The notes under the pieces are model-generated. The model was not told the origin of the DNA, did not search any database, and saw only the letters and a program-made list of their open reading frames with translations. The position numbers and the translations under genes were made by a program. A stretch of DNA of 64,000 nucleotides from an uncultured Roseburia sp. (GTDB lineage: Bacteria > Bacillota > Clostridia > Lachnospirales > Lachnospiraceae): the NCBI GenBank assembly GCA_947567625.1, contig CANONN010000007.1, positions 4,803-68,802 of the forward strand, written 5' to 3'. Positions 1 through 64,000 of this stretch are shown one piece after another. The first letter of the stretch is position 1. Every line of letters starts with the position of its first letter.

Positions 1-902
1 TGACTGCGCACAGCACCGACGGGACCTATAAAATCATCTTTGACCCCAACGGCGGGGAAGGGCACATAGACGATATTTACCCGGCGCTTTTGACCGGGCC
101 TGTGACGCTGCCGTCTGTAAGCGCCGACGGGCCGTACACCCACCGCAATGAAAATGGGCCGAGCACCTTTATCGGCTGGGATACGGATGCAAGACATTAC
201 CCGGCGGACTGCGCTTACGCAAACGGCGCCACGGTGGAGGCGTTGACAGGCGAGCACTACCAGGGAGAGGAGCACGAGCCGCAGGGCGTCGTAGTCCTCT
301 ATGCCGTCTGGGATTATTGTCCGGGGATTGAGGCGGAGGATTTATTTTACACGCTGGCAGAGGCCAAAAACGGCGTGATCACAGAGGAAGAATTGATGCG
401 CCACGCTGCTGCGTCTGACCGGGAGGATGGAGACATTGCGCCGGGCGGCAGTCCGGGGCATGAGAATAACTTTTTCATACCCGGATTTCTGGCGGAGCAA
501 TTTACCTCCATGGACCAAAGCGCAGAGGCGGATATCAGCTATCGGGTCGTGGATTCCGCGGGAAATACGTTCCAAACGTCCGTCACGGTTCGGGTGGTGG
601 ACACTACAGGCGTTTTGGCCGCACCGGAACAGACGACGCGCTTTATCGACGAAAAGTATTACGGTAAGGACTACGAGCATGGCGGACTGCGGGACGGTTC
701 TCTGTGGAAAACAAATGCGGCTTACAGAGACGCGCTATTGACGGCGTTTGAAAATCTAAACCGCCAGACGCCGCAGATAAGCTATCACTTTTCCCATGAA
801 ACCATATTGCAGATGAAACAGTTTATAGCGGAGCACGGGGTTGCGGATGCCAAAGAAGCAGGGGCTTCCATGGAATTTTACAATCGTTTTATGAGATATT
901 GA
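1..902 (+). CDS. C-terminal part of a large repeat-containing (Listeria-Bacteroides / Flg_new-type repeat) surface or secreted protein; 5' end lies outside the window
   Basis: Frame 3 is open from nt 3 to the stop at 900-902, so the ORF-track start at 90 is only an internal TTG. 'GTYKIIFDPNGGEGHIDD' and 'FIGWDTD...VVLYAVWD' look like the Y.v.FdpNGG...GW...Y.A.W repeat signature. No LPXTG at the C-terminus. Confidence 0.5.
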   Translation, partial: TAHSTDGTYKIIFDPNGGEGHIDDIYPALLTGPVTLPSVSADGPYTHRNENGPSTFIGWDTDARHYPADCAYANGATVEALTGEHYQGEEHEPQGVVVLYAVWDYCPGIEAEDLFYTLAEAKNGVITEEELMRHAAASDREDGDIAPGGSPGHENNFFIPGFLAEQFTSMDQSAEADISYRVVDSAGNTFQTSVTVRVVDTTGVLAAPEQTTRFIDEKYYGKDYEHGGLRDGSLWKTNAAYRDALLTAFENLNRQTPQISYHFSHETILQMKQFIAEHGVADAKEAGASMEFYNRFMRY

Positions 903-913
903 CATGTCCCGAT

Positions 914-1005
914 GAAATAGAATAAAATTTATGTGACATTGGTTCAGCCTGCAACTGCTGAAATAGAATAAAATTTATGTGGCATTGGTTCAGCCTGCGA
1001 CTGCG
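914..1005 (+). repeat. 46-bp tandem duplication (2 units) of the 5' arm of family-1 element copy A
   Basis: 'gaaatagaataaaatttatgtgRcattggttcagcctgcRactgc' occurs at 914-959 and 960-1005 with 3 mismatches. Confidence 0.9.
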
Positions 1006-1125
1006 CACCTGCTGCGCAGTTAGCAGCCAGGAATGCCAAATGGCCAAAGAATCCGCCCCTTTGCCGCAGGCAAACTATAAATGGGGCGGATTCCGTAACA
1101 GTGAAGCGGCAGTCTGGACGGTTAC
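983..1125 (+). repeat. Family-1 structured intergenic element, copy A
   Basis: Shares hairpins and invariant blocks ('ACTWTAAAT', 'GATTCCGTAAC') with 36232-36375 and 62663-62808. Hairpins: ACTGCGCA-cctgc-TGCGCAGT (1000-1020) and CCGCCCC[TTTGCC-gca-GGCAAA]ctataaatGGGGCGG (1053-1089). Confidence 0.8.
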
Positions 1126-1160
1126 AAATTGATCTGTATCATGTGAGATTGGAGATGATT

Positions 1161-1943
1161 ATGGGACTTACCAGTGAACAGACAAAGCGTTACGCCCGCC
1201 AGTTGATACTGGAAGAGATGGGCATAGAGGGACAGGAAACATTGTCAAAAGCACGCATACTGATTATCGGCGCCGGCGGCCTTGGCTCACCGGCAGCGCT
1301 TTATCTCGCCGCGGCGGGCGTGGGCACGATCGGCCTTGCGGACGCCGATACCGTCGAATTGTCCAATTTGCAGAGGCAGATTTTGCACACGACCAATGAT
1401 CTTGGAAGAGCGAAGGTCGTCTCGGCAAAGGAGACGCTTGACGCGGTCAATCCCGAGGTGACGGTGACGGTGTATCAAACGTTTGTGGGTTCTGAAAATA
1501 TGGAAGAGCTGGTGAAGGCTTATGATTTTGTCCTTGACGCGACGGACAATTTTGCGTCCAAGTTTTTGATCAATGACGCCTGTGTCAGAGCGAAAAAGCC
1601 GTTTACACACGCCGGAATCGGCGGGTTTGGCGGTCAGCTTATGACCTATGTGCCGGGGGAAGGGCCCTGTTACCGCTGTGTATTTGGAAATCCGCCGCCA
1701 GAGGACGTCCCCAAAACAGGTGTGATCGGCGCCGTGTGCGGCGTGATCGGCAGTTTACAGGCGATGGAGGCCGTCAAGTATGTGTTGGGAATCGGCGATC
1801 TGCTGGTGGGGAAATTACTTACATATGATGCCCTGAAAGCAGAATTTCGCACCATACGTCTGCCGAAGGGGGCAGGCGGCTGTGAAGTTTGCGGGGAATC
1901 GGCGAACGGACAAACGGGGAAGGAACGGCGAAAACCGGATTGA
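1161..1943 (+). CDS. ThiF/MoeB/HesA-family E1-like adenylyltransferase
   Basis: ORF track gives 1101..1943. Likely start is ATG 1161 (GGAGATGATT upstream); earlier codons overlap the repeat element. 'YARQLILEEMGIEGQETLSKARILIIGAGGLGSPAALYLAAAGVG' and 'SNLQRQILH' are the Rossmann/E1 signature. CxxC pairs 'CYRC' and 'CEVC' are present. Confidence 0.85.
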   Translation: MGLTSEQTKRYARQLILEEMGIEGQETLSKARILIIGAGGLGSPAALYLAAAGVGTIGLADADTVELSNLQRQILHTTNDLGRAKVVSAKETLDAVNPEVTVTVYQTFVGSENMEELVKAYDFVLDATDNFASKFLINDACVRAKKPFTHAGIGGFGGQLMTYVPGEGPCYRCVFGNPPPEDVPKTGVIGAVCGVIGSLQAMEAVKYVLGIGDLLVGKLLTYDALKAEFRTIRLPKGAGGCEVCGESANGQTGKERRKPD

Positions 1944-2069
1944 TAAACATATTTTTGCGCGCATATACTTTTATGCATACGTCTGCCTGTTTTTGCGTGC
2001 ATAAACACAGAAAAGACGACAGAATCATAAAATCCCGGAGTAAAGTTTTAACGGGCGTTTTTCATAACG

Positions 2070-2179
2070 ATTTGTGCTGGAGCGTTATAAATAGCACGGA
2101 TGGCGCACGAACTTGTTCGTGAGACGCAAGATTTGAGATTTGCGTCGCCCGTCGCGTAAACGCTCCAGAATGGAGATTA
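2070..2179 (+). repeat. Family-2 structured leader element, copy D (upstream of hemA)
   Basis: 'ATTTGTGCTGGAGCGTTAYAAATA...CGTAAACG.TC..GAATG.G.GATTA' is shared with 37542-37649. A long-range helix CTGGAGCGTT (2077-2086) / AACGCTCCAG (2159-2168) encloses two local hairpins (CACGAAC-ttg-TTCGTG; GACGCAA-n9-TTGCGTC). Confidence 0.7.
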
Positions 2180-2181
2180 AA

Positions 2182-3318
2182 ATGGATTGTATCAGTATCA
2201 ATTATAAAAAGGTTCCGCTCGATATCAGGGAAAAGTATGCGTTTTCTGCCAAGGAGCAGACGGCATTTGCAGGTTTATTAAAAGGAAAATACGGCATTGA
2301 CTGTGTCGTGATCGTATCTACCTGCAACCGCAGTGAGCTCTACTTTTGCAGTGACGGGGACACGAGTGGGCGGATGGAACATGCTCTCGCGGAGTACAAA
2401 AATATTCCGCGGGAGGACATTTTAAATCATATCTACAGTTACCAGGGCGACCGCGCGCTCCGTCATCTTTTTTTTGTTGCCAGCGGCCTGGATTCTATGG
2501 TTCTCGGGGAGGACGAGATTCTTCATCAGGTGAAAGAGAGTTACGGACAGGCTTTGCGTGAGGGAAGAAGCTGTAATGAGATGAATATTGCGTTTCAGGG
2601 GGCGCTCTGTTGTGCGAAAAGCATAAAAACAGAGACGCTTTTGTCAAAAACGCCGGTCTCGACCGGCACGCTGGCGGCAAATACCATCGAAGAATTTTTG
2701 CACAAAGACCGCAATAAAAAAGTTCTGATCGTGGGAATTACCGGAAAAATCGGCGGTATTTTGGCCAAAAATCTCTACGGCAAAAACATCAAAAACATAA
2801 CAGGTACCAGCAGGAAGCATGTGAGCGTGACAGAGAGTGTAGTCTGTCCCGGCATTGTCATGACGGATTTTGCCAAGCGCTATGAGATTCTCGACGAGAT
2901 GGATGTGATCGTCAGCGCTTCCACAAGCCCCCACTATACCTTTACGGCGGAGAAGGTGAGGGAGTATTTAAAGACAGAGAAGCCGCGTATGTTTTTGGAC
3001 ATGGCCGTTCCCCGCGATATGGACAGGGCGATCGCCGGGCTTTCGGACTGCCGGCTGGTGGATATGGATGATTTTGGGCGTATGCAAACGAGCAATCACG
3101 GAATCAAGCAAAAAGAAGTGGTCAAGGCGCAGGCGCTTTTGGAGGAAAAACTCGACGAAACATTAAAAGACATGGCGATGTCATCGTTTATGGAGCAAAA
3201 GAGGGAGCTGTTTGAGCAGATGAAAAAGAGAGAGTTTGGCAGTGTTTTTTATCAGATGAAAGAGCATCTTTCGAGTGAAAATTTTAGGGCGTTGGTTGAG
3301 GCCGTGGAACAATTGTAG
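2182..3318 (+). CDS. hemA: Glutamyl-tRNA reductase
   Basis: 'VIVSTCNRSELYF' catalytic-Cys motif and 'VLIVGITGKIGG' nucleotide-binding loop. ATG 2182 follows GGAG at 2172-2175; the ORF-track start 2140 runs into the repeat element. First gene of a hem operon. Confidence 0.9.
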   Translation: MDCISINYKKVPLDIREKYAFSAKEQTAFAGLLKGKYGIDCVVIVSTCNRSELYFCSDGDTSGRMEHALAEYKNIPREDILNHIYSYQGDRALRHLFFVASGLDSMVLGEDEILHQVKESYGQALREGRSCNEMNIAFQGALCCAKSIKTETLLSKTPVSTGTLAANTIEEFLHKDRNKKVLIVGITGKIGGILAKNLYGKNIKNITGTSRKHVSVTESVVCPGIVMTDFAKRYEILDEMDVIVSASTSPHYTFTAEKVREYLKTEKPRMFLDMAVPRDMDRAIAGLSDCRLVDMDDFGRMQTSNHGIKQKEVVKAQALLEEKLDETLKDMAMSSFMEQKRELFEQMKKREFGSVFYQMKEHLSSENFRALVEAVEQL

Positions 3319-3338
3319 AGTGGCAGTGAGGTTGGACG

Positions 3339-3968
3339 ATGGCATATTTTCCATTATTTATCGATATTGCGGGGCAGTTTTGCGCCGTTGTGGGCGGCGG
3401 CAGGGTGGCCGAGGGGAAAATCCGGCAGTTACTGGAATTTGGCGCCGATGTGGCGGTGACGGCATGCACTGTGACAAGCCAGATCGCCCTGTGGCAGGAG
3501 GAGGGGCGGATTGCGGTGCATCTGCGGGAGTACCGGCCTGCCGATATTGCCGGAGCCCTGCTGGTGGTGGCGGCGACGGACGATGTTTCTTTACAGCGGC
3601 AGGTGGCGGCGCAGTGCAGGGAGCAAAAGATACCGGTCAATGTGGTGGACGTGCGGGAGCTATGTACCTTTTATTTCCCGGCGATTGTAAGGCGGGAGGA
3701 TGTCGTGGCGGCCGTGTCCACCGGGGGCAGTTCCCCGGCGCTGGCGGCAAAGCTGCGGCGGGAACTGGAGTGTGTGATACCCGAAACCTGCGGGCAGGCA
3801 GCGGCAATCATGGGAGCCCACAGAGAGTATGTTTTGACGCATGTGGCAGGCGCGGAGAAGAGAAAGCAGGTGTTTGAACAGATGCTTGAGATTGTGCTGC
3901 GCGAGGGGCGCCTCTCCGGCGAGCAGGTGCGCAATCTGTGCGCGCATGGCGCTGATGTATATCCTTAG
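3339..3968 (+). CDS. sirC: Precorrin-2 dehydrogenase / sirohydrochlorin ferrochelatase (CysG N-terminal, SirC/Met8-like)
   Basis: 'FPLFIDIAGQFCAVVGGGRVAEGKIRQLLEFGADVAV' Rossmann signature of siroheme synthase N-domain proteins. 209 aa, in hem operon context. Confidence 0.8.
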   Translation: MAYFPLFIDIAGQFCAVVGGGRVAEGKIRQLLEFGADVAVTACTVTSQIALWQEEGRIAVHLREYRPADIAGALLVVAATDDVSLQRQVAAQCREQKIPVNVVDVRELCTFYFPAIVRREDVVAAVSTGGSSPALAAKLRRELECVIPETCGQAAAIMGAHREYVLTHVAGAEKRKQVFEQMLEIVLREGRLSGEQVRNLCAHGADVYP

Positions 3969-4059
3969 GGCGTGCGGTATTTGCATGTATTAGAACACAT
4001 ATAAAGCGGCAGGTGTAAGAACATGTACAAAGCGGCAAAGCAACCTTCAGCGTTTCTAC

Positions 4060-4157
4060 TTGAGATTGGTAATGTGCAAGATCGAGTAGAAGGCAGCAAA
4101 GTGGCATATTGAGATTAGTAATGTGCAAGATCAAGTAGAAGGCAGCAAAGTGGCATA
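4060..4157. repeat. 49-bp tandem repeat, 2 units
   Basis: 'ttgagattRgtaatgtgcaagatcRagtagaaggcagcaaagtggcata' at 4060-4108 and 4109-4157. Preceded by an imperfect 26-nt x2 repeat at 3992-4043. Confidence 0.9.
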
Positions 4158-4355
4158 TGAAAGATCACGGAGGGAGAGGCAAAGAGGCATGTGAAAGATC
4201 ACGGAGGGAGAGGCAAGAAGCATGTGAAAGATCACGGAGGGAGAGGCAAAGAAGCATGTGAAAGATCACGGATGAAGCGGCAAAGGGGCATGTGAAAGAT
4301 CACGGAGGAAGGAAGCGGCATGTGAAACTCACGGAGGAAGGAAGCAGCTAAGCGG
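4154..4355. repeat. About 30-37-bp tandem repeat, 6 units, directly upstream of hemC
   Basis: Units start at 4154, 4188, 4221, 4255, 4289 and 4319. Consensus is 'catgtgaaagatcacggagggagaggcaaagaRg', degenerating toward hemC. Confidence 0.9.
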
Positions 4356-4375
4356 CATGTCGATGGGAGGATAAC

Positions 4376-5353
4376 GTGGAAAAGACCGGAAATAAGAGGA
4401 TTTATGACAAGATCAGAGTTGGCACGCGCGGCAGCAGATTGGCGCGGCGGCAGACAGAGCTGTTGATATCGGCAGTCCAGAGGGCATACCCCGGCATACA
4501 GTGTGAAACAGTGATCATCCAGACTAAGGGAGATCAGATTTTAAACCGCCCGCTGCAAGAATTTGGCGGGAAGGGCGTTTTTGTCACAGAGCTGGAGCAG
4601 TTGATCGCGGCAGGTGAGCTCGACTGCGCCGTTCACTCAGCGAAGGATATGCCGATGGAGCTGGCAAGGGGACAGGACATTGTCTGTGTGCTGCCGCGGT
4701 CGGACGTGCGCGATGTGCTGATAACCAGGAAAGACAGGCTTGTCAGCCGTGAACATAAAGCGCTGATCGGAACGGGAAGTCTAAGACGCCGGGCACAGAT
4801 CGGCAGGCTGTATCCGCACGCGCAATTTTGCGGCATGCGGGGGAACATAGACACCCGTCTGGAAAAACTGCGCGGCGGCGCATGCGACGGTATCGTGCTT
4901 GCTGCCGCGGGGCTTGCGCGCGCAGGGCTTGACCGGGAAGCGGATTTGTCATATACATATTTCGAGCCGCAGGATGTGATACCGGCCGGCGGGCAGGCGT
5001 TTATCGCCGTCGAGGGATTGAGAGACCATCTTGACTTCTGGCGCCGCGTCGGCGACGGGCAGGCCGCACAGGAGCTGGCGGCCGAGCGGTATGTGATGCA
5101 AAAACTCGGGGCGGGCTGTCATGAGGCCGTCGGCGTATACGCGCAGATCGTTTCCTTACAGCCGACGGAGGGCATGGAAATGCCGGGCTGTCTGATGGAC
5201 AAAAATATCGTACTGCCGGAAAAGAGAATACGGCTGTCTGTCATGACGGAAAAAGACGGGCAGATATACCAAAACAGCGGGGAGACAAAGCTGCGCGACT
5301 GGGTTGTGCTGGCGGATGAATTGAGTGCGTCACTTAGAAAACTTCGTTTGTGA
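4376..5353 (+). CDS. hemC: Hydroxymethylbilane synthase (porphobilinogen deaminase)
   Basis: 'RVGTRGSRLARRQTE', 'GKGVFVTELE' and 'DCAVHSAKDMP' motifs. GTG start has GGGAGG 5 nt upstream. Confidence 0.9.
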   Translation: MEKTGNKRIYDKIRVGTRGSRLARRQTELLISAVQRAYPGIQCETVIIQTKGDQILNRPLQEFGGKGVFVTELEQLIAAGELDCAVHSAKDMPMELARGQDIVCVLPRSDVRDVLITRKDRLVSREHKALIGTGSLRRRAQIGRLYPHAQFCGMRGNIDTRLEKLRGGACDGIVLAAAGLARAGLDREADLSYTYFEPQDVIPAGGQAFIAVEGLRDHLDFWRRVGDGQAAQELAAERYVMQKLGAGCHEAVGVYAQIVSLQPTEGMEMPGCLMDKNIVLPEKRIRLSVMTEKDGQIYQNSGETKLRDWVVLADELSASLRKLRL

Positions 5354-6930
5354 CAGAAAGGCCGTTGGGAGGGATGGAGAGCATGGGAAAAGTGTCACTG
5401 ATCGGAGCCGGGCCCGGAGACGCAGGTCTCATTACGGTGAAAGGGATGGAATGTCTCAAAAGAGCCGACGTGATCGTTTACGACCGGCTGGCTTGTGATG
5501 CGCTGTTACAATACGCCAAAGCGGACGCCGTATTGATATATGTGGGCAAGAAGGCTGGCGCACATTCTGTGCGGCAGGAGGAAATCAACCGGATTTTAGT
5601 GGGGTGCGCGAAAAAATATACGCGTGTCGTGCGCTTAAAAGGCGGGGATTCGTTTGTGTTTGGCCGGGGTGGGGAAGAGATTGAAGCGCTGGAGCGGGAA
5701 AATCTGCCCTATGAGCTGATTCCGGGGGTGACGTCGGCTGTTGCAGCGCCGGAATCAGCCGGAATCCCGGTCACGCACCGGGGGGTCAGCCACAGCTTTC
5801 ACGTTGTCACCGGACACACGAAAGACGGGAGAGAGGCACTTGCCGAAGATTTTGAGATTTTGGCAAAGGCAAAGGGCACGCTTGTTTTTTTGATGGGGCT
5901 CGCCAATCTGGAATGGATTGCGGCGGGACTGACGGCGTGCGGGATGGCGGCCGATACGCCTGCGGCGGTGATTGCAGACGGTACGCTGCCGCAGGAAATC
6001 TGTGTAAAGGGTACGCTTGCCGACATTGCTAAGAGGGTGCGCCGGGCGGGGCTGCAATCACCTGCGGTGATCGTGGTCGGGAAGACGGCGGCTTTGTCGT
6101 TTCGCGACAGGCGAGAGCAGCGGGTCTTTGGAATGGTAGGAACACAGGAGATGATGGAGCGATTTGCGGACGGCCTGACGCGGCGTGCCGCCGATTTGCG
6201 TGCGGCGGCGCTTATGACCATGGAGCGGGTGCCTTTGCCGCAGGAGGGAGAGCTTGCCGGAATCATGAGGCAGATTGACGCTTACGGCTGGATTTTTTTT
6301 ACCAGCAGACAGGCCGTGCGGCAATTTTTTCAGACAGCGCGCACGGCGCGGCTTGATATGCGCAGACTGGCATCGTGCCGTTTTGCCGTGCTCGGCGAGG
6401 GCACGTATGATGCCCTGCGAGAATATGGGATTTATGCTGATTTTAAACCGGGGCAGGCGGACGGCGAGTCATTTGCGAAAGAATTTATAGACCGATGTCT
6501 GGGGGCCCGGAGCGCCGGCGTGCCGGAAACAGAGATACTGCTTCCCAGGGCCCGGCGGGGCGGCCGCAAGATGGTGGAACGGTTGCGTGACGCGGGAATT
6601 AAGGTCCGGGAGCTGTCGGTCTACGACGTGCAGGGCATGCCGACTGCGCGGTGGGACCTTGTGGAAACACTGCAAGATTATGTTTTTTTCTCGGCCTCGG
6701 GGGTGGAAGCATTTTTGGAACAGCTGAACAAGACGGGGATGCGATTGCGGGAGGGCAGCAGATGTTATGCAATCGGGGATTTGACCGCCAAGGCGCTGCG
6801 GCGCGCGTTCGGGGAGAGAGCGGCGATGGGGGAGAAGTGTGAAGTAAAGGCGGCGCCCGTCTCTTCGGTAGAGGGGCTTCTTGACCTGATCGCGGCGCAA
6901 GCGCCCGAATCCGGCGGGCAAATGAGCTAA
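5350..6930 (+). CDS. cobA: Bifunctional uroporphyrinogen-III C-methyltransferase / uroporphyrinogen-III synthase
   Basis: N-terminal 'VSLIGAGPGDAGLITVKGMECLKRADVIVYDRL' is the tetrapyrrole methylase signature. The C-terminal ~250 aa is HemD-like. The start could be 5350 (GTG overlapping the hemC stop), 5374 or 5383. Confidence 0.85.
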   Translation: MTERPLGGMESMGKVSLIGAGPGDAGLITVKGMECLKRADVIVYDRLACDALLQYAKADAVLIYVGKKAGAHSVRQEEINRILVGCAKKYTRVVRLKGGDSFVFGRGGEEIEALERENLPYELIPGVTSAVAAPESAGIPVTHRGVSHSFHVVTGHTKDGREALAEDFEILAKAKGTLVFLMGLANLEWIAAGLTACGMAADTPAAVIADGTLPQEICVKGTLADIAKRVRRAGLQSPAVIVVGKTAALSFRDRREQRVFGMVGTQEMMERFADGLTRRAADLRAAALMTMERVPLPQEGELAGIMRQIDAYGWIFFTSRQAVRQFFQTARTARLDMRRLASCRFAVLGEGTYDALREYGIYADFKPGQADGESFAKEFIDRCLGARSAGVPETEILLPRARRGGRKMVERLRDAGIKVRELSVYDVQGMPTARWDLVETLQDYVFFSASGVEAFLEQLNKTGMRLREGSRCYAIGDLTAKALRRAFGERAAMGEKCEVKAAPVSSVEGLLDLIAAQAPESGGQMS

Positions 6931-6969
6931 ATATTAAGAAGCAGATCAACAGAAAGGCAGGAAAATCAA

Positions 6970-7953
6970 GTGATAAACAGGATGAGGAGGCTGCGCGTCA
7001 ACGCGGCCATGCGTGCCCTGGTGCGCGAGACAAAAGTAGAGATCAGCGATCTGGTATACCCGGTGTTTGTCATCGAGGGAGAAAATATCAAAAATCCAAT
7101 CGATTCCATGCCGGGTATTTTTCAGTATTCGGTCGATCGTTTTGGCGAGGAGCTGGACAGAATAAAGGCGGCGAAAATCCCAGCGATATTGCTGTTTGGC
7201 ATTCCGGCGCATAAAGACGAGACGGGCAGCGAGGCTTACAACGACGAGGGGGTTACACAGCGGGCTATCCGCGCGATCAAGGCGAGCGCGCCCGATCTGC
7301 TTGTGATCGCCGATGTCTGTCTCTGCGAGTATACGTCTCACGGGCATTGCGGTGTTGTCTGCGGAGGAGAAATCTTAAACGATGAGACACTGCCGCTCTT
7401 GGCAAAGATGGCCGTAAGCTTAGCGAGGGCAGGCGCGGATATCATCGCGCCTTCGGATATGATGGACGGCAGAGTCGCGGCCATCCGCCGGGCGCTGGAC
7501 GAAAACGGTTTCCAAAACCGCGCCATAATGGCGTACAGCGCCAAGTTTGCCTCCGCGTACTATGCACCGTTTCGGGACGCGGCCCACTCGGCGCCTGGAT
7601 TTGGCGACCGCAAAACCTACCAGATGGACGGGGCCAACCGCAGGGAAGCGATGCGGGAATGTCTTATGGATATCGAGGAGGGGGCGGATATTATTATGAT
7701 AAAGCCCGCTTTGGCGTATCTGGATGTTTTGCGGGAGGCGGCGCAAAGAACCGATTATCCGCTGGCTGTGTATAATGTCAGCGGGGAATACGCTATGGTG
7801 AAGGCTGCGGCCGCAAACGGCTGGATTGACGAGCAAAAAATTGTGATGGAAAATCTGCTCGGCATGAAGCGGGCGGGGGCGAAGATCATCATTACCTATC
7901 ACGCGCTGGACGCGGCGGCCTGGCTCAAAGAAGAATGGGGGAATGAATGTTAG
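6970..7953 (+). CDS. hemB: Porphobilinogen synthase (delta-aminolevulinate dehydratase)
   Basis: '[12 protein letters not shown]', '[12 protein letters not shown]' (Schiff-base Lys region) and 'YNVSGEYAM'. Confidence 0.92.
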
Positions 7954-9236
7954 CTATGAATCATCAAAAATCGGAACAATTGTATGAGCGCGCGAAAGAG
8001 TACCTGCCGGGCGGCGTCAACAGTCCGGTGCGGGCGTATCTGGCGGTCGGCCGCACGCCGGTATTTATCGAGCGGGCGGCAGGGCCCTATCTTTATGATG
8101 TGGACGGCAATTCCTATCTGGATTACGTCGGCTCCTGGGGGCCGTGTATCCTGGGCCATGCCCACCCCGAAGTGACGGAGGCGGTACGGCGTGCGAGTGA
8201 GAACGGTTTGACTTACGGGGCGCCCACACAAAAGGAGATTGAGATTGCGGAGTTGATTCGCGCTTGTATGCCGTCGATGGAAATGTCGCGTCTGGTAAGC
8301 TCCGGCACGGAGGCGGTGATGAGTGCCGTGCGCGTGGCAAGGGGATTTACGGGTCGTGATAAAATCATCAAATTCCGCGGCTGCTACCACGGACATGCCG
8401 ACGGTCTGTTAGTGAAAGCGGGGTCCGGGGCGTTGACGCAGTCGGTGCCGGACAGCCTTGGCGTTCCGGCGGGCTGTACCCAAGATACCCTGATCGCAGA
8501 GTACAATGATGAGACTTCCGTTCAGAGGCTGTTTGAGGCAAACAGGGGACAGATTGCGGCTCTGATTGTGGAACCGGTGGCGGCGAACATGGGTGTCGTG
8601 CCTCCCGGGGACGGTTTTTTACCGTTTTTGCGCGAGATTACACGCCAAAACGGCGCGCTTTTGATCTTTGACGAGGTCATCACAGGCTTTCGGCTGGGAC
8701 TTGGCGGGGCGCAGCAGTACTATGGGGTGGTGCCGGACCTTTCGACGCTGGGCAAGATTGTCGGCGGCGGGATGCCGATGGGCGCCTATGGCGGCCGCCG
8801 GGAGATCATGCAGCTGGTGGCTCCGGTGGGAGGGGTCTATCAGGCGGGCACGCTCTCGGGCAATCCGATCGCCACGGCGGCTGGAATCACGACGTTGCGT
8901 CTGCTAAAAGAACAGCCCCAAATCTACGACAAAATCGCGGAGCACACGAGAGTGATTGCGGATACCGTCAAAGATGCGTTCGGCGATCAGGTGCAGGTCA
9001 ATCGCGTGGGTTCTCTGATGAGCGTATTTTTTACAGGGGAGCGGGTGAGAGATTATGTGACGGCGGCAACCTCCGACACGTCAAAATATGCCCGGTATTT
9101 CGGCTATCTGCTGGAACACGGCATCTACACGGCGCCGTCTCAGTTTGAGGCCATGTTTGTTTCTGCGGCGCATAAGGCGGAGGATATCGAGAGAACGTGT
9201 GATGTGATCCGGACTATTTCACACTTTTCCTATTGA
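7947..9236 (+). CDS. hemL: Glutamate-1-semialdehyde 2,1-aminomutase
   Basis: '[11 protein letters not shown]', 'GCYHGH', 'FDEVITGFR' and '[10 protein letters not shown]'. Overlaps the hemB stop by 7 nt. Confidence 0.92.
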
Positions 9237-9320
9237 CAAACTATGAAAACGGGTCTACAATAACGTTACTGGGCAGGGGACTGCACAGAAAATTGGAGTG
9301 CACGAAACAGGAGGTAACGT

Positions 9321-10505
9321 ATGGAAGATAACGTTATATATATGGACAATGCGGCCACCACGCCGCTCAGGAAGCAGGTGCTTGAGGCGATGCTTCCGTA
9401 TTTTACTGAAAAATTTGCGAATCCTTCCGGCATCTACCGCAAGGCGGCGGAGTGCAGACAGGATGTGGCGCGGGCGAGAGAGCTGCTGGCAGATTCTATC
9501 CACACTGCGGCTGAAAATATTTATTTTACCGCGGGAGGCTCAGAGTCGGACAACTGGGCGATCAAGGCGGCTGCGGAAGCCTACGGCAGTCAGGGCAGGC
9601 ACATTATCACGACAAAGATCGAACATCACGCCGTTTTGCATACCTGCGGCTATCTGGAGAAGCAGGGTTTTGAAGTCACTTATCTCGATGTGGATGAGAA
9701 CGGTCTGGTTGACGTCGGGCAGCTTGAGGCGGCCATTAGGCCGGACACGATACTCATCAGCGTCATGTTTGCCAACAACGAGATCGGGACGATCGAGCCT
9801 GTCGAAAAGATCGGTCAGATTGCCAGAAAACATGGCGTTCTCTTTCACACCGACGCGGTACAGGCTTACACGCAGGTGCCAATCGACGTGGAGGAAATGA
9901 ACATCGATATGATGAGCGTCAGCGGACATAAGATTTATGGACCGAAGGGCATCGGATTTTTGTATATCAGGAAAGGCGTGAAAATCAGATCGTTTCTTCA
10001 CGGCGGCGCGCAGGAGCGCCACAGAAGGGCCGGAACGGAAAACGTGGCGGGTATCATCGGACTGGCGCGGGCCGCACAGCTGGCGCTGTTGGACCGGGAG
10101 GAGCGGACCGCGCGGGAGTGCAAAATCCGCGACCATATCATAGAGCGGATTGAGCGAGAGATTCCGTTCGCTATATTAAACGGCGACCGCACGAAGCGTC
10201 TGCCGGGCAATGTCAACTTTAGTTTTCAGTATATCGAAGGCGAGTCGATGCTGATTCTGCTGGACGGCAGGGGAATTTGCGCATCGAGCGGTTCCGCCTG
10301 CACGTCCGGTTCTCTGGATCCGTCCCATGTGCTGCTGGCCATCGGGCTGGCGCACGAGACGGCGCACGGTTCGCTCCGCATCACGCTGGGGATGCACAAT
10401 ACCATGGAGGAGGCGGATTATCTGGTGGACAACCTCAAAGAGATCGTTGCGCGCCTGCGCGATATGTCGCCGCTCTATGCAGACATGGTGAAAAAGGTGA
10501 GTTAG
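9321..10505 (+). CDS. nifS: Cysteine desulfurase (NifS/IscS type)
   Basis: 'IYFTAGGSESDN', 'SVSGHKIYGPKGIGFLYIR' (PLP lysine) and 'SSGSACTSG' catalytic Cys loop. Confidence 0.92.
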   Translation: MEDNVIYMDNAATTPLRKQVLEAMLPYFTEKFANPSGIYRKAAECRQDVARARELLADSIHTAAENIYFTAGGSESDNWAIKAAAEAYGSQGRHIITTKIEHHAVLHTCGYLEKQGFEVTYLDVDENGLVDVGQLEAAIRPDTILISVMFANNEIGTIEPVEKIGQIARKHGVLFHTDAVQAYTQVPIDVEEMNIDMMSVSGHKIYGPKGIGFLYIRKGVKIRSFLHGGAQERHRRAGTENVAGIIGLARAAQLALLDREERTARECKIRDHIIERIEREIPFAILNGDRTKRLPGNVNFSFQYIEGESMLILLDGRGICASSGSACTSGSLDPSHVLLAIGLAHETAHGSLRITLGMHNTMEEADYLVDNLKEIVARLRDMSPLYADMVKKVS

Positions 10506-10547
10506 CATTGTGGTTGCAGATTGTCTTTTGACAGGGAGGGAAAATAG

Positions 10548-10985
10548 ATGTATAGTGAAAAGGTAATGGATCATTTTCAGAATCCAAGGAATGTGGGCGA
10601 GATTGAGCACGCCAGCGGCGTCGGCACCGTGGGCAATGCCAAGTGCGGCGATATTATGCGCATGTACCTGGATATCGACGAGAACCGGGTGATTAAGGAC
10701 TGTAAATTTAAAACGTTCGGCTGCGGCGCCGCGGTGGCGACGAGCAGCATGGCGACGGAGCTGGTGATGGGGAAGACGGTTGACGAGGCGCTTTTGGTCA
10801 CAAACAAGGCGGTGATGGAGGCGCTTGACGGACTTCCGCCGGTCAAAGTGCACTGCTCTCTTTTGGCGGAGGAGGCGATTCACGCGGCTCTCTGGGATTA
10901 TGCCGGCCGGCAGGGGATTACGATCGATGGATTGGAACGTCCCAAAAACGATATCGGTGAAGAGGAAGTAGAAGAAGAGTATTAG
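10548..10985 (+). CDS. nifU: Fe-S cluster scaffold protein (NifU/IscU)
   Basis: Three-Cys scaffold motifs 'GNAKCGD', 'FKTFGCGAAVA' and 'KVHCSLLAEEA'. Acidic C-terminal tail. Confidence 0.9.
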   Translation: MYSEKVMDHFQNPRNVGEIEHASGVGTVGNAKCGDIMRMYLDIDENRVIKDCKFKTFGCGAAVATSSMATELVMGKTVDEALLVTNKAVMEALDGLPPVKVHCSLLAEEAIHAALWDYAGRQGITIDGLERPKNDIGEEEVEEEY

Positions 10986-11020
10986 AGACAAACAGAAGGC
11001 AGCGTAAGGGAGGAAAAACA

Positions 11021-11464
11021 TTGAAGATTTCGACAAAGGGCAGATATGCACTGCGTCTGATGATGGAGCTTGCAATGGGGGAGGAAGGCAGGGCGATCAG
11101 TGTCAAAGAGATATCGGCCAGACAAAATATTTCGGTCAAATATCTGGAACAGATCATTGCCATTCTGGCGAAAGCCGGATATGTGCGCAGCGTAAGAGGC
11201 CCTCAGGGAGGCTATTCCTTAAAGCGAGCGCCCGGGGAATATACAGTGGGCGAGATCCTTCGTCTGACGGAGGGCTCTTTGGCGCCGGTTTCCTGTGTGG
11301 AGGAGGATGCAAATTACTGTGAGCGGGAAAAATACTGCGCTACGGTGGAACTCTGGCGCCGGGTGAATCAGGCGGTCAATGAGGTGGTGGACCATACCAC
11401 GCTGGCTGACCTCGTTTGCATACAAAAGGAAAAAAATGACGGTGCCGCTTGTGCGGCGGACTGA
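11021..11464 (+). CDS. Rrf2-family transcriptional regulator (IscR/CymR-like)
   Basis: TTG start. 'MKISTKGRYALRLMMELA' and 'ISVKYLEQIIAILAKAGYVRSVRGPQGGY' form the winged HTH. A C-terminal Cys trio 'CVEEDANYCEREKYC' is compatible with cluster ligation. Confidence 0.85.
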   Translation: MKISTKGRYALRLMMELAMGEEGRAISVKEISARQNISVKYLEQIIAILAKAGYVRSVRGPQGGYSLKRAPGEYTVGEILRLTEGSLAPVSCVEEDANYCEREKYCATVELWRRVNQAVNEVVDHTTLADLVCIQKEKNDGAACAAD

Positions 11465-11474
11465 GAGGAAGCAA

Positions 11475-13241
11475 ATGAAAATACAGCAATATTTGGCACA
11501 AAAAAAGATCGTTACAGACGGGTCATTTGGAACTTATTACGCGGAAAAATACGAGACACAAAAGATGCCGGAGCGGGCCAATCTCATGTATCCCGAGCGC
11601 GTCGCCCAAATCCACAGCGCCTACCTTGCGGCGGGCGCTGATTTTTTGCGTACCAACACCTTTGCCTCCAACACGGTTTTGCTGGGTACTGATTTAAACG
11701 GCGTAAAAGAAAACATTCGCCTTGCGGCGGCGATCGCCAGACAATCGGCCAGAGAGGCAGGGCGGCAGATCTTTGTGGCCGGCGATATCGGGCCGATACC
11801 AGATATCGGGCAAGCTGAGAGTACGGAGCAGTATATGGAGATTGCCAGGACGTTTCTCGCGGAGGGAATCGATATTCTGCTGTTTGAAACGTTTCCCGAT
11901 ATAGAGCGTCTGTATGCGGTGTTAGAGCAGATAAAAAAAGAGAGCAGCGTGTTTGTCATAGTGCAGTTTGCGGTCAATCAGTTTGGCTGCAGCAGCATAG
12001 GATTTCGCGCAAAGCGGCTGCTATGCGAGGCGGCCGCTTGCGAGTGGATTGACGCGGTCGGCTTAAACTGCGGCGTCGGGCCGGTACATATGCGGCAGCT
12101 CTTTGAGAAGAGCGGTTTGCCGGAGGGAAAATATCTGACCGCGCTGCCCAATGCCGGCTATCCGAGACGGGGAGTAAGACAGCTGGAGTTTGCAAATACA
12201 CCGCGCTATTTTGCCGATCAAATGACAGAGCTTGCGGCGTCGGGCATTGATATCGTGGGCGGCTGCTGCGGGACAAATCCGGCCTATATCGCAGAGCTTG
12301 CGGCGCGCCTTGACAAAAGACAGACCGGGCATGCGTTAGGTCTGCGCGCGGAAGAGATTCCGGTTAGGCCGGCGAAAAGAAGAGGATTTTTGTATGAGAG
12401 AGATGGTTCCGTCAAGTCCAAAAAGCTGATAGCGGTCGAGCTGTCGCCGCCCGCGGACGCCAATGAGGAGAACCTTTTGCGCGCGGCGCATCTATTGCAC
12501 GGGTTGCACGTGGACGTTTTGACGGTGCCGGACTCGCCGTCCGGCAGGACGAGGGCGGATTCTGTGCTGGTGGCGGCAAAGATCAAGCTGGAAACCGGGA
12601 TGGAGGTCATGCCGCATATCTGCTGCCGCGATAAAAATGCGATCGCCATGCGTTCTCTGTTTATGGGCGCCCACATCAACGACATACACAACTTTTTACT
12701 GATCACAGGCGATCCCGTCCCCACCGTGGCGCGCTCCGCCATAAAGGGGGTGTTCAATTTCGATTCCACCGGTCTGATGAAGATTGTCCGGGATATGAAT
12801 GAGGAGACATTTGCGGATTCACCGATGTGTTTCGGCGGCGCCATCAATCAGGGCAGAAGAAATCTGGATGTGGAGATCGGACGCATCAAAAAGAAAATGG
12901 CCTGCGGGGCCGCGTTCTTTTTGACGCAGCCCGTATTTTGCAGCGAAGAGGCAGACCGGCTGCGCCAAATCAAAGAGGAGACGGGCGCGCGGATACTCTG
13001 CGGCATTATGCCGTTAATCAGCAGGAAAAACGCGCTGTTTATGAAGAACGAGATTGCCGGCATCCATATACCGCAGGAGATTGTGGAGCGCTATCCCATA
13101 CAGGGGACGAGAGAACAGGGGGAGGCGGCAGGAATTGCCATCGCACGGGAAATCATGGAGCTTGTCAAAGATTTTGCGGACGGTTATTATTTTTCGTTTC
13201 CGTTTAACCGGGTAACCATGCTGAAAAAAATCTTGGAGTAA
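11475..13241 (+). CDS. yitJ: Bifunctional homocysteine S-methyltransferase / 5,10-methylenetetrahydrofolate reductase (YitJ type)
   Basis: ATG 11475 follows GAGAGGAAG; the ORF-track start 11379 overlaps the Rrf2 gene. The N-terminal half has 'DGSFGT', 'FLRTNTF' and 'GGCCGTNP' (Hcy-binding/zinc Cys). The C-terminal half is MetF-like ('LTVPDSPSG', 'PHICCRD', 'FFLTQPVF'). Confidence 0.85.
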   Translation: MKIQQYLAQKKIVTDGSFGTYYAEKYETQKMPERANLMYPERVAQIHSAYLAAGADFLRTNTFASNTVLLGTDLNGVKENIRLAAAIARQSAREAGRQIFVAGDIGPIPDIGQAESTEQYMEIARTFLAEGIDILLFETFPDIERLYAVLEQIKKESSVFVIVQFAVNQFGCSSIGFRAKRLLCEAAACEWIDAVGLNCGVGPVHMRQLFEKSGLPEGKYLTALPNAGYPRRGVRQLEFANTPRYFADQMTELAASGIDIVGGCCGTNPAYIAELAARLDKRQTGHALGLRAEEIPVRPAKRRGFLYERDGSVKSKKLIAVELSPPADANEENLLRAAHLLHGLHVDVLTVPDSPSGRTRADSVLVAAKIKLETGMEVMPHICCRDKNAIAMRSLFMGAHINDIHNFLLITGDPVPTVARSAIKGVFNFDSTGLMKIVRDMNEETFADSPMCFGGAINQGRRNLDVEIGRIKKKMACGAAFFLTQPVFCSEEADRLRQIKEETGARILCGIMPLISRKNALFMKNEIAGIHIPQEIVERYPIQGTREQGEAAGIAIAREIMELVKDFADGYYFSFPFNRVTMLKKILE

Positions 13242-13359
13242 ACTGCTGGCGGAGCTCAGTCATCGGCGAAATTGCGGGGAAAACTGTCGGGCCGCGGCAC
13301 GGGACATGGCTTTATTCACAAAAAAACGAGCGGAAAACAGGGTTTTTTTGAGAGTTTTG

Positions 13360-13388
13360 TTGAATTTTTGCGTGACCAAAGGTATACT
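13360..13388 (+). promoter_or_regulatory. Candidate sigma-A promoter for the MIP channel gene
   Basis: TTGAAT (13360-13365), 17-nt spacer, TATACT (13383-13388). It lies 54 nt upstream of ATG 13442. Confidence 0.45.
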
Positions 13389-13441
13389 TAAAAAGGTATC
13401 CTATTGTGTATGGCAGTTTTTGACTGAGGAGGAATTGTGAA

Positions 13442-14176
13442 ATGGCATATTTATCGGAGTTTGTCGGTTGTCTGATCTTTATTGGCGGCGGTTATGCATA
13501 TATGTGTAACGTTTCGCTCAAGTCGACCTTGATCGGCAAACTAAACTACATTGAGCTTTGCTGGGCGTGGTCTTTGGCCGTAGGGTTTGGCCTTGCCGTC
13601 TCGGTGATGATGGGCGGCCCCGGCTATCTGAACCCGGGCGTTGTGTTTGGCAATATGGTTTTGGGAAGCCTTGGCGTAGTCGAGGGATTAAAGTTTCTTG
13701 CCATAGAGTTTATCGCCGCAGGATGTGCGGTGGGGCTCAATCTCATCTTTTTCTGGGATTCTTTTAAAGACTCTGAGAACATGTCGAAAAGAGGAATTTT
13801 CGCAGCGTATCCCGTCAAGAAAAATATTCCGCTCAACTTTGTGCAGGAGATCATCGCTACCTTTGCATTTTTATTTATCGTTTTTATGGGAATCGGCGGT
13901 GTGAGCAATTTAAAGCTCGGCAACGATTCCGTGATTGTCGGTCTCGTAGGTTTCGCGGCGGTGTTCTTTCTCGCGCTCACGTTTAACGGCACCGGCTTTT
14001 CCATGAATCCGATGCGTTCGGTGTTTTCTTCGATCTGGTACGCGATCTTTTACATACCCGGCGGGAAAGACAGGGTAGACTGGGGCTACCAGTTTATCGT
14101 CAATTTCCTTGGCAGCAGTATCGGCGCGATACTCGCAGTGGCCGCGACCAGTGCGGTGAAAGCGGCGCTTTTGTAA
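13442..14176 (+). CDS. MIP/aquaporin-family channel with non-canonical NPA boxes
   Basis: Six hydrophobic segments. The half-helix motifs read 'YLNPGVVFG' and 'SMNPMRSVF' instead of NPA/NPAR. Confidence 0.7.
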   Translation: MAYLSEFVGCLIFIGGGYAYMCNVSLKSTLIGKLNYIELCWAWSLAVGFGLAVSVMMGGPGYLNPGVVFGNMVLGSLGVVEGLKFLAIEFIAAGCAVGLNLIFFWDSFKDSENMSKRGIFAAYPVKKNIPLNFVQEIIATFAFLFIVFMGIGGVSNLKLGNDSVIVGLVGFAAVFFLALTFNGTGFSMNPMRSVFSSIWYAIFYIPGGKDRVDWGYQFIVNFLGSSIGAILAVAATSAVKAALL

Positions 14177-14225
14177 GCGCGGCGGATGCTCGGTAGATTA
14201 TAAAGAGGAAAGGCATGGTATAGGT

Positions 14226-15299
14226 ATGAATTTTGTTTATGGGAGCAGCAGGAATGGAAATATTGCGGAGGCGGTGGAGGGGATCTCTGAGCCGTCTGCG
14301 CTGTTTTTTATCGTTGCGGGCGAGGAGATGCTAGAAAAAGCGGCGGAGGAGATTGAAAATCATTTCCCCGGTGTCGCCTCCATCGGCGCGGTCGGTTTTG
14401 CCTATGCACAGAGCCAGTCGTTTGATACCGGTGTCGTCGTGATCGCCCTGAAACAGGATATTTTGGTGGCTGCGGATGTTTTGGAGGAAGCTTCCGTTAT
14501 GCCCGTCAAATATATCAAGCGTCTGGTGACTGCTTTTGAGCGTGTGGAGGCGCAGGAGGGAAACACCGCGTGTTTTGACGTCTGTTCCGCGGGAGCAGAT
14601 CTGCGCGCCGTCACGACGCTGTCGTCTTTTCTGGAAAAAGGCGGTTACGATCTGGCCGGGGGCACGAGCAATTCGTCGTCGGTCGCCTGCAACGGCAAAG
14701 TCTATGAGGATGCCTGTGCATTTTTCGTCATCAAGAATCTAAACGGAAAGATCAAATCATACAAAGAAAATATTTATCTCAATTCCGGCGTCTACGGCGG
14801 TCAGATGATGGTCACGGAGGCCGACCCTGGGAGCTATACGATCTGTACGCTGGATGACAAGCCGGCGGATGAAGTCTATCGGTCGGCTTTGGGGATAGAC
14901 AGAGAGCAGATGAAGACGCAGACATTTAAAAATCCGTTCGGTCACATCTGCGGCTCGGATACCTATATTATTTCCATCAAGGAAGTGGATGATCAGGGAA
15001 ATATCGTCGCTTTTCGCTCCGCCAATAAGATGGATCTTCTGACAATCTTGCAGCTTGGAGATTACCGCGAAGTCGTCAGGGAGACGATTGAGCGGATGAA
15101 AAGTGAGCTTGGTAAGGTTTCGGCAGTGCTGTCCGTCAACTGCCTGTTTCGCTATATCATGTTTCACGATGACCGCTACTGGGACAAATACCTGGCCGAG
15201 ATGTGCGGTGATTTTGCCCACGCCGGGCTCGTCGGCGTCGGAGAGCATTATAACGCGCAGTTTGTCAATCAGACGATGTGTTGTCTGGCTTTTGAGTAG
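14226..15299 (+). CDS. FIST (FIST_N + FIST_C) sensory domain protein
   Basis: '[14 protein letters not shown]' (FIST_N) and C-terminal '[23 protein letters not shown]' (FIST_C GEh..hNQT signature). No TM segments. Confidence 0.75.
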
Positions 15300-15310
15300 G
15301 AGGTGGGAAC

Positions 15311-16285
15311 GTGTTTGGATTGTTTGCAAATAACTGGATTGAAGAGGAAGAAATCGTCGTTCCCGCGCCGCAGGAGGAAGCGGCAGAGCAGGAGAGTGAG
15401 CCGTTTGATAAGTATCCGCTCGACTACACGTTAAAAAATGCCAACGGTATCATCGAGGATTTGTCGAACGACGTCTTTGTCACCACGCAGAAGATGCGCT
15501 ATGCCAACGAACAGTTTACCTCCCTGCAGCAGGATATTGTGGAGCTTCAGGGAGAGATGGATGTGCTGGAGCATGGGTTTTCGAGTATCACGGAGGCGGC
15601 CGACAAATTTGACGGTGTTGAGGAAGAGATCGACCGTTCGGTCGCGGGGGCGCAGAACCAGATCAAGATTCTCAAAGAGGACTCCAATTCGGTGCAGGAA
15701 AGCTTTAAAAATATGGCGTCAACATTTGACGTGCTCAAAGAGGCGCTCGACCGCATCAAAAGCTGCACCGTCGGCATCAGTGAGGTGGCTGATCAGACCG
15801 ATCTTCTCTCCTTAAATGCCAGCATTGAGGCCGCCAGAGCCGGCGAACAGGGAAAAGGCTTTGCGGTTGTGGCCGAGGAGGTAAGCAAACTGGCCAAGAC
15901 CAGCAAGGATCTGGTGGACAGCATCAATGCCGGGATTCATGAGGTCGAATTGCGCAGCAACGAACTGAACCTGTCCATTCAGTCCTCGGACGAGGCGATT
16001 GCCCACAATATCAAAAGTCTGGATCAGACGCAGGAGTATTTTGCAAAAGTAAAAGAGAGCGCCTCGGGCACATCATATGTGAAGGGCGAGATCGCCGGCG
16101 CAGTGGAGAGAAATCGTCTCTGCGTCAAAAAATTTGAGCAGTCCTTAGCGCGGACGGCCGGTGTTTACAGCGATATCATGGAACAGATGGATATTGACAA
16201 CAGCAAAAAGGGAATGTTGTTTGAGGCGTTCCAAAATCTTATGGAACAGGCGATCGCCATGGTGGAGGAGCTGCCGGAGGTATAA
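15311..16285 (+). CDS. Soluble methyl-accepting chemotaxis protein (signalling domain only)
   Basis: GTG start with AGGAGGTG upstream. The highly conserved MCP hairpin tip is '[35 protein letters not shown]'. No TM or HAMP segment seen. Confidence 0.85.
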
Positions 16286-16461
16286 GATTTGTCCGGTAAA
16301 ACGATACCGTATACCAGGCGCAGGATTTATAAATAGAGCAGGCAGGGAGAGTGTAAATCCATTAATTGGTTTGCGCTCTTTTCGCAATCTTGAATGTGCA
16401 GTAAACAGACAGCCGTTATCAAAATATTGCGATGGAACTTTGAGAAAGGGAAGGTGCGACA

Positions 16462-17088
16462 ATGGATGATAAAGATTTACAAAAATACTTTGATTTTTTC
16501 CGGGAGATCGACAAGGAAAAATATATTGTCCGTCAGACTTATCTGGCGGACGGCGCAAGAAAGGAAAACGACGCGGAGCATGCATGGCATATGGCCGTGA
16601 TGGCCGTGCTGCTCGGCGGGTATGCCAACGAGAAGATCGACGTGCTTAAGACAGTGACGATGCTGTTGATTCACGATCTGGTGGAGATCGACGCCGGGGA
16701 TACGTTTGCCTACGACGAGGAGGCGAAGAAAACGCAGCGGGAGAGGGAGTTAAAAGGTGCGAAGCGAATCTTTTCTCTGCTGCCGGAGGAGGAGGCCTTG
16801 CGGATGCGTGGCTTGTGGGACGAATTTGAGGAGGGAACGACGCCGGAGGCGCGTTTCGCCCACGCCATGGACAATATTCAGCCTGCAATGTTAAATGCGG
16901 CTTCCGGGGGCCGCAGCTGGCGGGAGCGGGGAATCCGCTTAAGCCAGATATTGGAGCGGAATAAAGACACTGCCGGCGGTTCAGAGGTTTTGTGGGATTA
17001 CGCCCTTGAAAACATGATTCTGCCGCATGTGGCAAGCGGGGACATTGTGGACGATAGACAGGAAGTTTCTGGAAATGAGAAGAGCTGA
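16462..17088 (+). CDS. HD-domain phosphohydrolase (YfbR-like 5'-deoxynucleotidase family)
   Basis: 'ENDAEHAWHMAVMA' (H..H) and 'LIHDLVEIDAGDT' (HD...D) metal-binding motifs. Confidence 0.7.
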   Translation: MDDKDLQKYFDFFREIDKEKYIVRQTYLADGARKENDAEHAWHMAVMAVLLGGYANEKIDVLKTVTMLLIHDLVEIDAGDTFAYDEEAKKTQRERELKGAKRIFSLLPEEEALRMRGLWDEFEEGTTPEARFAHAMDNIQPAMLNAASGGRSWRERGIRLSQILERNKDTAGGSEVLWDYALENMILPHVASGDIVDDRQEVSGNEKS

Positions 17089-17119
17089 AAAGGAAAAACA
17101 GCCGGAAAACGGAGTTTCC

Positions 17120-17161
17120 ATCTACCGTCCAGTTATTACAATCTACCGTCCAGTCACTACA
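17120..17161 (+). repeat. 21-bp tandem direct repeat x2 upstream of the LytTR gene
   Basis: 'atctaccgtccagtYaYtaca' at 17120-17140 and 17141-17161. Confidence 0.9.
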
Positions 17162-17196
17162 TTTGCAAAGTTTTTGTCAGATTTATGCCGATATAA

Positions 17197-17232
17197 TGTG
17201 AGAAGAATTTAAAGTGTGAGAAGAATTCAAAT
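17197..17232 (+). promoter_or_regulatory. 18-bp tandem direct repeat x2 overlapping a TATAAT box; candidate LytTR operator
   Basis: 'tgtgagaagaattYaaaK' at 17197-17214 and 17215-17232. TATAAT at 17192-17197. It lies 48 nt upstream of the LytTR ORF start. Confidence 0.5.
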
Positions 17233-17279
17233 TGCGGCGATGTCGCTGCACGTGAGAAATTAATCTGACAAGTTATGAG

Positions 17280-17660
17280 GTGATACTATTGCATATCACG
17301 GCAAGTGGTGAGGAAGAAAAAAGACGAAAAACGATATGCGTCAAAAGTGGAAATAATAAGAGGGAGGTTTTATCGGAGGAAGTACATTATATCGAGAGCA
17401 ACGGGAGAAAGGTTGTCCTGCATTTGCAGCAGGAGAATTTAGAATATTACGACAAGATCGGTCAGTTGGAGCAGGTGTTGAAGCCGGATTTTTTTCGTAT
17501 TCATAAAGGCTATCTAGTCAATATGAGATACGTCAGCGATTACGACCGAACGGAAGTTTTCATGAAAAATAAAGATAATCTTCTGATATCCAAATACCGG
17601 TATCAGGATTTTGTAAAAGCATACCAGGATTATAAAGAGTTTCATGCAAACAATTTGTAA
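17280..17660 (+). CDS. Stand-alone LytTR DNA-binding domain protein (no receiver domain)
   Basis: 'VHYIESNGRKVVLHL...FFRIHKGYLVNMRYV' is the LytTR signature. 126 aa from a GTG start; the exact start is uncertain. Confidence 0.8.
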   Translation: MILLHITASGEEEKRRKTICVKSGNNKREVLSEEVHYIESNGRKVVLHLQQENLEYYDKIGQLEQVLKPDFFRIHKGYLVNMRYVSDYDRTEVFMKNKDNLLISKYRYQDFVKAYQDYKEFHANNL

Positions 17661-17685
17661 TAATTTTGAAACAGCAAAAGGAGTA

Positions 17686-17715
17686 CAAGATTGAAAATTA
17701 AAATTTTCAATCTTG
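17686..17715. promoter_or_regulatory. Perfect 14-bp inverted repeat (2-nt spacer) between the LytTR gene and the next ORF
   Basis: CAAGATTGAAAATT-aa-AATTTTCAATCTTG. No T tract follows, so it is operator-like rather than a classical terminator. Confidence 0.5.
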
Positions 17716-17769
17716 GCGAAAAGAGCAAATGCGAACGTTGTTCGCAAAGCAGAAATGAGGAGGAGAATT

Positions 17770-18438
17770 ATGCGAATTACCAATCAAATGTTAAGTGCGT
17801 CTGCGAGAAAGGCGGGGATTCCGCTCGAGGGCAATTCACTCTTGGATTACCTCAATAAAGACGACGGGGGCAACCTGCTCGACAGTTTAAATGGCAGCAA
17901 CAACTTAAATCAGTCGGTGTCCTCGGTCTACAAAAACAACTATGACAAGATTCAAAAGGCGGCGGAAGCATATGAGAAGCAGGCCAAAAGCTTAGCGGAG
18001 TCGGGAGAGGGGTCGATCTGGGCAAAGGCCAATGAGACGGGAGATCTGTCTGCGGTTTATGACAATATCAAAAGCCTGGTGGACAAATATAACAGCACGC
18101 TTGAGGCGGTGAGAAAGACGCCGGATTCGTTAAACACCTATTACATGCAGATGTTTACGCAGGGGGCTGCCGACCGCAAAGAGGTGCTTGAGGCGGCGGG
18201 CGTTACCGTCCAGAAGGACGGCACGTTAAAGCTGGATGAGGACAAGATGAAAGCCGCTGATCTGAAAGCGCTCGAGAAAGCTTTTGGCAGTGGCAGCGAT
18301 TTTCTGGCGCGGACCGGTTTTGTGGCTGCGCGGGCGGCAGATCACGCAAAGACAAGCGCCGAGAGCGTTACCAGCCAATACACAGCAAAGGGCAGCTTAA
18401 TCACTGCCGAGACCAGCAGGTACGATTTTCTTGGATAA
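17770..18438 (+). CDS. Hypothetical protein (222 aa)
   Basis: ATG 17770 is preceded by GGAGGAG with a 6-nt spacer; the ORF-track start 17713 is less likely. Hydrophilic, Ala/Lys/Ser-rich, with no recognisable domain. Confidence 0.55.
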   Translation: MRITNQMLSASARKAGIPLEGNSLLDYLNKDDGGNLLDSLNGSNNLNQSVSSVYKNNYDKIQKAAEAYEKQAKSLAESGEGSIWAKANETGDLSAVYDNIKSLVDKYNSTLEAVRKTPDSLNTYYMQMFTQGAADRKEVLEAAGVTVQKDGTLKLDEDKMKAADLKALEKAFGSGSDFLARTGFVAARAADHAKTSAESVTSQYTAKGSLITAETSRYDFLG

Positions 18439-18516
18439 AATCGCGACAATTCAGGCTGTCTTGTCCGAACCGTTACATAAAATCAAACGAAGATGAGTAA
18501 AATTATGAAAAGACGC

Positions 18517-18545
18517 TTTTCAGAATACCGATACCGTGTTATAAT
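18517..18545 (+). promoter_or_regulatory. Candidate extended -10 promoter
   Basis: TTTTCA (18517-18522), 17-nt spacer, TGtTATAAT (TG 18537-18538, TATAAT 18540-18545). It lies 80 nt upstream of TTG 18625. Confidence 0.45.
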
Positions 18546-18624
18546 AGATTAAATTATTTCTGCATAATAATGGTGAGTGGCATCAAGATTCACGAAAAAT
18601 AGGCAGATAAAGGAGGAAATCATC

Positions 18625-19545
18625 TTGAGATTAGTAACACGATCGGATTTCGACGGCCTCGTTTGCGGCGCATTGCTTTTGGAGGCAGGCATCATTGATC
18701 ATTGGAAGTTTGCGCATCCAAAAGATCTGCAGGATGGTCTGGTAGAGATAGATGAGAACGACTGTCTGGCCAATGTGCCTTATGTGGAGGGCTGCGGTTT
18801 ATGGTTTGACCATCATTCCAGCGAACATGAGCGTCTGGCATTGCAGGGCCGATATAAAGGGGAGAGCCGTATCACACCGTCCTGTGCACGCATAATCTAC
18901 GAGTACTACGGCGGAGAGGAGCGTTTTCCACAATTTGGTGAGATGATGGAGGCTGTGGATAAAGTGGATTCCGGCAATCTCACCATCGACGAGGTCATGA
19001 ATCCCAGCGGATGGATTCTCGTGGGTTTTCTGATGGATCCGCGGACCGGCCTGGGCAGATGGAGGCAGTTTTCCATTTCCAATTACCAGCTGATGGAGAA
19101 GCTCATGGAAGCGTGCCGCACGATGACGACGGATGAGATTTTGGCGCTGCCCGACGTGCAGGAGCGCATCGAAGTCTATCATGAGCAGACCGAGAAGTTC
19201 AAGCAGATGGTAAAAGAGCACACGCGTGTGGAAGGCAATGTGATTATTTCCGATCTGCGCGGCGTCGACCCGATTTACACCGGCAATCGTTTTATGATTT
19301 ACAGCATGTATCCCGAGCAGAACATCTCCGCCTGGATTGTCAGCGGGCGCGGGGGACTGGGCTGTTCGGCGGCGGTCGGTTACAGTATCCTCAACCGGAC
19401 CTGTGAGGTCAATGTCGGAAGCCTGATGCTCAAATACAACGGCGGCGGACATAAGAAGGTAGGAACCTGTCAGTTTAATAACGAAAATATGGAGACAGAA
19501 CTTCCTAAGATGTTACATGAACTCTGTGAAATGGCAAATAAATAA
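18625..19545 (+). CDS. Conserved phosphoesterase-like protein (family often annotated exopolyphosphatase/DHH-like); function uncertain
   Basis: TTG 18625 is preceded by AGGAGG. 'RLVTRSDFDGLVCGALLLEAG...ANVPYVEGCGLWFDHHSSE' is a recognisable conserved N-terminal signature (DxD...DHH-like). Confidence 0.45.
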   Translation: MRLVTRSDFDGLVCGALLLEAGIIDHWKFAHPKDLQDGLVEIDENDCLANVPYVEGCGLWFDHHSSEHERLALQGRYKGESRITPSCARIIYEYYGGEERFPQFGEMMEAVDKVDSGNLTIDEVMNPSGWILVGFLMDPRTGLGRWRQFSISNYQLMEKLMEACRTMTTDEILALPDVQERIEVYHEQTEKFKQMVKEHTRVEGNVIISDLRGVDPIYTGNRFMIYSMYPEQNISAWIVSGRGGLGCSAAVGYSILNRTCEVNVGSLMLKYNGGGHKKVGTCQFNNENMETELPKMLHELCEMANK

Positions 19546-19551
19546 GCAATA

Positions 19552-19580
19552 TGGCATCTGTCGCAAGGCAGATGTCTTTT
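19552..19580 (+). terminator. Rho-independent terminator
   Basis: GGCATCTG-n8-CAGATGTC (one G-U pair) followed by TTTTT (19576-19580). Confidence 0.7.
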
Positions 19581-19625
19581 TCGTGTAGAGGATTGCACAG
19601 ACCTGTGAAAAGGAGAGAATGAGAG

Positions 19626-20789
19626 ATGCAATATGATTTTGATACGCCGGTGGAACGCCGCCGTACGGGTTCGCTAAAGTGGGATGTAGGAGAGAATGAG
19701 CTTCCGATGTGGGTAGCGGACATGGATTTTAAGACGGCGCCGGAGATTGTGGACGCGCTGCGGCGGCGCACGGAGATTGGCGCATACGGTTACAGCATCG
19801 TGCCAAACGAGTGGTACGAGGCGATCGGGGACTGGTGGGAGAAGCGCCATCATTTTCGGTTGGAAAAGGACTGGCTGTTATTTTCGACGGGGGTGGTGCC
19901 GACGCTGTCCTCGGCGGTGCGCAAATTGACGACACCGGCCGAACATGTGGTGATTCAGACGCCGGTGTACAATATTTTTTATAATTGTATTCAAAACAAC
20001 GGCAGAACGGTATTGGAGAACCCATTGAAATACGAGAACGGCAGATATGAGATGGATTTTTCGGATTTGGAGGAAAAGTTAAAAGATCCGCAGACAACTT
20101 TGATGATTCTGTGCAATCCGCAGAATCCGGCGGGAAAGATCTGGGAGCGGGATACTTTGGCGCGCGTGGGCGAACTCTGCGCCAGATATCATGTGACAGT
20201 CATCGCGGATGAGATACACTGTGACCTCACCGCGCCGGGCAAAGAATATATTCCGTTTGCTTCCGTGTCAGAGCTTTGCCGGGATAACAGCGTGACCTGC
20301 ATCGCGCCGACTAAGACATTTAACCTGGCGGGGCTGCAGACGTCCGCTATATCGGTGCCAAATCCGAACCTGCGTCACAAAGTAAACAGGGGCATCAACA
20401 CCGATGAGGTGGCGGAGCCCAATTTCTTCGCGGTGACTGCGGCGGTTGCGGCGTTTAGGGAAGGCGCACCGTGGCTGGACGCGCTCAGGGACTATCTGCA
20501 AAAAAACAGAGAGATTGTGGTGGATTTTATCGGCAGAGAGCTGCCGGGGATTCATCTGGTTTGGTCCGATGCAACCTATCTGCTCTGGCTGGACTGCGGC
20601 GCCATCACCAAAGACTCTAAGGAGCTGGCGGGATTTATCCGGCAAAAGACGGGACTGTATCTGTCGGACGGCGCTCAGTACGGCGGAAACGGTGCGCAGT
20701 TTTTGCGGCTGAATATCGCCTGTCCCGCGATTGTATTGAAAGAAGGACTTGCCAGATTAAAGCAAGGTGTCGTACAATATCAGATGTGA
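19626..20789 (+). CDS. patB: MalY/PatB-family cystathionine beta-lyase (class I/II aminotransferase fold)
   Basis: N-terminal 'YDFDTPVERRRTGSLKWD' hallmark and 'LCNPQNPAGK'. The PLP-Lys region is 'APTKTFNLAGL'. Confidence 0.85.
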   Translation: MQYDFDTPVERRRTGSLKWDVGENELPMWVADMDFKTAPEIVDALRRRTEIGAYGYSIVPNEWYEAIGDWWEKRHHFRLEKDWLLFSTGVVPTLSSAVRKLTTPAEHVVIQTPVYNIFYNCIQNNGRTVLENPLKYENGRYEMDFSDLEEKLKDPQTTLMILCNPQNPAGKIWERDTLARVGELCARYHVTVIADEIHCDLTAPGKEYIPFASVSELCRDNSVTCIAPTKTFNLAGLQTSAISVPNPNLRHKVNRGINTDEVAEPNFFAVTAAVAAFREGAPWLDALRDYLQKNREIVVDFIGRELPGIHLVWSDATYLLWLDCGAITKDSKELAGFIRQKTGLYLSDGAQYGGNGAQFLRLNIACPAIVLKEGLARLKQGVVQYQM

Positions 20790-20867
20790 TGAGCGGACGG
20801 AGGAATAAAAGACCGATCACGGAGGATAGCGCAAAAAGCGAATAAAAACGCAGTCTACAACGCAGAA

Positions 20868-21608
20868 ATGAGGAAAACAATGCTTGAATTGAGGAATATA
20901 GGTTTTCATACCGATGATGGAAAGGATATTTTAACGGAAGTCAATCTTGTTTTGGATGAAAAGATTGTTGTGATCACAGGGCCAAACGGCGGCGGCAAAT
21001 CTACGCTTGCAAAGATTATTGCGGGTATCATACAGCCTACGGAGGGAACCATATGGCTCGATGGCATGGATATCACGCACATGTCGGTGACGGAGAGAGC
21101 GCGCGTGGGCGTCAGTCTCGCATTTCAGCAGCCGGTGCGCTTTAAAGGACTTACGGTCAAAGATTTGATCACGATTGCCGCGGGGCGCGATCTGACGTTA
21201 AACGAGGCGTGCAAATATCTGTCCGAGGTGGGGCTGTGCGCCAAAGATTATATTGAGCGCGAATTAAATCAAAGCCTTTCCGGCGGCGAGATGAAGCGCA
21301 TTGAGATCGCGATGATTTTGGCCAGAGATTCCAAGTTTTCCGTTTTTGACGAGCCGGAGGCCGGTATCGATCTCTGGAGCTTTGGCAATTTAATTCATGT
21401 CTTTGAAAAGATGCACAGAGAAACGAAGGGCACGATTCTGATTATCAGCCATCAGGAGCGTATTTTAAATATTGCCGACAAGATCATCTATTTAAAAAAC
21501 GGCAGCGTGGAGCGGTATGGTTCCAGAGAAGAGATTCTGCCGGACTTGCTGCATGACACGGCAAAGGCGGCGGGCTGTAATATATTAATGGACAAACTGG
21601 AGGGCTAA
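20868..21608 (+). CDS. sufC: Fe-S cluster assembly ATPase SufC-like
   Basis: Walker A 'GPNGGGKST', signature 'LSGGEMKR' and Walker B 'FSVFDEPEAGID'. 246 aa with no TM partner. Alternative start ATG 20880. Confidence 0.8.
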   Translation: MRKTMLELRNIGFHTDDGKDILTEVNLVLDEKIVVITGPNGGGKSTLAKIIAGIIQPTEGTIWLDGMDITHMSVTERARVGVSLAFQQPVRFKGLTVKDLITIAAGRDLTLNEACKYLSEVGLCAKDYIERELNQSLSGGEMKRIEIAMILARDSKFSVFDEPEAGIDLWSFGNLIHVFEKMHRETKGTILIISHQERILNIADKIIYLKNGSVERYGSREEILPDLLHDTAKAAGCNILMDKLEG

Positions 21609-21612
21609 TCAT

Positions 21613-22530
21613 ATGGATGCAATACAAAAGAATCTATTACATGAGGTGGCAGAGCTTGACGCGCTTCCGGTTGGAGCTTACAATATCCGCGTCAACGGTG
21701 AGAGCAGCGCCCGCAATACTACTGCCAATATTGATATTGTAAGCAAGACGGATAAGTCCGGTATTGATATCATTATTAAGCCGAACACGGTAAACGAGAG
21801 CGTGCATATTCCGGTCGTGCTCTCGCAGAGTGGTCTCAAAGAAATGGTCTACAATGATTTTTATATCGGGGAGAACAGTGATGTGACGATCGTTGCCGGC
21901 TGCGGTATCCACAACTGCGGCGCGGGGGACAGCAGCCATGAGGGCTTGCACCGGTTTTTTGTGGGAAAAAATGCCAGAGTGCGCTATGTGGAAAAGCATT
22001 ACGGAGAAGGCTCGGGAGAGGGAAAACGCGTCATGAACCCTATGACGGAGATTCATCTGGAGGAGGGCGCGTATGCCAAAATGGAGATGACGCAGATCTC
22101 CGGCATCGACGATACGATACGCAAAACGACCGCCGTTTTGGCCGCAGGCGCCACCCTGGAGGTGCAGGAAAAGGTTCTCACCGACGGAGAGCAGAACGCG
22201 GTTTCCGATTTTACGGCGGATTTGAACGGGGAGGGATGCAGCTGCAATATCGTCAGCCGCACGGTGGCGAAGGAAAACAGCACCCAGCATTTTGCCAGCA
22301 CCCTAAACGGCAACGCCGCCTGCTCGGGCCATACGGAGTGCGATTCGATCATTATGGATTCGGCCCGGGTTTCGGCGAGCCCGAACCTCACCGCGGCCAA
22401 CATCGACGCCAGCCTGATTCACGAGGCCGCCATCGGCAAAATTGCCGGCGAGCAGCTGTTAAAGCTGATGACGCTGGGGCTGACCGAGGAGGAAGCGGAA
22501 GAGCAGATTGTCAACGGATTTTTGAAATAG
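21613..22530 (+). CDS. SufB/SufD-family Fe-S assembly protein
   Basis: Beta-helix-type sequence with the C-terminal 'LIHEAAIGKIAGEQLLKLMTLGLTEEEAEEQIVNGFL' SufB/D hallmark. It follows sufC by 4 nt. Confidence 0.8.
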   Translation: MDAIQKNLLHEVAELDALPVGAYNIRVNGESSARNTTANIDIVSKTDKSGIDIIIKPNTVNESVHIPVVLSQSGLKEMVYNDFYIGENSDVTIVAGCGIHNCGAGDSSHEGLHRFFVGKNARVRYVEKHYGEGSGEGKRVMNPMTEIHLEEGAYAKMEMTQISGIDDTIRKTTAVLAAGATLEVQEKVLTDGEQNAVSDFTADLNGEGCSCNIVSRTVAKENSTQHFASTLNGNAACSGHTECDSIIMDSARVSASPNLTAANIDASLIHEAAIGKIAGEQLLKLMTLGLTEEEAEEQIVNGFLK

Positions 22531-22571
22531 CAGGTTAAAAATCGTAACCGTTCAATTGTTTACCTGTTACT

Positions 22572-22623
22572 AAAAATCGGATGAAACATATGGTTTGTCA
22601 CCGTATGTTTCATCCGATTTTTT
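22572..22623 (+). terminator. Strong rho-independent (potentially bidirectional) terminator
   Basis: AAAAATCGGATGAAACATA-n13-TATGTTTCATCCGATTTTTT. The 16-bp perfect stem is flanked by A and T tracts. Confidence 0.9.
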
Positions 22624-22653
22624 ACGCTGGAAGAAAAGCATTATCTGCGGTTT

Positions 22654-23640
22654 GTGATGAAACAGAGCCAATGCTTTGAAGCTGTTTTGACTGGAAAAGG
22701 GATGATTCTGGAGAAAGAATGGGAAGAAAGATACCAAGAGGCGGCCGTCGGTGTGGATACCGCCAGATTAAACCGTTATCTCTGCAAACAGGTGCGCAGG
22801 CATTTGGATAAGTTGTCTGCGGAGAAAGCAACCGGTTTTTCCGTCGCCGAACGGGCATACCGTTACGGAGATCACGGTATTTATCTTTCCACAAAAGAAA
22901 AACGGAAAAGAATTTTTATCCTCCTGACGGATAACAATCAATATAAGAGGCAGATTTATATTGATTTAAAGCCCGACGAGCGAAATCTCGTTATACATGT
23001 TCCGGTAGAAACTGCGGTCAGGCGGCATGAGGATTATCACGCCAGGATAGGGCTGGCATCGGGTATGCGGCATATGCTTGTCACGGACAAGGGACATGTC
23101 TATGGCGAACGGTACGGTGAATATCAATTTGCCCTGGCGGAATATGTGCGCAAAGGGCGGTCGGTTTATCAGAAAAACCGACGCAATAATCCCGGACGCA
23201 AAAAGTACTATGCCGGGAAAGCGAGACTGGAGGCGGCGCTGCACAGCTATATCAACGGCGAAATCAATCGGCTGCTGGAAACGGAGATGCCGGAGGAAAT
23301 CTTTTTGCCGAAGCTGCCGCAAAACACCAGGGCGGGCGTTTATAAGGTATATAACAATGCTGCCCATATGTGGCAGAGGGGCTATATCAAAAAGCGGCTT
23401 ACGCAGAAGTGTCAGGAGAATTCGATTCGGCTGGTCGAGGTGTTCGCAAAGAACATCGGCAAAGAATGTAGTGTGTGTGGAGCGACCGGCAAAAAGGAAA
23501 AAGAGTTTTTTGTCTGCCAGGCATGCGGTGCGCAGTTGCCCGAGAGGGAGAATGTCGCAAGAAACGCGTTACTGCGTGGAAGAGCACAGAGAGTATCTGT
23601 GTCTGCAAATGTTACAGACACAGAAATCAAAATCGAATAA
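22654..23640 (+). CDS. TnpB-like (IS200/IS605 OrfB family) protein with substituted RuvC catalytic triad; candidate nuclease-dead derivative
   Basis: The order of blocks matches TnpB. The RuvC-I block is 'RIGLASGMRHMLVTDKG' versus the usual GIDLG. The RuvC-II block is 'EEIFLPKL' versus IVxEDL. The zinc ribbon is 'CSVCG...CQACG'. The RuvC-III block is 'PERENVARNALLRG' versus (D/H)xDxNAAxNI. 328 aa, intact ORF, no tnpA nearby. Confidence 0.7.
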   Translation: MMKQSQCFEAVLTGKGMILEKEWEERYQEAAVGVDTARLNRYLCKQVRRHLDKLSAEKATGFSVAERAYRYGDHGIYLSTKEKRKRIFILLTDNNQYKRQIYIDLKPDERNLVIHVPVETAVRRHEDYHARIGLASGMRHMLVTDKGHVYGERYGEYQFALAEYVRKGRSVYQKNRRNNPGRKKYYAGKARLEAALHSYINGEINRLLETEMPEEIFLPKLPQNTRAGVYKVYNNAAHMWQRGYIKKRLTQKCQENSIRLVEVFAKNIGKECSVCGATGKKEKEFFVCQACGAQLPERENVARNALLRGRAQRVSVSANVTDTEIKIE

Positions 23641-23959
23641 GTTCATTCAGAAAGTTTGTGCAGATGGATGGAAAAGCCGTCAAGTAGATACTCTATCATA
23701 AGGTATTCTGTTCTACCGGGGAAGAACCGGACTGCAAAACGTTTCTTTTGATAAAAAGGCGGGAGTTATTTTTCTGCCAGACGGCATTAGAAGCCGGCCA
23801 TGCCGGGTATTGGGTATGCCAGGACCTGTGGGAACTTGAAACGGAAGTAGTTTATCGTTTGAAGAAGTACCGGGAGCGAAGCGGGTAATAATGTTATTCC
23901 GCAGCATCAACGGAGAGCTTGATGTCCAATATTCCATATTATAAGATTGGAAAACAAAT

Positions 23960-24253
23960 ATGAAACGATACAGAAAGAAAGAGATGCAAGAGACAGTGGA
24001 AACACTGTTGAAAGCAAATGACACAATCGGTACGGCCAGAAAAACGAATTCTGCGGAATATCTGGTGGAGCTGCTTACCCAGTGCCAGGAGTCAGCGATT
24101 CTACTTGGAACGTACCTTGATACGTTAGGGGACAAGTATCATTATCTTGTAGAAGTACTGGAAGATTACTGCGAGGCGGTTTATCAGATCAGTGTCAGCC
24201 TTGCGGATGAGAGCCAATGCAGGAAAATAGTAAAAAAATACAAAAGCAGTTGA
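23960..24253 (+). CDS. Small helical hypothetical protein (97 aa), possibly the N-terminal part of the next gene via a -1 shift
   Basis: ATG 23960. It overlaps ORF 24217..26352 by 37 nt, and an A7 run (24232-24238) lies in the overlap. Confidence 0.5.
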   Translation: MKRYRKKEMQETVETLLKANDTIGTARKTNSAEYLVELLTQCQESAILLGTYLDTLGDKYHYLVEVLEDYCEAVYQISVSLADESQCRKIVKKYKSS

Positions 24254-26352
24254 CAGGACTGATCAATCATATACGTTATGATTTGCCGGGGGACAGAACG
24301 GAGGTCGTATTTCTCCCTTATAAAGCTTCTATGTGGGATTCTCTGGAAAGTGTGTGGAAAGCGGCGGTCTCTGACGAACAGACGGACGCTTATGTCATTC
24401 CGATTCCGTATTACGATAAAAATCCAGATGGGAGTTTTCGGGAAATGCATTATGAGGGGAATTTATATCCCGCGTATGTGCCTGTGACGCATTATGATGA
24501 TTATAATTTTGTGGAAAGAACCCCGGACGTAATTTTTATACATAATCCGTATGATAATACAAATTATGTGACGAGCGTACATCCTTTTTTTTATTCCGAT
24601 CATTTGAAACAGTATACGGATAAGTTAGTGTATATACCTTATTTTATATTGCGGGAGTTAAATCCACAAAACCGGGTAGAAATAGAGAATATCAAACATT
24701 TTATTACGACGCCCGCTGTGATTCATGCCGACAGAGTCATCGTGCAATCGGAGAACATGCGGCAGATCTATATTGGCGTTATGATGGAATACACCGGAAA
24801 TGACACTGCCAGCAGGCGTTATTGGGAAGAAAAGATCTTGGGGCTTGGCTCCCCGAAAGTGGACAAGGTCTTAAATACCGGAAAAGAGGATATCGAGATA
24901 CCAGGGGAATGGCTGACCGTGATACAGAAGCCGGATGGGAGCAGCAAGAAAATTGTTTTATATAATACAAGTATCACGGCTTTACTCGAGCACAATGAGC
25001 TGATGCTGGTAAAAATGCAGGACGTGTTTCGTATCTTTCAAAAAAACAGAGACGAGATTGCACTGCTGTGGCGGCCTCATCCGCTGATTGAGAGTACATT
25101 GCGGTCTATGCGGCCGCAATTGTGGGAGGAGTATCAAAGAATCCGAGACCAGTATCTTGCGGATGGATGGGGAATCTATGACGACTCGGCAGAGCTTGAC
25201 CGGGCGGTAATCTTGAGTGACGCCTATTATGGAGACAAAAGCAGCGTAGTAGAACTATACAGAAAAACGGCAAAGGGAATCGTTATACAAAAAGTGTATC
25301 AATCTAAGATACAGGAAAATTTTATTATGGCTTCCCAGGTGAACGATCATGAGAACAGATATATTTTGTCGAAACAGGGAGTTTTGTACCAGTTTGATGA
25401 AAACACCAGGGGTTTTACGGCGCTAAAGGTATTTTGTGAAGATACAGGCGAAGAGGGAACTTATAAATATATGGAATTATACGGAGAAAAGATCGTACTT
25501 TTTCCGTACAGGACGTCCCGTATTTTATTTTATGATTTGGCAAACGATTTATTGACGGATGCTATCATTGCGGAGCGACAGAGTGTTTATCGCGCGTATT
25601 ACAGATATGAAAATACGGTCTATCTGATTGGGTGTAAGGACAAGCAGACAGCGGATAGGAAAGTTGACTTGCAAACGTTGCAGACGCAGGCTATGCCCCA
25701 ATGGCTGGACCGCATACACGCGCAGCTTGGATTAGAAGCAGACTACAATTTGACCATGATGGGAATCGGGAAACTGCAAATCATAGATTTTAAGGGCTAC
25801 CTTCCGCTTACCGTTCCCGATCATATTGCTGTAATTGATTTTAGGACAGAAGAGATCAAAGTAATCAAAGTTGGAGACCGCGGGATTCGATATAATACGG
25901 TGTGCTATGACGGCAATGCGTTTTGGCTCACCGGGGATAAAACGTGTATTGTGCGTTGGTGCGATAAGAAATCTGCGATCACTACCTTTGAAAATTTTCA
26001 GCCAACATTGCCGGACTCCAAAAGATCAAAGTTTATGGATGCACTTTTTGCCAAGTCAGTATATTGGGACGGGTATGTGTATTTTGCTCCGCTGTTAGCG
26101 CAGGAAATCGTTTGTATTCATACAGAGAGTGGCGCGCTGCGCGTGCTCGATCAGACCGAACCGTTGGGAGCCTGTTTTGAAATCGGTCTGTTTGAGGGGG
26201 CAGTTGTCGCTTTTGAAGAAGTTTGGAACGATAGCTGCTGCGAAAAAGTAATCTGCCATTCTTTTGGCACGGACATAGAATTTAAGAGTTTAAACGAGGA
26301 ATATCAAAAGGTAAGAGCCATGATTGGTGAAAAATGCGCAAGTGCAATATAA
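24217..26352 (+). CDS. TagB/TagF-like (CDP-glycerol glycerophosphotransferase family) protein with a long C-terminal beta-rich domain; tentative
   Basis: 'VVFLPYKASMWDSLESVWKAA...AYVIPIPYYDKNPDG...DVIFIHNPYDNTNYVTSV...LVYIPYF...VIVQSENM' resembles Clostridial proteins annotated in this family. Recognised by eye only. Confidence 0.45.
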   Translation: MQENSKKIQKQLTGLINHIRYDLPGDRTEVVFLPYKASMWDSLESVWKAAVSDEQTDAYVIPIPYYDKNPDGSFREMHYEGNLYPAYVPVTHYDDYNFVERTPDVIFIHNPYDNTNYVTSVHPFFYSDHLKQYTDKLVYIPYFILRELNPQNRVEIENIKHFITTPAVIHADRVIVQSENMRQIYIGVMMEYTGNDTASRRYWEEKILGLGSPKVDKVLNTGKEDIEIPGEWLTVIQKPDGSSKKIVLYNTSITALLEHNELMLVKMQDVFRIFQKNRDEIALLWRPHPLIESTLRSMRPQLWEEYQRIRDQYLADGWGIYDDSAELDRAVILSDAYYGDKSSVVELYRKTAKGIVIQKVYQSKIQENFIMASQVNDHENRYILSKQGVLYQFDENTRGFTALKVFCEDTGEEGTYKYMELYGEKIVLFPYRTSRILFYDLANDLLTDAIIAERQSVYRAYYRYENTVYLIGCKDKQTADRKVDLQTLQTQAMPQWLDRIHAQLGLEADYNLTMMGIGKLQIIDFKGYLPLTVPDHIAVIDFRTEEIKVIKVGDRGIRYNTVCYDGNAFWLTGDKTCIVRWCDKKSAITTFENFQPTLPDSKRSKFMDALFAKSVYWDGYVYFAPLLAQEIVCIHTESGALRVLDQTEPLGACFEIGLFEGAVVAFEEVWNDSCCEKVICHSFGTDIEFKSLNEEYQKVRAMIGEKCASAI

Positions 26353-26373
26353 AGGATGGAGGGAGAAGCCGCT

Positions 26374-26805
26374 ATGATAGAGGAAGTAAGAAAAAAGAGC
26401 AAATTGTTGGCGCTCATTATCAGAAATCACCACGAATGTGAGGGTGTGGATTTTTTGACCCCAAACGAGTATTCACAGCAGGTGGCTTATATGCATCACC
26501 CGCAAGGGAAGGTGATTGATGCGCATGTACATAATCTTGTGCACAGAAATGTGGTTTTGACACAGGAAGTACTGGTGATAAAAAAGGGCAAATTGCGTGT
26601 CGATTTTTATGATGAATATGAAGATTATCTGGAAAGCAGAATAATCGGTGCGGGAGATGTCATTTTACTTGTCTCAGGAGGACATGGGTTTAAGGTATTG
26701 GAAGAGCTGGAAATGATCGAGGTCAAGCAGGGGCCGTATGCCGGGGGAGATGATAAGAAGAGGTTTGCGGGAATATCAGATGAGGAGCTTATATTAAAGG
26801 ACTGA
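26374..26805 (+). CDS. Cupin-fold protein (WbuC / sugar-ketoisomerase-like)
   Basis: ATG 26374 follows GGAGGGAG. 'KVIDAHVHN...EVLVIKKGKLRVDFYD...GDVILLVSGGHGF' is a cupin beta-barrel pattern typical of glycan loci. Confidence 0.5.
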   Translation: MIEEVRKKSKLLALIIRNHHECEGVDFLTPNEYSQQVAYMHHPQGKVIDAHVHNLVHRNVVLTQEVLVIKKGKLRVDFYDEYEDYLESRIIGAGDVILLVSGGHGFKVLEELEMIEVKQGPYAGGDDKKRFAGISDEELILKD

Positions 26806-26852
26806 CAAGAGAGAATCAGCGAAGTTTGAATTCATGATTTGGAGAGGGCGCT

Positions 26853-28064
26853 ATGAGAGTATCGATCATAGATGAAACATTAAAAATATATAGAGAAAAC
26901 AGGGTTATTATATTTGGAGCTTCCGCTTCGGGGAAAGGTGTATACAGCATCTTCGAGTCGTTTCAGATCAAAACAGCATTTTTTGTTGATAACGACAGGG
27001 AGAAGTGGGGCAGCCAATGCTGTGGTTTGCCTGTATGCGCCCCGGATGATTTGTCAAAGCAAAAAGACAGCTTTGTGGTATAGATTGCAAGTACGGCGGA
27101 AGACGAGATAGCCGCCCAATTGAGGGAAATGGGAATCGATTGCTATATCATGTATTCGGAAGCGATACACAGATTGATCAACCTGAACCGGTATCAATAT
27201 TTTAAACAGGACGGCAGTAATTATGCATATTATATGCAGCATGTATACGAGTCTTTGGCTGTGCCTAAGATTCAGTATTTGTGGGGGGATGTCATTACCA
27301 ACAATATGTATTCCCCGGAAGAAAGCATATGGCTTTGTATGCCGCCTAAAACGGGTGATTATACGGTGATGAACTCATTGACCCGCGCCGGCAAACGATA
27401 TGTGAATTTTATACATTCCGAATATGCAATGACAAAGAAGTTACAAAAGGCTGTCGGCGGGCGTAAGATCAAAGTGATCTGTGGAGTGAGGGAGCCGATT
27501 GCACAGAATTTGTCATTGATCTATCAGTTGGAGCAGGATGGGCTGCTGTGGAATATGAAGGAAGATTGGCAGGACGGCGGAGATGTTGCAGCGATATTGC
27601 GCCGGCTGTTGGAAAATGAAATTCATTATATAAAAAAAGAACATTATGACTCAGATTTACTCGAAATGAAAGACATGCAATATTATCCGCATACCTACTT
27701 CATTCAAAACTTTTTACAACAGGAATTTAAAAGAAATCTTGGCATAGATATTCTGGCGCATCCATTTGACGTGGAAGAAGGCTATGGGATTGTGAAAGAG
27801 GGAAATATTGAGATCTTTTTGTATCAATTGGAAAGATTAAATGTGGTTTATGAAAAATTATTTGAATTTTTAGGCATTGCGGGAAGCAGATTAGTCACTG
27901 GAAACAGCGCCGAAGACAAATGGTACAACAGATATTACAGAGAGGCAAAAAAGAATATCTCTCTTCCGGCGGATTATATTGACTGGAGCTATGAATGTGA
28001 ATTTACGAAGCATTTTTACAGCGGGCGCCAGATAGAAGAATATATGGCAGCATGGAAAAAATAG
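26853..28064 (+). pseudogene. Rossmann-like module + sulfotransferase-like domain gene interrupted by one in-frame TAG (27081-27083)
   Basis: ORFs 26853..27083 and 27120..28064 are in the same frame. Translation across the stop reads '...QKDSFVV*IASTAEDEIAAQLREMGIDCYIM', a continuous domain. Downstream, 'MPPKTGDYTVMNSL' and 'GVREPIAQNLS' resemble the sulfotransferase PAPS-binding 5'-PSB/3'-PB motifs. Confidence 0.6.
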
Positions 28065-28099
28065 AGATGGATAAGTGAAGAGGAATAAAGGAGAACGAG

Positions 28100-29221
28100 A
28101 TGGGGTTTATACCGGTAAACGAACCATTATTGAATGGCAATGAAAAGAAATATTTATGCGAATGTATTGACAGCGGCTGGATATCTTCGGAAGGGCCGTT
28201 TGTCAAAGAATTTGAAAAAAAGATGAGCGCTGTTGTGGATCGGAAATATGGCATCGCTGTTTCTAACGGCACGGCGGCTTTGGAAGTTGCGGTACAGGCG
28301 CTGGGAATCGGCGAAGGGGATGAAGTGATTATGCCCACATTTACCATTATATCATGTGCGATGGCGGTGACAAAGACGGGGGCCACTCCCGTCTTAGTGG
28401 ACAGTGACCGGTTTACCTGGAATATGAATGTCGATGAGATAGAGGCGAAAATCACTTCCCGGACGAAGGCAATTATGGTGGTACATCTGTACGGGCTGCC
28501 GGTTGACATGGATAAGGTATTGGAGCTTGCAGAAAAATACCATTTAAAAGTGATCGAGGATGCGGCGGAAATGCACGGGCAGACCTATAAAGGCAGAATG
28601 TGCGGCAGCTTTGGAGATATCAGCACTTTTAGCTTTTATCCCAATAAGCATATCACAACGGGCGAAGGCGGTATGATTGTCACGGATGATGAGGAGCTTG
28701 CAGAAAAATGCCGTATGTATCGCAATCTCTGTTTTCAAAAAGACGTCAGGTATGTGCACAACGAGATTGGCGATAATTATCGTTTTACAAATTTGCAGGC
28801 GGCGGTAGGGCTGGCACAGCTGGAGAGACTGGATGAGTTTGTAGCCAAAAAGCGGGAAATCGGCGCTTATTATACGAGCCATCTGAGAGAACTCGAGGGT
28901 TTGATACTGCCTGTAGAGGAGACGGACAGCGCAAAAAATATCTATTGGGTATACGCAATCGTACTGGGAGAAAATATAAAATTATCCAATCGGGAAATGA
29001 CAAAGCGGTTGGGGGAGCGTGGAATTGGCACGCGGACATTCTTCTGGTGTATGCATGAGCAGCCGGTCTATCAAAAAATGGGGCTGTTTCAGGGAGAACA
29101 TTATAAAAACGCGGAGTATTTGGCAAGAAAAGGTTTTTATATTCCAAGCGGCCTCGCATTGACGCGGGAGCAGATGGATGTGGTGGTGGAAGAGCTGACA
29201 GCAATCGTAAAAGGACAGTGA
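28100..29221 (+). CDS. DegT/DnrJ/EryC1/StrS-family PLP-dependent sugar aminotransferase
   Basis: 'EKKYLCECIDSGWISSEGPFVKEFE', 'AVSNGTAALEVAV' and 'FSFYPNKHITTGEGGMIVT' (PLP lysine). Confidence 0.92.
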   Translation: MGFIPVNEPLLNGNEKKYLCECIDSGWISSEGPFVKEFEKKMSAVVDRKYGIAVSNGTAALEVAVQALGIGEGDEVIMPTFTIISCAMAVTKTGATPVLVDSDRFTWNMNVDEIEAKITSRTKAIMVVHLYGLPVDMDKVLELAEKYHLKVIEDAAEMHGQTYKGRMCGSFGDISTFSFYPNKHITTGEGGMIVTDDEELAEKCRMYRNLCFQKDVRYVHNEIGDNYRFTNLQAAVGLAQLERLDEFVAKKREIGAYYTSHLRELEGLILPVEETDSAKNIYWVYAIVLGENIKLSNREMTKRLGERGIGTRTFFWCMHEQPVYQKMGLFQGEHYKNAEYLARKGFYIPSGLALTREQMDVVVEELTAIVKGQ

Positions 29222-29232
29222 GGAGGCCGTTT

Positions 29233-29991
29233 ATGGAAGTTTTTCAGGATTATGCCTATTATTACAATGCATTTTATCAGGATAAAGATTACAAAGGGGA
29301 AGCGGCACAGATCGATTTGCTGTTAAAAAAATACGGTGAAAATGTAAAATCGGTCATCAGTTTCGGGTGCGGTACGGGCAGACATGAGTGCGAATTATAT
29401 AACATGGGATATCAGTGCAGCGGGATTGACATGAGTGAGCTGATGATAGAGATTGCCAGGAAGCATGTATATGAAGAGGGGAAAAATATAGATTTTTTTG
29501 TCTCTGACATCAGAGAGCACAAGTCGCAGGTAAAGTTTGACGCGGTTATTTCACTATTTCATGTCATGAGTTACCAGATTGGCAACCGGGATATTCTGGA
29601 CGCATTTTCCGCGGCGAAAAACTGCCTAAGGCGCGGCGGTTTATTCTTATTTGATGTCTGGTATGGCCCGGGTGTGCTGAGTGATAAACCGGCAGTCCGG
29701 GTGCGCGAGATAGACAATGAGGAAAATAAGCTGGTGCGGATTGCGAGGCCCGTCATGCATGACAAGGAAAATATGGTGGATGTGTGCTATGAGGTACTTG
29801 TGATCAATCAAAAAACGAATATTGTAAAAAAAATTGAGGAAACCCATCATATGCGCTACTTTTTTAGGCCGGAATTGGAATATTTTTTGCAGCAGGCCGG
29901 TTTTGAACTGATCTGTAATTTGGATTGTAATACCTTGGAAGAAACCGATTATGGCTCATGGACGAGTTATTTTATTGCGCGGGCGGTATAA
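29233..29991 (+). CDS. Class I SAM-dependent methyltransferase, TylM1/DesVI-like (aminosugar N-methyltransferase type)
   Basis: ATG 29233 follows AGGAGG. 'YYYNAFYQDKDYKGEAAQIDLLLKKYG' N-terminal signature and 'ISFGCGTGRH' SAM loop. It follows the aminotransferase directly. Confidence 0.65.
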   Translation: MEVFQDYAYYYNAFYQDKDYKGEAAQIDLLLKKYGENVKSVISFGCGTGRHECELYNMGYQCSGIDMSELMIEIARKHVYEEGKNIDFFVSDIREHKSQVKFDAVISLFHVMSYQIGNRDILDAFSAAKNCLRRGGLFLFDVWYGPGVLSDKPAVRVREIDNEENKLVRIARPVMHDKENMVDVCYEVLVINQKTNIVKKIEETHHMRYFFRPELEYFLQQAGFELICNLDCNTLEETDYGSWTSYFIARAV

Positions 29992-30012
29992 GAACGGAAA
30001 GAGGAGATACAA

Positions 30013-31110
30013 GTGAAGAAAATAGTTTTATTATGTCAGCAAATCGGCTGTCCGTTTGAATTGTCACCGGCAAGATACCAGCTTTTAGATGAATTACTGG
30101 AACGAAATTATGAGGTTTATGTATTATTTCCCGGATATATTCCCAACAAAACAATGCGGGATAAAATCGATTGCTTTGTAAATACAGAAGAAATGTCAGA
30201 ACGTGAGATACGAAACAGAATCAGGCAAATCAGCCCGGCGTCTGTGATTGCCTTTACATACGAGGATGCAAGAATACTATATCAGCTGCCGTTGCTGATG
30301 AAAAATACCAACTTTTATTATTACAACTTGGAAATATATACCTGGGCATATGAAAAAAGAGCGCACCGTGCAGGTATCTGTGGTTTTTTGGAAGGCATGC
30401 TCACTTATATCGCGAACAAAACAAAAGAAATCCGCTATGTAAAAAATACGAAGTTGTTTGTAATTCAGGACGAGCTGCGAAAGAAGGTTTCCCAAAAACA
30501 TTTTATCAGGCATAAACATACCATGTTAATCCCAAATTCCTATGTATTTGACAAGGATAACTTATGCGGGGAAGAGGCGAACGGGGTGTGCTATTCCGGC
30601 GGTTTATACAGTGTATGGACGGGCATGTTGTCAGACGGGATTGAGAAAGTGTCAAGAACCCCGATTACCTTTGCGGGGTGGGGAAGCGTATCGTTCAGTA
30701 AAAAAATAAGCAAGATGCCAAATATGAAAGTAGTTTTTCAGCAATTATTGCCGGACGAGTATGACGCATTTTTAAAACAGTACGCGGTAGGGCTTATATG
30801 CTATTCGGAAATTGAGGATGATAATGTTAATTTTATTGGCATGGCATCGGGGAAGTATTTTAAATATTTAAGCCTGGGGCAGCCGGTGATAGCCATGCAT
30901 TGCCTGGGAATGGAGAAAGATATAAAAAGGTACGGGCTAGGGATTGTCATAGATGATGTCTCAAAACTGGATGAGGCGTATGAGCAGATTATTTCTAATT
31001 ACCGGTATTATCGTGATAATGTCAGAAGGGTATACCGTGAGAAATACGATTACAAGAAAGTAATCCGTCCATTTCTGGAGTATTTGGAAAAACAGGAGAA
31101 CGATAAATGA
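30013..31110 (+). CDS. Hypothetical, GT-B-fold glycosyltransferase-like
   Basis: GTG start. The C-terminal 'YFKYLSLGQPVIAMHCLGMEKDIKRYGLGIVIDDVSKLDEAYEQI' resembles the GT-B C-domain. Weak call. Confidence 0.35.
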   Translation: MKKIVLLCQQIGCPFELSPARYQLLDELLERNYEVYVLFPGYIPNKTMRDKIDCFVNTEEMSEREIRNRIRQISPASVIAFTYEDARILYQLPLLMKNTNFYYYNLEIYTWAYEKRAHRAGICGFLEGMLTYIANKTKEIRYVKNTKLFVIQDELRKKVSQKHFIRHKHTMLIPNSYVFDKDNLCGEEANGVCYSGGLYSVWTGMLSDGIEKVSRTPITFAGWGSVSFSKKISKMPNMKVVFQQLLPDEYDAFLKQYAVGLICYSEIEDDNVNFIGMASGKYFKYLSLGQPVIAMHCLGMEKDIKRYGLGIVIDDVSKLDEAYEQIISNYRYYRDNVRRVYREKYDYKKVIRPFLEYLEKQENDK

Positions 31111-31595
31111 AAAAAAGGCTATTTTCAGTGATAAGGCAGCTCTTAATCGTGACAGCCAGTGTGATCGGCGGCAATATTCTGGCTGTGAGAATGAACGAAA
31201 AAAAGTATAAGGAGCTGCAGGCGCTTTTAAAAAAGAATGTGGTTTTATGCCGCCTGTTCCATCAATGGCTCACAATGAAGCAGGAAAAGAAATCAATCAG
31301 CGCTTATCTGGAAAAAAATAATTTTCTGAATGTAGCCATTTATGGAATGGGTGATGCCGGGCAGGCACTGAAAAATGAATTGGCAGGAAGCCGAATATGT
31401 GTCCGCTATGGAATCGACAAACGTGCAGACGAAATTTATTCCGATCTTGAAATTATGACATTAGAAGGGGAACTTCCTGACGTAGACGCTGTGATTGTGA
31501 CATCCGTCTACTTTATTTATGAGGTTGAAAGAGAATTAAACAAAAAGATGAGCTGCCCTGTTTTATCCCTGCAGGATATTTTAGATGAACTATAA
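31107..31595 (+). CDS. Small membrane-anchored protein carrying the recurrent Rossmann-like module
   Basis: N-terminal hydrophobic 'LFSVIRQLLIVTASVIGGNILAV', then 'LNVAIYGMGDAGQALKNEL...GIDKRADE...DAVIVTSVY'. Confidence 0.55.
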   Translation: MKKRLFSVIRQLLIVTASVIGGNILAVRMNEKKYKELQALLKKNVVLCRLFHQWLTMKQEKKSISAYLEKNNFLNVAIYGMGDAGQALKNELAGSRICVRYGIDKRADEIYSDLEIMTLEGELPDVDAVIVTSVYFIYEVERELNKKMSCPVLSLQDILDEL

Positions 31596-31608
31596 GAAGG
31601 AGAAGGCG

Positions 31609-32646
31609 ATGAAAAAAGTCTTGGTTTATGGCGTGGGATGTTTTTTTGAAAACCATGAGGAGCAATTGAAAGAGGAATATGACATTGTAGGTTATGTAGA
31701 TCGTTCCGGCAGCTTACGGGGACAGGAAATTCCTGTTCATGTCAGTGATTTTCAGGGAGAGTATGATCAGATCGTCGTCATGGTGACGAAAATTTCCAGT
31801 TGCTTTGAAATTACGGCGGAGCTATTAAATGCGCCTATTCCATGTGAGCAAATTTTATTGGGATGCTCTTTGTGGGGGGAGTATGCTCTTTATGATGCAA
31901 TCAAGGTGATGCCAAATGGTAAGTATCTTTTAGTGAAAGATGATCTAAACATACAGGTCGGCACGGAAGACGAATTTATGAATGTGACAGAGGTTTTACT
32001 GATGCACTGTTATCACTATGAATTGAGCGGCGGCGGAAAGGAAGTCATTTTTGATGTAGGGATGAATATTGGCGACGCGACATTATATTTTCTGAAGCGC
32101 CCGAATGTCGAAAAAGTGTATGCGTATGAGCCGTTTAAAAAAACATACGGCGATGCGCTGGAAAATCTCAACGAGTATTTGGATTCGCCGCGTTTGGCTG
32201 TATATCAATTTGGCCTTAGCGATCATAACGAAGATAAGGAGATCGTGTTTCACCAAAATATGAGCTGCGGTCAAAGTACCATTCCCTCGGTCAATGAACA
32301 GGCAAGGCAAAATTATGGTGATTGGGGGCTTTTGCAGGGGGGCGATGCCCGGACAGAGTGGATTCAGATCAGGAAGAGTTCAGAGGTTTTTGCGGAGATA
32401 TTGGAAAAACATGCAAATTGCAAATTTATTCTTAAAGTGGATTGTGAGGGCGAGGAGTATGCAATTTTTCAGGACTTGGACCGCAGCGGACTTCTGAAAA
32501 GATTTCATTTTGTCATGGCGGAATGGCACTACAAAGGAGCCGGTCTTTTGTTGGAATGTCTGCGGAACAATGGTTTTTCTCTTTTTACCATGCAAAAGAG
32601 CTTACAGCCTCAGTTGGGGCTGGTGTATGCGTGGAAAGACGAATAA
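31609..32646 (+). CDS. Rossmann-like module + FkbM-family methyltransferase
   Basis: ATG 31609 follows AAGGAGAAGG. 'KVLVYGVGCFF...VGYVDRSG' module, then 'VIFDVGMNIGDATLYF' and 'ILKVDCEGEEYAIF' (FkbM). Confidence 0.75.
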   Translation: MKKVLVYGVGCFFENHEEQLKEEYDIVGYVDRSGSLRGQEIPVHVSDFQGEYDQIVVMVTKISSCFEITAELLNAPIPCEQILLGCSLWGEYALYDAIKVMPNGKYLLVKDDLNIQVGTEDEFMNVTEVLLMHCYHYELSGGGKEVIFDVGMNIGDATLYFLKRPNVEKVYAYEPFKKTYGDALENLNEYLDSPRLAVYQFGLSDHNEDKEIVFHQNMSCGQSTIPSVNEQARQNYGDWGLLQGGDARTEWIQIRKSSEVFAEILEKHANCKFILKVDCEGEEYAIFQDLDRSGLLKRFHFVMAEWHYKGAGLLLECLRNNGFSLFTMQKSLQPQLGLVYAWKDE

Positions 32647-32698
32647 AGGGTATGCATAGACCGCGTCACGGCAAAAGATATCATTTTAAGGAGTAAAA

Positions 32699-35014
32699 AT
32701 GAGAGCTGTCATTTTTGGAACAGGGGATACATATCAGCGATATAAGGATGCTTTCCGCAATATGGAAATCGTAGGTTTTATCGACAATAATGAGACGAAG
32801 TGGGGAACGATGCTGGACGGTTATCCCATTTTTTCACCCGTCAAATTATCAGAGGCAGAGTTTGATTATGTTTTTTTGGTCAGTGCTTCTTATGTGGAAA
32901 TGCGCAAACAACTGAGGGGACTGGGCATACCGGAACAAAAGATGATCGATAAAGATCATTTGCAGTTTTTTGATCATCTCGTTGAGACCGAAAATTTCAT
33001 GTTTCCCGCCAATACAGAGCAGAAGAGGGCGGGAAAAAGGATTCTGTTACTATCACACTCCCTGGATTTGACGGGGGCGCCGGTGGCGCTTTGCCAGTTG
33101 GCCGGTGTGCTAAAGCACAATGGCTGCGGGGTAACGGTCTATGCCGAAAAAAATGCGAAAGTCAAACACGGAGAGTTATTATATAAGCTTTTGGAAGAGG
33201 GAATTTCTGTTTCATTTTTTACTGATTTGAACGCGTTAAGAATTGCCGATTTGGAGAATGCATTTGACCTGTTCTGGGTGAATACCATTACGCTGTGTCA
33301 TGTCGTGGAGAAATTGCTGCCGACTGGCAAAAGAGTATATTGGTGGTTACACGAGGCAGATGATTTCTATCGCGGTATGGGTGCGTTGCAAAGATATCCG
33401 CACGCTGAAAATTTATATGTATATTCGGCCGGCTGGATAGCGGGCGGGGCATATGAGAGGTTTTCGGGAAATAAAGTTACGGGAAATCTGTTGTATGGAA
33501 TTTCGGATGGTTCGATGAAAGGGGGCGGCGAATCCAGAGAAACAGGTAAGGTTAAATTTGGGCTGGTGGGAGCATACAGCGAACGCAAGGGACAGGACAT
33601 TTTTTATTCGGTGATATCGGCGCATGCTCAAGAATGGATGGATGGCGCGGAATTTTTGTTTATTGGAGCGATACCGCAAGAGGTAAAAGACAAGTACGAA
33701 AAAATTCCCGCGATCCACTGCATGGGAGAGGTATCCCCGGACAGACTGGCCAGGCTGTATGATGATTTGGATGTTTTGGTCTGTCCATCGAAATATGATC
33801 CGATGCCGGTGGTTGTTTCGGAGGCTATGCAGCATAAACGGTTATGTCTTGTGACAAACAGAGTCGGGCAGTCGCGGTATATGACAGACGGTGTGAACGG
33901 TTTGATTTGCGAGGCTGAGAATGAGGAGGCCCTTGCAGGTAAAATTGCCTGGATTTTACAACACAGAGAAGAGATCGGGCGGATTGGCGAAAGAGGATAC
34001 GCAATTTATAAAGACCATTTTTCTATGGATATATTTGAAAAAAATGTTCTTGCCATTTTAAAAGAAATAGATAAAGGGCATGGCGGACATTCGAGTTCAG
34101 AAAATATCAGAGAGCAGCGTGTAACATGCAAGATTGTGTTATGGGGAACGGGGGCTGCCTATAATCGTGTCAGAAACGCGCTTCGCTATTTGGAACTGAC
34201 AGGGCAGATTGAAATTGTCGGAATCACCGCAAAGCAGCTGCCGCCGGCGAAACACTTGGACGGCTATCGCTTGCTGCGTCCCGGGGAATTAAGCGATACC
34301 GTGTATGACTATATCTTTGTATTGTCAGACCGGTATTATAGTGAGATTGTCCATGACGCAGTGACGTTATATGGAATTGCGCGCAACAGACTATTGCGTT
34401 ACGAGGTGTTGTTGATTCCTGAGTTAAGTTTACAACGGTATTTTATGTTGTATGAAAGCCAAATGACTATTTTATCAAATAATTGCTGGGGAGGGATGTT
34501 GTGTAAAGCCTTGGGCATGGAGTGCAGATCTCCGCTGAAAAATTTATTTTTGACGGATGAGGATTATTTGAAATTATTGTCAGATCTTAAATTTTATTTT
34601 TCCCAAGTGCCCTGTTATAAGAGAGATGACATGGATGCACATTCCAAGAAAAAATATCCTGTTTTAGGGCTGTGCGATATCGAAATACATTGTAATCACG
34701 CGAGCGGACCGGATGAAGCAATCCGGGATTGGATGAGGCGGGTAAAGAAAGTAAATTATAACAATCTCTTTTGCGAAATGTATACAGAGAATCGCGAAAG
34801 CGCGGTTAGATTCCGCGCATATAAGCAATACGAAAAGAGGATATGTTTTGTGCCTTGGAAAACAGAGGAACCGCATCTGATGCAGTTAAAACTCGGAGCC
34901 GGACAAAAGGAGTTCTGGGAAGCTGTCAATAGCAGTGCGGCTTTTGGCAGCAACGGCGTAACGTTTCATTTAATCGATTTGTTATTAGGGGAAGTGAAAT
35001 GGCGGCTATCGTAA
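32699..35014 (+). CDS. Multidomain: module + GT4 glycosyltransferase + second module + DUF1919-like domain
   Basis: 'MRAVIFGTGDTY...GFIDNNETKWG'. GT4 motifs 'ILLLSHSLDLTGAPVAL' and 'VLVCPSKYDPMPVVVSEAMQH...DGVNGLI'. Second module 'CKIVLWGTGAAYNRV'. C-terminal 'ILSNNCWGGMLCKALGMECRSPLKNLFL' is the DUF1919 signature. Confidence 0.8.
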   Translation: MRAVIFGTGDTYQRYKDAFRNMEIVGFIDNNETKWGTMLDGYPIFSPVKLSEAEFDYVFLVSASYVEMRKQLRGLGIPEQKMIDKDHLQFFDHLVETENFMFPANTEQKRAGKRILLLSHSLDLTGAPVALCQLAGVLKHNGCGVTVYAEKNAKVKHGELLYKLLEEGISVSFFTDLNALRIADLENAFDLFWVNTITLCHVVEKLLPTGKRVYWWLHEADDFYRGMGALQRYPHAENLYVYSAGWIAGGAYERFSGNKVTGNLLYGISDGSMKGGGESRETGKVKFGLVGAYSERKGQDIFYSVISAHAQEWMDGAEFLFIGAIPQEVKDKYEKIPAIHCMGEVSPDRLARLYDDLDVLVCPSKYDPMPVVVSEAMQHKRLCLVTNRVGQSRYMTDGVNGLICEAENEEALAGKIAWILQHREEIGRIGERGYAIYKDHFSMDIFEKNVLAILKEIDKGHGGHSSSENIREQRVTCKIVLWGTGAAYNRVRNALRYLELTGQIEIVGITAKQLPPAKHLDGYRLLRPGELSDTVYDYIFVLSDRYYSEIVHDAVTLYGIARNRLLRYEVLLIPELSLQRYFMLYESQMTILSNNCWGGMLCKALGMECRSPLKNLFLTDEDYLKLLSDLKFYFSQVPCYKRDDMDAHSKKKYPVLGLCDIEIHCNHASGPDEAIRDWMRRVKKVNYNNLFCEMYTENRESAVRFRAYKQYEKRICFVPWKTEEPHLMQLKLGAGQKEFWEAVNSSAAFGSNGVTFHLIDLLLGEVKWRLS

Positions 35015-35090
35015 TAAGGCAGACAGCCCCGATCAGGGTAATGTTACAAAACTAGATTGAGAGAACACAGGATAACAGGAGGTTTTATTT

Positions 35091-36221
35091 ATGGAAGTTT
35101 ATATCTGGGGAACGGGTGAGCTGGCGCAGACATGTATGGAAGATCTCGTGCCTGGCGTGCATGTATTGGGTTTTGTGGAAAGCGCACCTGGCAAAAAGGA
35201 GTTTTGCGGGAAGAAAGTGATTGCGGGGAGCGCCGTTGCAGATACGTCCTATGATTATATGATACTGGCAAATTCGCATGAGGATGAAATTATAAAAAAT
35301 TTTTTACTGGATGAAAAGAGAACCGTATGTTATAGGATGGAGCTTGAAAATGGTGAGGATGGAGCAATCACATTTAGAAGAAATAATCCCGGATTATCAG
35401 ACGAGTTATTTCAAAGCCAAAGGAAATTGGAGGTCACGGAACTGGCACGGGATGTGATGCCCTGCATTTCTTTACAGTTGGAACATGTAAAATTTATATT
35501 TGACCATAATGATAATTTGATACCAAATGAAATGATCGGATATGGAAAAGTCTATAGCAAGGATGAGATGTGCTTTTTCTATGAGATGGCGCCTAAAATG
35601 GAGGGAGGTTTTTTCCTGGATATCGGTGCAAATGTCGGGACAACATCCATCTACTTTAAAAAGAATATTTGCGGTTCTTTGAAATATATTGCTTTTGAGC
35701 CGTTAAAGGATAATTACAAATATTTAAAAATGAACTGTATTTTAAATGATTGTGAAGATATCAAGGCAGAAAATATAGGAATGTCAAATACGGAAGGGCA
35801 GAAAAAAATGTTTGTTTTTGACGGGGCATTTGGCTCTTCTATGGTTTCCGATGGGAAAGAGGCATCGGATTTGTGCGAATTTATGTCGCTGGATCAATAT
35901 ATCCAGCGCAATCAATTATCTGCGGACGATATTGGCTATCTGTGGGTTGATGTGCAGTGTCATGAATTAGAAGTGCTCGAGGGTGCGAAAAAGACATTGA
36001 CAGATTCCAGAGCGAGCCTGTTTATCGAGTTCAATGTCGGAGTGTACCGGGAAGAGGGAAAATGCGAAAAATTCCTGGGAATCCTGAAAGATATCTATTC
36101 AAAATTTATATGTTATGAGCAGTATGCGAACGGAAGAAAAGAGGTTCGCGCTATTGAGGAATTGTTTGAACTGCCAAAAGAAATAAATGCGCCATTTTGC
36201 AATATTTTACTCATGAAATAG
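35091..36221 (+). CDS. Rossmann-like module + FkbM-family methyltransferase
   Basis: 'MEVYIWGTGELAQ...LGFVESAPGKKEF', then 'FFLDIGANVGTTSIYF' and 'LWVDVQCHELEVLEGA'. Confidence 0.75.
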   Translation: MEVYIWGTGELAQTCMEDLVPGVHVLGFVESAPGKKEFCGKKVIAGSAVADTSYDYMILANSHEDEIIKNFLLDEKRTVCYRMELENGEDGAITFRRNNPGLSDELFQSQRKLEVTELARDVMPCISLQLEHVKFIFDHNDNLIPNEMIGYGKVYSKDEMCFFYEMAPKMEGGFFLDIGANVGTTSIYFKKNICGSLKYIAFEPLKDNYKYLKMNCILNDCEDIKAENIGMSNTEGQKKMFVFDGAFGSSMVSDGKEASDLCEFMSLDQYIQRNQLSADDIGYLWVDVQCHELEVLEGAKKTLTDSRASLFIEFNVGVYREEGKCEKFLGILKDIYSKFICYEQYANGRKEVRAIEELFELPKEINAPFCNILLMK

Positions 36222-36231
36222 CAGCTGAAAA

Positions 36232-36375
36232 GTAACAGTTCAGCCTGCAACTGCGCACTTGCTGCGCAGTTAGCAGCCAGTAGTGCCGAACAGTAAAAAA
36301 AGCCGCTCCTTTGCCGCAGGCAAACTTTAAATGGAGCAGATTCCGTAACAGGGAAGCCGAAGGCTGAACTGTTAC
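36232..36375 (+). repeat. Family-1 structured intergenic element, copy B
   Basis: Perfect 14-nt terminal inverted repeats GTAACAGTTCAGCC (36232-36245) / GGCTGAACTGTTAC (36362-36375). Internal hairpins AACTGCGCA-cttgc-TGCGCAGTT and GCTCC[TTTGCC-gca-GGCAAA]ctttaaatGGAGC. Confidence 0.85.
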
Positions 36376-36393
36376 GCTGAAAAGGAAATATAT

Positions 36394-37500
36394 ATGAAAA
36401 GAGTTATAATCTTCGGTTTTGGTGAGATGGGGAAAAAATTGACAGAGGAATGTCTCAGATATGACGCCGGGGTAGAGGTGCTTGCGATTGCCGACAATAA
36501 GGCGGAGGCTGCACCATATCATGGCATACCTGTCATCTTGCCGTCAGAAATAGGAAAATTCCTTTTTGATGAAATATGGGTTTGTACCGTTTATTTCAAA
36601 GAAATTATGCGGCAGCTTGTCGACGAATATGGTGTGGAACGGGAAAAAATACATTTTACGGAACCGGTTATGCCTGTTTTGGAAAAGAGACTGCGCAAAA
36701 AGTATGAGAAACAGCTCCGTAAAGGGGAAGCTGTTTCAGGAGAACTTGGTGAGGTACTGCAATATTTGAATCATAATCCGCTGCGCATGTATTGCTATGC
36801 GTTTTATGACGAATATCTGTACCGCGATACGCCTGTTTTTTATGACGAGAGGGCAGGCTTATATTTTGGGCTGTATGAGAATAAAAAAATGTATCTGGCC
36901 AAAAGATTTGATACGGAACAAAAGGCGAGGGCATATTTGAATGGGGTTCTGATGGAGCAGGATGAGCGCTCCCCCCATTGTTATTGGAATGACAGGAACA
37001 TGAAGCAGCTGAAAGGGGTAGGAGTGGACGTAGGGGCTGCCGAAGGCATATTTGCGTTGAAAATCATCAATCAGGCAGAACATATCTATCTTGCCGAGGT
37101 AGATTCCGAGTGGATAGAGGCATTGCACTATACGTTTGAGCCGTTTGAGCAAAAGGTGACGATTGTTCCGAAATTTATAGCGGATAAAGATGATGGACAA
37201 TCGGTAAGGCTGGATACACTGCTGAAGGAAGAGCGCGTTGATTTTTTGAAAATGGATATTGAAGGTGTAGAATATCAGGCGTTACAGGGGGCAGAAAATT
37301 TATTGGCGCATCATAATGTGCAATTGGCGCTGTGCGTGTACCACAATCAGGATGATAACCAAAAGATAGCACAGTGGCTGGGGGAACGCGGATACCGTAC
37401 CCGTAATTCACCGGGTTTTGTTGTCTGTCAGGGTGATTGGGAGCTTGAGGCGGATGCCGCTGACTTTAGGAGAGGTTTACTATTTGCCTGCAAAGAATAG
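36394..37500 (+). CDS. Rossmann-like module + FkbM-like methyltransferase
   Basis: 'KRVIIFGFGEMGKKL...LAIADNKAEAAPYHGIPV', then 'GVDVGAAEGIFALKI' and 'FLKMDIEGVEYQALQGA'. Confidence 0.7.
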   Translation: MKRVIIFGFGEMGKKLTEECLRYDAGVEVLAIADNKAEAAPYHGIPVILPSEIGKFLFDEIWVCTVYFKEIMRQLVDEYGVEREKIHFTEPVMPVLEKRLRKKYEKQLRKGEAVSGELGEVLQYLNHNPLRMYCYAFYDEYLYRDTPVFYDERAGLYFGLYENKKMYLAKRFDTEQKARAYLNGVLMEQDERSPHCYWNDRNMKQLKGVGVDVGAAEGIFALKIINQAEHIYLAEVDSEWIEALHYTFEPFEQKVTIVPKFIADKDDGQSVRLDTLLKEERVDFLKMDIEGVEYQALQGAENLLAHHNVQLALCVYHNQDDNQKIAQWLGERGYRTRNSPGFVVCQGDWELEADAADFRRGLLFACKE

Positions 37501-37537
37501 TGTGAAAAATCAGCTTGATAGCTGATTTTATCACACG
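37501..37537 (+). terminator. Rho-independent terminator
   Basis: GTGTGA-AAAATCAGCT-tgat-AGCTGATTTT-ATCACAC. The nested perfect palindrome ending in TTTT starts right after the stop codon. Confidence 0.75.
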
Positions 37538-37541
37538 GCTA

Positions 37542-37649
37542 TTTGTGCTGGAGCGTTACAAATAAGCCCTGATCCGACAAGAGAAACTGCATTCGCAGAT
37601 TTCTCTTGCGGTTCCTCGAACGTAAACGTTCTCGGAATGAGGGATTAGT
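37542..37649 (+). repeat. Family-2 structured leader element, copy E (upstream of the GT2 gene)
   Basis: Same 5' block 'ATTTGTGCTGGAGCGTTACAAATA' and 3' block 'CGTAAACGTTCTCGGAATGAGGGATTAG' as copy D. The long-range helix is kept through G-U pairs. The internal hairpin CAAGAGAAA[CTGC-attc-GCAG]aTTTCTCTTG replaces those of copy D. Confidence 0.7.
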
Positions 37650-37690
37650 GTGAAACACCATATAAAATGAATCGGGAGAAGAGGGCATAG

Positions 37691-38920
37691 ATGAAATATT
37701 TGGCAATCTGTATACCAAATTATAACCGGATTGATAAATTAAGGCGATTGTTGGAGGAAACGGTCACACAGATTCTAAGGGATTCCCTGGAAGATGAGGT
37801 CGAATTATGTGTCAGCGATGATCATTCGGCAGAGGACCCCTCTGATCTGATCAGGGAACTAAAAGAAGTATATCCGCAGATATTCTTTCGCTATGCAAGA
37901 AATGAAGAGAATCGGGGGATGGATTACAATTTCTTAAAGAGCGTCATATTGGCGGAAAGCGAATACTGCTGGATTATTGGCAATGATGATCTGCCAACGG
38001 AATATGGGATACAGAAAGTAGTAGCGCAATTGAAAAATTGCCATAGCAAACCCGATCTTTTGGTTACACCGTTTGATATTTATACGGATGAGGAAATGGT
38101 GCGCGGTACGATATGGCCGCTGGGCGATACGCGCGGCCAGGCATTGCAGTTTGACACGTCAGACCAGGAGGAATACAAAAAACTTCTTCTGTCCGTACAG
38201 CATAACAGTGGCTTATTCGGGTTTTTGTCGAATACGGTTTTCCGCAGAGAAAAGTGGTTGGAATATCAGGGCAGATTTCAGGACAAGTTAAATACTATTT
38301 TCATCCAAATGTATATGAATATCCAGACGTTAGGGGATGGCGCAGTATATTTCTATGCTCCTGAAAAAGTGATTAAAAATTATGCCGATGACGCAACCAA
38401 TGAGTCGGTAAAAAGAATCTGCAAAATTCTTTTTGGCTTAAACGGAGTGGTGGAATACTTTTTTTCCGGGACCGTGGGGGAGAGACTCAAAAAAGTAATA
38501 GTGGATGCTTATATCAGCGGGAGTGTGTGGGAGCTGCCGGAATGTGATCCTGATAAGGAAAGGGTTAGGAAAATAGAAACAGATAAAAATAAGCTGTATA
38601 AAAAATATTTTATCAGCCCGGATAATAGAAAACATTTTTTTGCAGGCAAAGAGATTGTCATATTTGGTGCAGGCGACTATGGCAGGAAAGTTTTTCGTGA
38701 GCTGCAAGATTATAATGTTACCGTGGCCGGAATTATGGACTCCGATCATGCAAAAAGGGGGCAGACGTTTTACGGCCATATCATCAATTTACCGGAACAG
38801 ATGCTTGGTACATGCCGGGAAAAGGGATGGACGATCGTAGTGGCAAATCATTTTCATCTGCCGGACATGGTGGATTTGCTTTTAAAAAATGAGGTGGAAT
38901 ATATTGCGTTGATTTGTTAA
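37691..38920 (+). CDS. GT2-family glycosyltransferase + C-terminal Rossmann-like module
   Basis: 'LAICIPNYNRIDKLRRLL...CVSDDHSAED' GT2 signature. C-terminal 'GKEIVIFGAGDYGRKVFREL...GIMDSDHAKRGQ'. Confidence 0.75.
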   Translation: MKYLAICIPNYNRIDKLRRLLEETVTQILRDSLEDEVELCVSDDHSAEDPSDLIRELKEVYPQIFFRYARNEENRGMDYNFLKSVILAESEYCWIIGNDDLPTEYGIQKVVAQLKNCHSKPDLLVTPFDIYTDEEMVRGTIWPLGDTRGQALQFDTSDQEEYKKLLLSVQHNSGLFGFLSNTVFRREKWLEYQGRFQDKLNTIFIQMYMNIQTLGDGAVYFYAPEKVIKNYADDATNESVKRICKILFGLNGVVEYFFSGTVGERLKKVIVDAYISGSVWELPECDPDKERVRKIETDKNKLYKKYFISPDNRKHFFAGKEIVIFGAGDYGRKVFRELQDYNVTVAGIMDSDHAKRGQTFYGHIINLPEQMLGTCREKGWTIVVANHFHLPDMVDLLLKNEVEYIALIC

Positions 38921-38990
38921 GCGCCGGGGAGGACGGCCGGTGACAAAGTTGCGGTGCACAGTAAGGCCGATGTGGTTGTAGTTTAACATT

Positions 38991-40118
38991 GTGGGAATGG
39001 AGAAATCAATGATATTTAAAAATAGTACCTATGAAAGTTTGAAAGAGAAGATAGGAAACAGAAAGATCATTCAATTCGGGGCATCCTCTGCGTGGCATTA
39101 TTACAGCAAGGTTTTCCCTGATATCGTGGAGACGGTTGTAGACCATACGGCATTTATTGTAGATAATGACGCGGCAAAGCAGGGAACGGAGCTTGTGATT
39201 GCCGATCGCAGGCTGTCGGTAGTGCCGGTAGAGCGTATCGCAGAGGCAAATGATTTTGTCATCTTGATTACGGTCAGCCTGGCTTACCAAAAAAGCATAT
39301 GCGAGCAGTTAATCGAAATGCGTCTGCCGGAACATACAGAGTGCTATTCCCTGCCGCTTATGACATTCCGCACACAAAATGCGGATAATACCTGTGTAGC
39401 GGAATACTTTAGCAGGCATACGGTTCCGGTGAATGTGCCAAAAATCCACAGCTTTTGGTTCAGCGGGGAGGAAAAGCCGGATTTATTTAAGCGCTGTTTG
39501 GAGAGTTGGCATAAGTATTGCCCTGAATTTGAGATTATAGAGTGGAGTACAAAAAACTATGACGTGACAAAGAATCCGTATATGCGAGAAGCGTTTGAGC
39601 ATAAAAAGTGGGCATTTGTATCAGATTATGTGAGATTGGATGTTTTGTATCAATATGGCGGCATTTACATGGACATGGATGTCGAGTTAGTGGCGTCTCT
39701 TGCGCCATTGCTGAACGCGGACAGTTTTTTCTGTCGGCAGGAGGACGGCCTTCTCGAACTGGGTTCCGGCTTTGGTGTGCGCGCAAAAGACCCGCTGATC
39801 GGGGAAATGCTGGCTACTTATAAAAACCGCAGGTTGATTATGGAGAACGGTGCAACGGATATGACGCCGCAGCCGGAATGGCTGAGCAGTATTTTAACAA
39901 AATACGGCTTTAGGAAATGCCATGATTCGCAGATTATCAATGACAGGCTGATATTATCAAACGATTATATTACTTGTTCGACGGACGGCAATCCAAAGGA
40001 GACGGCAAAATTAGGAGTACACTGGCATAACGGGAGCTGGCTCGGGGAAAAGGACAGAAAATTGATTAAGGATTCTCTTTCCGTCAGAGAGAAATTGCTG
40101 GAGGATTACTTTAAGTAA
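38991..40118 (+). CDS. Rossmann-like module + GT32-type (DXD, Gly_transf_sug) glycosyltransferase
   Basis: 'RKIIQFGASSAW...FIVDNDAAKQG', then 'PKIHSFWFSGEEKP' and 'SDYVRLDVLYQYGGIYMDMDVE'. The start could be GTG 38991, ATG 38997 or ATG 39009. Confidence 0.75.
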   Translation: MGMEKSMIFKNSTYESLKEKIGNRKIIQFGASSAWHYYSKVFPDIVETVVDHTAFIVDNDAAKQGTELVIADRRLSVVPVERIAEANDFVILITVSLAYQKSICEQLIEMRLPEHTECYSLPLMTFRTQNADNTCVAEYFSRHTVPVNVPKIHSFWFSGEEKPDLFKRCLESWHKYCPEFEIIEWSTKNYDVTKNPYMREAFEHKKWAFVSDYVRLDVLYQYGGIYMDMDVELVASLAPLLNADSFFCRQEDGLLELGSGFGVRAKDPLIGEMLATYKNRRLIMENGATDMTPQPEWLSSILTKYGFRKCHDSQIINDRLILSNDYITCSTDGNPKETAKLGVHWHNGSWLGEKDRKLIKDSLSVREKLLEDYFK

Positions 40119-40123
40119 GGGGC

Positions 40124-41542
40124 ATGGAGGGACACGCGGTGAAATTTCTCCTTTTTGGTACAGGCGATTATTATGAGCGCTATAAGAAATGGTTTCATAA
40201 AAATGACATTGTGGCGCTTATCGACAATTCATTACAAAAACAACATACCACACTGGATGGTATTGACATATTGCCGCCGGAGGAGGGAATAGCCCTGCCG
40301 TTCGATGTGGTCGTCATTCTCAGTTTTTATGTGAAAGAGATGCGGTTACAGTTGATAAAACTGAGCGTTGCGGAAGATGTGATTTATCACTTTTATGATT
40401 TACACCGTTTCTTTGATCGGGAAGAGTTAAAACAGCCGCTGCAATGTTTTGGAGGGGCCAAGGAGCTGATCGGTCCAGGAAATCAATCGGAAAAACAGAT
40501 ACTTCTGCTCTCACAGGACTTGACGTTGGGGGGCCCGGCGATCGCTCTGTTCCATGCAGCGGAAATTTTGATGAGACACGGTTTTAAGGTAGTGTATGCC
40601 TCCATGTTGGACGGGCCGTTGAGAGAAAGGCTGCTTTCGGCAAAGATACCCGTAGTTGTCGATGCCAATTTGCAGTTGGCGACAATGCAGGAGGCCGAAT
40701 GGACCAATTGTTTTTCGTTGCTTATCTGTAATACGATTAATTTTCATGTGTTTTTGCAAAGAAGAAATAACCGGATACCGGTTGTTTGGTGGCTGCACGA
40801 TTGTGAGTTTTTTTATGACGGTATTGACAAGGAATCCTTAAAAAGGATAGACAGGAAAAACTTAAAAATAGTTTCGGTAGGGCCTGTTCCGCAAAAGGCG
40901 TTTCAAAAATTTGTGCCGGATGTGCCTGTGGATAGATTATTGTATGGCGTGGCGGACATTGACAAAAGCGCTGCATATGAGCAGTGGGAACAGAATAAGC
41001 TGCATTTTGTCACGATCGGTTTTCTGGAAGATATCAAAGGACAAGATCTGCTTGTGCAGGCGCTGCGCCGATTGCCGCAAAATATGAGATGTAAGGCAGA
41101 GTTTTGGCTGATAGGGCATGATAAAACGCTATTTGCGCAGAAGGTGAAAGAGATGAGCGGATGGATGCCGGAAGTCAAGTTTGCGGGCAGTGTAAACCGT
41201 GAGACGATACACCGGATGTTACATAGTGCAGATGTATTGGTGTGTCCGTCGAGACAAGACTCGATGCCGACAGTGGCAGCCGAAGCGATGATGCATTCCG
41301 TTCCATGCATCATGTCTGATGCGGCCGGGACGGCGGCATATATTCGGGACGGCGTGAATGGATTTGTTTTTCAAAGTGAAAATGTGGAAGAATTATCGGT
41401 CAAAATAAATTGGTGTTTGAAACATCATGACGGATTATATGAGATCGGTATTCAGGCAAGGAAAATTTATGAGCAATATTTTTCTATGAACGTGTTTGAA
41501 AAGAATTTGCTCCATATTGTAAACGGGATGTTCACCGGATGA
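40124..41542 (+). CDS. Rossmann-like module + GT4 glycosyltransferase
   Basis: 'VKFLLFGTGDYYERY...ALIDNSLQKQH', then 'ILLLSQDLTLGGPAIAL' and 'VLVCPSRQDSMPTVAAEAMMHSVPCIMSDAAG...DGVNGFVF'. Confidence 0.8.
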   Translation: MEGHAVKFLLFGTGDYYERYKKWFHKNDIVALIDNSLQKQHTTLDGIDILPPEEGIALPFDVVVILSFYVKEMRLQLIKLSVAEDVIYHFYDLHRFFDREELKQPLQCFGGAKELIGPGNQSEKQILLLSQDLTLGGPAIALFHAAEILMRHGFKVVYASMLDGPLRERLLSAKIPVVVDANLQLATMQEAEWTNCFSLLICNTINFHVFLQRRNNRIPVVWWLHDCEFFYDGIDKESLKRIDRKNLKIVSVGPVPQKAFQKFVPDVPVDRLLYGVADIDKSAAYEQWEQNKLHFVTIGFLEDIKGQDLLVQALRRLPQNMRCKAEFWLIGHDKTLFAQKVKEMSGWMPEVKFAGSVNRETIHRMLHSADVLVCPSRQDSMPTVAAEAMMHSVPCIMSDAAGTAAYIRDGVNGFVFQSENVEELSVKINWCLKHHDGLYEIGIQARKIYEQYFSMNVFEKNLLHIVNGMFTG

Positions 41543-41586
41543 GATAGAGAAGCGGAAACGCCGCAACCAGGGAAAGAGAGTGTAAC

Positions 41587-43638
41587 GTGTCAGAATTATC
41601 GCAGATACTTCGGAAATTCAAAAACAGTAAAATTGCCATTTATGGGCTTGGCACAGAGACGGAAAAGGTGTTGGCCGAAATGGGGCAGGCGTTTCAAATA
41701 ATCGGTTTGCTGGATGGTTATCGCGAAGACGGCATGCTGTATGGGAAGAAGATTATTTCAATGGCAGAGGCAGTCACAGATCAGGTGGAACTGATTCTTG
41801 TGGTGGCAAGGCCGGGTTCCTGTAAAGCGATTACAAAACGAATTGGACAGACCTGTATCCAGCATGGTATTGTTTTGATGGATGTGCGAGGAAAAAATCT
41901 CTGCGATGCGAAAAGAATTTCTTATGATTTCGGAGGAGTTAGTGGAATCACAGAGGATGCACTAAAGCAGCGGGCTGCCGGGAAAGACGTGGTGAGTGTA
42001 GATCTGTTTGACACGCTTGTCATGCGACAGACGCTGTTTCCGGAAGATGTACTGGACATGCTTGACTTTAGGTTGAGAGAAAAGGGCATCAGGATTGAGG
42101 ATTTCTGTGCGAGACGTTTAGAGAGTGAAAAATGTTTGTCCAAGGTTACGGCGCCATCACTTGTGGATATTTACAGCCATATGTTAAAGCAGTACCCTAC
42201 CGTAGATATTGCACCGGAAACATTGGCCGAGATGGAATGGCAGATTGACTATGGGCTACTTGTCCCAAGAGAGAGGATGTGTGAACTCATATCCGGGATT
42301 TATGACATGGGAAAGGCAGTCTATATCGTCTCTGATACATATTACAGTAAGGCACAGCTTAAGGCAGTGCTGGAGAAAATCCAATTCAGCGCTTATGAAG
42401 ATATCTTTGCATCCTGCGAATATGGTACAGGCAAGCGGCAGCAGCTGTTTCAGAAATTACAGGAGAGAACAGGGGAAAAACCGTGTCTGCATATCGGGGA
42501 TGATACGGTTGCGGACGGGGAGTGCGCAGAAGAACATGGGATTGAGGCGTGCCACATATGCAGCGGTATTGAATTGCTGGAGATGCTTGGATACCTGGGG
42601 TTGTGGGATAGGATAGAACGATTGTCTGACAGGATTAAAGCAGGGATGTTTGTGGCAAATCTTTTTAACAGCCCGTTTCAGTTTGAACCGGGAGCACAGG
42701 AAATCCGCGTCAGGAAAGCATTTGATATCGGGTATTTATTTTTTGCACCGGTTATCACGGATTTTGTCTTTTGGTTCCGGAAGCAGGTAAAACGATACCG
42801 TCTGGAAAACATCTGTTTTTGTGCGCGGGACGGATACCTGATTAAAAAATTGTATGATGCGCTGGCCGGGGATGAGACGTCTCTTTATTTTCTGACTTCG
42901 CGAACGGCTGCGATTCGCGCGGGGATAGAAAACGAAGCGGATATCCGCTACGTCGAAGAAATGAAATTCAGCGGTACATTAAAAGAGCAGCTAAAGGAGC
43001 GATTTGGAATTTTGGCAGAACCCGATGAGGAGAGGGGGCTGCTTGATTATGCGGAAAAGATCTTAGACAAGGCTGCCATGGACCGTAAAGGTTATCAGGC
43101 ATATATTGGGCGGCTGGGGATGAAAAAAGGAGACACAGCTTTTTTTGATTTTGTCGCCAAGGGAACTTGTCAGATGTTTATGGGGCGTCTGTTGGACAAT
43201 CATTTGAAAGGACTCTATTTTTTACAGCTGGAAGAGGAGCATATGAGGGGAAACGGGCTTGATATCGTGCCGTTTTATAAAGCCGAAGAGATGGAAAACA
43301 GCGCTATTTTTGAGAATTATTATATCCTGGAAACCGTCCTGACGGCGCCGTGGCCTTCTGTAAAAGGATTTGGTGAAGATGGAGAACCCCAATATGCCAG
43401 GGAAACGCGGGGAGCGGAAGCTCTTGCGTGCATTCAGGCAGTACAAGATGGGATTGCCGCTTATTTCCGTACATATTTGAAGTTGTGCCCGAAGGAGGCA
43501 CGGTCAGAGAATAAGCTGTTGGATGAGGTTTTCTTATCTATGTTACATGGCGTTTCTGTTTTGGAGGAAGCTTTTTTGAAATTAAAGACGGAGGACCCGT
43601 TTTTCAACAGAATGACGGATATGACAAATCTGCTGTAA
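41587..43638 (+). CDS. Rossmann-like module + HAD-superfamily hydrolase (COG5610-like) + large uncharacterised C-terminal region
   Basis: 'SKIAIYGLGTETEKV...GLLDGYREDG', then HAD motif I 'VVSVDLFDTLVMRQ' and motif IV-like 'LHIGDDTVADGE'. GTG start. Confidence 0.65.
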   Translation: MSELSQILRKFKNSKIAIYGLGTETEKVLAEMGQAFQIIGLLDGYREDGMLYGKKIISMAEAVTDQVELILVVARPGSCKAITKRIGQTCIQHGIVLMDVRGKNLCDAKRISYDFGGVSGITEDALKQRAAGKDVVSVDLFDTLVMRQTLFPEDVLDMLDFRLREKGIRIEDFCARRLESEKCLSKVTAPSLVDIYSHMLKQYPTVDIAPETLAEMEWQIDYGLLVPRERMCELISGIYDMGKAVYIVSDTYYSKAQLKAVLEKIQFSAYEDIFASCEYGTGKRQQLFQKLQERTGEKPCLHIGDDTVADGECAEEHGIEACHICSGIELLEMLGYLGLWDRIERLSDRIKAGMFVANLFNSPFQFEPGAQEIRVRKAFDIGYLFFAPVITDFVFWFRKQVKRYRLENICFCARDGYLIKKLYDALAGDETSLYFLTSRTAAIRAGIENEADIRYVEEMKFSGTLKEQLKERFGILAEPDEERGLLDYAEKILDKAAMDRKGYQAYIGRLGMKKGDTAFFDFVAKGTCQMFMGRLLDNHLKGLYFLQLEEEHMRGNGLDIVPFYKAEEMENSAIFENYYILETVLTAPWPSVKGFGEDGEPQYARETRGAEALACIQAVQDGIAAYFRTYLKLCPKEARSENKLLDEVFLSMLHGVSVLEEAFLKLKTEDPFFNRMTDMTNLL

Positions 43639-43666
43639 AAAATACAAGAGAACAGGAAGAGGGCTA

Positions 43667-44335
43667 ATGGTGATGGAGTTTGAATTGACAGCATCTATGA
43701 TGTGCGCCAATTATGGCAATCTGGAAAAAGAGGTAAAGGCACTGGAAGCGGGCGGGATTGACTCGTTCCATATCGATATTATGGACGGCCGCTATGTGCC
43801 CAATTTTGCCATGTCCCTTAACGATATGGCATATATCGCGTCGGCGGCGACAAAGCCGCTTGACGTACATTTAATGATTGAGCACCCGAACAATAACATA
43901 CATATTTTTCTGGAAAAGCTGCGCGAGGGCGATACGGTCTATATTCACCCGGAGGCAGAGTATCATCCTTCGACGACGCTGCAAAAGATCATCAATGCCG
44001 GCATGACGCCGGGCATCGCGATCAATCCGGGGACGAGTATCGAGACGGTCATGGAGATGCTTCGGATTGTAAAAAAGGTGCTTGTGATGTCGGTCAACCC
44101 GGGCAATGCCGGGCAGATGTACCTGCCCTATGTAGGGAAAAAATATACCAAGCTGTTGGCGCTAAAAGATGAGATGCATTTTGAGATCTACTGGGACGGG
44201 GCCTGTGGCGCAGATAAGATCATAGAGTACGCGCCCAAAGGCGTCAGGGGCTTTGTGCTCGGCACGACACTGTTGTTCGGAAAAGACGCGTCGTATGGGG
44301 AGACAATCAAGAATATAAGGGATTTGAAGTTTTAG
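43667..44335 (+). CDS. Ribulose-phosphate 3-epimerase family protein (AlsE / allulose-6-phosphate 3-epimerase-like)
   Basis: 'SMMCANYGNLEKEVKALEAGGIDSFHIDIMDGRYVPNF', 'DVHLMI', 'VMSVNPG' and 'DG' TIM-barrel motifs. Confidence 0.8.
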   Translation: MVMEFELTASMMCANYGNLEKEVKALEAGGIDSFHIDIMDGRYVPNFAMSLNDMAYIASAATKPLDVHLMIEHPNNNIHIFLEKLREGDTVYIHPEAEYHPSTTLQKIINAGMTPGIAINPGTSIETVMEMLRIVKKVLVMSVNPGNAGQMYLPYVGKKYTKLLALKDEMHFEIYWDGACGADKIIEYAPKGVRGFVLGTTLLFGKDASYGETIKNIRDLKF

Positions 44336-44368
44336 GAAGAACTGTCATCAAGACAAAACGAGGATGCT

Positions 44369-44404
44369 ATGGGCGATTATTACAAAATCGCCCATTTAAT
44401 TTTG
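44369..44404 (+). terminator. Rho-independent terminator at the end of the glycan island
   Basis: ATGGGCGAT-n9-ATCGCCCAT followed by TTAATTTTG. Confidence 0.6.
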
Positions 44405-44676
44405 TGAATATTTGCCAAAATTTGTGATAGGTATTTATTTTTCTGTCATAACAGAAGATTTTTTGCTAGTATAGAAATGCAGACAAGAGATGATAATTCG
44501 TTTGTTTATCATATAACGTTTCTAATAACGTTACGAATTTGCCTCATGAAAGATGAATCTAAGAAAGCTGTGAAAAGCAGTTTTCGTCAAACAGCGCAGG
44601 CATTCATTTTATTTCGCGCACGATTTCAATCATAAACTAAGAAGAAAGCAAAATAATGTTGCAGTAACAAAAGAAA

Positions 44677-45552
44677 GTGAGGTATACTATTTTTAAAGAA
44701 CAAGAGAAAAAAATATATACAGATGGGAAATTTATATTTCCAGTCTATGATTTTGGGGCGAAAGCAGTGTTTCGCATAGAAACTGTGCGCAAATACTTTA
44801 TCAGCGATGTACTGGGTGTTCCGGCAGAACAGATACGGTCAGTCCGGTTGCTCAGCCCGTATCTAAGACGCAGGAGAGAGCGGGAGAAACAGGGCATCCT
44901 TGATGTGTTGATGGAGATGAATGACAATGGCAAGATCAATATGGAGATACAGACGAAGCCCTATAAATATTGGGATAAAAGAAATCTTTTTTATCTGTCC
45001 AAAATATATACGGATGACCTGGATGTAGGGCAGCATTATGAAAAATTAAAGAGAACCGTCTGTATCAGCCTGTTAGGTTTTAATTTGACAGAAAGGGAGG
45101 AGTATCATAGCAGATATCTTTTACGGGATGATCAGGGCAACATTTTTTCTGATATCTTGGAATTACATATCATTGAGCTAAAGAAGAAGTTAAACGGGAA
45201 AGAGCCGGTCGATGACTGGATCAGATTTTTCAATGCCAAAAGTGAGGAGGAGATCGATATGATAGAGACAAAAAACCCGGGAATACAAGAAGCCATCAGG
45301 GAATTAAAAAGAATCAGCCTTCCGCGTCTGGTGCGATCTTATTATGAGGACGCATTGAAAATGCGCCGTGACAGGTGGGCGAGGGAAGAGTATGTCAGAG
45401 ACGAAGGCATCAGTATCGGAAAGGAACAGGGTATCAGTTTGGCGAAAGTGGAGGCCGTAGAACAGGTTATGGCGGAGTTTCATGTACCGTTAGAGAAAGC
45501 CTGTGAGGTGGTTCAAATCTCCATAGAGAAATACCGTGAGGCAAAAAAATAG
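44677..45552 (+). mobile_element. Rpn-family / PD-(D/E)xK nuclease 'putative transposase' (PDDEXK_2)
   Basis: 'FPVYDFGAKAVF', 'ILDVLMEMNDNGKINMEIQTKPYKYWDKRNLFYLSKIY' (D...E.Q catalytic core) and 'ELHIIEL'. It is preceded by 340 nt of AT-rich non-coding DNA. Confidence 0.75.
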
Positions 45553-45641
45553 TTTTTTTTTGGATGTGGGACAAACCACAAGATAAAGGGAAACGTTTAG
45601 AAAATGATAAGAGAAAAGGCTGTCGCTCAACGATTGGAAAA

Positions 45642-45678
45642 TTGATATGCCCCTATCCGCTTGACAGGGGGCATATCA
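45642..45678 (-). terminator. Terminator for htpG
   Basis: TTGATATGCCCC-n13-GGGGCATATCAA, a 12-bp perfect stem. On the minus strand it is followed by AATTTTCC. It lies 97 nt past the htpG stop. Confidence 0.6.
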
Positions 45679-45774
45679 AATCGCGAGCGGCAGCCTCTTT
45701 TTATTTTATAGGAAACAGCGTCGTCAGACGCATTCATTCCCAAGTTTTGCACGGATGAAACATAAAATATGCGT

Positions 45775-47910
45775 TTATTTGGCCAACAGCATCATAATCT
45801 TGTTACTTCTCTCTACAAATTTGGTCATGGCGTCCACGGACAGCGGCTGATTGGAAATCATGGCCAGATCGTAGAGCTGTTCGCAGAACATCGGCGCATG
45901 CTCGGAATCCTTGTGCTCAAAAATATATTTTACCAGCGGATGGTTGGCGTTTAGGGTCAGCGTCTGGTCGGCGGCAAACATATTCGCGTCCATGCCGCCC
46001 ATGCCGCCCATGGAGTACATCTTCATCATATCCTGCATGCGGCGCCCTTCCTCGGAAAGCGTAATGATCGAGGAGATATTCTCATTTTTCAGCTTTTCAA
46101 CCTTTACGGTCAATTTCTCGTTGTTTAACGCTTTCTTGAACACGTCTGTCAGGGTGTCGGTCTCATCCTTCAAGTCCGTGTCATCGGTTTCGTCTTTTAA
46201 GGACTCCGTCAGATCGGCGTCGATGCGCATAAATTTATACTGCTCGTTGCGCTGCTCTAACTGGGAGATGAACGAGGTATCAATGTTGTGGTCTAAAATC
46301 ACGGCCTGCATATTCTGCTCTTTAAATAATTTGATATACTGGCCCTGCTGATTGCGGTCGGTCACATAGTAGATGATCTTGCGCGCATCCTTATCCTCTG
46401 CGGCATCGTCCCCTTCGTCGATGGGATTGCCGTTTTCGTCCATGACTTCTGCGTCCACTTTGTCTGCGTCCGCGGAATTTTCTTTCGCATCGGCTGTGTC
46501 TGTCCCCTCTGCGTCCTCTGCGGCTTTCTCTTCCTTTACCAGAAGCTCCGGCAGTGTCAGATAAGCGTCCTCAAGATTCTTAAAGAGGATATAGTCGTTC
46601 ATCTTATCGCAGAATTTGGTATCCTTTAAGCAGCCAAATTTGATAAACGGGCTGATATCGTCCCAGTACTTCTCGTAACTTTCTTTCTCCGTCTTGCACA
46701 TGCCGATTAACTTGTCGGCAACCTTCTTGGTGATATACTCGGAGATTTTCTTTACAAAGCCGTCGTTTTGCAGCGCGCTTCTGGAAACGTTAAGCGGCAG
46801 GTCCGGGCAGTCGATGACACCCTTTAACAGCATCAAAAATTCGGGAATGACCTCTTTGATATTGTCGGCGATAAACACCTGATTGTTGTAAAGCTTGATC
46901 GTTCCTTCGATGGAGTCGTACTCGGTGTTGATCTTCGGGAAATAGAGGATGCCCTTTAGGTGAAACGGATAATCCATGTTCAGGTGAATCCAAAACAGCG
47001 GTTCCTTATAGTCCAAAAATACTTTGCGGTAAAAAGCCTTGTAATCTTCGTCGGTGCAGTCGTTGGGATTCTTGTTCCAGAGCGGGTTGACATCGTTTAG
47101 CGGAACCGGGCGTTTGACAATTTTTAATTTGTCCTTGGCCGGGGAGACTTCCACGATCTCTTTCTCACCGTTCTCGTTTTCTTTTTCTTCGGTTTTGGCC
47201 TCTTCGTGGATGGTCTCTACGACCGTGTCGGTGTCCAGCTTGTCTGCGGCGTCGATCGTCTCATACTGTGTCTCGGCGTTTGCCTTGCTAAGAAAGATCG
47301 GTGTCGGCATAAAGGAACAGTATTTTTCAATTACTTCTCTGGCGCGGTACTCGTTTGCAAATTCGAGGCAGTCCTCGTTTAAATACAAAGTGATTTCCGT
47401 GCCGACCGTGTCTTTTGTGCCGTCGGTGATCTCGTAATCGGTACCGCCGTCGCAGCTCCAGTGGACCGCCGTCGCGCCCTCCTGGTAGGAGAGAGAGTCG
47501 ATGGCAACTTCGTCGGCTACCATAAACGCCGAGTAGAACCCGAGACCAAAGTGGCCGATAATCTGATCATCCGTAGATTTGTCCTTATACTTTTCAATGA
47601 AATCGGTAGCGCCGGAAAACGCGATCTGGCAGATATATTCTTCGATTTCGTCGGCGGTCATGCCCAGTCCGTTGTCGATAAATTTAAGCGTCTTGTCCTC
47701 GGGGCTAACGATCACCTGAATCTGCGGCTTAAAATCTGCCGGCAGAGTATACTCGCCGATCATGTCGAGTTTTTTTAACTTGGTGATGGCATCACAGCCG
47801 TTGCTGATTAATTCGCGATAGAAAATGTCATGGTCGGAATATAACCATTTTTTGATGATCGGAAACAGATTTTCGCTGTCGATCGAAAGACTTCCCTGTT
47901 TGTTTGCCAT
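45775..47910 (-). CDS. htpG: Molecular chaperone HtpG (Hsp90)
   Basis: 'FPIIKKWLYSDHDIFYRELISNGCDAITK' and 'IGHFGLGFYSAFMVAD' form the GHKL ATPase. Long acidic linker. ATG 47910 ('MANKQGSL') follows AGGAGTG; the ORF-track start 47943 is less likely. Confidence 0.92.
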   Translation of the reverse strand: MANKQGSLSIDSENLFPIIKKWLYSDHDIFYRELISNGCDAITKLKKLDMIGEYTLPADFKPQIQVIVSPEDKTLKFIDNGLGMTADEIEEYICQIAFSGATDFIEKYKDKSTDDQIIGHFGLGFYSAFMVADEVAIDSLSYQEGATAVHWSCDGGTDYEITDGTKDTVGTEITLYLNEDCLEFANEYRAREVIEKYCSFMPTPIFLSKANAETQYETIDAADKLDTDTVVETIHEEAKTEEKENENGEKEIVEVSPAKDKLKIVKRPVPLNDVNPLWNKNPNDCTDEDYKAFYRKVFLDYKEPLFWIHLNMDYPFHLKGILYFPKINTEYDSIEGTIKLYNNQVFIADNIKEVIPEFLMLLKGVIDCPDLPLNVSRSALQNDGFVKKISEYITKKVADKLIGMCKTEKESYEKYWDDISPFIKFGCLKDTKFCDKMNDYILFKNLEDAYLTLPELLVKEEKAAEDAEGTDTADAKENSADADKVDAEVMDENGNPIDEGDDAAEDKDARKIIYYVTDRNQQGQYIKLFKEQNMQAVILDHNIDTSFISQLEQRNEQYKFMRIDADLTESLKDETDDTDLKDETDTLTDVFKKALNNEKLTVKVEKLKNENISSIITLSEEGRRMQDMMKMYSMGGMGGMDANMFAADQTLTLNANHPLVKYIFEHKDSEHAPMFCEQLYDLAMISNQPLSVDAMTKFVERSNKIMMLLAK

Positions 47911-47964
47911 AATAAAACACTCCTTTTTTGTAGATAGTTGCATCGTTGATTATCTCTGTTATAA

Positions 47965-47993
47965 ATATTAAAACCGAACCGAAAAAAAGTCAA
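47965..47993 (-). promoter_or_regulatory. Candidate sigma-A promoter of htpG
   Basis: On the minus strand: TTGACT (47993-47988), 17-nt spacer, TAATAT (47970-47965). Confidence 0.55.
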
Positions 47994-48000
47994 GAGAGAA

Positions 48001-48027
48001 TTAGCACTCTTTTGAGATGAGTGCTAA
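48001..48027. promoter_or_regulatory. CIRCE element (HrcA operator), perfect consensus
   Basis: TTAGCACTC-ttttgagat-GAGTGCTAA equals TTAGCACTC-N9-GAGTGCTAA. It lies 7 nt upstream of the htpG -35 box. Confidence 0.9.
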
Positions 48028-48202
48028 CAATAAAAGTAAAAATACTGCAAACAAGCCGTTTTCCGGTATTTATTAAAAGTTTCTAAACTGCGGGCGGCAG
48101 ACCTTGCGGGACGAGAAACGGGGCCAAAGGAAGCATTTCATGCGCGGTCCCTACATATACTGCGTAGTAAAGGGGTTGTTATTGACAATAAGGAGAACGG
48201 AT

Positions 48203-49360
48203 TTGAGAAATCTATATTATGGTGACAGAGGACTTCGGGTCATGTATCTACAGCTGGCGTTGAGCCGCGCGGGATATCCGTTGAACTTGGACGGTATTTT
48301 TGGCAATCAGACCTGTGCGGCTGTGGAGGAATTTTATGGCACTTTTGGGTCGTGCGGCATAGAGGGGCAGGCCGGGGAGCGGCTGCTTCCCTATTTGAGA
48401 GGATATCGCAGCAACGAAGCGGGAAATACGGTCTTTTACCCGTTTCCGGTGGTTTCCGGGAGAGTGCCGTACTCTTCTTTTTTGACAAAGCTGGCAGTGG
48501 ACGGTCTGGTGAAACGTTATCCTGCGATCGAAACCGGGAGTATTGGCACGAGCGTGACGGGCAAGGAGATTCCTTATCTGAAAATAGGGCGCGGTCCCAA
48601 AGAAGTGTTTTACAACGCGTCGTTTCACGGAAACGAGAGTATCACAACGCCCGTGCTGCTTAGATTTGCGGAAGAATACGCCGGCGCCTACGCCGCGGGG
48701 GGAGAAGTGGGCGGGGTGTCGGCGGCGCTGCTGTATGATAATTATACATTGTATCTGGCGCCGCTTGTCAATCCTGACGGTGTGGACTTAGCAAACGGCT
48801 GGCTGGACCGCGGAGCCAGCTTTCGCGGGGCGCAAGCGATCGCGGCGGACTATCCGGCGATTCCGTTTCCGTCGGGTTGGAAAGCCAACATTGAGGGCAT
48901 TGATTTGAATTTGCAGTTTCCCGCCGGCTGGGAAGAGGCGCGGGCCGTGAAATTTGCCGCGGGCTATACCTCCCCGGCTCCCAGAGATTATGTCGGGGAG
49001 GCGCCGCTTACCGCACCGGAGAGTGTGGCAGTCTATGAATTCACAAGACAACATGATTTTTCCCTGATTCTTGCCTATCACACGCAGGGGGAAGTGATTT
49101 ACTGGAAATATTTAGACTATAACCCGGTCAATTCTTATCAGATCGCCCGCTATTTTGGCAGCGTCAGCGGGTATACCGTTGAGGAGACGCCGGCCGCCAG
49201 CGGTTATGCGGGTTATAAGGACTGGTTTATTCAGGAATATAACCGCCCGGGCTACACGATCGAGGTAGGGCGCGGTATCAATCCGCTGCCCATGTCGCAG
49301 TTTTCCTCGATCTATGAAAAAAATATCGGTATCCTGGTGGGGGGAATGACAGAAATTTGA
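48203..49360 (+). CDS. Peptidoglycan-binding domain + M14 metallocarboxypeptidase (gamma-D-glutamyl-meso-DAP peptidase-like)
   Basis: TTG 48203 follows AAGGAGAA. 'VMYLQLALSRAGYPLNLDGIFGNQTCAAV' is PG_binding_1. 'ASFHGNESIT' is the HxxE zinc motif. 'LAYHTQGEVIYW' carries the second His. Confidence 0.75.
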   Translation: MRNLYYGDRGLRVMYLQLALSRAGYPLNLDGIFGNQTCAAVEEFYGTFGSCGIEGQAGERLLPYLRGYRSNEAGNTVFYPFPVVSGRVPYSSFLTKLAVDGLVKRYPAIETGSIGTSVTGKEIPYLKIGRGPKEVFYNASFHGNESITTPVLLRFAEEYAGAYAAGGEVGGVSAALLYDNYTLYLAPLVNPDGVDLANGWLDRGASFRGAQAIAADYPAIPFPSGWKANIEGIDLNLQFPAGWEEARAVKFAAGYTSPAPRDYVGEAPLTAPESVAVYEFTRQHDFSLILAYHTQGEVIYWKYLDYNPVNSYQIARYFGSVSGYTVEETPAASGYAGYKDWFIQEYNRPGYTIEVGRGINPLPMSQFSSIYEKNIGILVGGMTEI

Positions 49361-49410
49361 CAAAGGGGCCTGACGGCCCCTGCAAAAGATAACGGGCGGT
49401 GAGGCGGCTG

Positions 49411-49701
49411 TTATTTCGGAATAAAACTGCGGTTGGCGGCGGCGAGCATCTTTTCCATTTCGCCGTTTAAATCGGTTTTGTATGTCTTTTGTTTTTCCTC
49501 TTTGCCCTGCCCGTCTTTTTCTGTGCGTTCGACTTCTTTTTGCGCCTGCTGCTGTTCCTTATCCAGTGTTTTCGTACACTCGCTTTCCACCATAACATGC
49601 ATCTGGTAGATACCTTTTTTGATGCGTTCCGCCTCTTTTTTGCATCGTTCTACTTTGTTAAGCTGTCCCTGTCGAAATTCTTTGTAGTCTCCGATCAGCA
49701 T
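49411..49701 (-). CDS. Small charged coiled-coil hypothetical protein (96 aa)
   Basis: Intact ORF convergent with the peptidase gene. Lys/Glu/Gln-rich. The hairpin AGGGGCC-tgac-GGCCCCT (49364-49381) lies between the two genes. Confidence 0.4.
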   Translation of the reverse strand: MLIGDYKEFRQGQLNKVERCKKEAERIKKGIYQMHVMVESECTKTLDKEQQQAQKEVERTEKDGQGKEEKQKTYKTDLNGEMEKMLAAANRSFIPK

Positions 49702-50006
49702 GGTAAACCTCCTATATGGTTGTCTCCGATCTGCCCTGTGGTGTCAAGAGGCAGATCGGGTTTGTCGCTATTTTTATTATCGACCAGAGTGCTGCGCTTG
49801 ATAATGGGGTTTGGTCTGTAAAGTGTGGTGTTGTAGTAACTGGATGCCCTTTTGCGGCCGTACAAAATCAAAACAGCGCCGCTGTGCAGATCGTTTCACG
49901 GGCGGTATCAATCATTGCTGACGCAAATCCTGCATAGGAGACATAATCTGTGCATAAGAGATAATAATAAGGGTAGAACGATTGAAATCAGATAGGAGAG
50001 AGTGAA

Positions 50007-50981
50007 ATGTGTACTGCTGCAACTTATACGACGAAAGACTGCTATTTTGGACGCACCTTGGACTATAATATTTCTTATGGCGACGAGGTTGTGATCACGC
50101 CGCGCAATTATTGTTTCTGTTTTCATCAGGTGGGCATCATGCGCAGCCACTATGCCATGATTGGCATGGCCCATGTGGAGGAGGGCTGTCCGCTTTATTA
50201 TGAAGCGGTAAATGAAAAAGGGCTGGGCATGGCCGGCTTAAATTTTGAGGGGAACGCACATTACGGCAAGGTTGAGGAGGGAAAGTATAATGTGGCGCCC
50301 TATGAATTTATTCCCTGGATTTTGGGACAATGCGACACGGTAAAGGACGCGCGTTATCTGCTGGAAAAATTGAATCTTGTGGATATCCCGTTCTGTGACA
50401 GGCTGCCGCAGGCCCAGCTCCACTGGATCATTGCCGACTGTAAGGAAGCGATTACGGTGGAAGAGACCGAGAGCGGCGTTCATATTTACGATAATCCGGT
50501 CGGTGTGCTGACCAATAATCCCAATTTCGGCGAGCAGATGTTTCAATTGAACAATTATATGTATCTGTCGACCGGGGAACCGCAGAATAATTTTTGCAGT
50601 AAACTTCCGTTAAAGCCGTACAGTCACGGGATGGGGGCGATGGGGCTTCCGGGGGACTGGTCTTCCCAGTCGCGTTTTGTAAAGGCGGCGTTTGCCAAGC
50701 TAAATTCGGTTTCCGGCGATTCTGAGACCGAGAGCGTCAACCAGTTTTTCCATATTCTCGGCACGGTGGAACAGCTGCGGGGCTGCTGTAGTATGGGGGA
50801 CGGGAAATTTGATATTACTTTTTATACTTCCTGCTGTAATGTAAGCAAGGGTATCTATTACTATACCACCTACGAGAATCATCAGATTACCGCCGTGCAT
50901 ATGCACAATGTCAATCTCGGCGGCTGCTCGCTGGTTTGTTATCCGCCTGTGAGAAAAGAGCAGATTTGGCTGCAAAATTAA
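50007..50981 (+). CDS. Choloylglycine hydrolase family (bile salt hydrolase / linear amide C-N hydrolase, Ntn)
   Basis: 'MCTAATYTTKDCYFGRTLDY' with the nucleophile Cys2. 'GMAGLNF', 'VLTNNPNF' and 'SRFV' motifs. Confidence 0.85.
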   Translation: MCTAATYTTKDCYFGRTLDYNISYGDEVVITPRNYCFCFHQVGIMRSHYAMIGMAHVEEGCPLYYEAVNEKGLGMAGLNFEGNAHYGKVEEGKYNVAPYEFIPWILGQCDTVKDARYLLEKLNLVDIPFCDRLPQAQLHWIIADCKEAITVEETESGVHIYDNPVGVLTNNPNFGEQMFQLNNYMYLSTGEPQNNFCSKLPLKPYSHGMGAMGLPGDWSSQSRFVKAAFAKLNSVSGDSETESVNQFFHILGTVEQLRGCCSMGDGKFDITFYTSCCNVSKGIYYYTTYENHQITAVHMHNVNLGGCSLVCYPPVRKEQIWLQN

Positions 50982-51023
50982 TGTTGTTCGCAATCGTAAA
51001 ATGCGTTATACTATTTCATACAA

Positions 51024-52061
51024 GTGAATGAGATAGGTATGGTTAGTTGCATGGACTTTTATCAATATGATTGGGAAATCGTTCCTGATAAGGGGGCAAG
51101 GCTTTTGCGCGTGAGAGGGCAGCACCCGTCTCCGGTGCTGCCGGAGCAGATAGAGGGAGTCCCGTTGCGAGAGCTGGGAGATTACTGCTTTGCGCCGCAG
51201 GGGCGGCTGCCAGAGCGCTACCGCACGACGGAGGCGGGCAGGGATACGGGCGGTTTGGCCCGGCCTGCCGTGGATTCGGCAGAGACAAGTCTGCGGGAGC
51301 TTGGCGGCAGTTATCTGGAGCGTCTGGTATTGCCGGATTCCCTGCGGCGCATTGGAACATATGCATTTTATAATTGCAAGCGGCTGACGTCGCTTGCGGT
51401 CGGCAAGCGGCTGACAGACATCGGCAGTGACGCTTTTATGAATTGCCATCGGCTGAAAGAGATTTATCTGAGAGCGGCGCCAAAGGAAAAGACGGGAGTG
51501 CGTTTCATGTTAGCGCAGATTTCGCAGGATTTGGAAGTGTTTTTTGAGGCGGAGGGAACCCTTCTGGCGGCGCTCTTTTTCCCGGAGTATCATGAGACTT
51601 ATGATGAGATCGCGCCGGCGCATCTCTTTGGGCGTCATATCGTGGGGGAGGGATTTCGCGCCAGACAGTGTTTTGAAGACGGCGTGGCAGATTTTAGACA
51701 GTACGATAGGATTTTCCCCAAGGCGTGTGCCGGGGAGGAAGAAGGGACGCTCTGTGCGATCGCGTGGGACAGGCTGCGCTGTCCGATCGAATTGGAAGAG
51801 CAGCCCGGGAGGAGGTATGCGGATTATTTGCGGGCGCATAGCGCAGCATTGCAGGAGAGGTTTTTGCGGGAGCGCGACAGCGGCCAGCTCGTGCTGTTAG
51901 GTGATATGGGATTTCTCTCGAAAGAAGAGGTCTGGCATTGTATCCGGCGGGCATCCGCCGCAGGCTGGGCAAAGGGAGCGGCCGAGCTGATGCGTATGAA
52001 AAACCGCCGGTTTCCGGAACAAAAGGCTGCGGCGCGCTACACATTTGACGACGAGATCTGA
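51024..52061 (+). CDS. Cytoplasmic BspA-type leucine-rich-repeat protein
   Basis: 'LPDSLRRIGTYAFYNCKRLTSLAVGKRLTDIGSDAFMNCHRLKEIYL' is LRR_5-type. No signal peptide. The start is uncertain (GTG 51024, ATG 51039 or ATG 51051). Confidence 0.65.
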   Translation: MNEIGMVSCMDFYQYDWEIVPDKGARLLRVRGQHPSPVLPEQIEGVPLRELGDYCFAPQGRLPERYRTTEAGRDTGGLARPAVDSAETSLRELGGSYLERLVLPDSLRRIGTYAFYNCKRLTSLAVGKRLTDIGSDAFMNCHRLKEIYLRAAPKEKTGVRFMLAQISQDLEVFFEAEGTLLAALFFPEYHETYDEIAPAHLFGRHIVGEGFRARQCFEDGVADFRQYDRIFPKACAGEEEGTLCAIAWDRLRCPIELEEQPGRRYADYLRAHSAALQERFLRERDSGQLVLLGDMGFLSKEEVWHCIRRASAAGWAKGAAELMRMKNRRFPEQKAAARYTFDDEI

Positions 52062-52137
52062 GTGACACAAAATCCCAAAGAAATGACAGGATGGATGCTG
52101 ACACGACGGGGAAACATGTGAGGAGTTTGGAACGAAT

Positions 52138-53478
52138 ATGGCACATACGAAAACGCAGGATGAGTGGGAAAACGAGATGGCGGAAAAAATACTTTCCCAT
52201 ATCCGAACGGAACTTTATCTGGAACTTCGTTTTTTGCAACTGGCCTTCGCGGCGCTGCCAGTACGCGCGGATGCCGCCATCCGAACCTTTGCCACGGACG
52301 GAGGAGTGCTTTGTTTCTCATCGGAGCAGGTCTTACGCTTATTTGAAAAGAATCCGCTTTTTTTAAACCGCGCTTATCTGCACAGCGTGCTGCACTGCCT
52401 GTTCTCGCATCTGTGGATTGCGCCGCCCGAAGTGGCGGGATGCGAAATCAGAGAGGACGGGGCGAACCTTTCCGATTGGCAGCTCTGGCATGTGGCGTGT
52501 GATATCATGGTGGAACATGCGATCGACGGCATGGATAAGAGCTGTACCAGACGTGTGTTGAGCTGGAGCAGGCAGAAGATGTATGAGACGATGGGGCGGC
52601 GAAAAGAGCCGCATTCCGCGCTCACAATCTATCAAAGCCTGAAAAAAATGACTGCGGGGGAGACAGCGGCTTTACAGAAAGAATTTTATACGGATGATCA
52701 CCGCTATTGGCCCAAGCGAGATGAGCGCACAGCGAATATGCAGCAGGCAGCCTTAAACCGTCAAAAATGGGACAGGTTATTAAGGCAGATGAGTCTGGAA
52801 CAGGAGCGGCGGGGAGAGACGCCGGATGAGGGGGAAGCGCTCTGTTATGCACAGCTGAAGGCCGCGAGGGCAAGGCGAAGCTATCGCGATTTTCTGCGGG
52901 AGTTTGCGAGACGCCGGGAGGAACTGCACGCAGATGAGGACGAGTTTGATCTGGCCTCTTACACATACGGCCTGCGTCTGTATGGGAATCTGCCTCTGAT
53001 TGAGCCGTTAGAGACCAGAGAGGTCAAAAAGATCAGGGAATTTTTGATCGCGATTGATACCAGTTATTCCACAAGCGGGGAGCTGATTAAGAAATTTTTG
53101 CGGGAAACGGCGCAGATTTTGCGGGAGAGCGACAGCTATTTTGCAGATGCCGTGATTCGAATTTTACAGTGTGACGATGCGGTGCGCAGCGATACCACGC
53201 TGGTAGGGCGACGGGAGTTGGAACAGTTTTTGGACAGATTCGAGGTGGCGGGCGGCGGCGGAACCGATTTTCGGCCGGTGTTTGTCTATGTCGATCAGCT
53301 GTTGGCGGCAGGAGAGTTAAAAAATCTGGGCGGCCTGATCTATTTTACGGACGGGCTGGGGACTTACCCCGCCAGACGGCCCGCTTATAAGACCGCGTTC
53401 TTATTTTTGAAGGAGTACGACGAGACAAAAGTGCCGCCGTGGGCCATAAGACGGCGCATAGAGCCGGAGGAGTTTTAA
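52138..53478 (+). CDS. DUF2201-type protein: metallopeptidase-like N-domain + VWA-like C-domain
   Basis: 'YLHSVLHCLFSHLW' occupies the HExxH-like position but reads HSxxH. 'FLIAIDTSYSTSGE' (MIDAS-like DxSxS) and 'GGGGTDFRPVF'. Confidence 0.65.
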   Translation: MAHTKTQDEWENEMAEKILSHIRTELYLELRFLQLAFAALPVRADAAIRTFATDGGVLCFSSEQVLRLFEKNPLFLNRAYLHSVLHCLFSHLWIAPPEVAGCEIREDGANLSDWQLWHVACDIMVEHAIDGMDKSCTRRVLSWSRQKMYETMGRRKEPHSALTIYQSLKKMTAGETAALQKEFYTDDHRYWPKRDERTANMQQAALNRQKWDRLLRQMSLEQERRGETPDEGEALCYAQLKAARARRSYRDFLREFARRREELHADEDEFDLASYTYGLRLYGNLPLIEPLETREVKKIREFLIAIDTSYSTSGELIKKFLRETAQILRESDSYFADAVIRILQCDDAVRSDTTLVGRRELEQFLDRFEVAGGGGTDFRPVFVYVDQLLAAGELKNLGGLIYFTDGLGTYPARRPAYKTAFLFLKEYDETKVPPWAIRRRIEPEEF

Positions 53479-53494
53479 GAGGCGAAGTGAGAGG

Positions 53495-55006
53495 ATGAGA
53501 CTTATGAATATCAGAGAGGCAAAGGAAGAGATCATAAATACGGTGCGCGCCTATCTCAGCAAGGATGAAACGGGGGCATACCGGATTCCTTCGGTCAGGC
53601 AGCGCCCCGTTTTGTTGATGGGTCCTCCGGGTATCGGCAAGACACAGATCATGGAGCAGGCAGCCAGGGAGCTTCGCATCGGCCTGGTGGCGTACACGAT
53701 CACCCACCATACGAGGCAGAGCGCCGTGGGCCTTCCATTTATCCGGGAAGAGACATTTGAGGGAGCCGTCTATTCCGTGACGGAGTACACCATGAGTGAG
53801 ATCATCGCCAGCGTGTACCGAAAAATACGCGACAACGGACAGCGGGAGGGGATTTTGTTTATCGACGAGATCAACTGTGTCTCGGAGACTTTGGCTCCTA
53901 CGATGTTGCAATTTTTACAGTGCAAGACGTTTGGCAATCAAAAGATACCGGATGGCTGGGTGATTGTAGCGGCGGGCAACCCGCCGGAGTATAATCAATC
54001 TGTGCGCGAGTTCGATATGGTGACTTTGGACCGCGTGCGCTATCTCACCGTCGAGGCAGATCTTGGTGTCTGGAGGGAGTATGCTGCCCGCCAGCAGATA
54101 CACGGCGCGATTTTAAGCTATCTGGAGCTTCGCCCGGCACATTTTTATCAGGTCAAGACGGATGTGGACGGGATGCAGTTTGTGACGGCGCGCGGCTGGG
54201 AGGATTTGAGCAGCCTGATGAGGGTTTACGAGGAGCTGGATATTGCGGTGGATGAAAGCGTGGTGCGGGAGTTTTTGCACCACGAGGAGATTGCAGCGGA
54301 TGCGGCGGCGTATTTTGCATTATACCGCAAATATCAGGAGGCTTATGGCATCGCAGATATATTGGCGGGAAATGTCAGACAGACGGTGTATGCGAGGTTG
54401 GATGCGGCCGCTTTTGACGAGCGCGTCAGTGTGGTGAATTTGCTGCTTGACGCGCTGTATCTATGTTTTCGTGAGGCGGCGGACCAGAAGCTGCTCACGG
54501 ACGGTTGGTATGCGTTTTTAAAGGAGCTTCGTTTGGCCCTTAGGGGTCAGGATAACCCAGGCGATTGTTACCAGAATTTGCTGCGGCAGAAGACGGCGGA
54601 GGTTGCGCAGATGAAAAAAGCCGGATGCTTAAGCCGCCGCGAGGAAAAAAGAGCGCGTCTTTTCTGTGATATTCTGGCAAAAGAAGCGCCGGCGTATGTG
54701 CCGGGGGATGACGAGAATGTCTATTTTGCCGGATGCAGGGAAAAGTTTGCGGTGCAGACGGCCCGTTTGGAGCGTTTGGAGCATGAGTTGGAGGAACAAC
54801 TACAGCACGCCTTCGATTTCGTCGAGACGGCGTTTTTAAACGGGCAGGAGCTTGTGATGTTTGTGACCGGGCTGACGCTCTTTGAGGACGCGGCGCTGTT
54901 TTTGTCCGAGCACTCCAACGAGCGCTACCAAAGCTACAGCGATCAGTTGCTGCTGGGGACAAAACGGGCGGAGCTCTTGCAGGAGCTAAGGCGCGACGAA
55001 TCATAA
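53495..55006 (+). CDS. MoxR-like AAA+ ATPase (AAA_5)
   Basis: Walker A 'LLMGPPGIGKTQ', Walker B 'ILFIDEINC' and 'VIVAAGNPPEYN'. Alternative start ATG 53504. Confidence 0.8.
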   Translation: MRLMNIREAKEEIINTVRAYLSKDETGAYRIPSVRQRPVLLMGPPGIGKTQIMEQAARELRIGLVAYTITHHTRQSAVGLPFIREETFEGAVYSVTEYTMSEIIASVYRKIRDNGQREGILFIDEINCVSETLAPTMLQFLQCKTFGNQKIPDGWVIVAAGNPPEYNQSVREFDMVTLDRVRYLTVEADLGVWREYAARQQIHGAILSYLELRPAHFYQVKTDVDGMQFVTARGWEDLSSLMRVYEELDIAVDESVVREFLHHEEIAADAAAYFALYRKYQEAYGIADILAGNVRQTVYARLDAAAFDERVSVVNLLLDALYLCFREAADQKLLTDGWYAFLKELRLALRGQDNPGDCYQNLLRQKTAEVAQMKKAGCLSRREEKRARLFCDILAKEAPAYVPGDDENVYFAGCREKFAVQTARLERLEHELEEQLQHAFDFVETAFLNGQELVMFVTGLTLFEDAALFLSEHSNERYQSYSDQLLLGTKRAELLQELRRDES

Positions 55007-55057
55007 AAATCCCCATTTCTGCGCGCAGAAGAAAGGGAACTTAAATTTGGAGGTGGA

Positions 55058-56782
55058 ATGATTATTATGTTATCAGCAACGGAATTGCAGAGCTTGCTTA
55101 GAAGAATTGACCGCAAGGGTTATCCGGCCTACAAGGATACCAGGGGAAGCTATGATTTTCGGGGTTTTGTGCTCTCAATCGACCATGTGCAGGGAGACCC
55201 CTTTGCCTCCCCGTCGAAGGTCAGTGTACATATCAAGGGAGCAAAGGCAGGGTTCCCAGCAGAATACTATGCAAAAAGGCATGTAAGGATTGCCCTGCAG
55301 GATTTGCTCCTGCGCCATTTTGCGAGGGAGATCGAAAAAGTTTCCCACAAGGCGGGCGGTTCCGGCAAAAGCGGCCTGATGGCGGTCAGCCGCCCCGGAC
55401 AGGAGGTCTTAGAGCGCAGCGCCTGCCAGATTACGCCGGATAACGGCAATCTTACCGTGCGCTTTGAGGTGGGCTTCCCGGCGAACGGGCGGACCATAAA
55501 CGCCAGGGAGCTGGAAAAAATATTGTTCGATTTTTTGCCCAAATGCGTCGCGTCCAGTCTCTTTTATAAGGCGCTGGATGAAAAAGAGGTGCAGCGGTGC
55601 GTGCGGCTGGCAGAGGACCAGCAGTATATCAGAGATCAGCTTGCGGCCAGGGGTCTTACGGCCTTTGTGGCCAACGGCGCCATCCTGCCCAGGGAATCGG
55701 GCGTCTCCGGCCGGCCGATGAAAGGGGCGGTGGCGTTTGCATCGCCCGCTTCTATGGAGGTGGAGCTTGCGCTCCCGCATCACGGGCCGCTTAAGGGCAT
55801 GGGAATCAAAAAGGGCGTGACGCTGATTGTGGGCGGCGGCTACCACGGAAAATCAACGTTGCTCAAAGCGCTGGAGACAGGCGTTTACAATCACATTGCA
55901 GGGGACGGCAGGGAGTATGTGATCACGGACGGGACCGCCGTCAAGCTTCGCGCCGAGGATGGCAGAAGCATCAAGAAAACGGATATCTCCATGTTCATTA
56001 ACCACCTGCCGAATAAAAAAGATACCGTGCATTTTTATACGGAGGATGCCAGCGGCAGCACGTCCCAGGCGGCAGCCGTGGTGGAGGCCATGGAAGCGGG
56101 GGCAAAGGCTTTTTTGATTGACGAGGACACTTCGGCGACGAATTTTATGATTCGCGACGAGCTGATGCAGCGCGTGGTAAACCGCGAGAGTGAACCGATC
56201 ACGCCGTTTACGCACCGGATTCGGCAATTGTATCAGGAGGATGGAATCTCTACCATTTTGGTGGCGGGCAGCTGCGGCTCCTATTTTGAGAAAGCCGACT
56301 GTGTGCTGCAAATGAAGCAGTACACGCCGTACGAGATCACGGAGTTTGCCAAAGCGGAAGCGCGGGCATTTGCCGGTGAGCAGGGCGGCTCTTCTATGGA
56401 AGAGGCTTTGGCGGCGGCCAAACCGGATGTGAAGCGCGTGATTAAGCCGGACAGAAGTTTTGCGGATGCCAGATTCAAGATCAAAACGGGCGGCCTCGAT
56501 ACGATTACGCTGGGGAGGGAGCCGCTTGACGTGCGTTATCTCGAGCAGCTTTGCGATACGGAGCAGTTAAATTATCTGGGCTCGCTCATCAAATATATGC
56601 AGTGCCATATCTTTGACGGCAAAAAAACGCTGCAGCAGGCGGTGGAAGCGGTGGAGCGTCTGATTGCGGAGAAAGGAATCGGCGCAGTCTGCGAGGGCAG
56701 CTATCTGCCCTGCCATCTGGCCGAGGTGAGGGCGCAGGAGCTTTTTGCGGCGATCAACCGTTATAGAAAACTGGCGTTATAG
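55058..56782 (+). CDS. ABC-class ATPase of unknown function (COG3044 / ABC_ATPase family)
   Basis: 'YPAYKDTRGSYDFRGFVLSIDHVQGDPFASPSKVSV' N-terminal hallmark. Walker A 'GGGYHGKSTLLKAL' and 'FLIDEDTSATNF'. Confidence 0.75.
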   Translation: MIIMLSATELQSLLRRIDRKGYPAYKDTRGSYDFRGFVLSIDHVQGDPFASPSKVSVHIKGAKAGFPAEYYAKRHVRIALQDLLLRHFAREIEKVSHKAGGSGKSGLMAVSRPGQEVLERSACQITPDNGNLTVRFEVGFPANGRTINARELEKILFDFLPKCVASSLFYKALDEKEVQRCVRLAEDQQYIRDQLAARGLTAFVANGAILPRESGVSGRPMKGAVAFASPASMEVELALPHHGPLKGMGIKKGVTLIVGGGYHGKSTLLKALETGVYNHIAGDGREYVITDGTAVKLRAEDGRSIKKTDISMFINHLPNKKDTVHFYTEDASGSTSQAAAVVEAMEAGAKAFLIDEDTSATNFMIRDELMQRVVNRESEPITPFTHRIRQLYQEDGISTILVAGSCGSYFEKADCVLQMKQYTPYEITEFAKAEARAFAGEQGGSSMEEALAAAKPDVKRVIKPDRSFADARFKIKTGGLDTITLGREPLDVRYLEQLCDTEQLNYLGSLIKYMQCHIFDGKKTLQQAVEAVERLIAEKGIGAVCEGSYLPCHLAEVRAQELFAAINRYRKLAL

Positions 56783-56828
56783 ATAGAAAAATCAATGTGA
56801 TAATTAATGACAGAGAGAGGCATCTTCC

Positions 56829-59570
56829 ATGGGCAATACATCAGAAATGAAAACGCAAAAACAGATCAATGTGGCCGTGCTCGCCCATGTCGATGCGGGG
56901 AAAACCACGCTCTCGGAGGCAATGCTGTATTTGACCGGCAGTATCAGAAAGGCGGGTCGGGTCGACAACCGGGATGCATTTTTTGACACCAATCATCTGG
57001 AGCGCGACCGGGGAATCACCATTTTCTCCAAGCAGGCCGAGCTGACGGTTGAGGATATGCGCGTGACTTTGCTTGATACGCCGGGACATGTGGATTTTTC
57101 GGCTGAGATGGAGCGCGTACTCACGGTGCTCGACTATGCGATACTCGTGGTGAGCGGTGCAAACGGCGTGCAGGGACACACGAGGACGCTTTGGAACCTG
57201 TTAAAGAAATATCGGATTCCCGTGTTTTTGTTTGTCAATAAGATGGATCAGCCCGGTGCGGACAAAGAAGAGCTTTTGGCAGAAATCCGGCAGAAGTTGT
57301 CCGCCGACTGCATGGATTTTACGGAGGATACGACGGAGGCGTTTTATGAAAATGCTGCCACCTGTGAGGAGGCGGTGCTAGAGCAGTACCTGGAAAACGG
57401 TTGGATAGCGGAGGAGGAGATCGCCAGATTAGTCGGCGAGCGCAAGCTGTTTCCCTGCTATTTTGGCTCCGCGTTAAAGATGGAAGGCGTGCAGGAGTTT
57501 TTGACGGGATTTTACCGCTATACCTTGCAAAAGGAATACCCATCTGACTTTGGGGCGAGAGTGTTTAAAATTGCACGGGACGAGCAGGGCAAGCGGCTCA
57601 CCTATCTGAAAGTGACCGGGGGCGCCCTGAAGGTGCGGCAGGTTTTATCCGGCGCAAAGAAGGGCGAAAACGGCCAGACAGAGGGCGGCTGGGAGGAAAA
57701 GGTAAACCAGATACGCATTTATTCCGGCGAGAAGTATGTCACGGCGGAACAGATGTGTGCGGGGGGAATCTGCGCGGTGACCGGATTAAGCGAGACATAT
57801 CCGGGCCAGGGGCTGGGAGGGGAAGCCGATGAAGAGACGCCGGTCTTAGAGCCCGTACTCACATATTGTATCGGCCTGCCGGAGGGGATGGACGCGGCGC
57901 GCGCCCTGCCGCTGTTAAGACAGCTGCAGGAGGAGGAACCGGAGCTTTCCATTGTCTGGAAGGAAGAGCTGCAGGAGCTTTCCGTCAGGCTTATGGGCGA
58001 CGTGCAGATGGAAATTCTAAAAAGCCTGATATGGGAGCGGTTTGGTTTTGAAGTGACGTTCGGGAACGGCAGTATCGTGTACAAAGAGACGATCGCCGAC
58101 CGCGTGGAGGGGGTCGGCCATTTTGAGCCGCTGCGCCACTATGCGGAGGTACACCTTTTGCTGGAACCGGCGGACCCGGGCAGCGGGATGCAGTTTGCCG
58201 CGGATTGCAGCGAGGATGTGCTGGATCGGAACTGGCAGCGGCTGATTTTGACGCATCTGGAGGAAAAGCAGCATGTGGGCGTGTTGACCGGGTCGGCGCT
58301 TGCGGATGTCAAGATTACATTAAAGTCCGGCCGGGCGCATCCGAAGCACACGGAGGGCGGCGATTTCAGAAAAGCCACTTACCGGGCGGTGCGCCAGGGG
58401 CTGATGCAGGCGGAGTCGGTGCTCTTGGAGCCATATTTTCATTTTGTCCTGGAAGTACCGGAGGATGCGGTGGGCAGGGCCATGACCGACGTGGAGCGCA
58501 TGCACGGCAAAGTGTACTATGATGCGGCGCAGGGGACAAAAGAGCTTCGGGTCCTGACTGGCCGGGCGCCGGTATCAGAAATACAGGATTATCAGAAAGA
58601 GGTCATCGCCTATACCAGGGGGCATGGAAGCCTGACCTTTGCACCGGGAGGCTATGAGCCGTGCCACAATGCAAAAGAGGTGATCGAGGCGATCGGCTAT
58701 GAGGCCGAGCGGGATGTCAGAAATACGGCGGATTCCGTATTCTGTGCACACGGGGCGGGTTTCATCGTGCCCTGGAATGAGGTTGCAGAACATATGCATC
58801 TCGAGAGTATTTTGACGGAACGTCTGCCAAACGAGGAGGCGTGGGAGCTGGCAAGAGCCTACAAAGAAGCCGCTTTCAGACAGAGAGCGCGCAAGGCAGG
58901 CGGGGAGGAAGCGTGGATTGGCACGGACGAGATCGACAAAATATTGGCGCAGACCTACGACGCCAACCGCCGTGGCCGCCAGGGAGCGGCTAAAAACCAT
59001 TATAAGTTAAAGAGAACAGGCGCGGGGCAGGCGGCCGTGACCAGAACGTATAAACCGCAGGCAAAATTGGAGGAATACCTGTTGGTGGACGGGTATAATG
59101 TGATATTTGCCTGGGAGGAGCTTGGCGCGCTGGCGGCGGAAAATATCGACGGGGCGCGGGGCAGGCTGTTGGATATTTTATGTAATTATCAGGGGATGCA
59201 GGGGTGTCAGGTGATCGCGGTGTTTGACGCTTACCGGGTGAAAGGGCATAAGACAGAAATTTTTGATTATCACAATATCCATGTGGTTTACACCAGGGAG
59301 GCGGAGACCGCAGATGCCTACATTGAAAAATTTGCCCATGAAAACAGCAATAAGTATCATATTACGGTTGCCACCTCAGACGGCCTGGAACAGATCATCA
59401 TTCGCGGGGCGGGCTGTGATCTGCTCTCTGCGAGGGAGCTGAAACAGAGAATCGAGCAGGGAGAGAAGTCACTCAAGGAGCAGTACCACGCTGTTTCAAA
59501 GACAGGCAGAAATTTCATGATGGACGGCATCGATTTAAGCAAACTGGAACTGGGGAAAGAAGAGGGATAA
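56829..59570 (+). CDS. TetM/TetO/EF-G-family translational GTPase fused to a C-terminal Rae1/YacP-type NYN ribonuclease domain
   Basis: G motifs 'AHVDAGKTT', 'DTPGH' and 'NKMD', with TetM-like domains II-V to about aa 650. After a ~95-aa basic linker come 'YLLVDGYNVIFAW', 'VIAVFDAY' and 'ITVATSDGLEQII' (from nt ~59076), the YacP NYN signature. Confidence 0.8.
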   Translation: MGNTSEMKTQKQINVAVLAHVDAGKTTLSEAMLYLTGSIRKAGRVDNRDAFFDTNHLERDRGITIFSKQAELTVEDMRVTLLDTPGHVDFSAEMERVLTVLDYAILVVSGANGVQGHTRTLWNLLKKYRIPVFLFVNKMDQPGADKEELLAEIRQKLSADCMDFTEDTTEAFYENAATCEEAVLEQYLENGWIAEEEIARLVGERKLFPCYFGSALKMEGVQEFLTGFYRYTLQKEYPSDFGARVFKIARDEQGKRLTYLKVTGGALKVRQVLSGAKKGENGQTEGGWEEKVNQIRIYSGEKYVTAEQMCAGGICAVTGLSETYPGQGLGGEADEETPVLEPVLTYCIGLPEGMDAARALPLLRQLQEEEPELSIVWKEELQELSVRLMGDVQMEILKSLIWERFGFEVTFGNGSIVYKETIADRVEGVGHFEPLRHYAEVHLLLEPADPGSGMQFAADCSEDVLDRNWQRLILTHLEEKQHVGVLTGSALADVKITLKSGRAHPKHTEGGDFRKATYRAVRQGLMQAESVLLEPYFHFVLEVPEDAVGRAMTDVERMHGKVYYDAAQGTKELRVLTGRAPVSEIQDYQKEVIAYTRGHGSLTFAPGGYEPCHNAKEVIEAIGYEAERDVRNTADSVFCAHGAGFIVPWNEVAEHMHLESILTERLPNEEAWELARAYKEAAFRQRARKAGGEEAWIGTDEIDKILAQTYDANRRGRQGAAKNHYKLKRTGAGQAAVTRTYKPQAKLEEYLLVDGYNVIFAWEELGALAAENIDGARGRLLDILCNYQGMQGCQVIAVFDAYRVKGHKTEIFDYHNIHVVYTREAETADAYIEKFAHENSNKYHITVATSDGLEQIIIRGAGCDLLSARELKQRIEQGEKSLKEQYHAVSKTGRNFMMDGIDLSKLELGKEEG

Positions 59571-59572
59571 TC

Positions 59573-61000
59573 ATGTTGCCACAGCAATTTTTAGAGCGCA
59601 TGCAAAAGTTTTTTGGCGAGGAGTATCATGCGTTTCTGGCGAGCTATGAGAGACCACGGGTTCATGCGCTGCGGCTGAATCCGCAAAAAACACAGACGGC
59701 GCATTTTTTGGAAAAGCCATTCTTTCATTTAGAGCCGGTGCCCTGGGCACGCGACGGATTTTTTTACGCGCCGGGGGAGGAGCCCGGGAAACACCCGTAC
59801 CATGCGGCAGGCGTTTATTATATCCAGGAGCCGAGCGCCATGGCGCCGGCGGAATACCTGTTTGGGGACGGGGAGGCCGATACCGCGCCTACGGAGCAGG
59901 AGCGCGTACTTGATCTGTGCGCGGCCCCAGGGGGGAAAAGTACGCAGATTGCGGCCAGGATGGCAGGAAAGGGTATTTTGCTTTGCAATGAGATACACCC
60001 GGCCAGGGCGAAGATTCTGTCCGAAAATATGGAGCGGCTCGGCGTCGCCAACGCTATGGTGACAAATGAGCCTCCCGAAAGGCTGGCGGAGATATTTGAC
60101 GGGTATTTTACCGGAATCCTGGTTGACGCGCCCTGCTCTGGGGAGGGAATGTTCAAAAAGAACGAGGAGGCAAAAGAAGAGTGGAGCATGGAGAATATCG
60201 CTCTCTGCGCCGACAGACAGGACGGCATTCTGGACTGCGCCGCATCAATGCTTTCGGCGGGCGGGAAGCTGGTCTATTCTACCTGTACGTTTGCCCCGGA
60301 GGAAAACGAGGGGACGATCACACGCTTTTTGCACCGCCACCCGGAGTTTGTAGTTGAAAAAGTGAAAAGGTATCCGGGTATGGAGGGCGGCAGGCCGGAG
60401 TGGTATGAGGGCGCCCTGCCAACGGTGAGGGATACGGTGCGCCTGTTTCCGCATCACATCGACGGAGAAGGTCATTTTCTTGCCGTCTTAAGAAAAGCGG
60501 GACAGAGGGGGGCATCGGAGGCTGGTTTCTTCCGCCGCTTCGGGCTCGAGCAGGGAATGTCGCAGAAGGATAGGCGGCAGCCGGGAGGGGGTGTTTTAGA
60601 ATGGGAAGCGTTTGCGCGTGAAACGCTGCAAAAATCGTTTGGCGGAAATTATCTCAGATTTGGGGATCAGCTCTATCTGGCGCCGGAAGGGATGCCGTCC
60701 ATCCGTCAGCTTAAAGTGCTGCGCCCGGGACTACATCTAGGCACTATAAAAAAGAACCGGCTGGAACCTTCCCACGCGCTGGCTCTCTATCTGCATCCCG
60801 GGCAGGTGAAACACTGTGTGGATTTGCCGGCGGACGGCGAAGAGATCAGGGCGTATTTAAGCGGGCAGGCGCTAAAGCGCGAAGGAGAAAAGGGCTGGTA
60901 TCTGGTGACGGTGGACGGATACAGTATCGGCTGGGCGAAACAGGCGGGGGGCGTCCTAAAAAATCATTATCCCAAAGGACTCAGGATTCATTATGTGTGA
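59573..61000 (+). CDS. rsmF: 16S rRNA m5C methyltransferase, RsmF/YebU-like (NOL1/NOP2/Sun family)
   Basis: 'VLDLCAAPGGKSTQIA' and 'ILVDAPCSGEGMF'; catalytic Cys in 'VYSTCTFAPEENE'; C-terminal PUA-like region. It starts 3 nt after the GTPase-NYN stop. Confidence 0.8.
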   Translation: MLPQQFLERMQKFFGEEYHAFLASYERPRVHALRLNPQKTQTAHFLEKPFFHLEPVPWARDGFFYAPGEEPGKHPYHAAGVYYIQEPSAMAPAEYLFGDGEADTAPTEQERVLDLCAAPGGKSTQIAARMAGKGILLCNEIHPARAKILSENMERLGVANAMVTNEPPERLAEIFDGYFTGILVDAPCSGEGMFKKNEEAKEEWSMENIALCADRQDGILDCAASMLSAGGKLVYSTCTFAPEENEGTITRFLHRHPEFVVEKVKRYPGMEGGRPEWYEGALPTVRDTVRLFPHHIDGEGHFLAVLRKAGQRGASEAGFFRRFGLEQGMSQKDRRQPGGGVLEWEAFARETLQKSFGGNYLRFGDQLYLAPEGMPSIRQLKVLRPGLHLGTIKKNRLEPSHALALYLHPGQVKHCVDLPADGEEIRAYLSGQALKREGEKGWYLVTVDGYSIGWAKQAGGVLKNHYPKGLRIHYV

Positions 61001-61598
61001 GAAGAATCAACTATTTGGCAGGCTTTCATTGTGGGAATGTCTGACCGACGCTTTTTTGCGCGGCGTAATCGAGAAATACCATTATGAAGAGAGAGACGCT
61101 GTTTTGCTTGGCCGGGTGGCTTCCGATATAAAAATCTGTATCAAAGATCAGGAAAGCTTTTGCGTGAGCTATGATGAAAGAAAGTGGCCGTTGGAGCGGG
61201 AGGCGCTTGTGACGCTGACGCTTGGCCCCGGTATTGATCTTTTGCAGGAGCGCTATCACAGCGGGGGACTTTTGATGGAAAGCTATATGCTGGAGAATTG
61301 CAGCAGTGAGCTCTTGCGTTTGGGGTATGAAAAGATACATCGTCTGATCGTGGAACAGACCGGTATGTATGCCGCGCGGGTGAGCTTCTTTGGCGGGGAG
61401 GAGGAGTATTCCCTCAACCGGATGGCGGAGGAGCTTAAAAAGCGGGATATTAAAAATATAGCCTGCACAGCCGATTATTGTCTGAGGCCGACGAAAAGTG
61501 CGGCCTATCTCGTGAAACTTTGCCCGGAGGAGACGGTTGTGAGAAGTATATGCAGCGACTGTGCCAACCGGGACAACTGTCATCAATGCGCAAGGTGA
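60993..61598 (+). CDS. Hypothetical; possibly methionine-synthase activation-domain-like protein
   Basis: Overlaps rsmF by 8 nt. 'TLTLGPGIDLLQERY...LMESYMLENCSSELL' loosely resembles stand-alone MetH activation-domain proteins of Clostridia. Cys-rich tail 'CSDCANRDNCHQC'. Weak call. Confidence 0.3.
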   Translation: MCEKNQLFGRLSLWECLTDAFLRGVIEKYHYEERDAVLLGRVASDIKICIKDQESFCVSYDERKWPLEREALVTLTLGPGIDLLQERYHSGGLLMESYMLENCSSELLRLGYEKIHRLIVEQTGMYAARVSFFGGEEEYSLNRMAEELKKRDIKNIACTADYCLRPTKSAAYLVKLCPEETVVRSICSDCANRDNCHQCAR

Positions 61599-61625
61599 CG
61601 GTAAAATATTATTCCGTCAAATTAT

Positions 61626-61704
61626 TTGTCGTAATCTGTCGAAATGTGGCGGATGCGCAACCCCTGTTTCTGTAAAAAGTGTCGTAATTTGTCGAAACAT
61701 GAGG
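61626..61704 (+). repeat. Two copies of a ~24-nt direct repeat upstream of the response-regulator gene
   Basis: 'tTGTCGTAATcTGTCGAAAtgTG' (61626-61649) and 'gTGTCGTAATtTGTCGAAAcaTG' (61679-61702), spaced 53 nt. The second copy abuts TATTAT (61705-61710). Confidence 0.8.
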
Positions 61705-61842
61705 TATTATGACAGTAAATGATGAGAAAATTGTCAGATCGACGTTTAGGGGTGTAAGTGCAGAGAAAAATGCGATATACTGTAATTCACGGGGAAAAGG
61801 TTTTATGAAAACATGGAAATATCTTATTGGAGGAAATCTGGT

Positions 61843-62634
61843 ATGAGAGAAAAATTAACCATGTTGATTGCAGAAGATAATGAGAGAGACCGAACCCGGT
61901 TTCGGAAAATATACGAGGGAGAATATCATGTGTTAATTGCGGCGGACGGCTGCGAGGCGTTGAATATTCTTCACAATAAAGATGTGGATATCATGATTCT
62001 TGCGTTGGATATGCCATGTGGGGAAGGGGAAAAGGTTTTACGGCAGATGAGAACAAATGAAAGGTGGAAAAATATTCCGGTTATCGTGAAAACCTTGGAA
62101 TATAAAACGGCACAAGCCAAACAGCTCGGTATGGGAGCAGATGATTGTCTGGTCGTATCGGAAGATATAGAGGAGGTTAAAAGCAGTGTGGAGCATGTGG
62201 TAAAGCACTGTGTCAACGAGCCCAAAGTCTTTCGTTACAGTGAGATGTCCCTGCTGATTATTGACGACGATGCGTTGGCTGTCGAGTTCACAAAATTACA
62301 TATTAAGCGTTTGGGTATGCGGTATCAGGTGGCTGACAGCACAGAGCTTGCCCTGCAAATGCTGGCGGATGCCGCGGAGGCGGGAAGTCCGTACGATATG
62401 TGTTTGATCAATGGGCAGATGCATCAGACCGATAGCGCTGCTGTGGCGAATCAGATCAGGGAGCGCTATGATCAAAACCGGCTCTTGATTTCGTGTGTCT
62501 GCCGTGATGGCGGCAGGAAACAGGAGCTTATGCAAAGTGGGGCCGACTACATTTTAGAATGGCCGATTTCACAGGAAAAACTTTACCGATTAATGACAAC
62601 GGTGCAGCGCGACTTAGAGCAAACCAATAGATAG
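61843..62634 (+). CDS. Orphan response regulator with two receiver domains and no output domain
   Basis: ATG 61843 follows GGAGGAAA. REC1 has 'MLIAEDNE...IMILALDMP...VIVKT'. REC2 has 'LLIIDDD...MCLINGQM', with N at the phospho-acceptor position. Confidence 0.75.
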   Translation: MREKLTMLIAEDNERDRTRFRKIYEGEYHVLIAADGCEALNILHNKDVDIMILALDMPCGEGEKVLRQMRTNERWKNIPVIVKTLEYKTAQAKQLGMGADDCLVVSEDIEEVKSSVEHVVKHCVNEPKVFRYSEMSLLIIDDDALAVEFTKLHIKRLGMRYQVADSTELALQMLADAAEAGSPYDMCLINGQMHQTDSAAVANQIRERYDQNRLLISCVCRDGGRKQELMQSGADYILEWPISQEKLYRLMTTVQRDLEQTNR

Positions 62635-62662
62635 AACAGAAAAAGCAACAGAAAAACGATAG

Positions 62663-62808
62663 GTAACAGTTTGGCTCAGGACTTTGCACTCGCTGTAAAG
62701 TCCGTAAGAACGCGTATATCTAGCCAAGCGGGAATTCGGCTCTTTGTCGAAGACAAACTTTAAATGAGCCGGATTCCGTAACTATGAAGCCGAAGGCTGA
62801 ATCGTTAC
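62663..62808 (+). repeat. Family-1 structured intergenic element, copy C (divergent)
   Basis: GGACTTTGCA-ctcgc-TGTAAAGTCC; CGGCTC[TTTGTC-gaa-GACAAA]ctttaaatGAGCCG; 'GATTCCGTAAC'; GTAAC..AGCC-gaa-GGCT..GTTAC. Confidence 0.8.
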
Positions 62809-62904
62809 AACGATAGAGAAAGTCACGAAAAATATACTTTACAAAAGATGCAAAAGGGTTTAAAATAAGTTTCATTAATAAGACAAAGCAGTGACAAGAA
62901 GAGT

Positions 62905-63203
62905 ACGTCATGGAATGCAGCAGAGAAGGATGCCCGGGGGAAAGTCATAATTTTCGCTGTGTGGTGAAAGCATCCGGCAGAAAGTGACCGAAGACCACCT
63001 TGGAGCGGCCCTAATCAGGCACGGTGATTCCGTTATCATCACAATGAGATTTTTGTGGAGGAGTGAAATGTTTGACAGAGAGCGATTTCATGAAAGTGAA
63101 TGTGGGTGGAACCACGGTGAAGTATTTCCGTACAGGAAGCGTTTATCGTCCCGGCAGTAAGCAATAATGGCAAGTGCGCTGTTATGCTTACCGCCGTTTT
63201 TTT
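62905..63203 (+). promoter_or_regulatory. T-box riboswitch leader (probable Thr specifier ACC) with terminator
   Basis: AGAGA (62922-62926) sits in the Stem I apex region. The candidate specifier is 'GAAG-ACC-A' (~62991-62998). The T-box core is 'TGGGTGGAACCACGG' (63103-63117). The terminator is GGCAGTAAGCA...TGCTTACCGCC plus T7 (63153-63203). thrS lies downstream. Confidence 0.65.
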
Positions 63204-63309
63204 ATGCACAGGGGTGCGTAAGGAAATTAGCAGCTTTGCTGGACGCATCCAATCCATTGCACACGGACACCCAAAAGAAATGTAATCAAGAGAGAGGAAG
63301 GGAATAACT

Positions 63310-64000
63310 ATGAAAATCACACTAAAGGACGGCTCCGTAAAGGAGTATGAAGCGGCAAAGTCTGTCTATGACATTGCAAAAGATATCAGTGAAGGTCTGG
63401 CGCGGGTGGCATGCGCCGGGGAGGTGAACGGGGTGATTGTCGATCTGCGCACCGAATTGCAGGAGGACTGCACTTTAAATATTATTACGGCCAGTGACCC
63501 GGAGGGGCTTCGCGTCATCCGCCACACCGCCTCGCATGTACTGGCGGAGGCCGTAAAGCGTCTGTATCCCAATGCAAAAGTGACGATTGGGCCAGCGATC
63601 GACGAGGGATTTTATTATGATTTTGAGGCCGACCCGTTTTCGAGGGAAGACCTTGACCAGATTGAAGCGGAGATGAAAAAGATCATCAAAGAGGGACACG
63701 CGATCACCAGATTTACACTGCCAAGGGCGGAGGCGGTAAAGCTGATGCGGGAAAAAGAGGAGCCGTTTAAGGTGGAATTGATCGAGGAGCTGCCGGAGGA
63801 TGCCGAGATTTCGTTTTATGACCAGGGAGGGTTTGTTGATCTGTGCGCAGGCCCTCATCTGATGAGTACCAAGGGGGTCAAGGCATTTAAGCTGACGTCC
63901 TCCTCCATGGCGTATTGGCGCGGGGATTCTGATAAAGCGCGGCTGCAGCGCATCTACGGTACCGCCTACAATAAAAAAGAAGATCTGGCGGCGCACTTAG
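63310..64000 (+). CDS. thrS: Threonine--tRNA ligase, N-terminal part (3' end outside window)
   Basis: ATG 63310 follows GAGAGGAAGGGAA. 'MKITLKDGSVKEYE' is the TGS domain. 'IRHTASHVLAEAVKRLYP', 'EGFYYDF' and 'CAGPHL' form the editing/second additional domain. The frame is open to the window end and is not in the ORF track for that reason. Confidence 0.9.
   Translation, partial: MKITLKDGSVKEYEAAKSVYDIAKDISEGLARVACAGEVNGVIVDLRTELQEDCTLNIITASDPEGLRVIRHTASHVLAEAVKRLYPNAKVTIGPAIDEGFYYDFEADPFSREDLDQIEAEMKKIIKEGHAITRFTLPRAEAVKLMREKEEPFKVELIEELPEDAEISFYDQGGFVDLCAGPHLMSTKGVKAFKLTSSSMAYWRGDSDKARLQRIYGTAYNKKEDLAAHL

Follow-up and report, generated by a model that had tools for sequence, protein, structure and literature searches.

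What is the function of a protein that joins a translational GTPase of the EF-G and TetM type to an endoribonuclease domain of the Rae1/YacP type? Such a fusion is encoded in the window analysed here, i.e. the whole 64,000-nucleotide stretch taken from a contig of an uncultured Roseburia species. The architecture as such has been published before. 'Tet-NYN_YacP' fusions in Clostridia, described by Atkinson 2015 (PMC4342817) and Matelska 2017 (PMC5499597), are the same family as the window gene, and both papers report an NYN domain resembling YacP at the C-terminus of a TetM-like GTPase. The value of the present contribution lies in the question of function, not in discovery of the fusion. In these two papers the function was left open or resistance was suggested (PMC4342817, PMC5499597), and no functional description of a GTPase-NYN_YacP fusion was found in full-text literature searches, in agreement with an earlier sequence-only reading of this DNA, which was aware of none.

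A single open reading frame

The features of the locus are collected in Table 1. The frame opens with ATG and contains no internal stops or frameshifts (ORF reading). It had been considered that a hidden frameshift might separate two genes here, and the frame proved to be uninterrupted; the presence of GTPase and NYN in one protein is borne out by the Pfam domains within it, and each of the motifs named previously (AHVDAGKTT, DTPGH, NKMD, LLVDGYN, VFDAY and VATSDGLEQ) was found. The stretch AGAGAGAGG is a plausible ribosome-binding site of the fusion. The same protein, 100% identical, is encoded on further contigs (the largest of 145 kb), and the fusion is a single ORF at 74 of the 75 evaluable related GTDB loci; it is therefore not an assembly artefact. 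At least 120 clusters at 90% identity have its domain architecture.

Table 1. Features of the fusion locus (window coordinates; residues refer to the fusion protein)
Feature	Coordinates	Strand	Residues	Basis or description
Putative ribosome-binding site AGAGAGAGG	56812..56820	+		ends 8 nt 5' of ATG; read from sequence
Fusion gene	56829..59570	+		single 913-aa ORF: GTPase, Cys/His module, linker, NYN_YacP (Rae1) nuclease
G domain	56859..57521	+	11-231	PF00009 (GTP_EFTU), E=3.8e-53
Domains II and III	57549..58064	+	241-323 and 341-412	PF22042 (EF-G_D2) and PF14492 (EFG_III)
Domain IV	58071..58412	+	415-528	PF03764 (EFG_IV), E=2.4e-17
Domain IV tip loop G501-R-A-H-P-K-H-T-E-G-G-D-F-R514	58329..58370	+	501-514	HMMER alignment to TetO/TetM
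Domain V	58419..58676	+	531-616	PF00679 (EFG_C), E=2e-17
Cys/His module	58662..58808	+	612-660	family conservation and AF2 model
Linker	58809..59078	+	661-750	pLDDT <50 over aa 665-744
Conserved helix motif inside linker	58908..58976	+	694-716	conservation and predicted helix
NYN_YacP endoribonuclease domain	59079..59534	+	751-902	PF05991, E=4e-49
RsmF-type 16S rRNA m5C methyltransferase gene	59573..61000	+		four Pfam RsmF domains above gathering

The GTPase body and its domain IV tip

All five domains of the EF-G/EF2 superfamily (G, II, III, IV and V) were identified by Pfam in the fusion, the matches to PF22042 and PF14492 each lying just under their own gathering score; domains II and III are folded with confidence in the AF2 model. 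The G domain is characterized by the motifs AHVDAGKTT (G1), RGITI (switch I), DTPGH (G3, with the catalytic His87) and NKMD (G4). Residues D83-T-P-G-H87, N137, K138, D140 and T64 do not vary among 89 relatives that are 61-91% identical to the window protein, and conservation of the P-loop (G1) is at least 90%. The AF2 model of the whole fusion has a mean pLDDT of 78, with an inter-domain arrangement that is unreliable (pTM 0.54). With this model, Foldseek retrieved EF-G structures at E about 1e-50 and a target-normalised TM-score of up to 0.76. The earlier claim of a complete five-domain GTPase of the TetM/EF-G type is supported by the Pfam and Foldseek results, and by its domains and motifs the first part of the protein is a complete EF-G/Tet-type translational GTPase with intact motifs, which is expected to act as a ribosomal factor.

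The best sequence matches in the PDB are TetO and TetM (E=2e-70, aa 11-612 aligned), and the GTPase body aligns end to end with the ribosome-bound forms of both. TetM and TetO (references NCBIfam NF012153 and NF033148, PDB 3J9Y and 4V6V) share with the fusion a five-domain EF-G-like GTPase without the long G' insertion of EF-G. The EF-G and EF-G2-type paralogues resemble the fusion in overall fold and in their intact GTPase motifs, but differ from it in the domain IV tip, and the fusion stays under every NCBIfam EF-G cut-off (NF009381, 327.6 vs 583; TIGR00484, 278.7 vs 659). To our knowledge, no EF-G carries a nuclease.

Within the GTPase body, conservation is highest in domain IV (column mean 0.88); this domain and the NYN domain (0.87) are the two best-conserved blocks of the whole fusion. 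The tip loop of domain IV aligns with the loop 3 stretch 504-517 of TetM (GLYYSPVSTPADFR) and has the family signature GRAHxKHTEGGDF, in which G501, A503, H504, K506, H507 and T508 are invariant in the 89 sequences; the signature is also carried by A. rectalis and Monoglobus members. The TetM tip residues Tyr506-Tyr507-Ser508-Pro509-Val510 correspond to A503-H504-P505-K506-H507 of the fusion.

This difference bears directly on whether the fusion could be a tetracycline ribosomal-protection protein that also carries an accessory RNase, i.e. a new resistance mechanism, a possibility raised by Atkinson 2015 (PMC4342817). The tet_protect model is its top NCBIfam match, as TetO and TetM are in the PDB, and members carry the PGAP product name 'TetM/TetW/TetO/TetS family tetracycline resistance ribosomal protection protein'. 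However, the scores are far from those required (422.3 bits vs a cut-off of 775 for tet_protect, and 283.3 vs 1100 for the TetM/W/O/S model). The TetM residues Ser508, Pro509 and Val510 clash with tetracycline (PMC7456112), and in the fusion family they are replaced by P-K-H (P505-K506-H507); a different module stands in place of the TetM C-terminal helix. Also, TetM and TetO genes reside on mobile elements, whereas the fusion gene is chromosomal and widespread, with a housekeeping setting off mobile elements at the loci examined. True tet genes of Roseburia are accessory and transposon-linked, and R. intestinalis M50/1, which is free of tet genes, is highly sensitive (PMC11913394). Tetracyclines inhibit nearly all gut commensals tested, including E. 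rectale and R. intestinalis (bioRxiv 10.1101/2020.01.09.893560). Both observations are indirect, as these particular strains may or may not carry the fusion. From these comparisons the fusion is probably not a tetracycline-resistance gene, and a resistance mechanism of this kind appears very unlikely.

The Cys/His module and the linker

The alignments with TetO and TetM stop at aa 603-612, beyond which follow the Cys/His module, the linker and the NYN domain. TetM, of about 639 aa, ends in a short C-terminal helix, the role of which was reportedly described by Arenz et al. 2015; the fusion has no such helix at this position, which is taken by the Cys/His module (PCHN...SVFCAHGAGFxVxW...YMHLES). 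None of the 89 sequences departs from C612, C639, H641, W649 or H657, and conservation of H613 is 90% or more. The module is predicted to fold as a helix plus β-hairpin (pLDDT about 80 in the full-length model), and neither Pfam nor the PDB contains a sequence match to it. That it binds a metal is a guess.

By the model the linker is flexible. Its length varies across the family from 77 to 111 aa (median 90), and its variable parts have a column conservation of 0.24-0.39. Within it lies a motif with the consensus E-E-x-W-I-G-T-E-E-I-D-R-I-L-x-x-T-Y-N-A-N-K-R (block conservation 0.75), in which all 89 sequences agree at E701, I705 and N713, with D703 conserved to 90% or more; AF2 predicts a helix at aa 699-712. 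The sequence-only reading had described the whole region as a ~95-aa Arg/Lys/Ala-rich linker. The C-terminal half of the linker is basic (median net charge +6, aa 713-750). The region is not a plain linker, as it comprises a structured Cys/His module, a variable linker and a conserved motif. The Cys/His module and the linker motif are newly described features of the fusion family.

The Rae1-like nuclease domain

The NYN_YacP domain scores 167.2 bits against PF05991 (gathering score 24.6) and covers positions 1-154 of the 166 in the model. The domain had earlier been placed at about 59076-59530 with its acidic residues intact, which agrees closely with the Pfam span and with the conservation data. 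The active-site residues are D754-G-Y-N757, D800, D829, D851 and E854-Q855; the four Asp residues, Y756 and N757 are invariant in the 89 sequences. Matelska 2017 (PMC5499597) defines NYN_YacP proteins by a first Asp followed by 'GYN' and by four or more Asp residues in the active site, and the fusion has both the 'GYN' and the four Asp. Two C-terminal helices bearing conserved basic residues are a further trait of NYN_YacP proteins; in the fusion, helices are predicted at aa 852-860 and 868-892 in the C-terminal part of the domain, with the basic residues R859 and R869 at least 90% conserved.

The domain matches the crystal structures of B. subtilis Rae1/YacP (5MQ8/5MQ9; E=4e-24, about 45% identity). 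It is 40-46% identical to the stand-alone Rae1 proteins of B. subtilis, Listeria and C. difficile, a range comparable to the 37-42% between C. difficile Rae1 and the Rae1 proteins of Bacilli; by these identities it is Rae1-like at ortholog level. Rae1 shares with it the nuclease fold family, the D-GYN motif and the four catalytic Asp residues, and by analogy the fusion presumably also shares the chemistry of Rae1 and its ribosome-dependent mRNA cleavage. There are clear differences as well. Rae1 is a free protein of ~170 aa encoded in a cysS-mrnC-rlmB-rae1-sigH operon (a context seen in C. difficile and Listeria), whereas the NYN domain of the fusion forms the C-terminus of a 913-aa GTPase, lies outside that operon, is preceded by the conserved linker motif and would have a dedicated ribosome-binding module built in.

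Translation-dependent mRNA cleavage is established for B. subtilis Rae1 only (PMC12407103, PMC13622287). Where ribosomes stall, the free enzyme cleaves the mRNA at a point 12 nt upstream of the A-site codon (PMC12407103), and on collided ribosomes it generates tmRNA substrates (PMC13622287). The position of this cut corresponds to the tail of stalled or collided ribosomes.

These data affect the idea that the GTPase sets the NYN domain at the decoding centre for cleavage of mRNA inside the A site, in the manner of RelE or Cue2. Domain IV of TetM and EF-G and the C-terminus of TetM do reach the decoding centre (PMC7456112 and established structural knowledge), the C-terminal extension of the fusion begins exactly at the position of the TetM C-terminal helix, and docking had at one time placed the Rae1 crystal structure in the A site (as PMC12407103 recounts). 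That docking model was withdrawn in 2025 by its own authors, who dropped it for free Rae1 (PMC12407103), and with it the central mechanistic argument of the sequence-only reading, that the A site is both where Rae1 cuts and where EF-G and TetM dock, is weakened, because it rests on this model. Moreover, domain IV itself fills the A site and leaves no space for an NYN domain of ~150 aa, and the flexible linker of 77-111 aa suggests that the nuclease works away from the GTPase body. Cleavage inside the A site is therefore considered unlikely.

Distribution and genomic context of the fusion family

The phylogenetic spread of the fusion, raised as a point of interest in the sequence-only reading, comprises at least 578 species genomes, mainly Lachnospiraceae and Monoglobus, compared with ten species or 'some Clostridia' in the earlier surveys (Atkinson 2015, PMC4342817; Matelska et al. 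2017, PMC5499597). Relative to those descriptions, the resistance loop residues are now found to be absent, and the Cys/His module and linker motif are added. The loci are variable, with housekeeping neighbours such as map, secA, gltX and thrS, and no neighbour gene is kept family-wide among 82 related loci. At the loci examined no plasmid, phage or defence context was found. The fusion behaves as a chromosomal, housekeeping-type, non-mobile gene.

In the window, an RsmF-type gene is indeed near-contiguous downstream, as had been noted: it starts 2 nt past the fusion stop (TAA-TC-ATG), and no terminator-like site was found at the junction. All its Pfam domains are above gathering; against the NCBIfam equivalogs it scores 400.9 and 235.8, under the respective cut-offs of 690 and 588, so its target nucleotide (m5C1407 in the case of RsmF) can only be inferred. 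RsmF occurs within 6 kb downstream at 18 of the 82 related loci, and is directly adjacent to the fusion in three of these (L001, L055 and L061), in the window and on contigs of the same species; RsmH abuts the fusion at two loci (L074 and L095). The rsmF gene is thus lineage-specific context and not a conserved partner, and with 18/82 loci its use as support for a ribosomal A-site theme is weakened.

The same genes could be taken to indicate that the NYN domain cuts rRNA or its precursor in maturation, quality control or inactivation and turnover, with the GTPase as an assembly or checkpoint sensor. NYN_YacP was first predicted to function in rRNA/tRNA processing (PMC5499597), because stand-alone yacP lies in the cysS-mrnC-rlmB-yacP-sigH operon; 16S rRNA methyltransferases adjoin the fusion in some lineages, and the invariant basic residues of the domain IV tip (K506, H507) could contact rRNA. 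The adjacency is, however, a minority pattern that is phylogenetically clustered, and the experiments on Rae1 all give translation-dependent mRNA cleavage, not rRNA processing. A role directed at rRNA seems rather unlikely.

A toxin or anti-phage defence effector, halting translation by GTPase-guided RNA cleavage, had also been suggested. NYN and PIN nucleases are frequent as effectors of this kind (general knowledge), and the gene is present on two faecal contigs labelled 'Bacteriophage sp.'; the one of these that was examined is, however, bacterial, as it encodes FeoB, RsmH, GltX and GlpK. PADLOC gave no match for the fusion or its neighbours, except for one trivial P-loop match, no conserved antitoxin or immunity partner was found among the related loci, and hundreds of species carry the gene on the chromosome, among housekeeping neighbours that vary. 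The suggestion is unsupported, and such a function is highly improbable.

Proposed role at stalled ribosomes

We propose, with a probability of roughly one half, that the fusion is a housekeeping Rae1-type mRNA nuclease that is steered to stalled ribosomes by its GTPase module and feeds ribosome rescue. A competent Rae1 domain would be tethered to a GTP-hydrolysing EF-G/Tet-like factor by a flexible, partly basic linker of ~90 residues. The GTPase body would dock at the ribosomal factor-binding site, with the domain IV tip (GRAHxKHTEGGDF) pointing to the decoding centre, and insertion of the tip may allow recognition of a ribosome that is stalled or unable to translocate. Binding would locally concentrate the NYN domain on that ribosome. 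The domain could then cut the mRNA at a place other than the A site; the mRNA entry side and, in a collision, the segment between the ribosomes are the most plausible places, and free Rae1 is now known to cut there. The truncated mRNA would be cleared by trans-translation or other rescue systems, and GTP hydrolysis would release the factor.

By homology the fusion should have GTPase activity and cleave RNA, and we infer ribosome binding, the recognised state, the mRNA substrate, the cleavage site and coupling to tmRNA from sequence comparison. TetM-type factors act on post-translocation ribosomes with an empty A site, and EF-G on rotated pre-translocation ribosomes. The fusion may prefer either state (TetM-like or EF-G-like), and the geometry of cleavage on the ribosome is speculative. 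In the genomes that carry it, the fusion may replace a stand-alone Rae1 or be a specialised paralogue beside one. Both catalytic modules are intact and strongly constrained in the 89 sequences, and the tether is flexible and length-kept at 77-111 aa, with a conserved helix motif and a basic half beside the NYN domain; these observations count for the proposed role, as do the closeness of the NYN domain to Rae1, the activity of free Rae1, the EF-G fold of the GTPase body and its alignment with TetO and TetM, and the housekeeping behaviour of the gene. The minority link with 16S rRNA methyltransferases counts against it, as it could point to an rRNA-directed role.

More tentatively, Rae1 may have been captured by an EF-G/Tet-like GTPase in Lachnospiraceae and relatives to give a single-polypeptide no-go-decay machine, a possibility that we rate below even odds. 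The domain IV tip and the Cys/His module would together read the stalled or untranslocatable state of the ribosome, the GTPase would license mRNA cleavage by the tethered NYN domain, either on the entry side or between ribosomes that have collided, and GTP hydrolysis would reset the factor. If true, the fusion would be the first known case of a translational GTPase with built-in nuclease activity, and the targeting of Rae1-type nucleases would find a natural explanation. In that case, hundreds of 'tetracycline resistance' annotations in gut bacteria would also be wrong.

Implications and comparison with other surveillance systems

Recent work has cast Rae1 in a new light, as the collision nuclease of Gram-positive bacteria that supplies trans-translation with substrates. 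Its natural fusion to a factor-site GTPase, conserved across a dominant bacterial family of the human gut, offers a convenient way into the question of how Rae1 recognises stalled ribosomes. If the proposed role is true, the fusion would represent a new class of mRNA surveillance factors coupled to a GTPase. RefSeq/PGAP names members of the family as TetM/TetW/TetO/TetS tetracycline-resistance proteins; the family falls short of the sequence criteria of ribosomal protection, and its gene behaves as a chromosomal housekeeping gene. Tetracycline resistance in gut metagenomes may therefore be over-counted when resistome surveys depend on product names or on loose homology.

A functional analogy, without homology, can be drawn with SmrB of E. 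coli and with Cue2/NONU-1 and Hbs1-Dom34 of eukaryotes, systems of collision or no-go-decay nucleases and of rescue factors delivered by a GTPase, in which mRNA is cut at stalled or collided ribosomes. In this comparison the sensing of the stalled ribosome by a translational GTPase resembles what is proposed for the fusion. The nucleases of these systems, however, have an SMR and not an NYN fold, and sensing and cutting are divided between two proteins, a GTPase and a nuclease.

Architecture and conservation of the fusion protein

The fusion gene is preceded by a putative purine-rich ribosome-binding site (read from the sequence) and encodes a complete EF-G-type domain set followed by a C-terminal nuclease domain (see table). 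The sequence-only reading of a GTPase and a NYN domain in a single ORF was confirmed, as the frame is uninterrupted and, among related loci in GTDB species genomes, 74 of the 75 that could be evaluated have the fusion in one frame. Proteins identical to that of the window, also of 913 residues, occur on independent contigs of up to 145 kb with unchanged neighbours. Together with the one-frame loci, these show that the ORF is no assembly accident.

Coordinates of the fusion, its domains and other features discussed (L handles denote related loci)
Feature	Coordinates	Strand	Description
Fusion ORF	window 56829-59570	+	single 913-aa frame, internal stop absent
GTP_EFTU	aa 11-231		Pfam, E=3.8e-53
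EF-G_D2, EFG_III, EFG_IV, EFG_C	series ends at aa 616		Pfam
Cys/His module	aa 612-660		
NYN_YacP	aa 751-902		Pfam, E=4e-49
Upstream four-gene cluster	window 51024-56782		LRR_5 protein; DUF2201 (VWA-like) protein; MoxR-like AAA ATPase; PF09818 'ABC_ATPase' with MRB1590_C domain
201-aa ORF	window 60993-61598		8-nt overlap with the end of rsmF
Choloylglycine (bile-salt) hydrolase gene	window 50007-50981		CBAH, E=2e-94
Low-GC block	window 24000-45600		40-46% GC, flanks 50-57%
TnpB-like ORF	window 22654-23640		Cas12f1-like TNB domain, E=3e-7
Scaffold gaps in linker-coding region	L085:5731-5830; L086:5675-5774		100 N each
Split fusion, Ruminococcus sp. MAG	L091:2860-5549		702-aa GTPase + 182-aa NYN protein
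GTPase-less candidate, goat-rectum Lachnospiraceae MAG	L077:1422-2465		347-aa ORF
Faecal record with fusion	L095 (MT835514.1 8106-26792)		deposited as 'UNVERIFIED: Bacteriophage sp.'

The GTPase part can be aligned over its whole length with both TetO and TetM in their ribosome-bound form (E about 2e-70), and also with EF-G. An AF2 model of the fusion (mean pLDDT 78) matches EF-G structures in Foldseek (E about 1e-50), with an unreliable inter-domain geometry (pTM 0.54). The NYN part matches the crystal structure of B. subtilis Rae1/YacP (5MQ8/5MQ9; E=4e-24, about 45% identity).

The architecture has been described before (Atkinson 2015, PMC4342817; Matelska 2017, PMC5499597). Because of these publications and of the identical proteins already present in public databases, the fusion is already known as a discovery. 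The statement in the sequence-only reading that no functional description is known stands, since a full-text literature search found no functional study. New here are the family's scale, tests with a negative outcome for Tet membership, and a Cys/His module and linker motif; the rsmF link is also demoted and the A-site premise corrected.

Conservation was evaluated in an alignment of 89 family members with 61-91% identity to the window protein. The G1 motif of the GTPase is at least 90% conserved, and the G2-G4 motifs keep their key residues without exception, the catalytic His87 among them. NYN_YacP nucleases have been defined by a GYN motif plus at least four Asp residues (Matelska et al. 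2017, PMC5499597). This active site is intact, as had been read from the sequence: in D754-G-Y-N757, D800, D829 and D851, the four Asp, Y756 and N757 are invariant. The top-scoring blocks in column conservation are domain IV (0.88) and the NYN domain (0.87). The tip of domain IV carries an invariant signature, G-R-A-H-x-K-H-T-E-G-G-D-F, which is kept in the distant members from A. rectalis and Monoglobus.

Where TetM has a short C-terminal helix, the fusion has a small Cys/His module, confidently folded in the AF2 model, in which C612, C639, H641, W649 and H657 are invariant. A profile search of PDB sequences and a Pfam scan (E up to 10) with residues 598-750, which include this module, returned zero matches; AF2 models this region poorly on its own (pLDDT 64). 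A metal (zinc) site formed by C612/H613/C639/H641 is a guess. The linker that follows is 77-111 residues long (median 90), variable in sequence and of low model confidence, and its approximately 39 residues adjoining the NYN domain are basic (median net charge +6). It contains a conserved helix motif, W-I-G-T-E-E-I-D-R-I-L-x-x-T-Y-N-A-N-K-R. The stretch described earlier as a linker of about 95 residues is thus no plain linker, as it takes in a structured module and a conserved helix; these two elements and the domain IV signature were absent from that description.

Distribution and genomic location

Querying one genome per GTDB species with the linker and NYN region yielded at least 578 confirmed relatives. 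The best 80 of these are nearly all from Lachnospiraceae-type organisms, and include Roseburia species (among them R. hominis and R. inulinivorans DSM 16841), Hungatella effluvii, Eubacterium sp. 14-2, [Clostridium] polysaccharolyticum and Acetivibrio ethanolgignens. The fusion is also found in A. rectalis, and in Monoglobus pectinilyticus of a different order. A library of representatives at 50% identity contains 373 proteins that match at E<=1e-30; many have lengths of 860-1070 residues.

A plasmid or phage context was seen at none of the examined fusion loci. A tblastn search (linker + NYN) against plasmids and phages returned only mislabelled chromosome-like or bacterial records. Two PLSDB 'plasmids' bear the fusion, i.e. 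L093 (NZ_CP143948.1, A. rectalis, 252 kb) and L094 (NZ_OY725736.1, Monoglobus, 518 kb), and look like chromosome pieces or chromids because they carry housekeeping genes (map, secA, ssb). Two human-faecal records deposited as phage, MT835514.1 and MT835563.1, also carry it; the one examined, MT835514.1 (L095), is a bacterial chromosome fragment encoding FeoB, ZIP, RsmH, the fusion, GltX, a small alarmone synthetase and GlpK.

Split and GTPase-less copies

Stand-alone genes closely related to the fusion NYN domain are almost certainly not real. A NYN-only product of 184 residues (P0271), found on 102 contigs, is spurious and arises from scaffold gaps in the linker-coding region, each flanked by duplicated sequence and with a full GTPase upstream. 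Two other apparent stand-alone genes were rejected, one (P0362) because its assembly is full of errors and splits many genes, the other (P0420) owing to a frameshift in an A-rich linker run. The best 120 relatives of a fourth product (P0181, 177 aa) all lack GTPase domains and are 132-304 residues long. The majority are probably fragments of fusions, since most lie on short contigs (a few kb) and, of the five that bear NCBI names, four are labelled 'partial'.

In two assemblies of a Ruminococcus sp. MAG (L091 and L092) an A-rich linker run is frameshifted, with an identical junction in both; this split could reflect a homopolymer sequencing error, a real split or frameshifting. The sole GTPase-less candidate among the 75 evaluable loci (L077) encodes only the NYN domain preceded by the linker and the end of the Cys/His module, and no GTPase homology was found in the 1.4 kb upstream. 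This locus may be a misassembly at a contig start.

Gene neighbourhood

The sequence-only reading placed rsmF directly downstream of the fusion and took this adjacency as support for a ribosome A-site theme. The position is correct, with a gap of 2 nt after the stop codon in the window, and of 15-64 nt in three other loci (L001, L055 and L061), but it cannot bear that argument. Only 18 of 82 related loci have an RsmF homologue in the 6 kb downstream, usually with one to three genes in between, and these 18 are phylogenetically close, Roseburia-type genomes. RsmF is nevertheless the commonest neighbour, and clustering of all flanking ORFs of the 82 loci revealed no family-wide partner gene. Other recurrent neighbours are unrelated (MCP, CarD, Fe-hydrogenase, PMT_2, histidine kinase, His_Phos, GGDEF, ROK), and the neighbourhoods, which vary by lineage, have a housekeeping character (map, secA, ssb, gltX, thrS). 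The rsmF link thus is no family-wide operon. In another lineage (L095) the fusion overlaps a gene for the RsmH/MraW 16S rRNA methyltransferase and is itself followed by gltX, with which the canonical yacP operon of B. subtilis begins; L074 shows the RsmH arrangement too. Taken with RsmF, this amounts to a weak recurrent association with 16S rRNA methyltransferases. A role of the fusion directed at rRNA itself seems unlikely.

Directly upstream of the fusion (46-nt gap) lies a four-gene cluster, of which at least the last two genes, for the AAA ATPase and the ABC_ATPase, hold their position in 11 of the 82 loci; it is complete in L004 and L088. Downstream of rsmF, a 201-aa ORF with a Cys-rich C-terminus (CSDCANRDNCHQC) belongs to no Pfam family and is kept in the same-species contig L088.

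Relation to tetracycline resistance proteins

RefSeq lists family members as tetracycline resistance proteins of the TetM/TetW/TetO/TetS family. Of the two PLSDB records, one has its fusion named a TetM/W/O/S resistance protein and the other a 'translation factor GTPase family protein'. An RNase-assisted mechanism of tetracycline resistance has been put forward as speculation (Atkinson 2015, PMC4342817). The membership tests do not support this assignment. The fusion scores 422 bits against the NCBIfam tet_protect model (cut-off 775) and 283 against the TetM/W/O/S model (cut-off 1100). Three TetM residues at the tip of domain IV loop 3, namely Ser508, Pro509 and Val510, clash with the drug, whose position they overlap (PMC7456112); these are replaced by P505-K506-H507 in the fusion, with K506 and H507 invariant in the family. 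The C-terminal helix of TetM has likewise given way to a different module, and the gene is chromosomal and widespread. Indirectly, two observations would agree, provided that the strains concerned carry the fusion: the tet-gene-free R. intestinalis strain M50/1 is inhibited above 0.019 ug/ml tetracycline (PMC11913394), and tetracyclines inhibit nearly all gut commensals tested in a panel including E. rectale and R. intestinalis (bioRxiv 10.1101/2020.01.09.893560). The fusion is therefore non-Tet in character, and tetracycline protection is a very improbable function for it. The inconsistent naming could inflate resistome counts.

Proposed function

The function of the fusion has become timely with the Rae1 papers of 2025-2026, two of which (PMC12407103 and PMC13622287) do not mention it. 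Cleavage in the A site, the premise of the sequence-only reading, derives from docking of the Rae1 crystal structure, a model since withdrawn by its authors: its cut falls 12 nt upstream of the A-site codon, at the tail end of ribosomes that have stalled on polyproline or a stop codon, and collided ribosomes are possibly required (PMC12407103). With this premise outdated, A-site cleavage by the fusion is unlikely. Rae1 is also required for tmRNA tagging to rise once ribosomes have collided (PMC13622287, September 2026 preprint).

The fusion NYN domain shares 40-46% identity with stand-alone Rae1, similar to C. difficile Rae1 versus the Bacilli proteins (37-42%), and we therefore treat it as a Rae1 nuclease proper, presumably no diverged paralogue. 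The GTPase body appears to have all that factor-site binding and GTP hydrolysis would need. Within this body, constraint is strongest on domain IV, which serves to probe the decoding centre. With a flexible tether some 90 residues long, the nuclease would be able to extend either to the side where mRNA enters the bound ribosome or to mRNA lying between collided ribosomes, the inter-ribosome segment in which free Rae1 makes its cut. On the basis of the Rae1-like NYN domain, the factor-like GTPase, the constrained domain IV and the flexible tether, we propose that the fusion may be a nuclease for stalled or collided ribosomes, targeted by its GTPase and feeding into ribosome rescue, a reading to which we assign a probability of about one half. 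The analysis shows the architecture, both intact active sites, how conservation is patterned, the distribution and the non-Tet character; that the protein binds ribosomes, which ribosomal state it recognises, its substrate, where it cuts and any link to tmRNA are inferred from homology, as is all else about activity. A toxin or defence effector, as suggested earlier, was not borne out: a PADLOC scan gave no defence-model match for the fusion, and such a role is extremely improbable.

Other features of the window

The window is ordinary chromosome, with haem and corrin genes, a polysaccharide locus, htpG and a bile-salt hydrolase gene; Rfam gave zero matches, and tmRNA was not found. The low-GC block encodes polysaccharide biosynthesis functions (GT4 glycosyltransferases, a DegT aminotransferase, an NKWYS capsular protein and an FkbM methyltransferase) and is probably a horizontally exchanged surface-glycan locus. 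The TnpB-like ORF lies at the edge of this island. Finally, the choloylglycine hydrolase gene is consistent with an origin from gut Lachnospiraceae.
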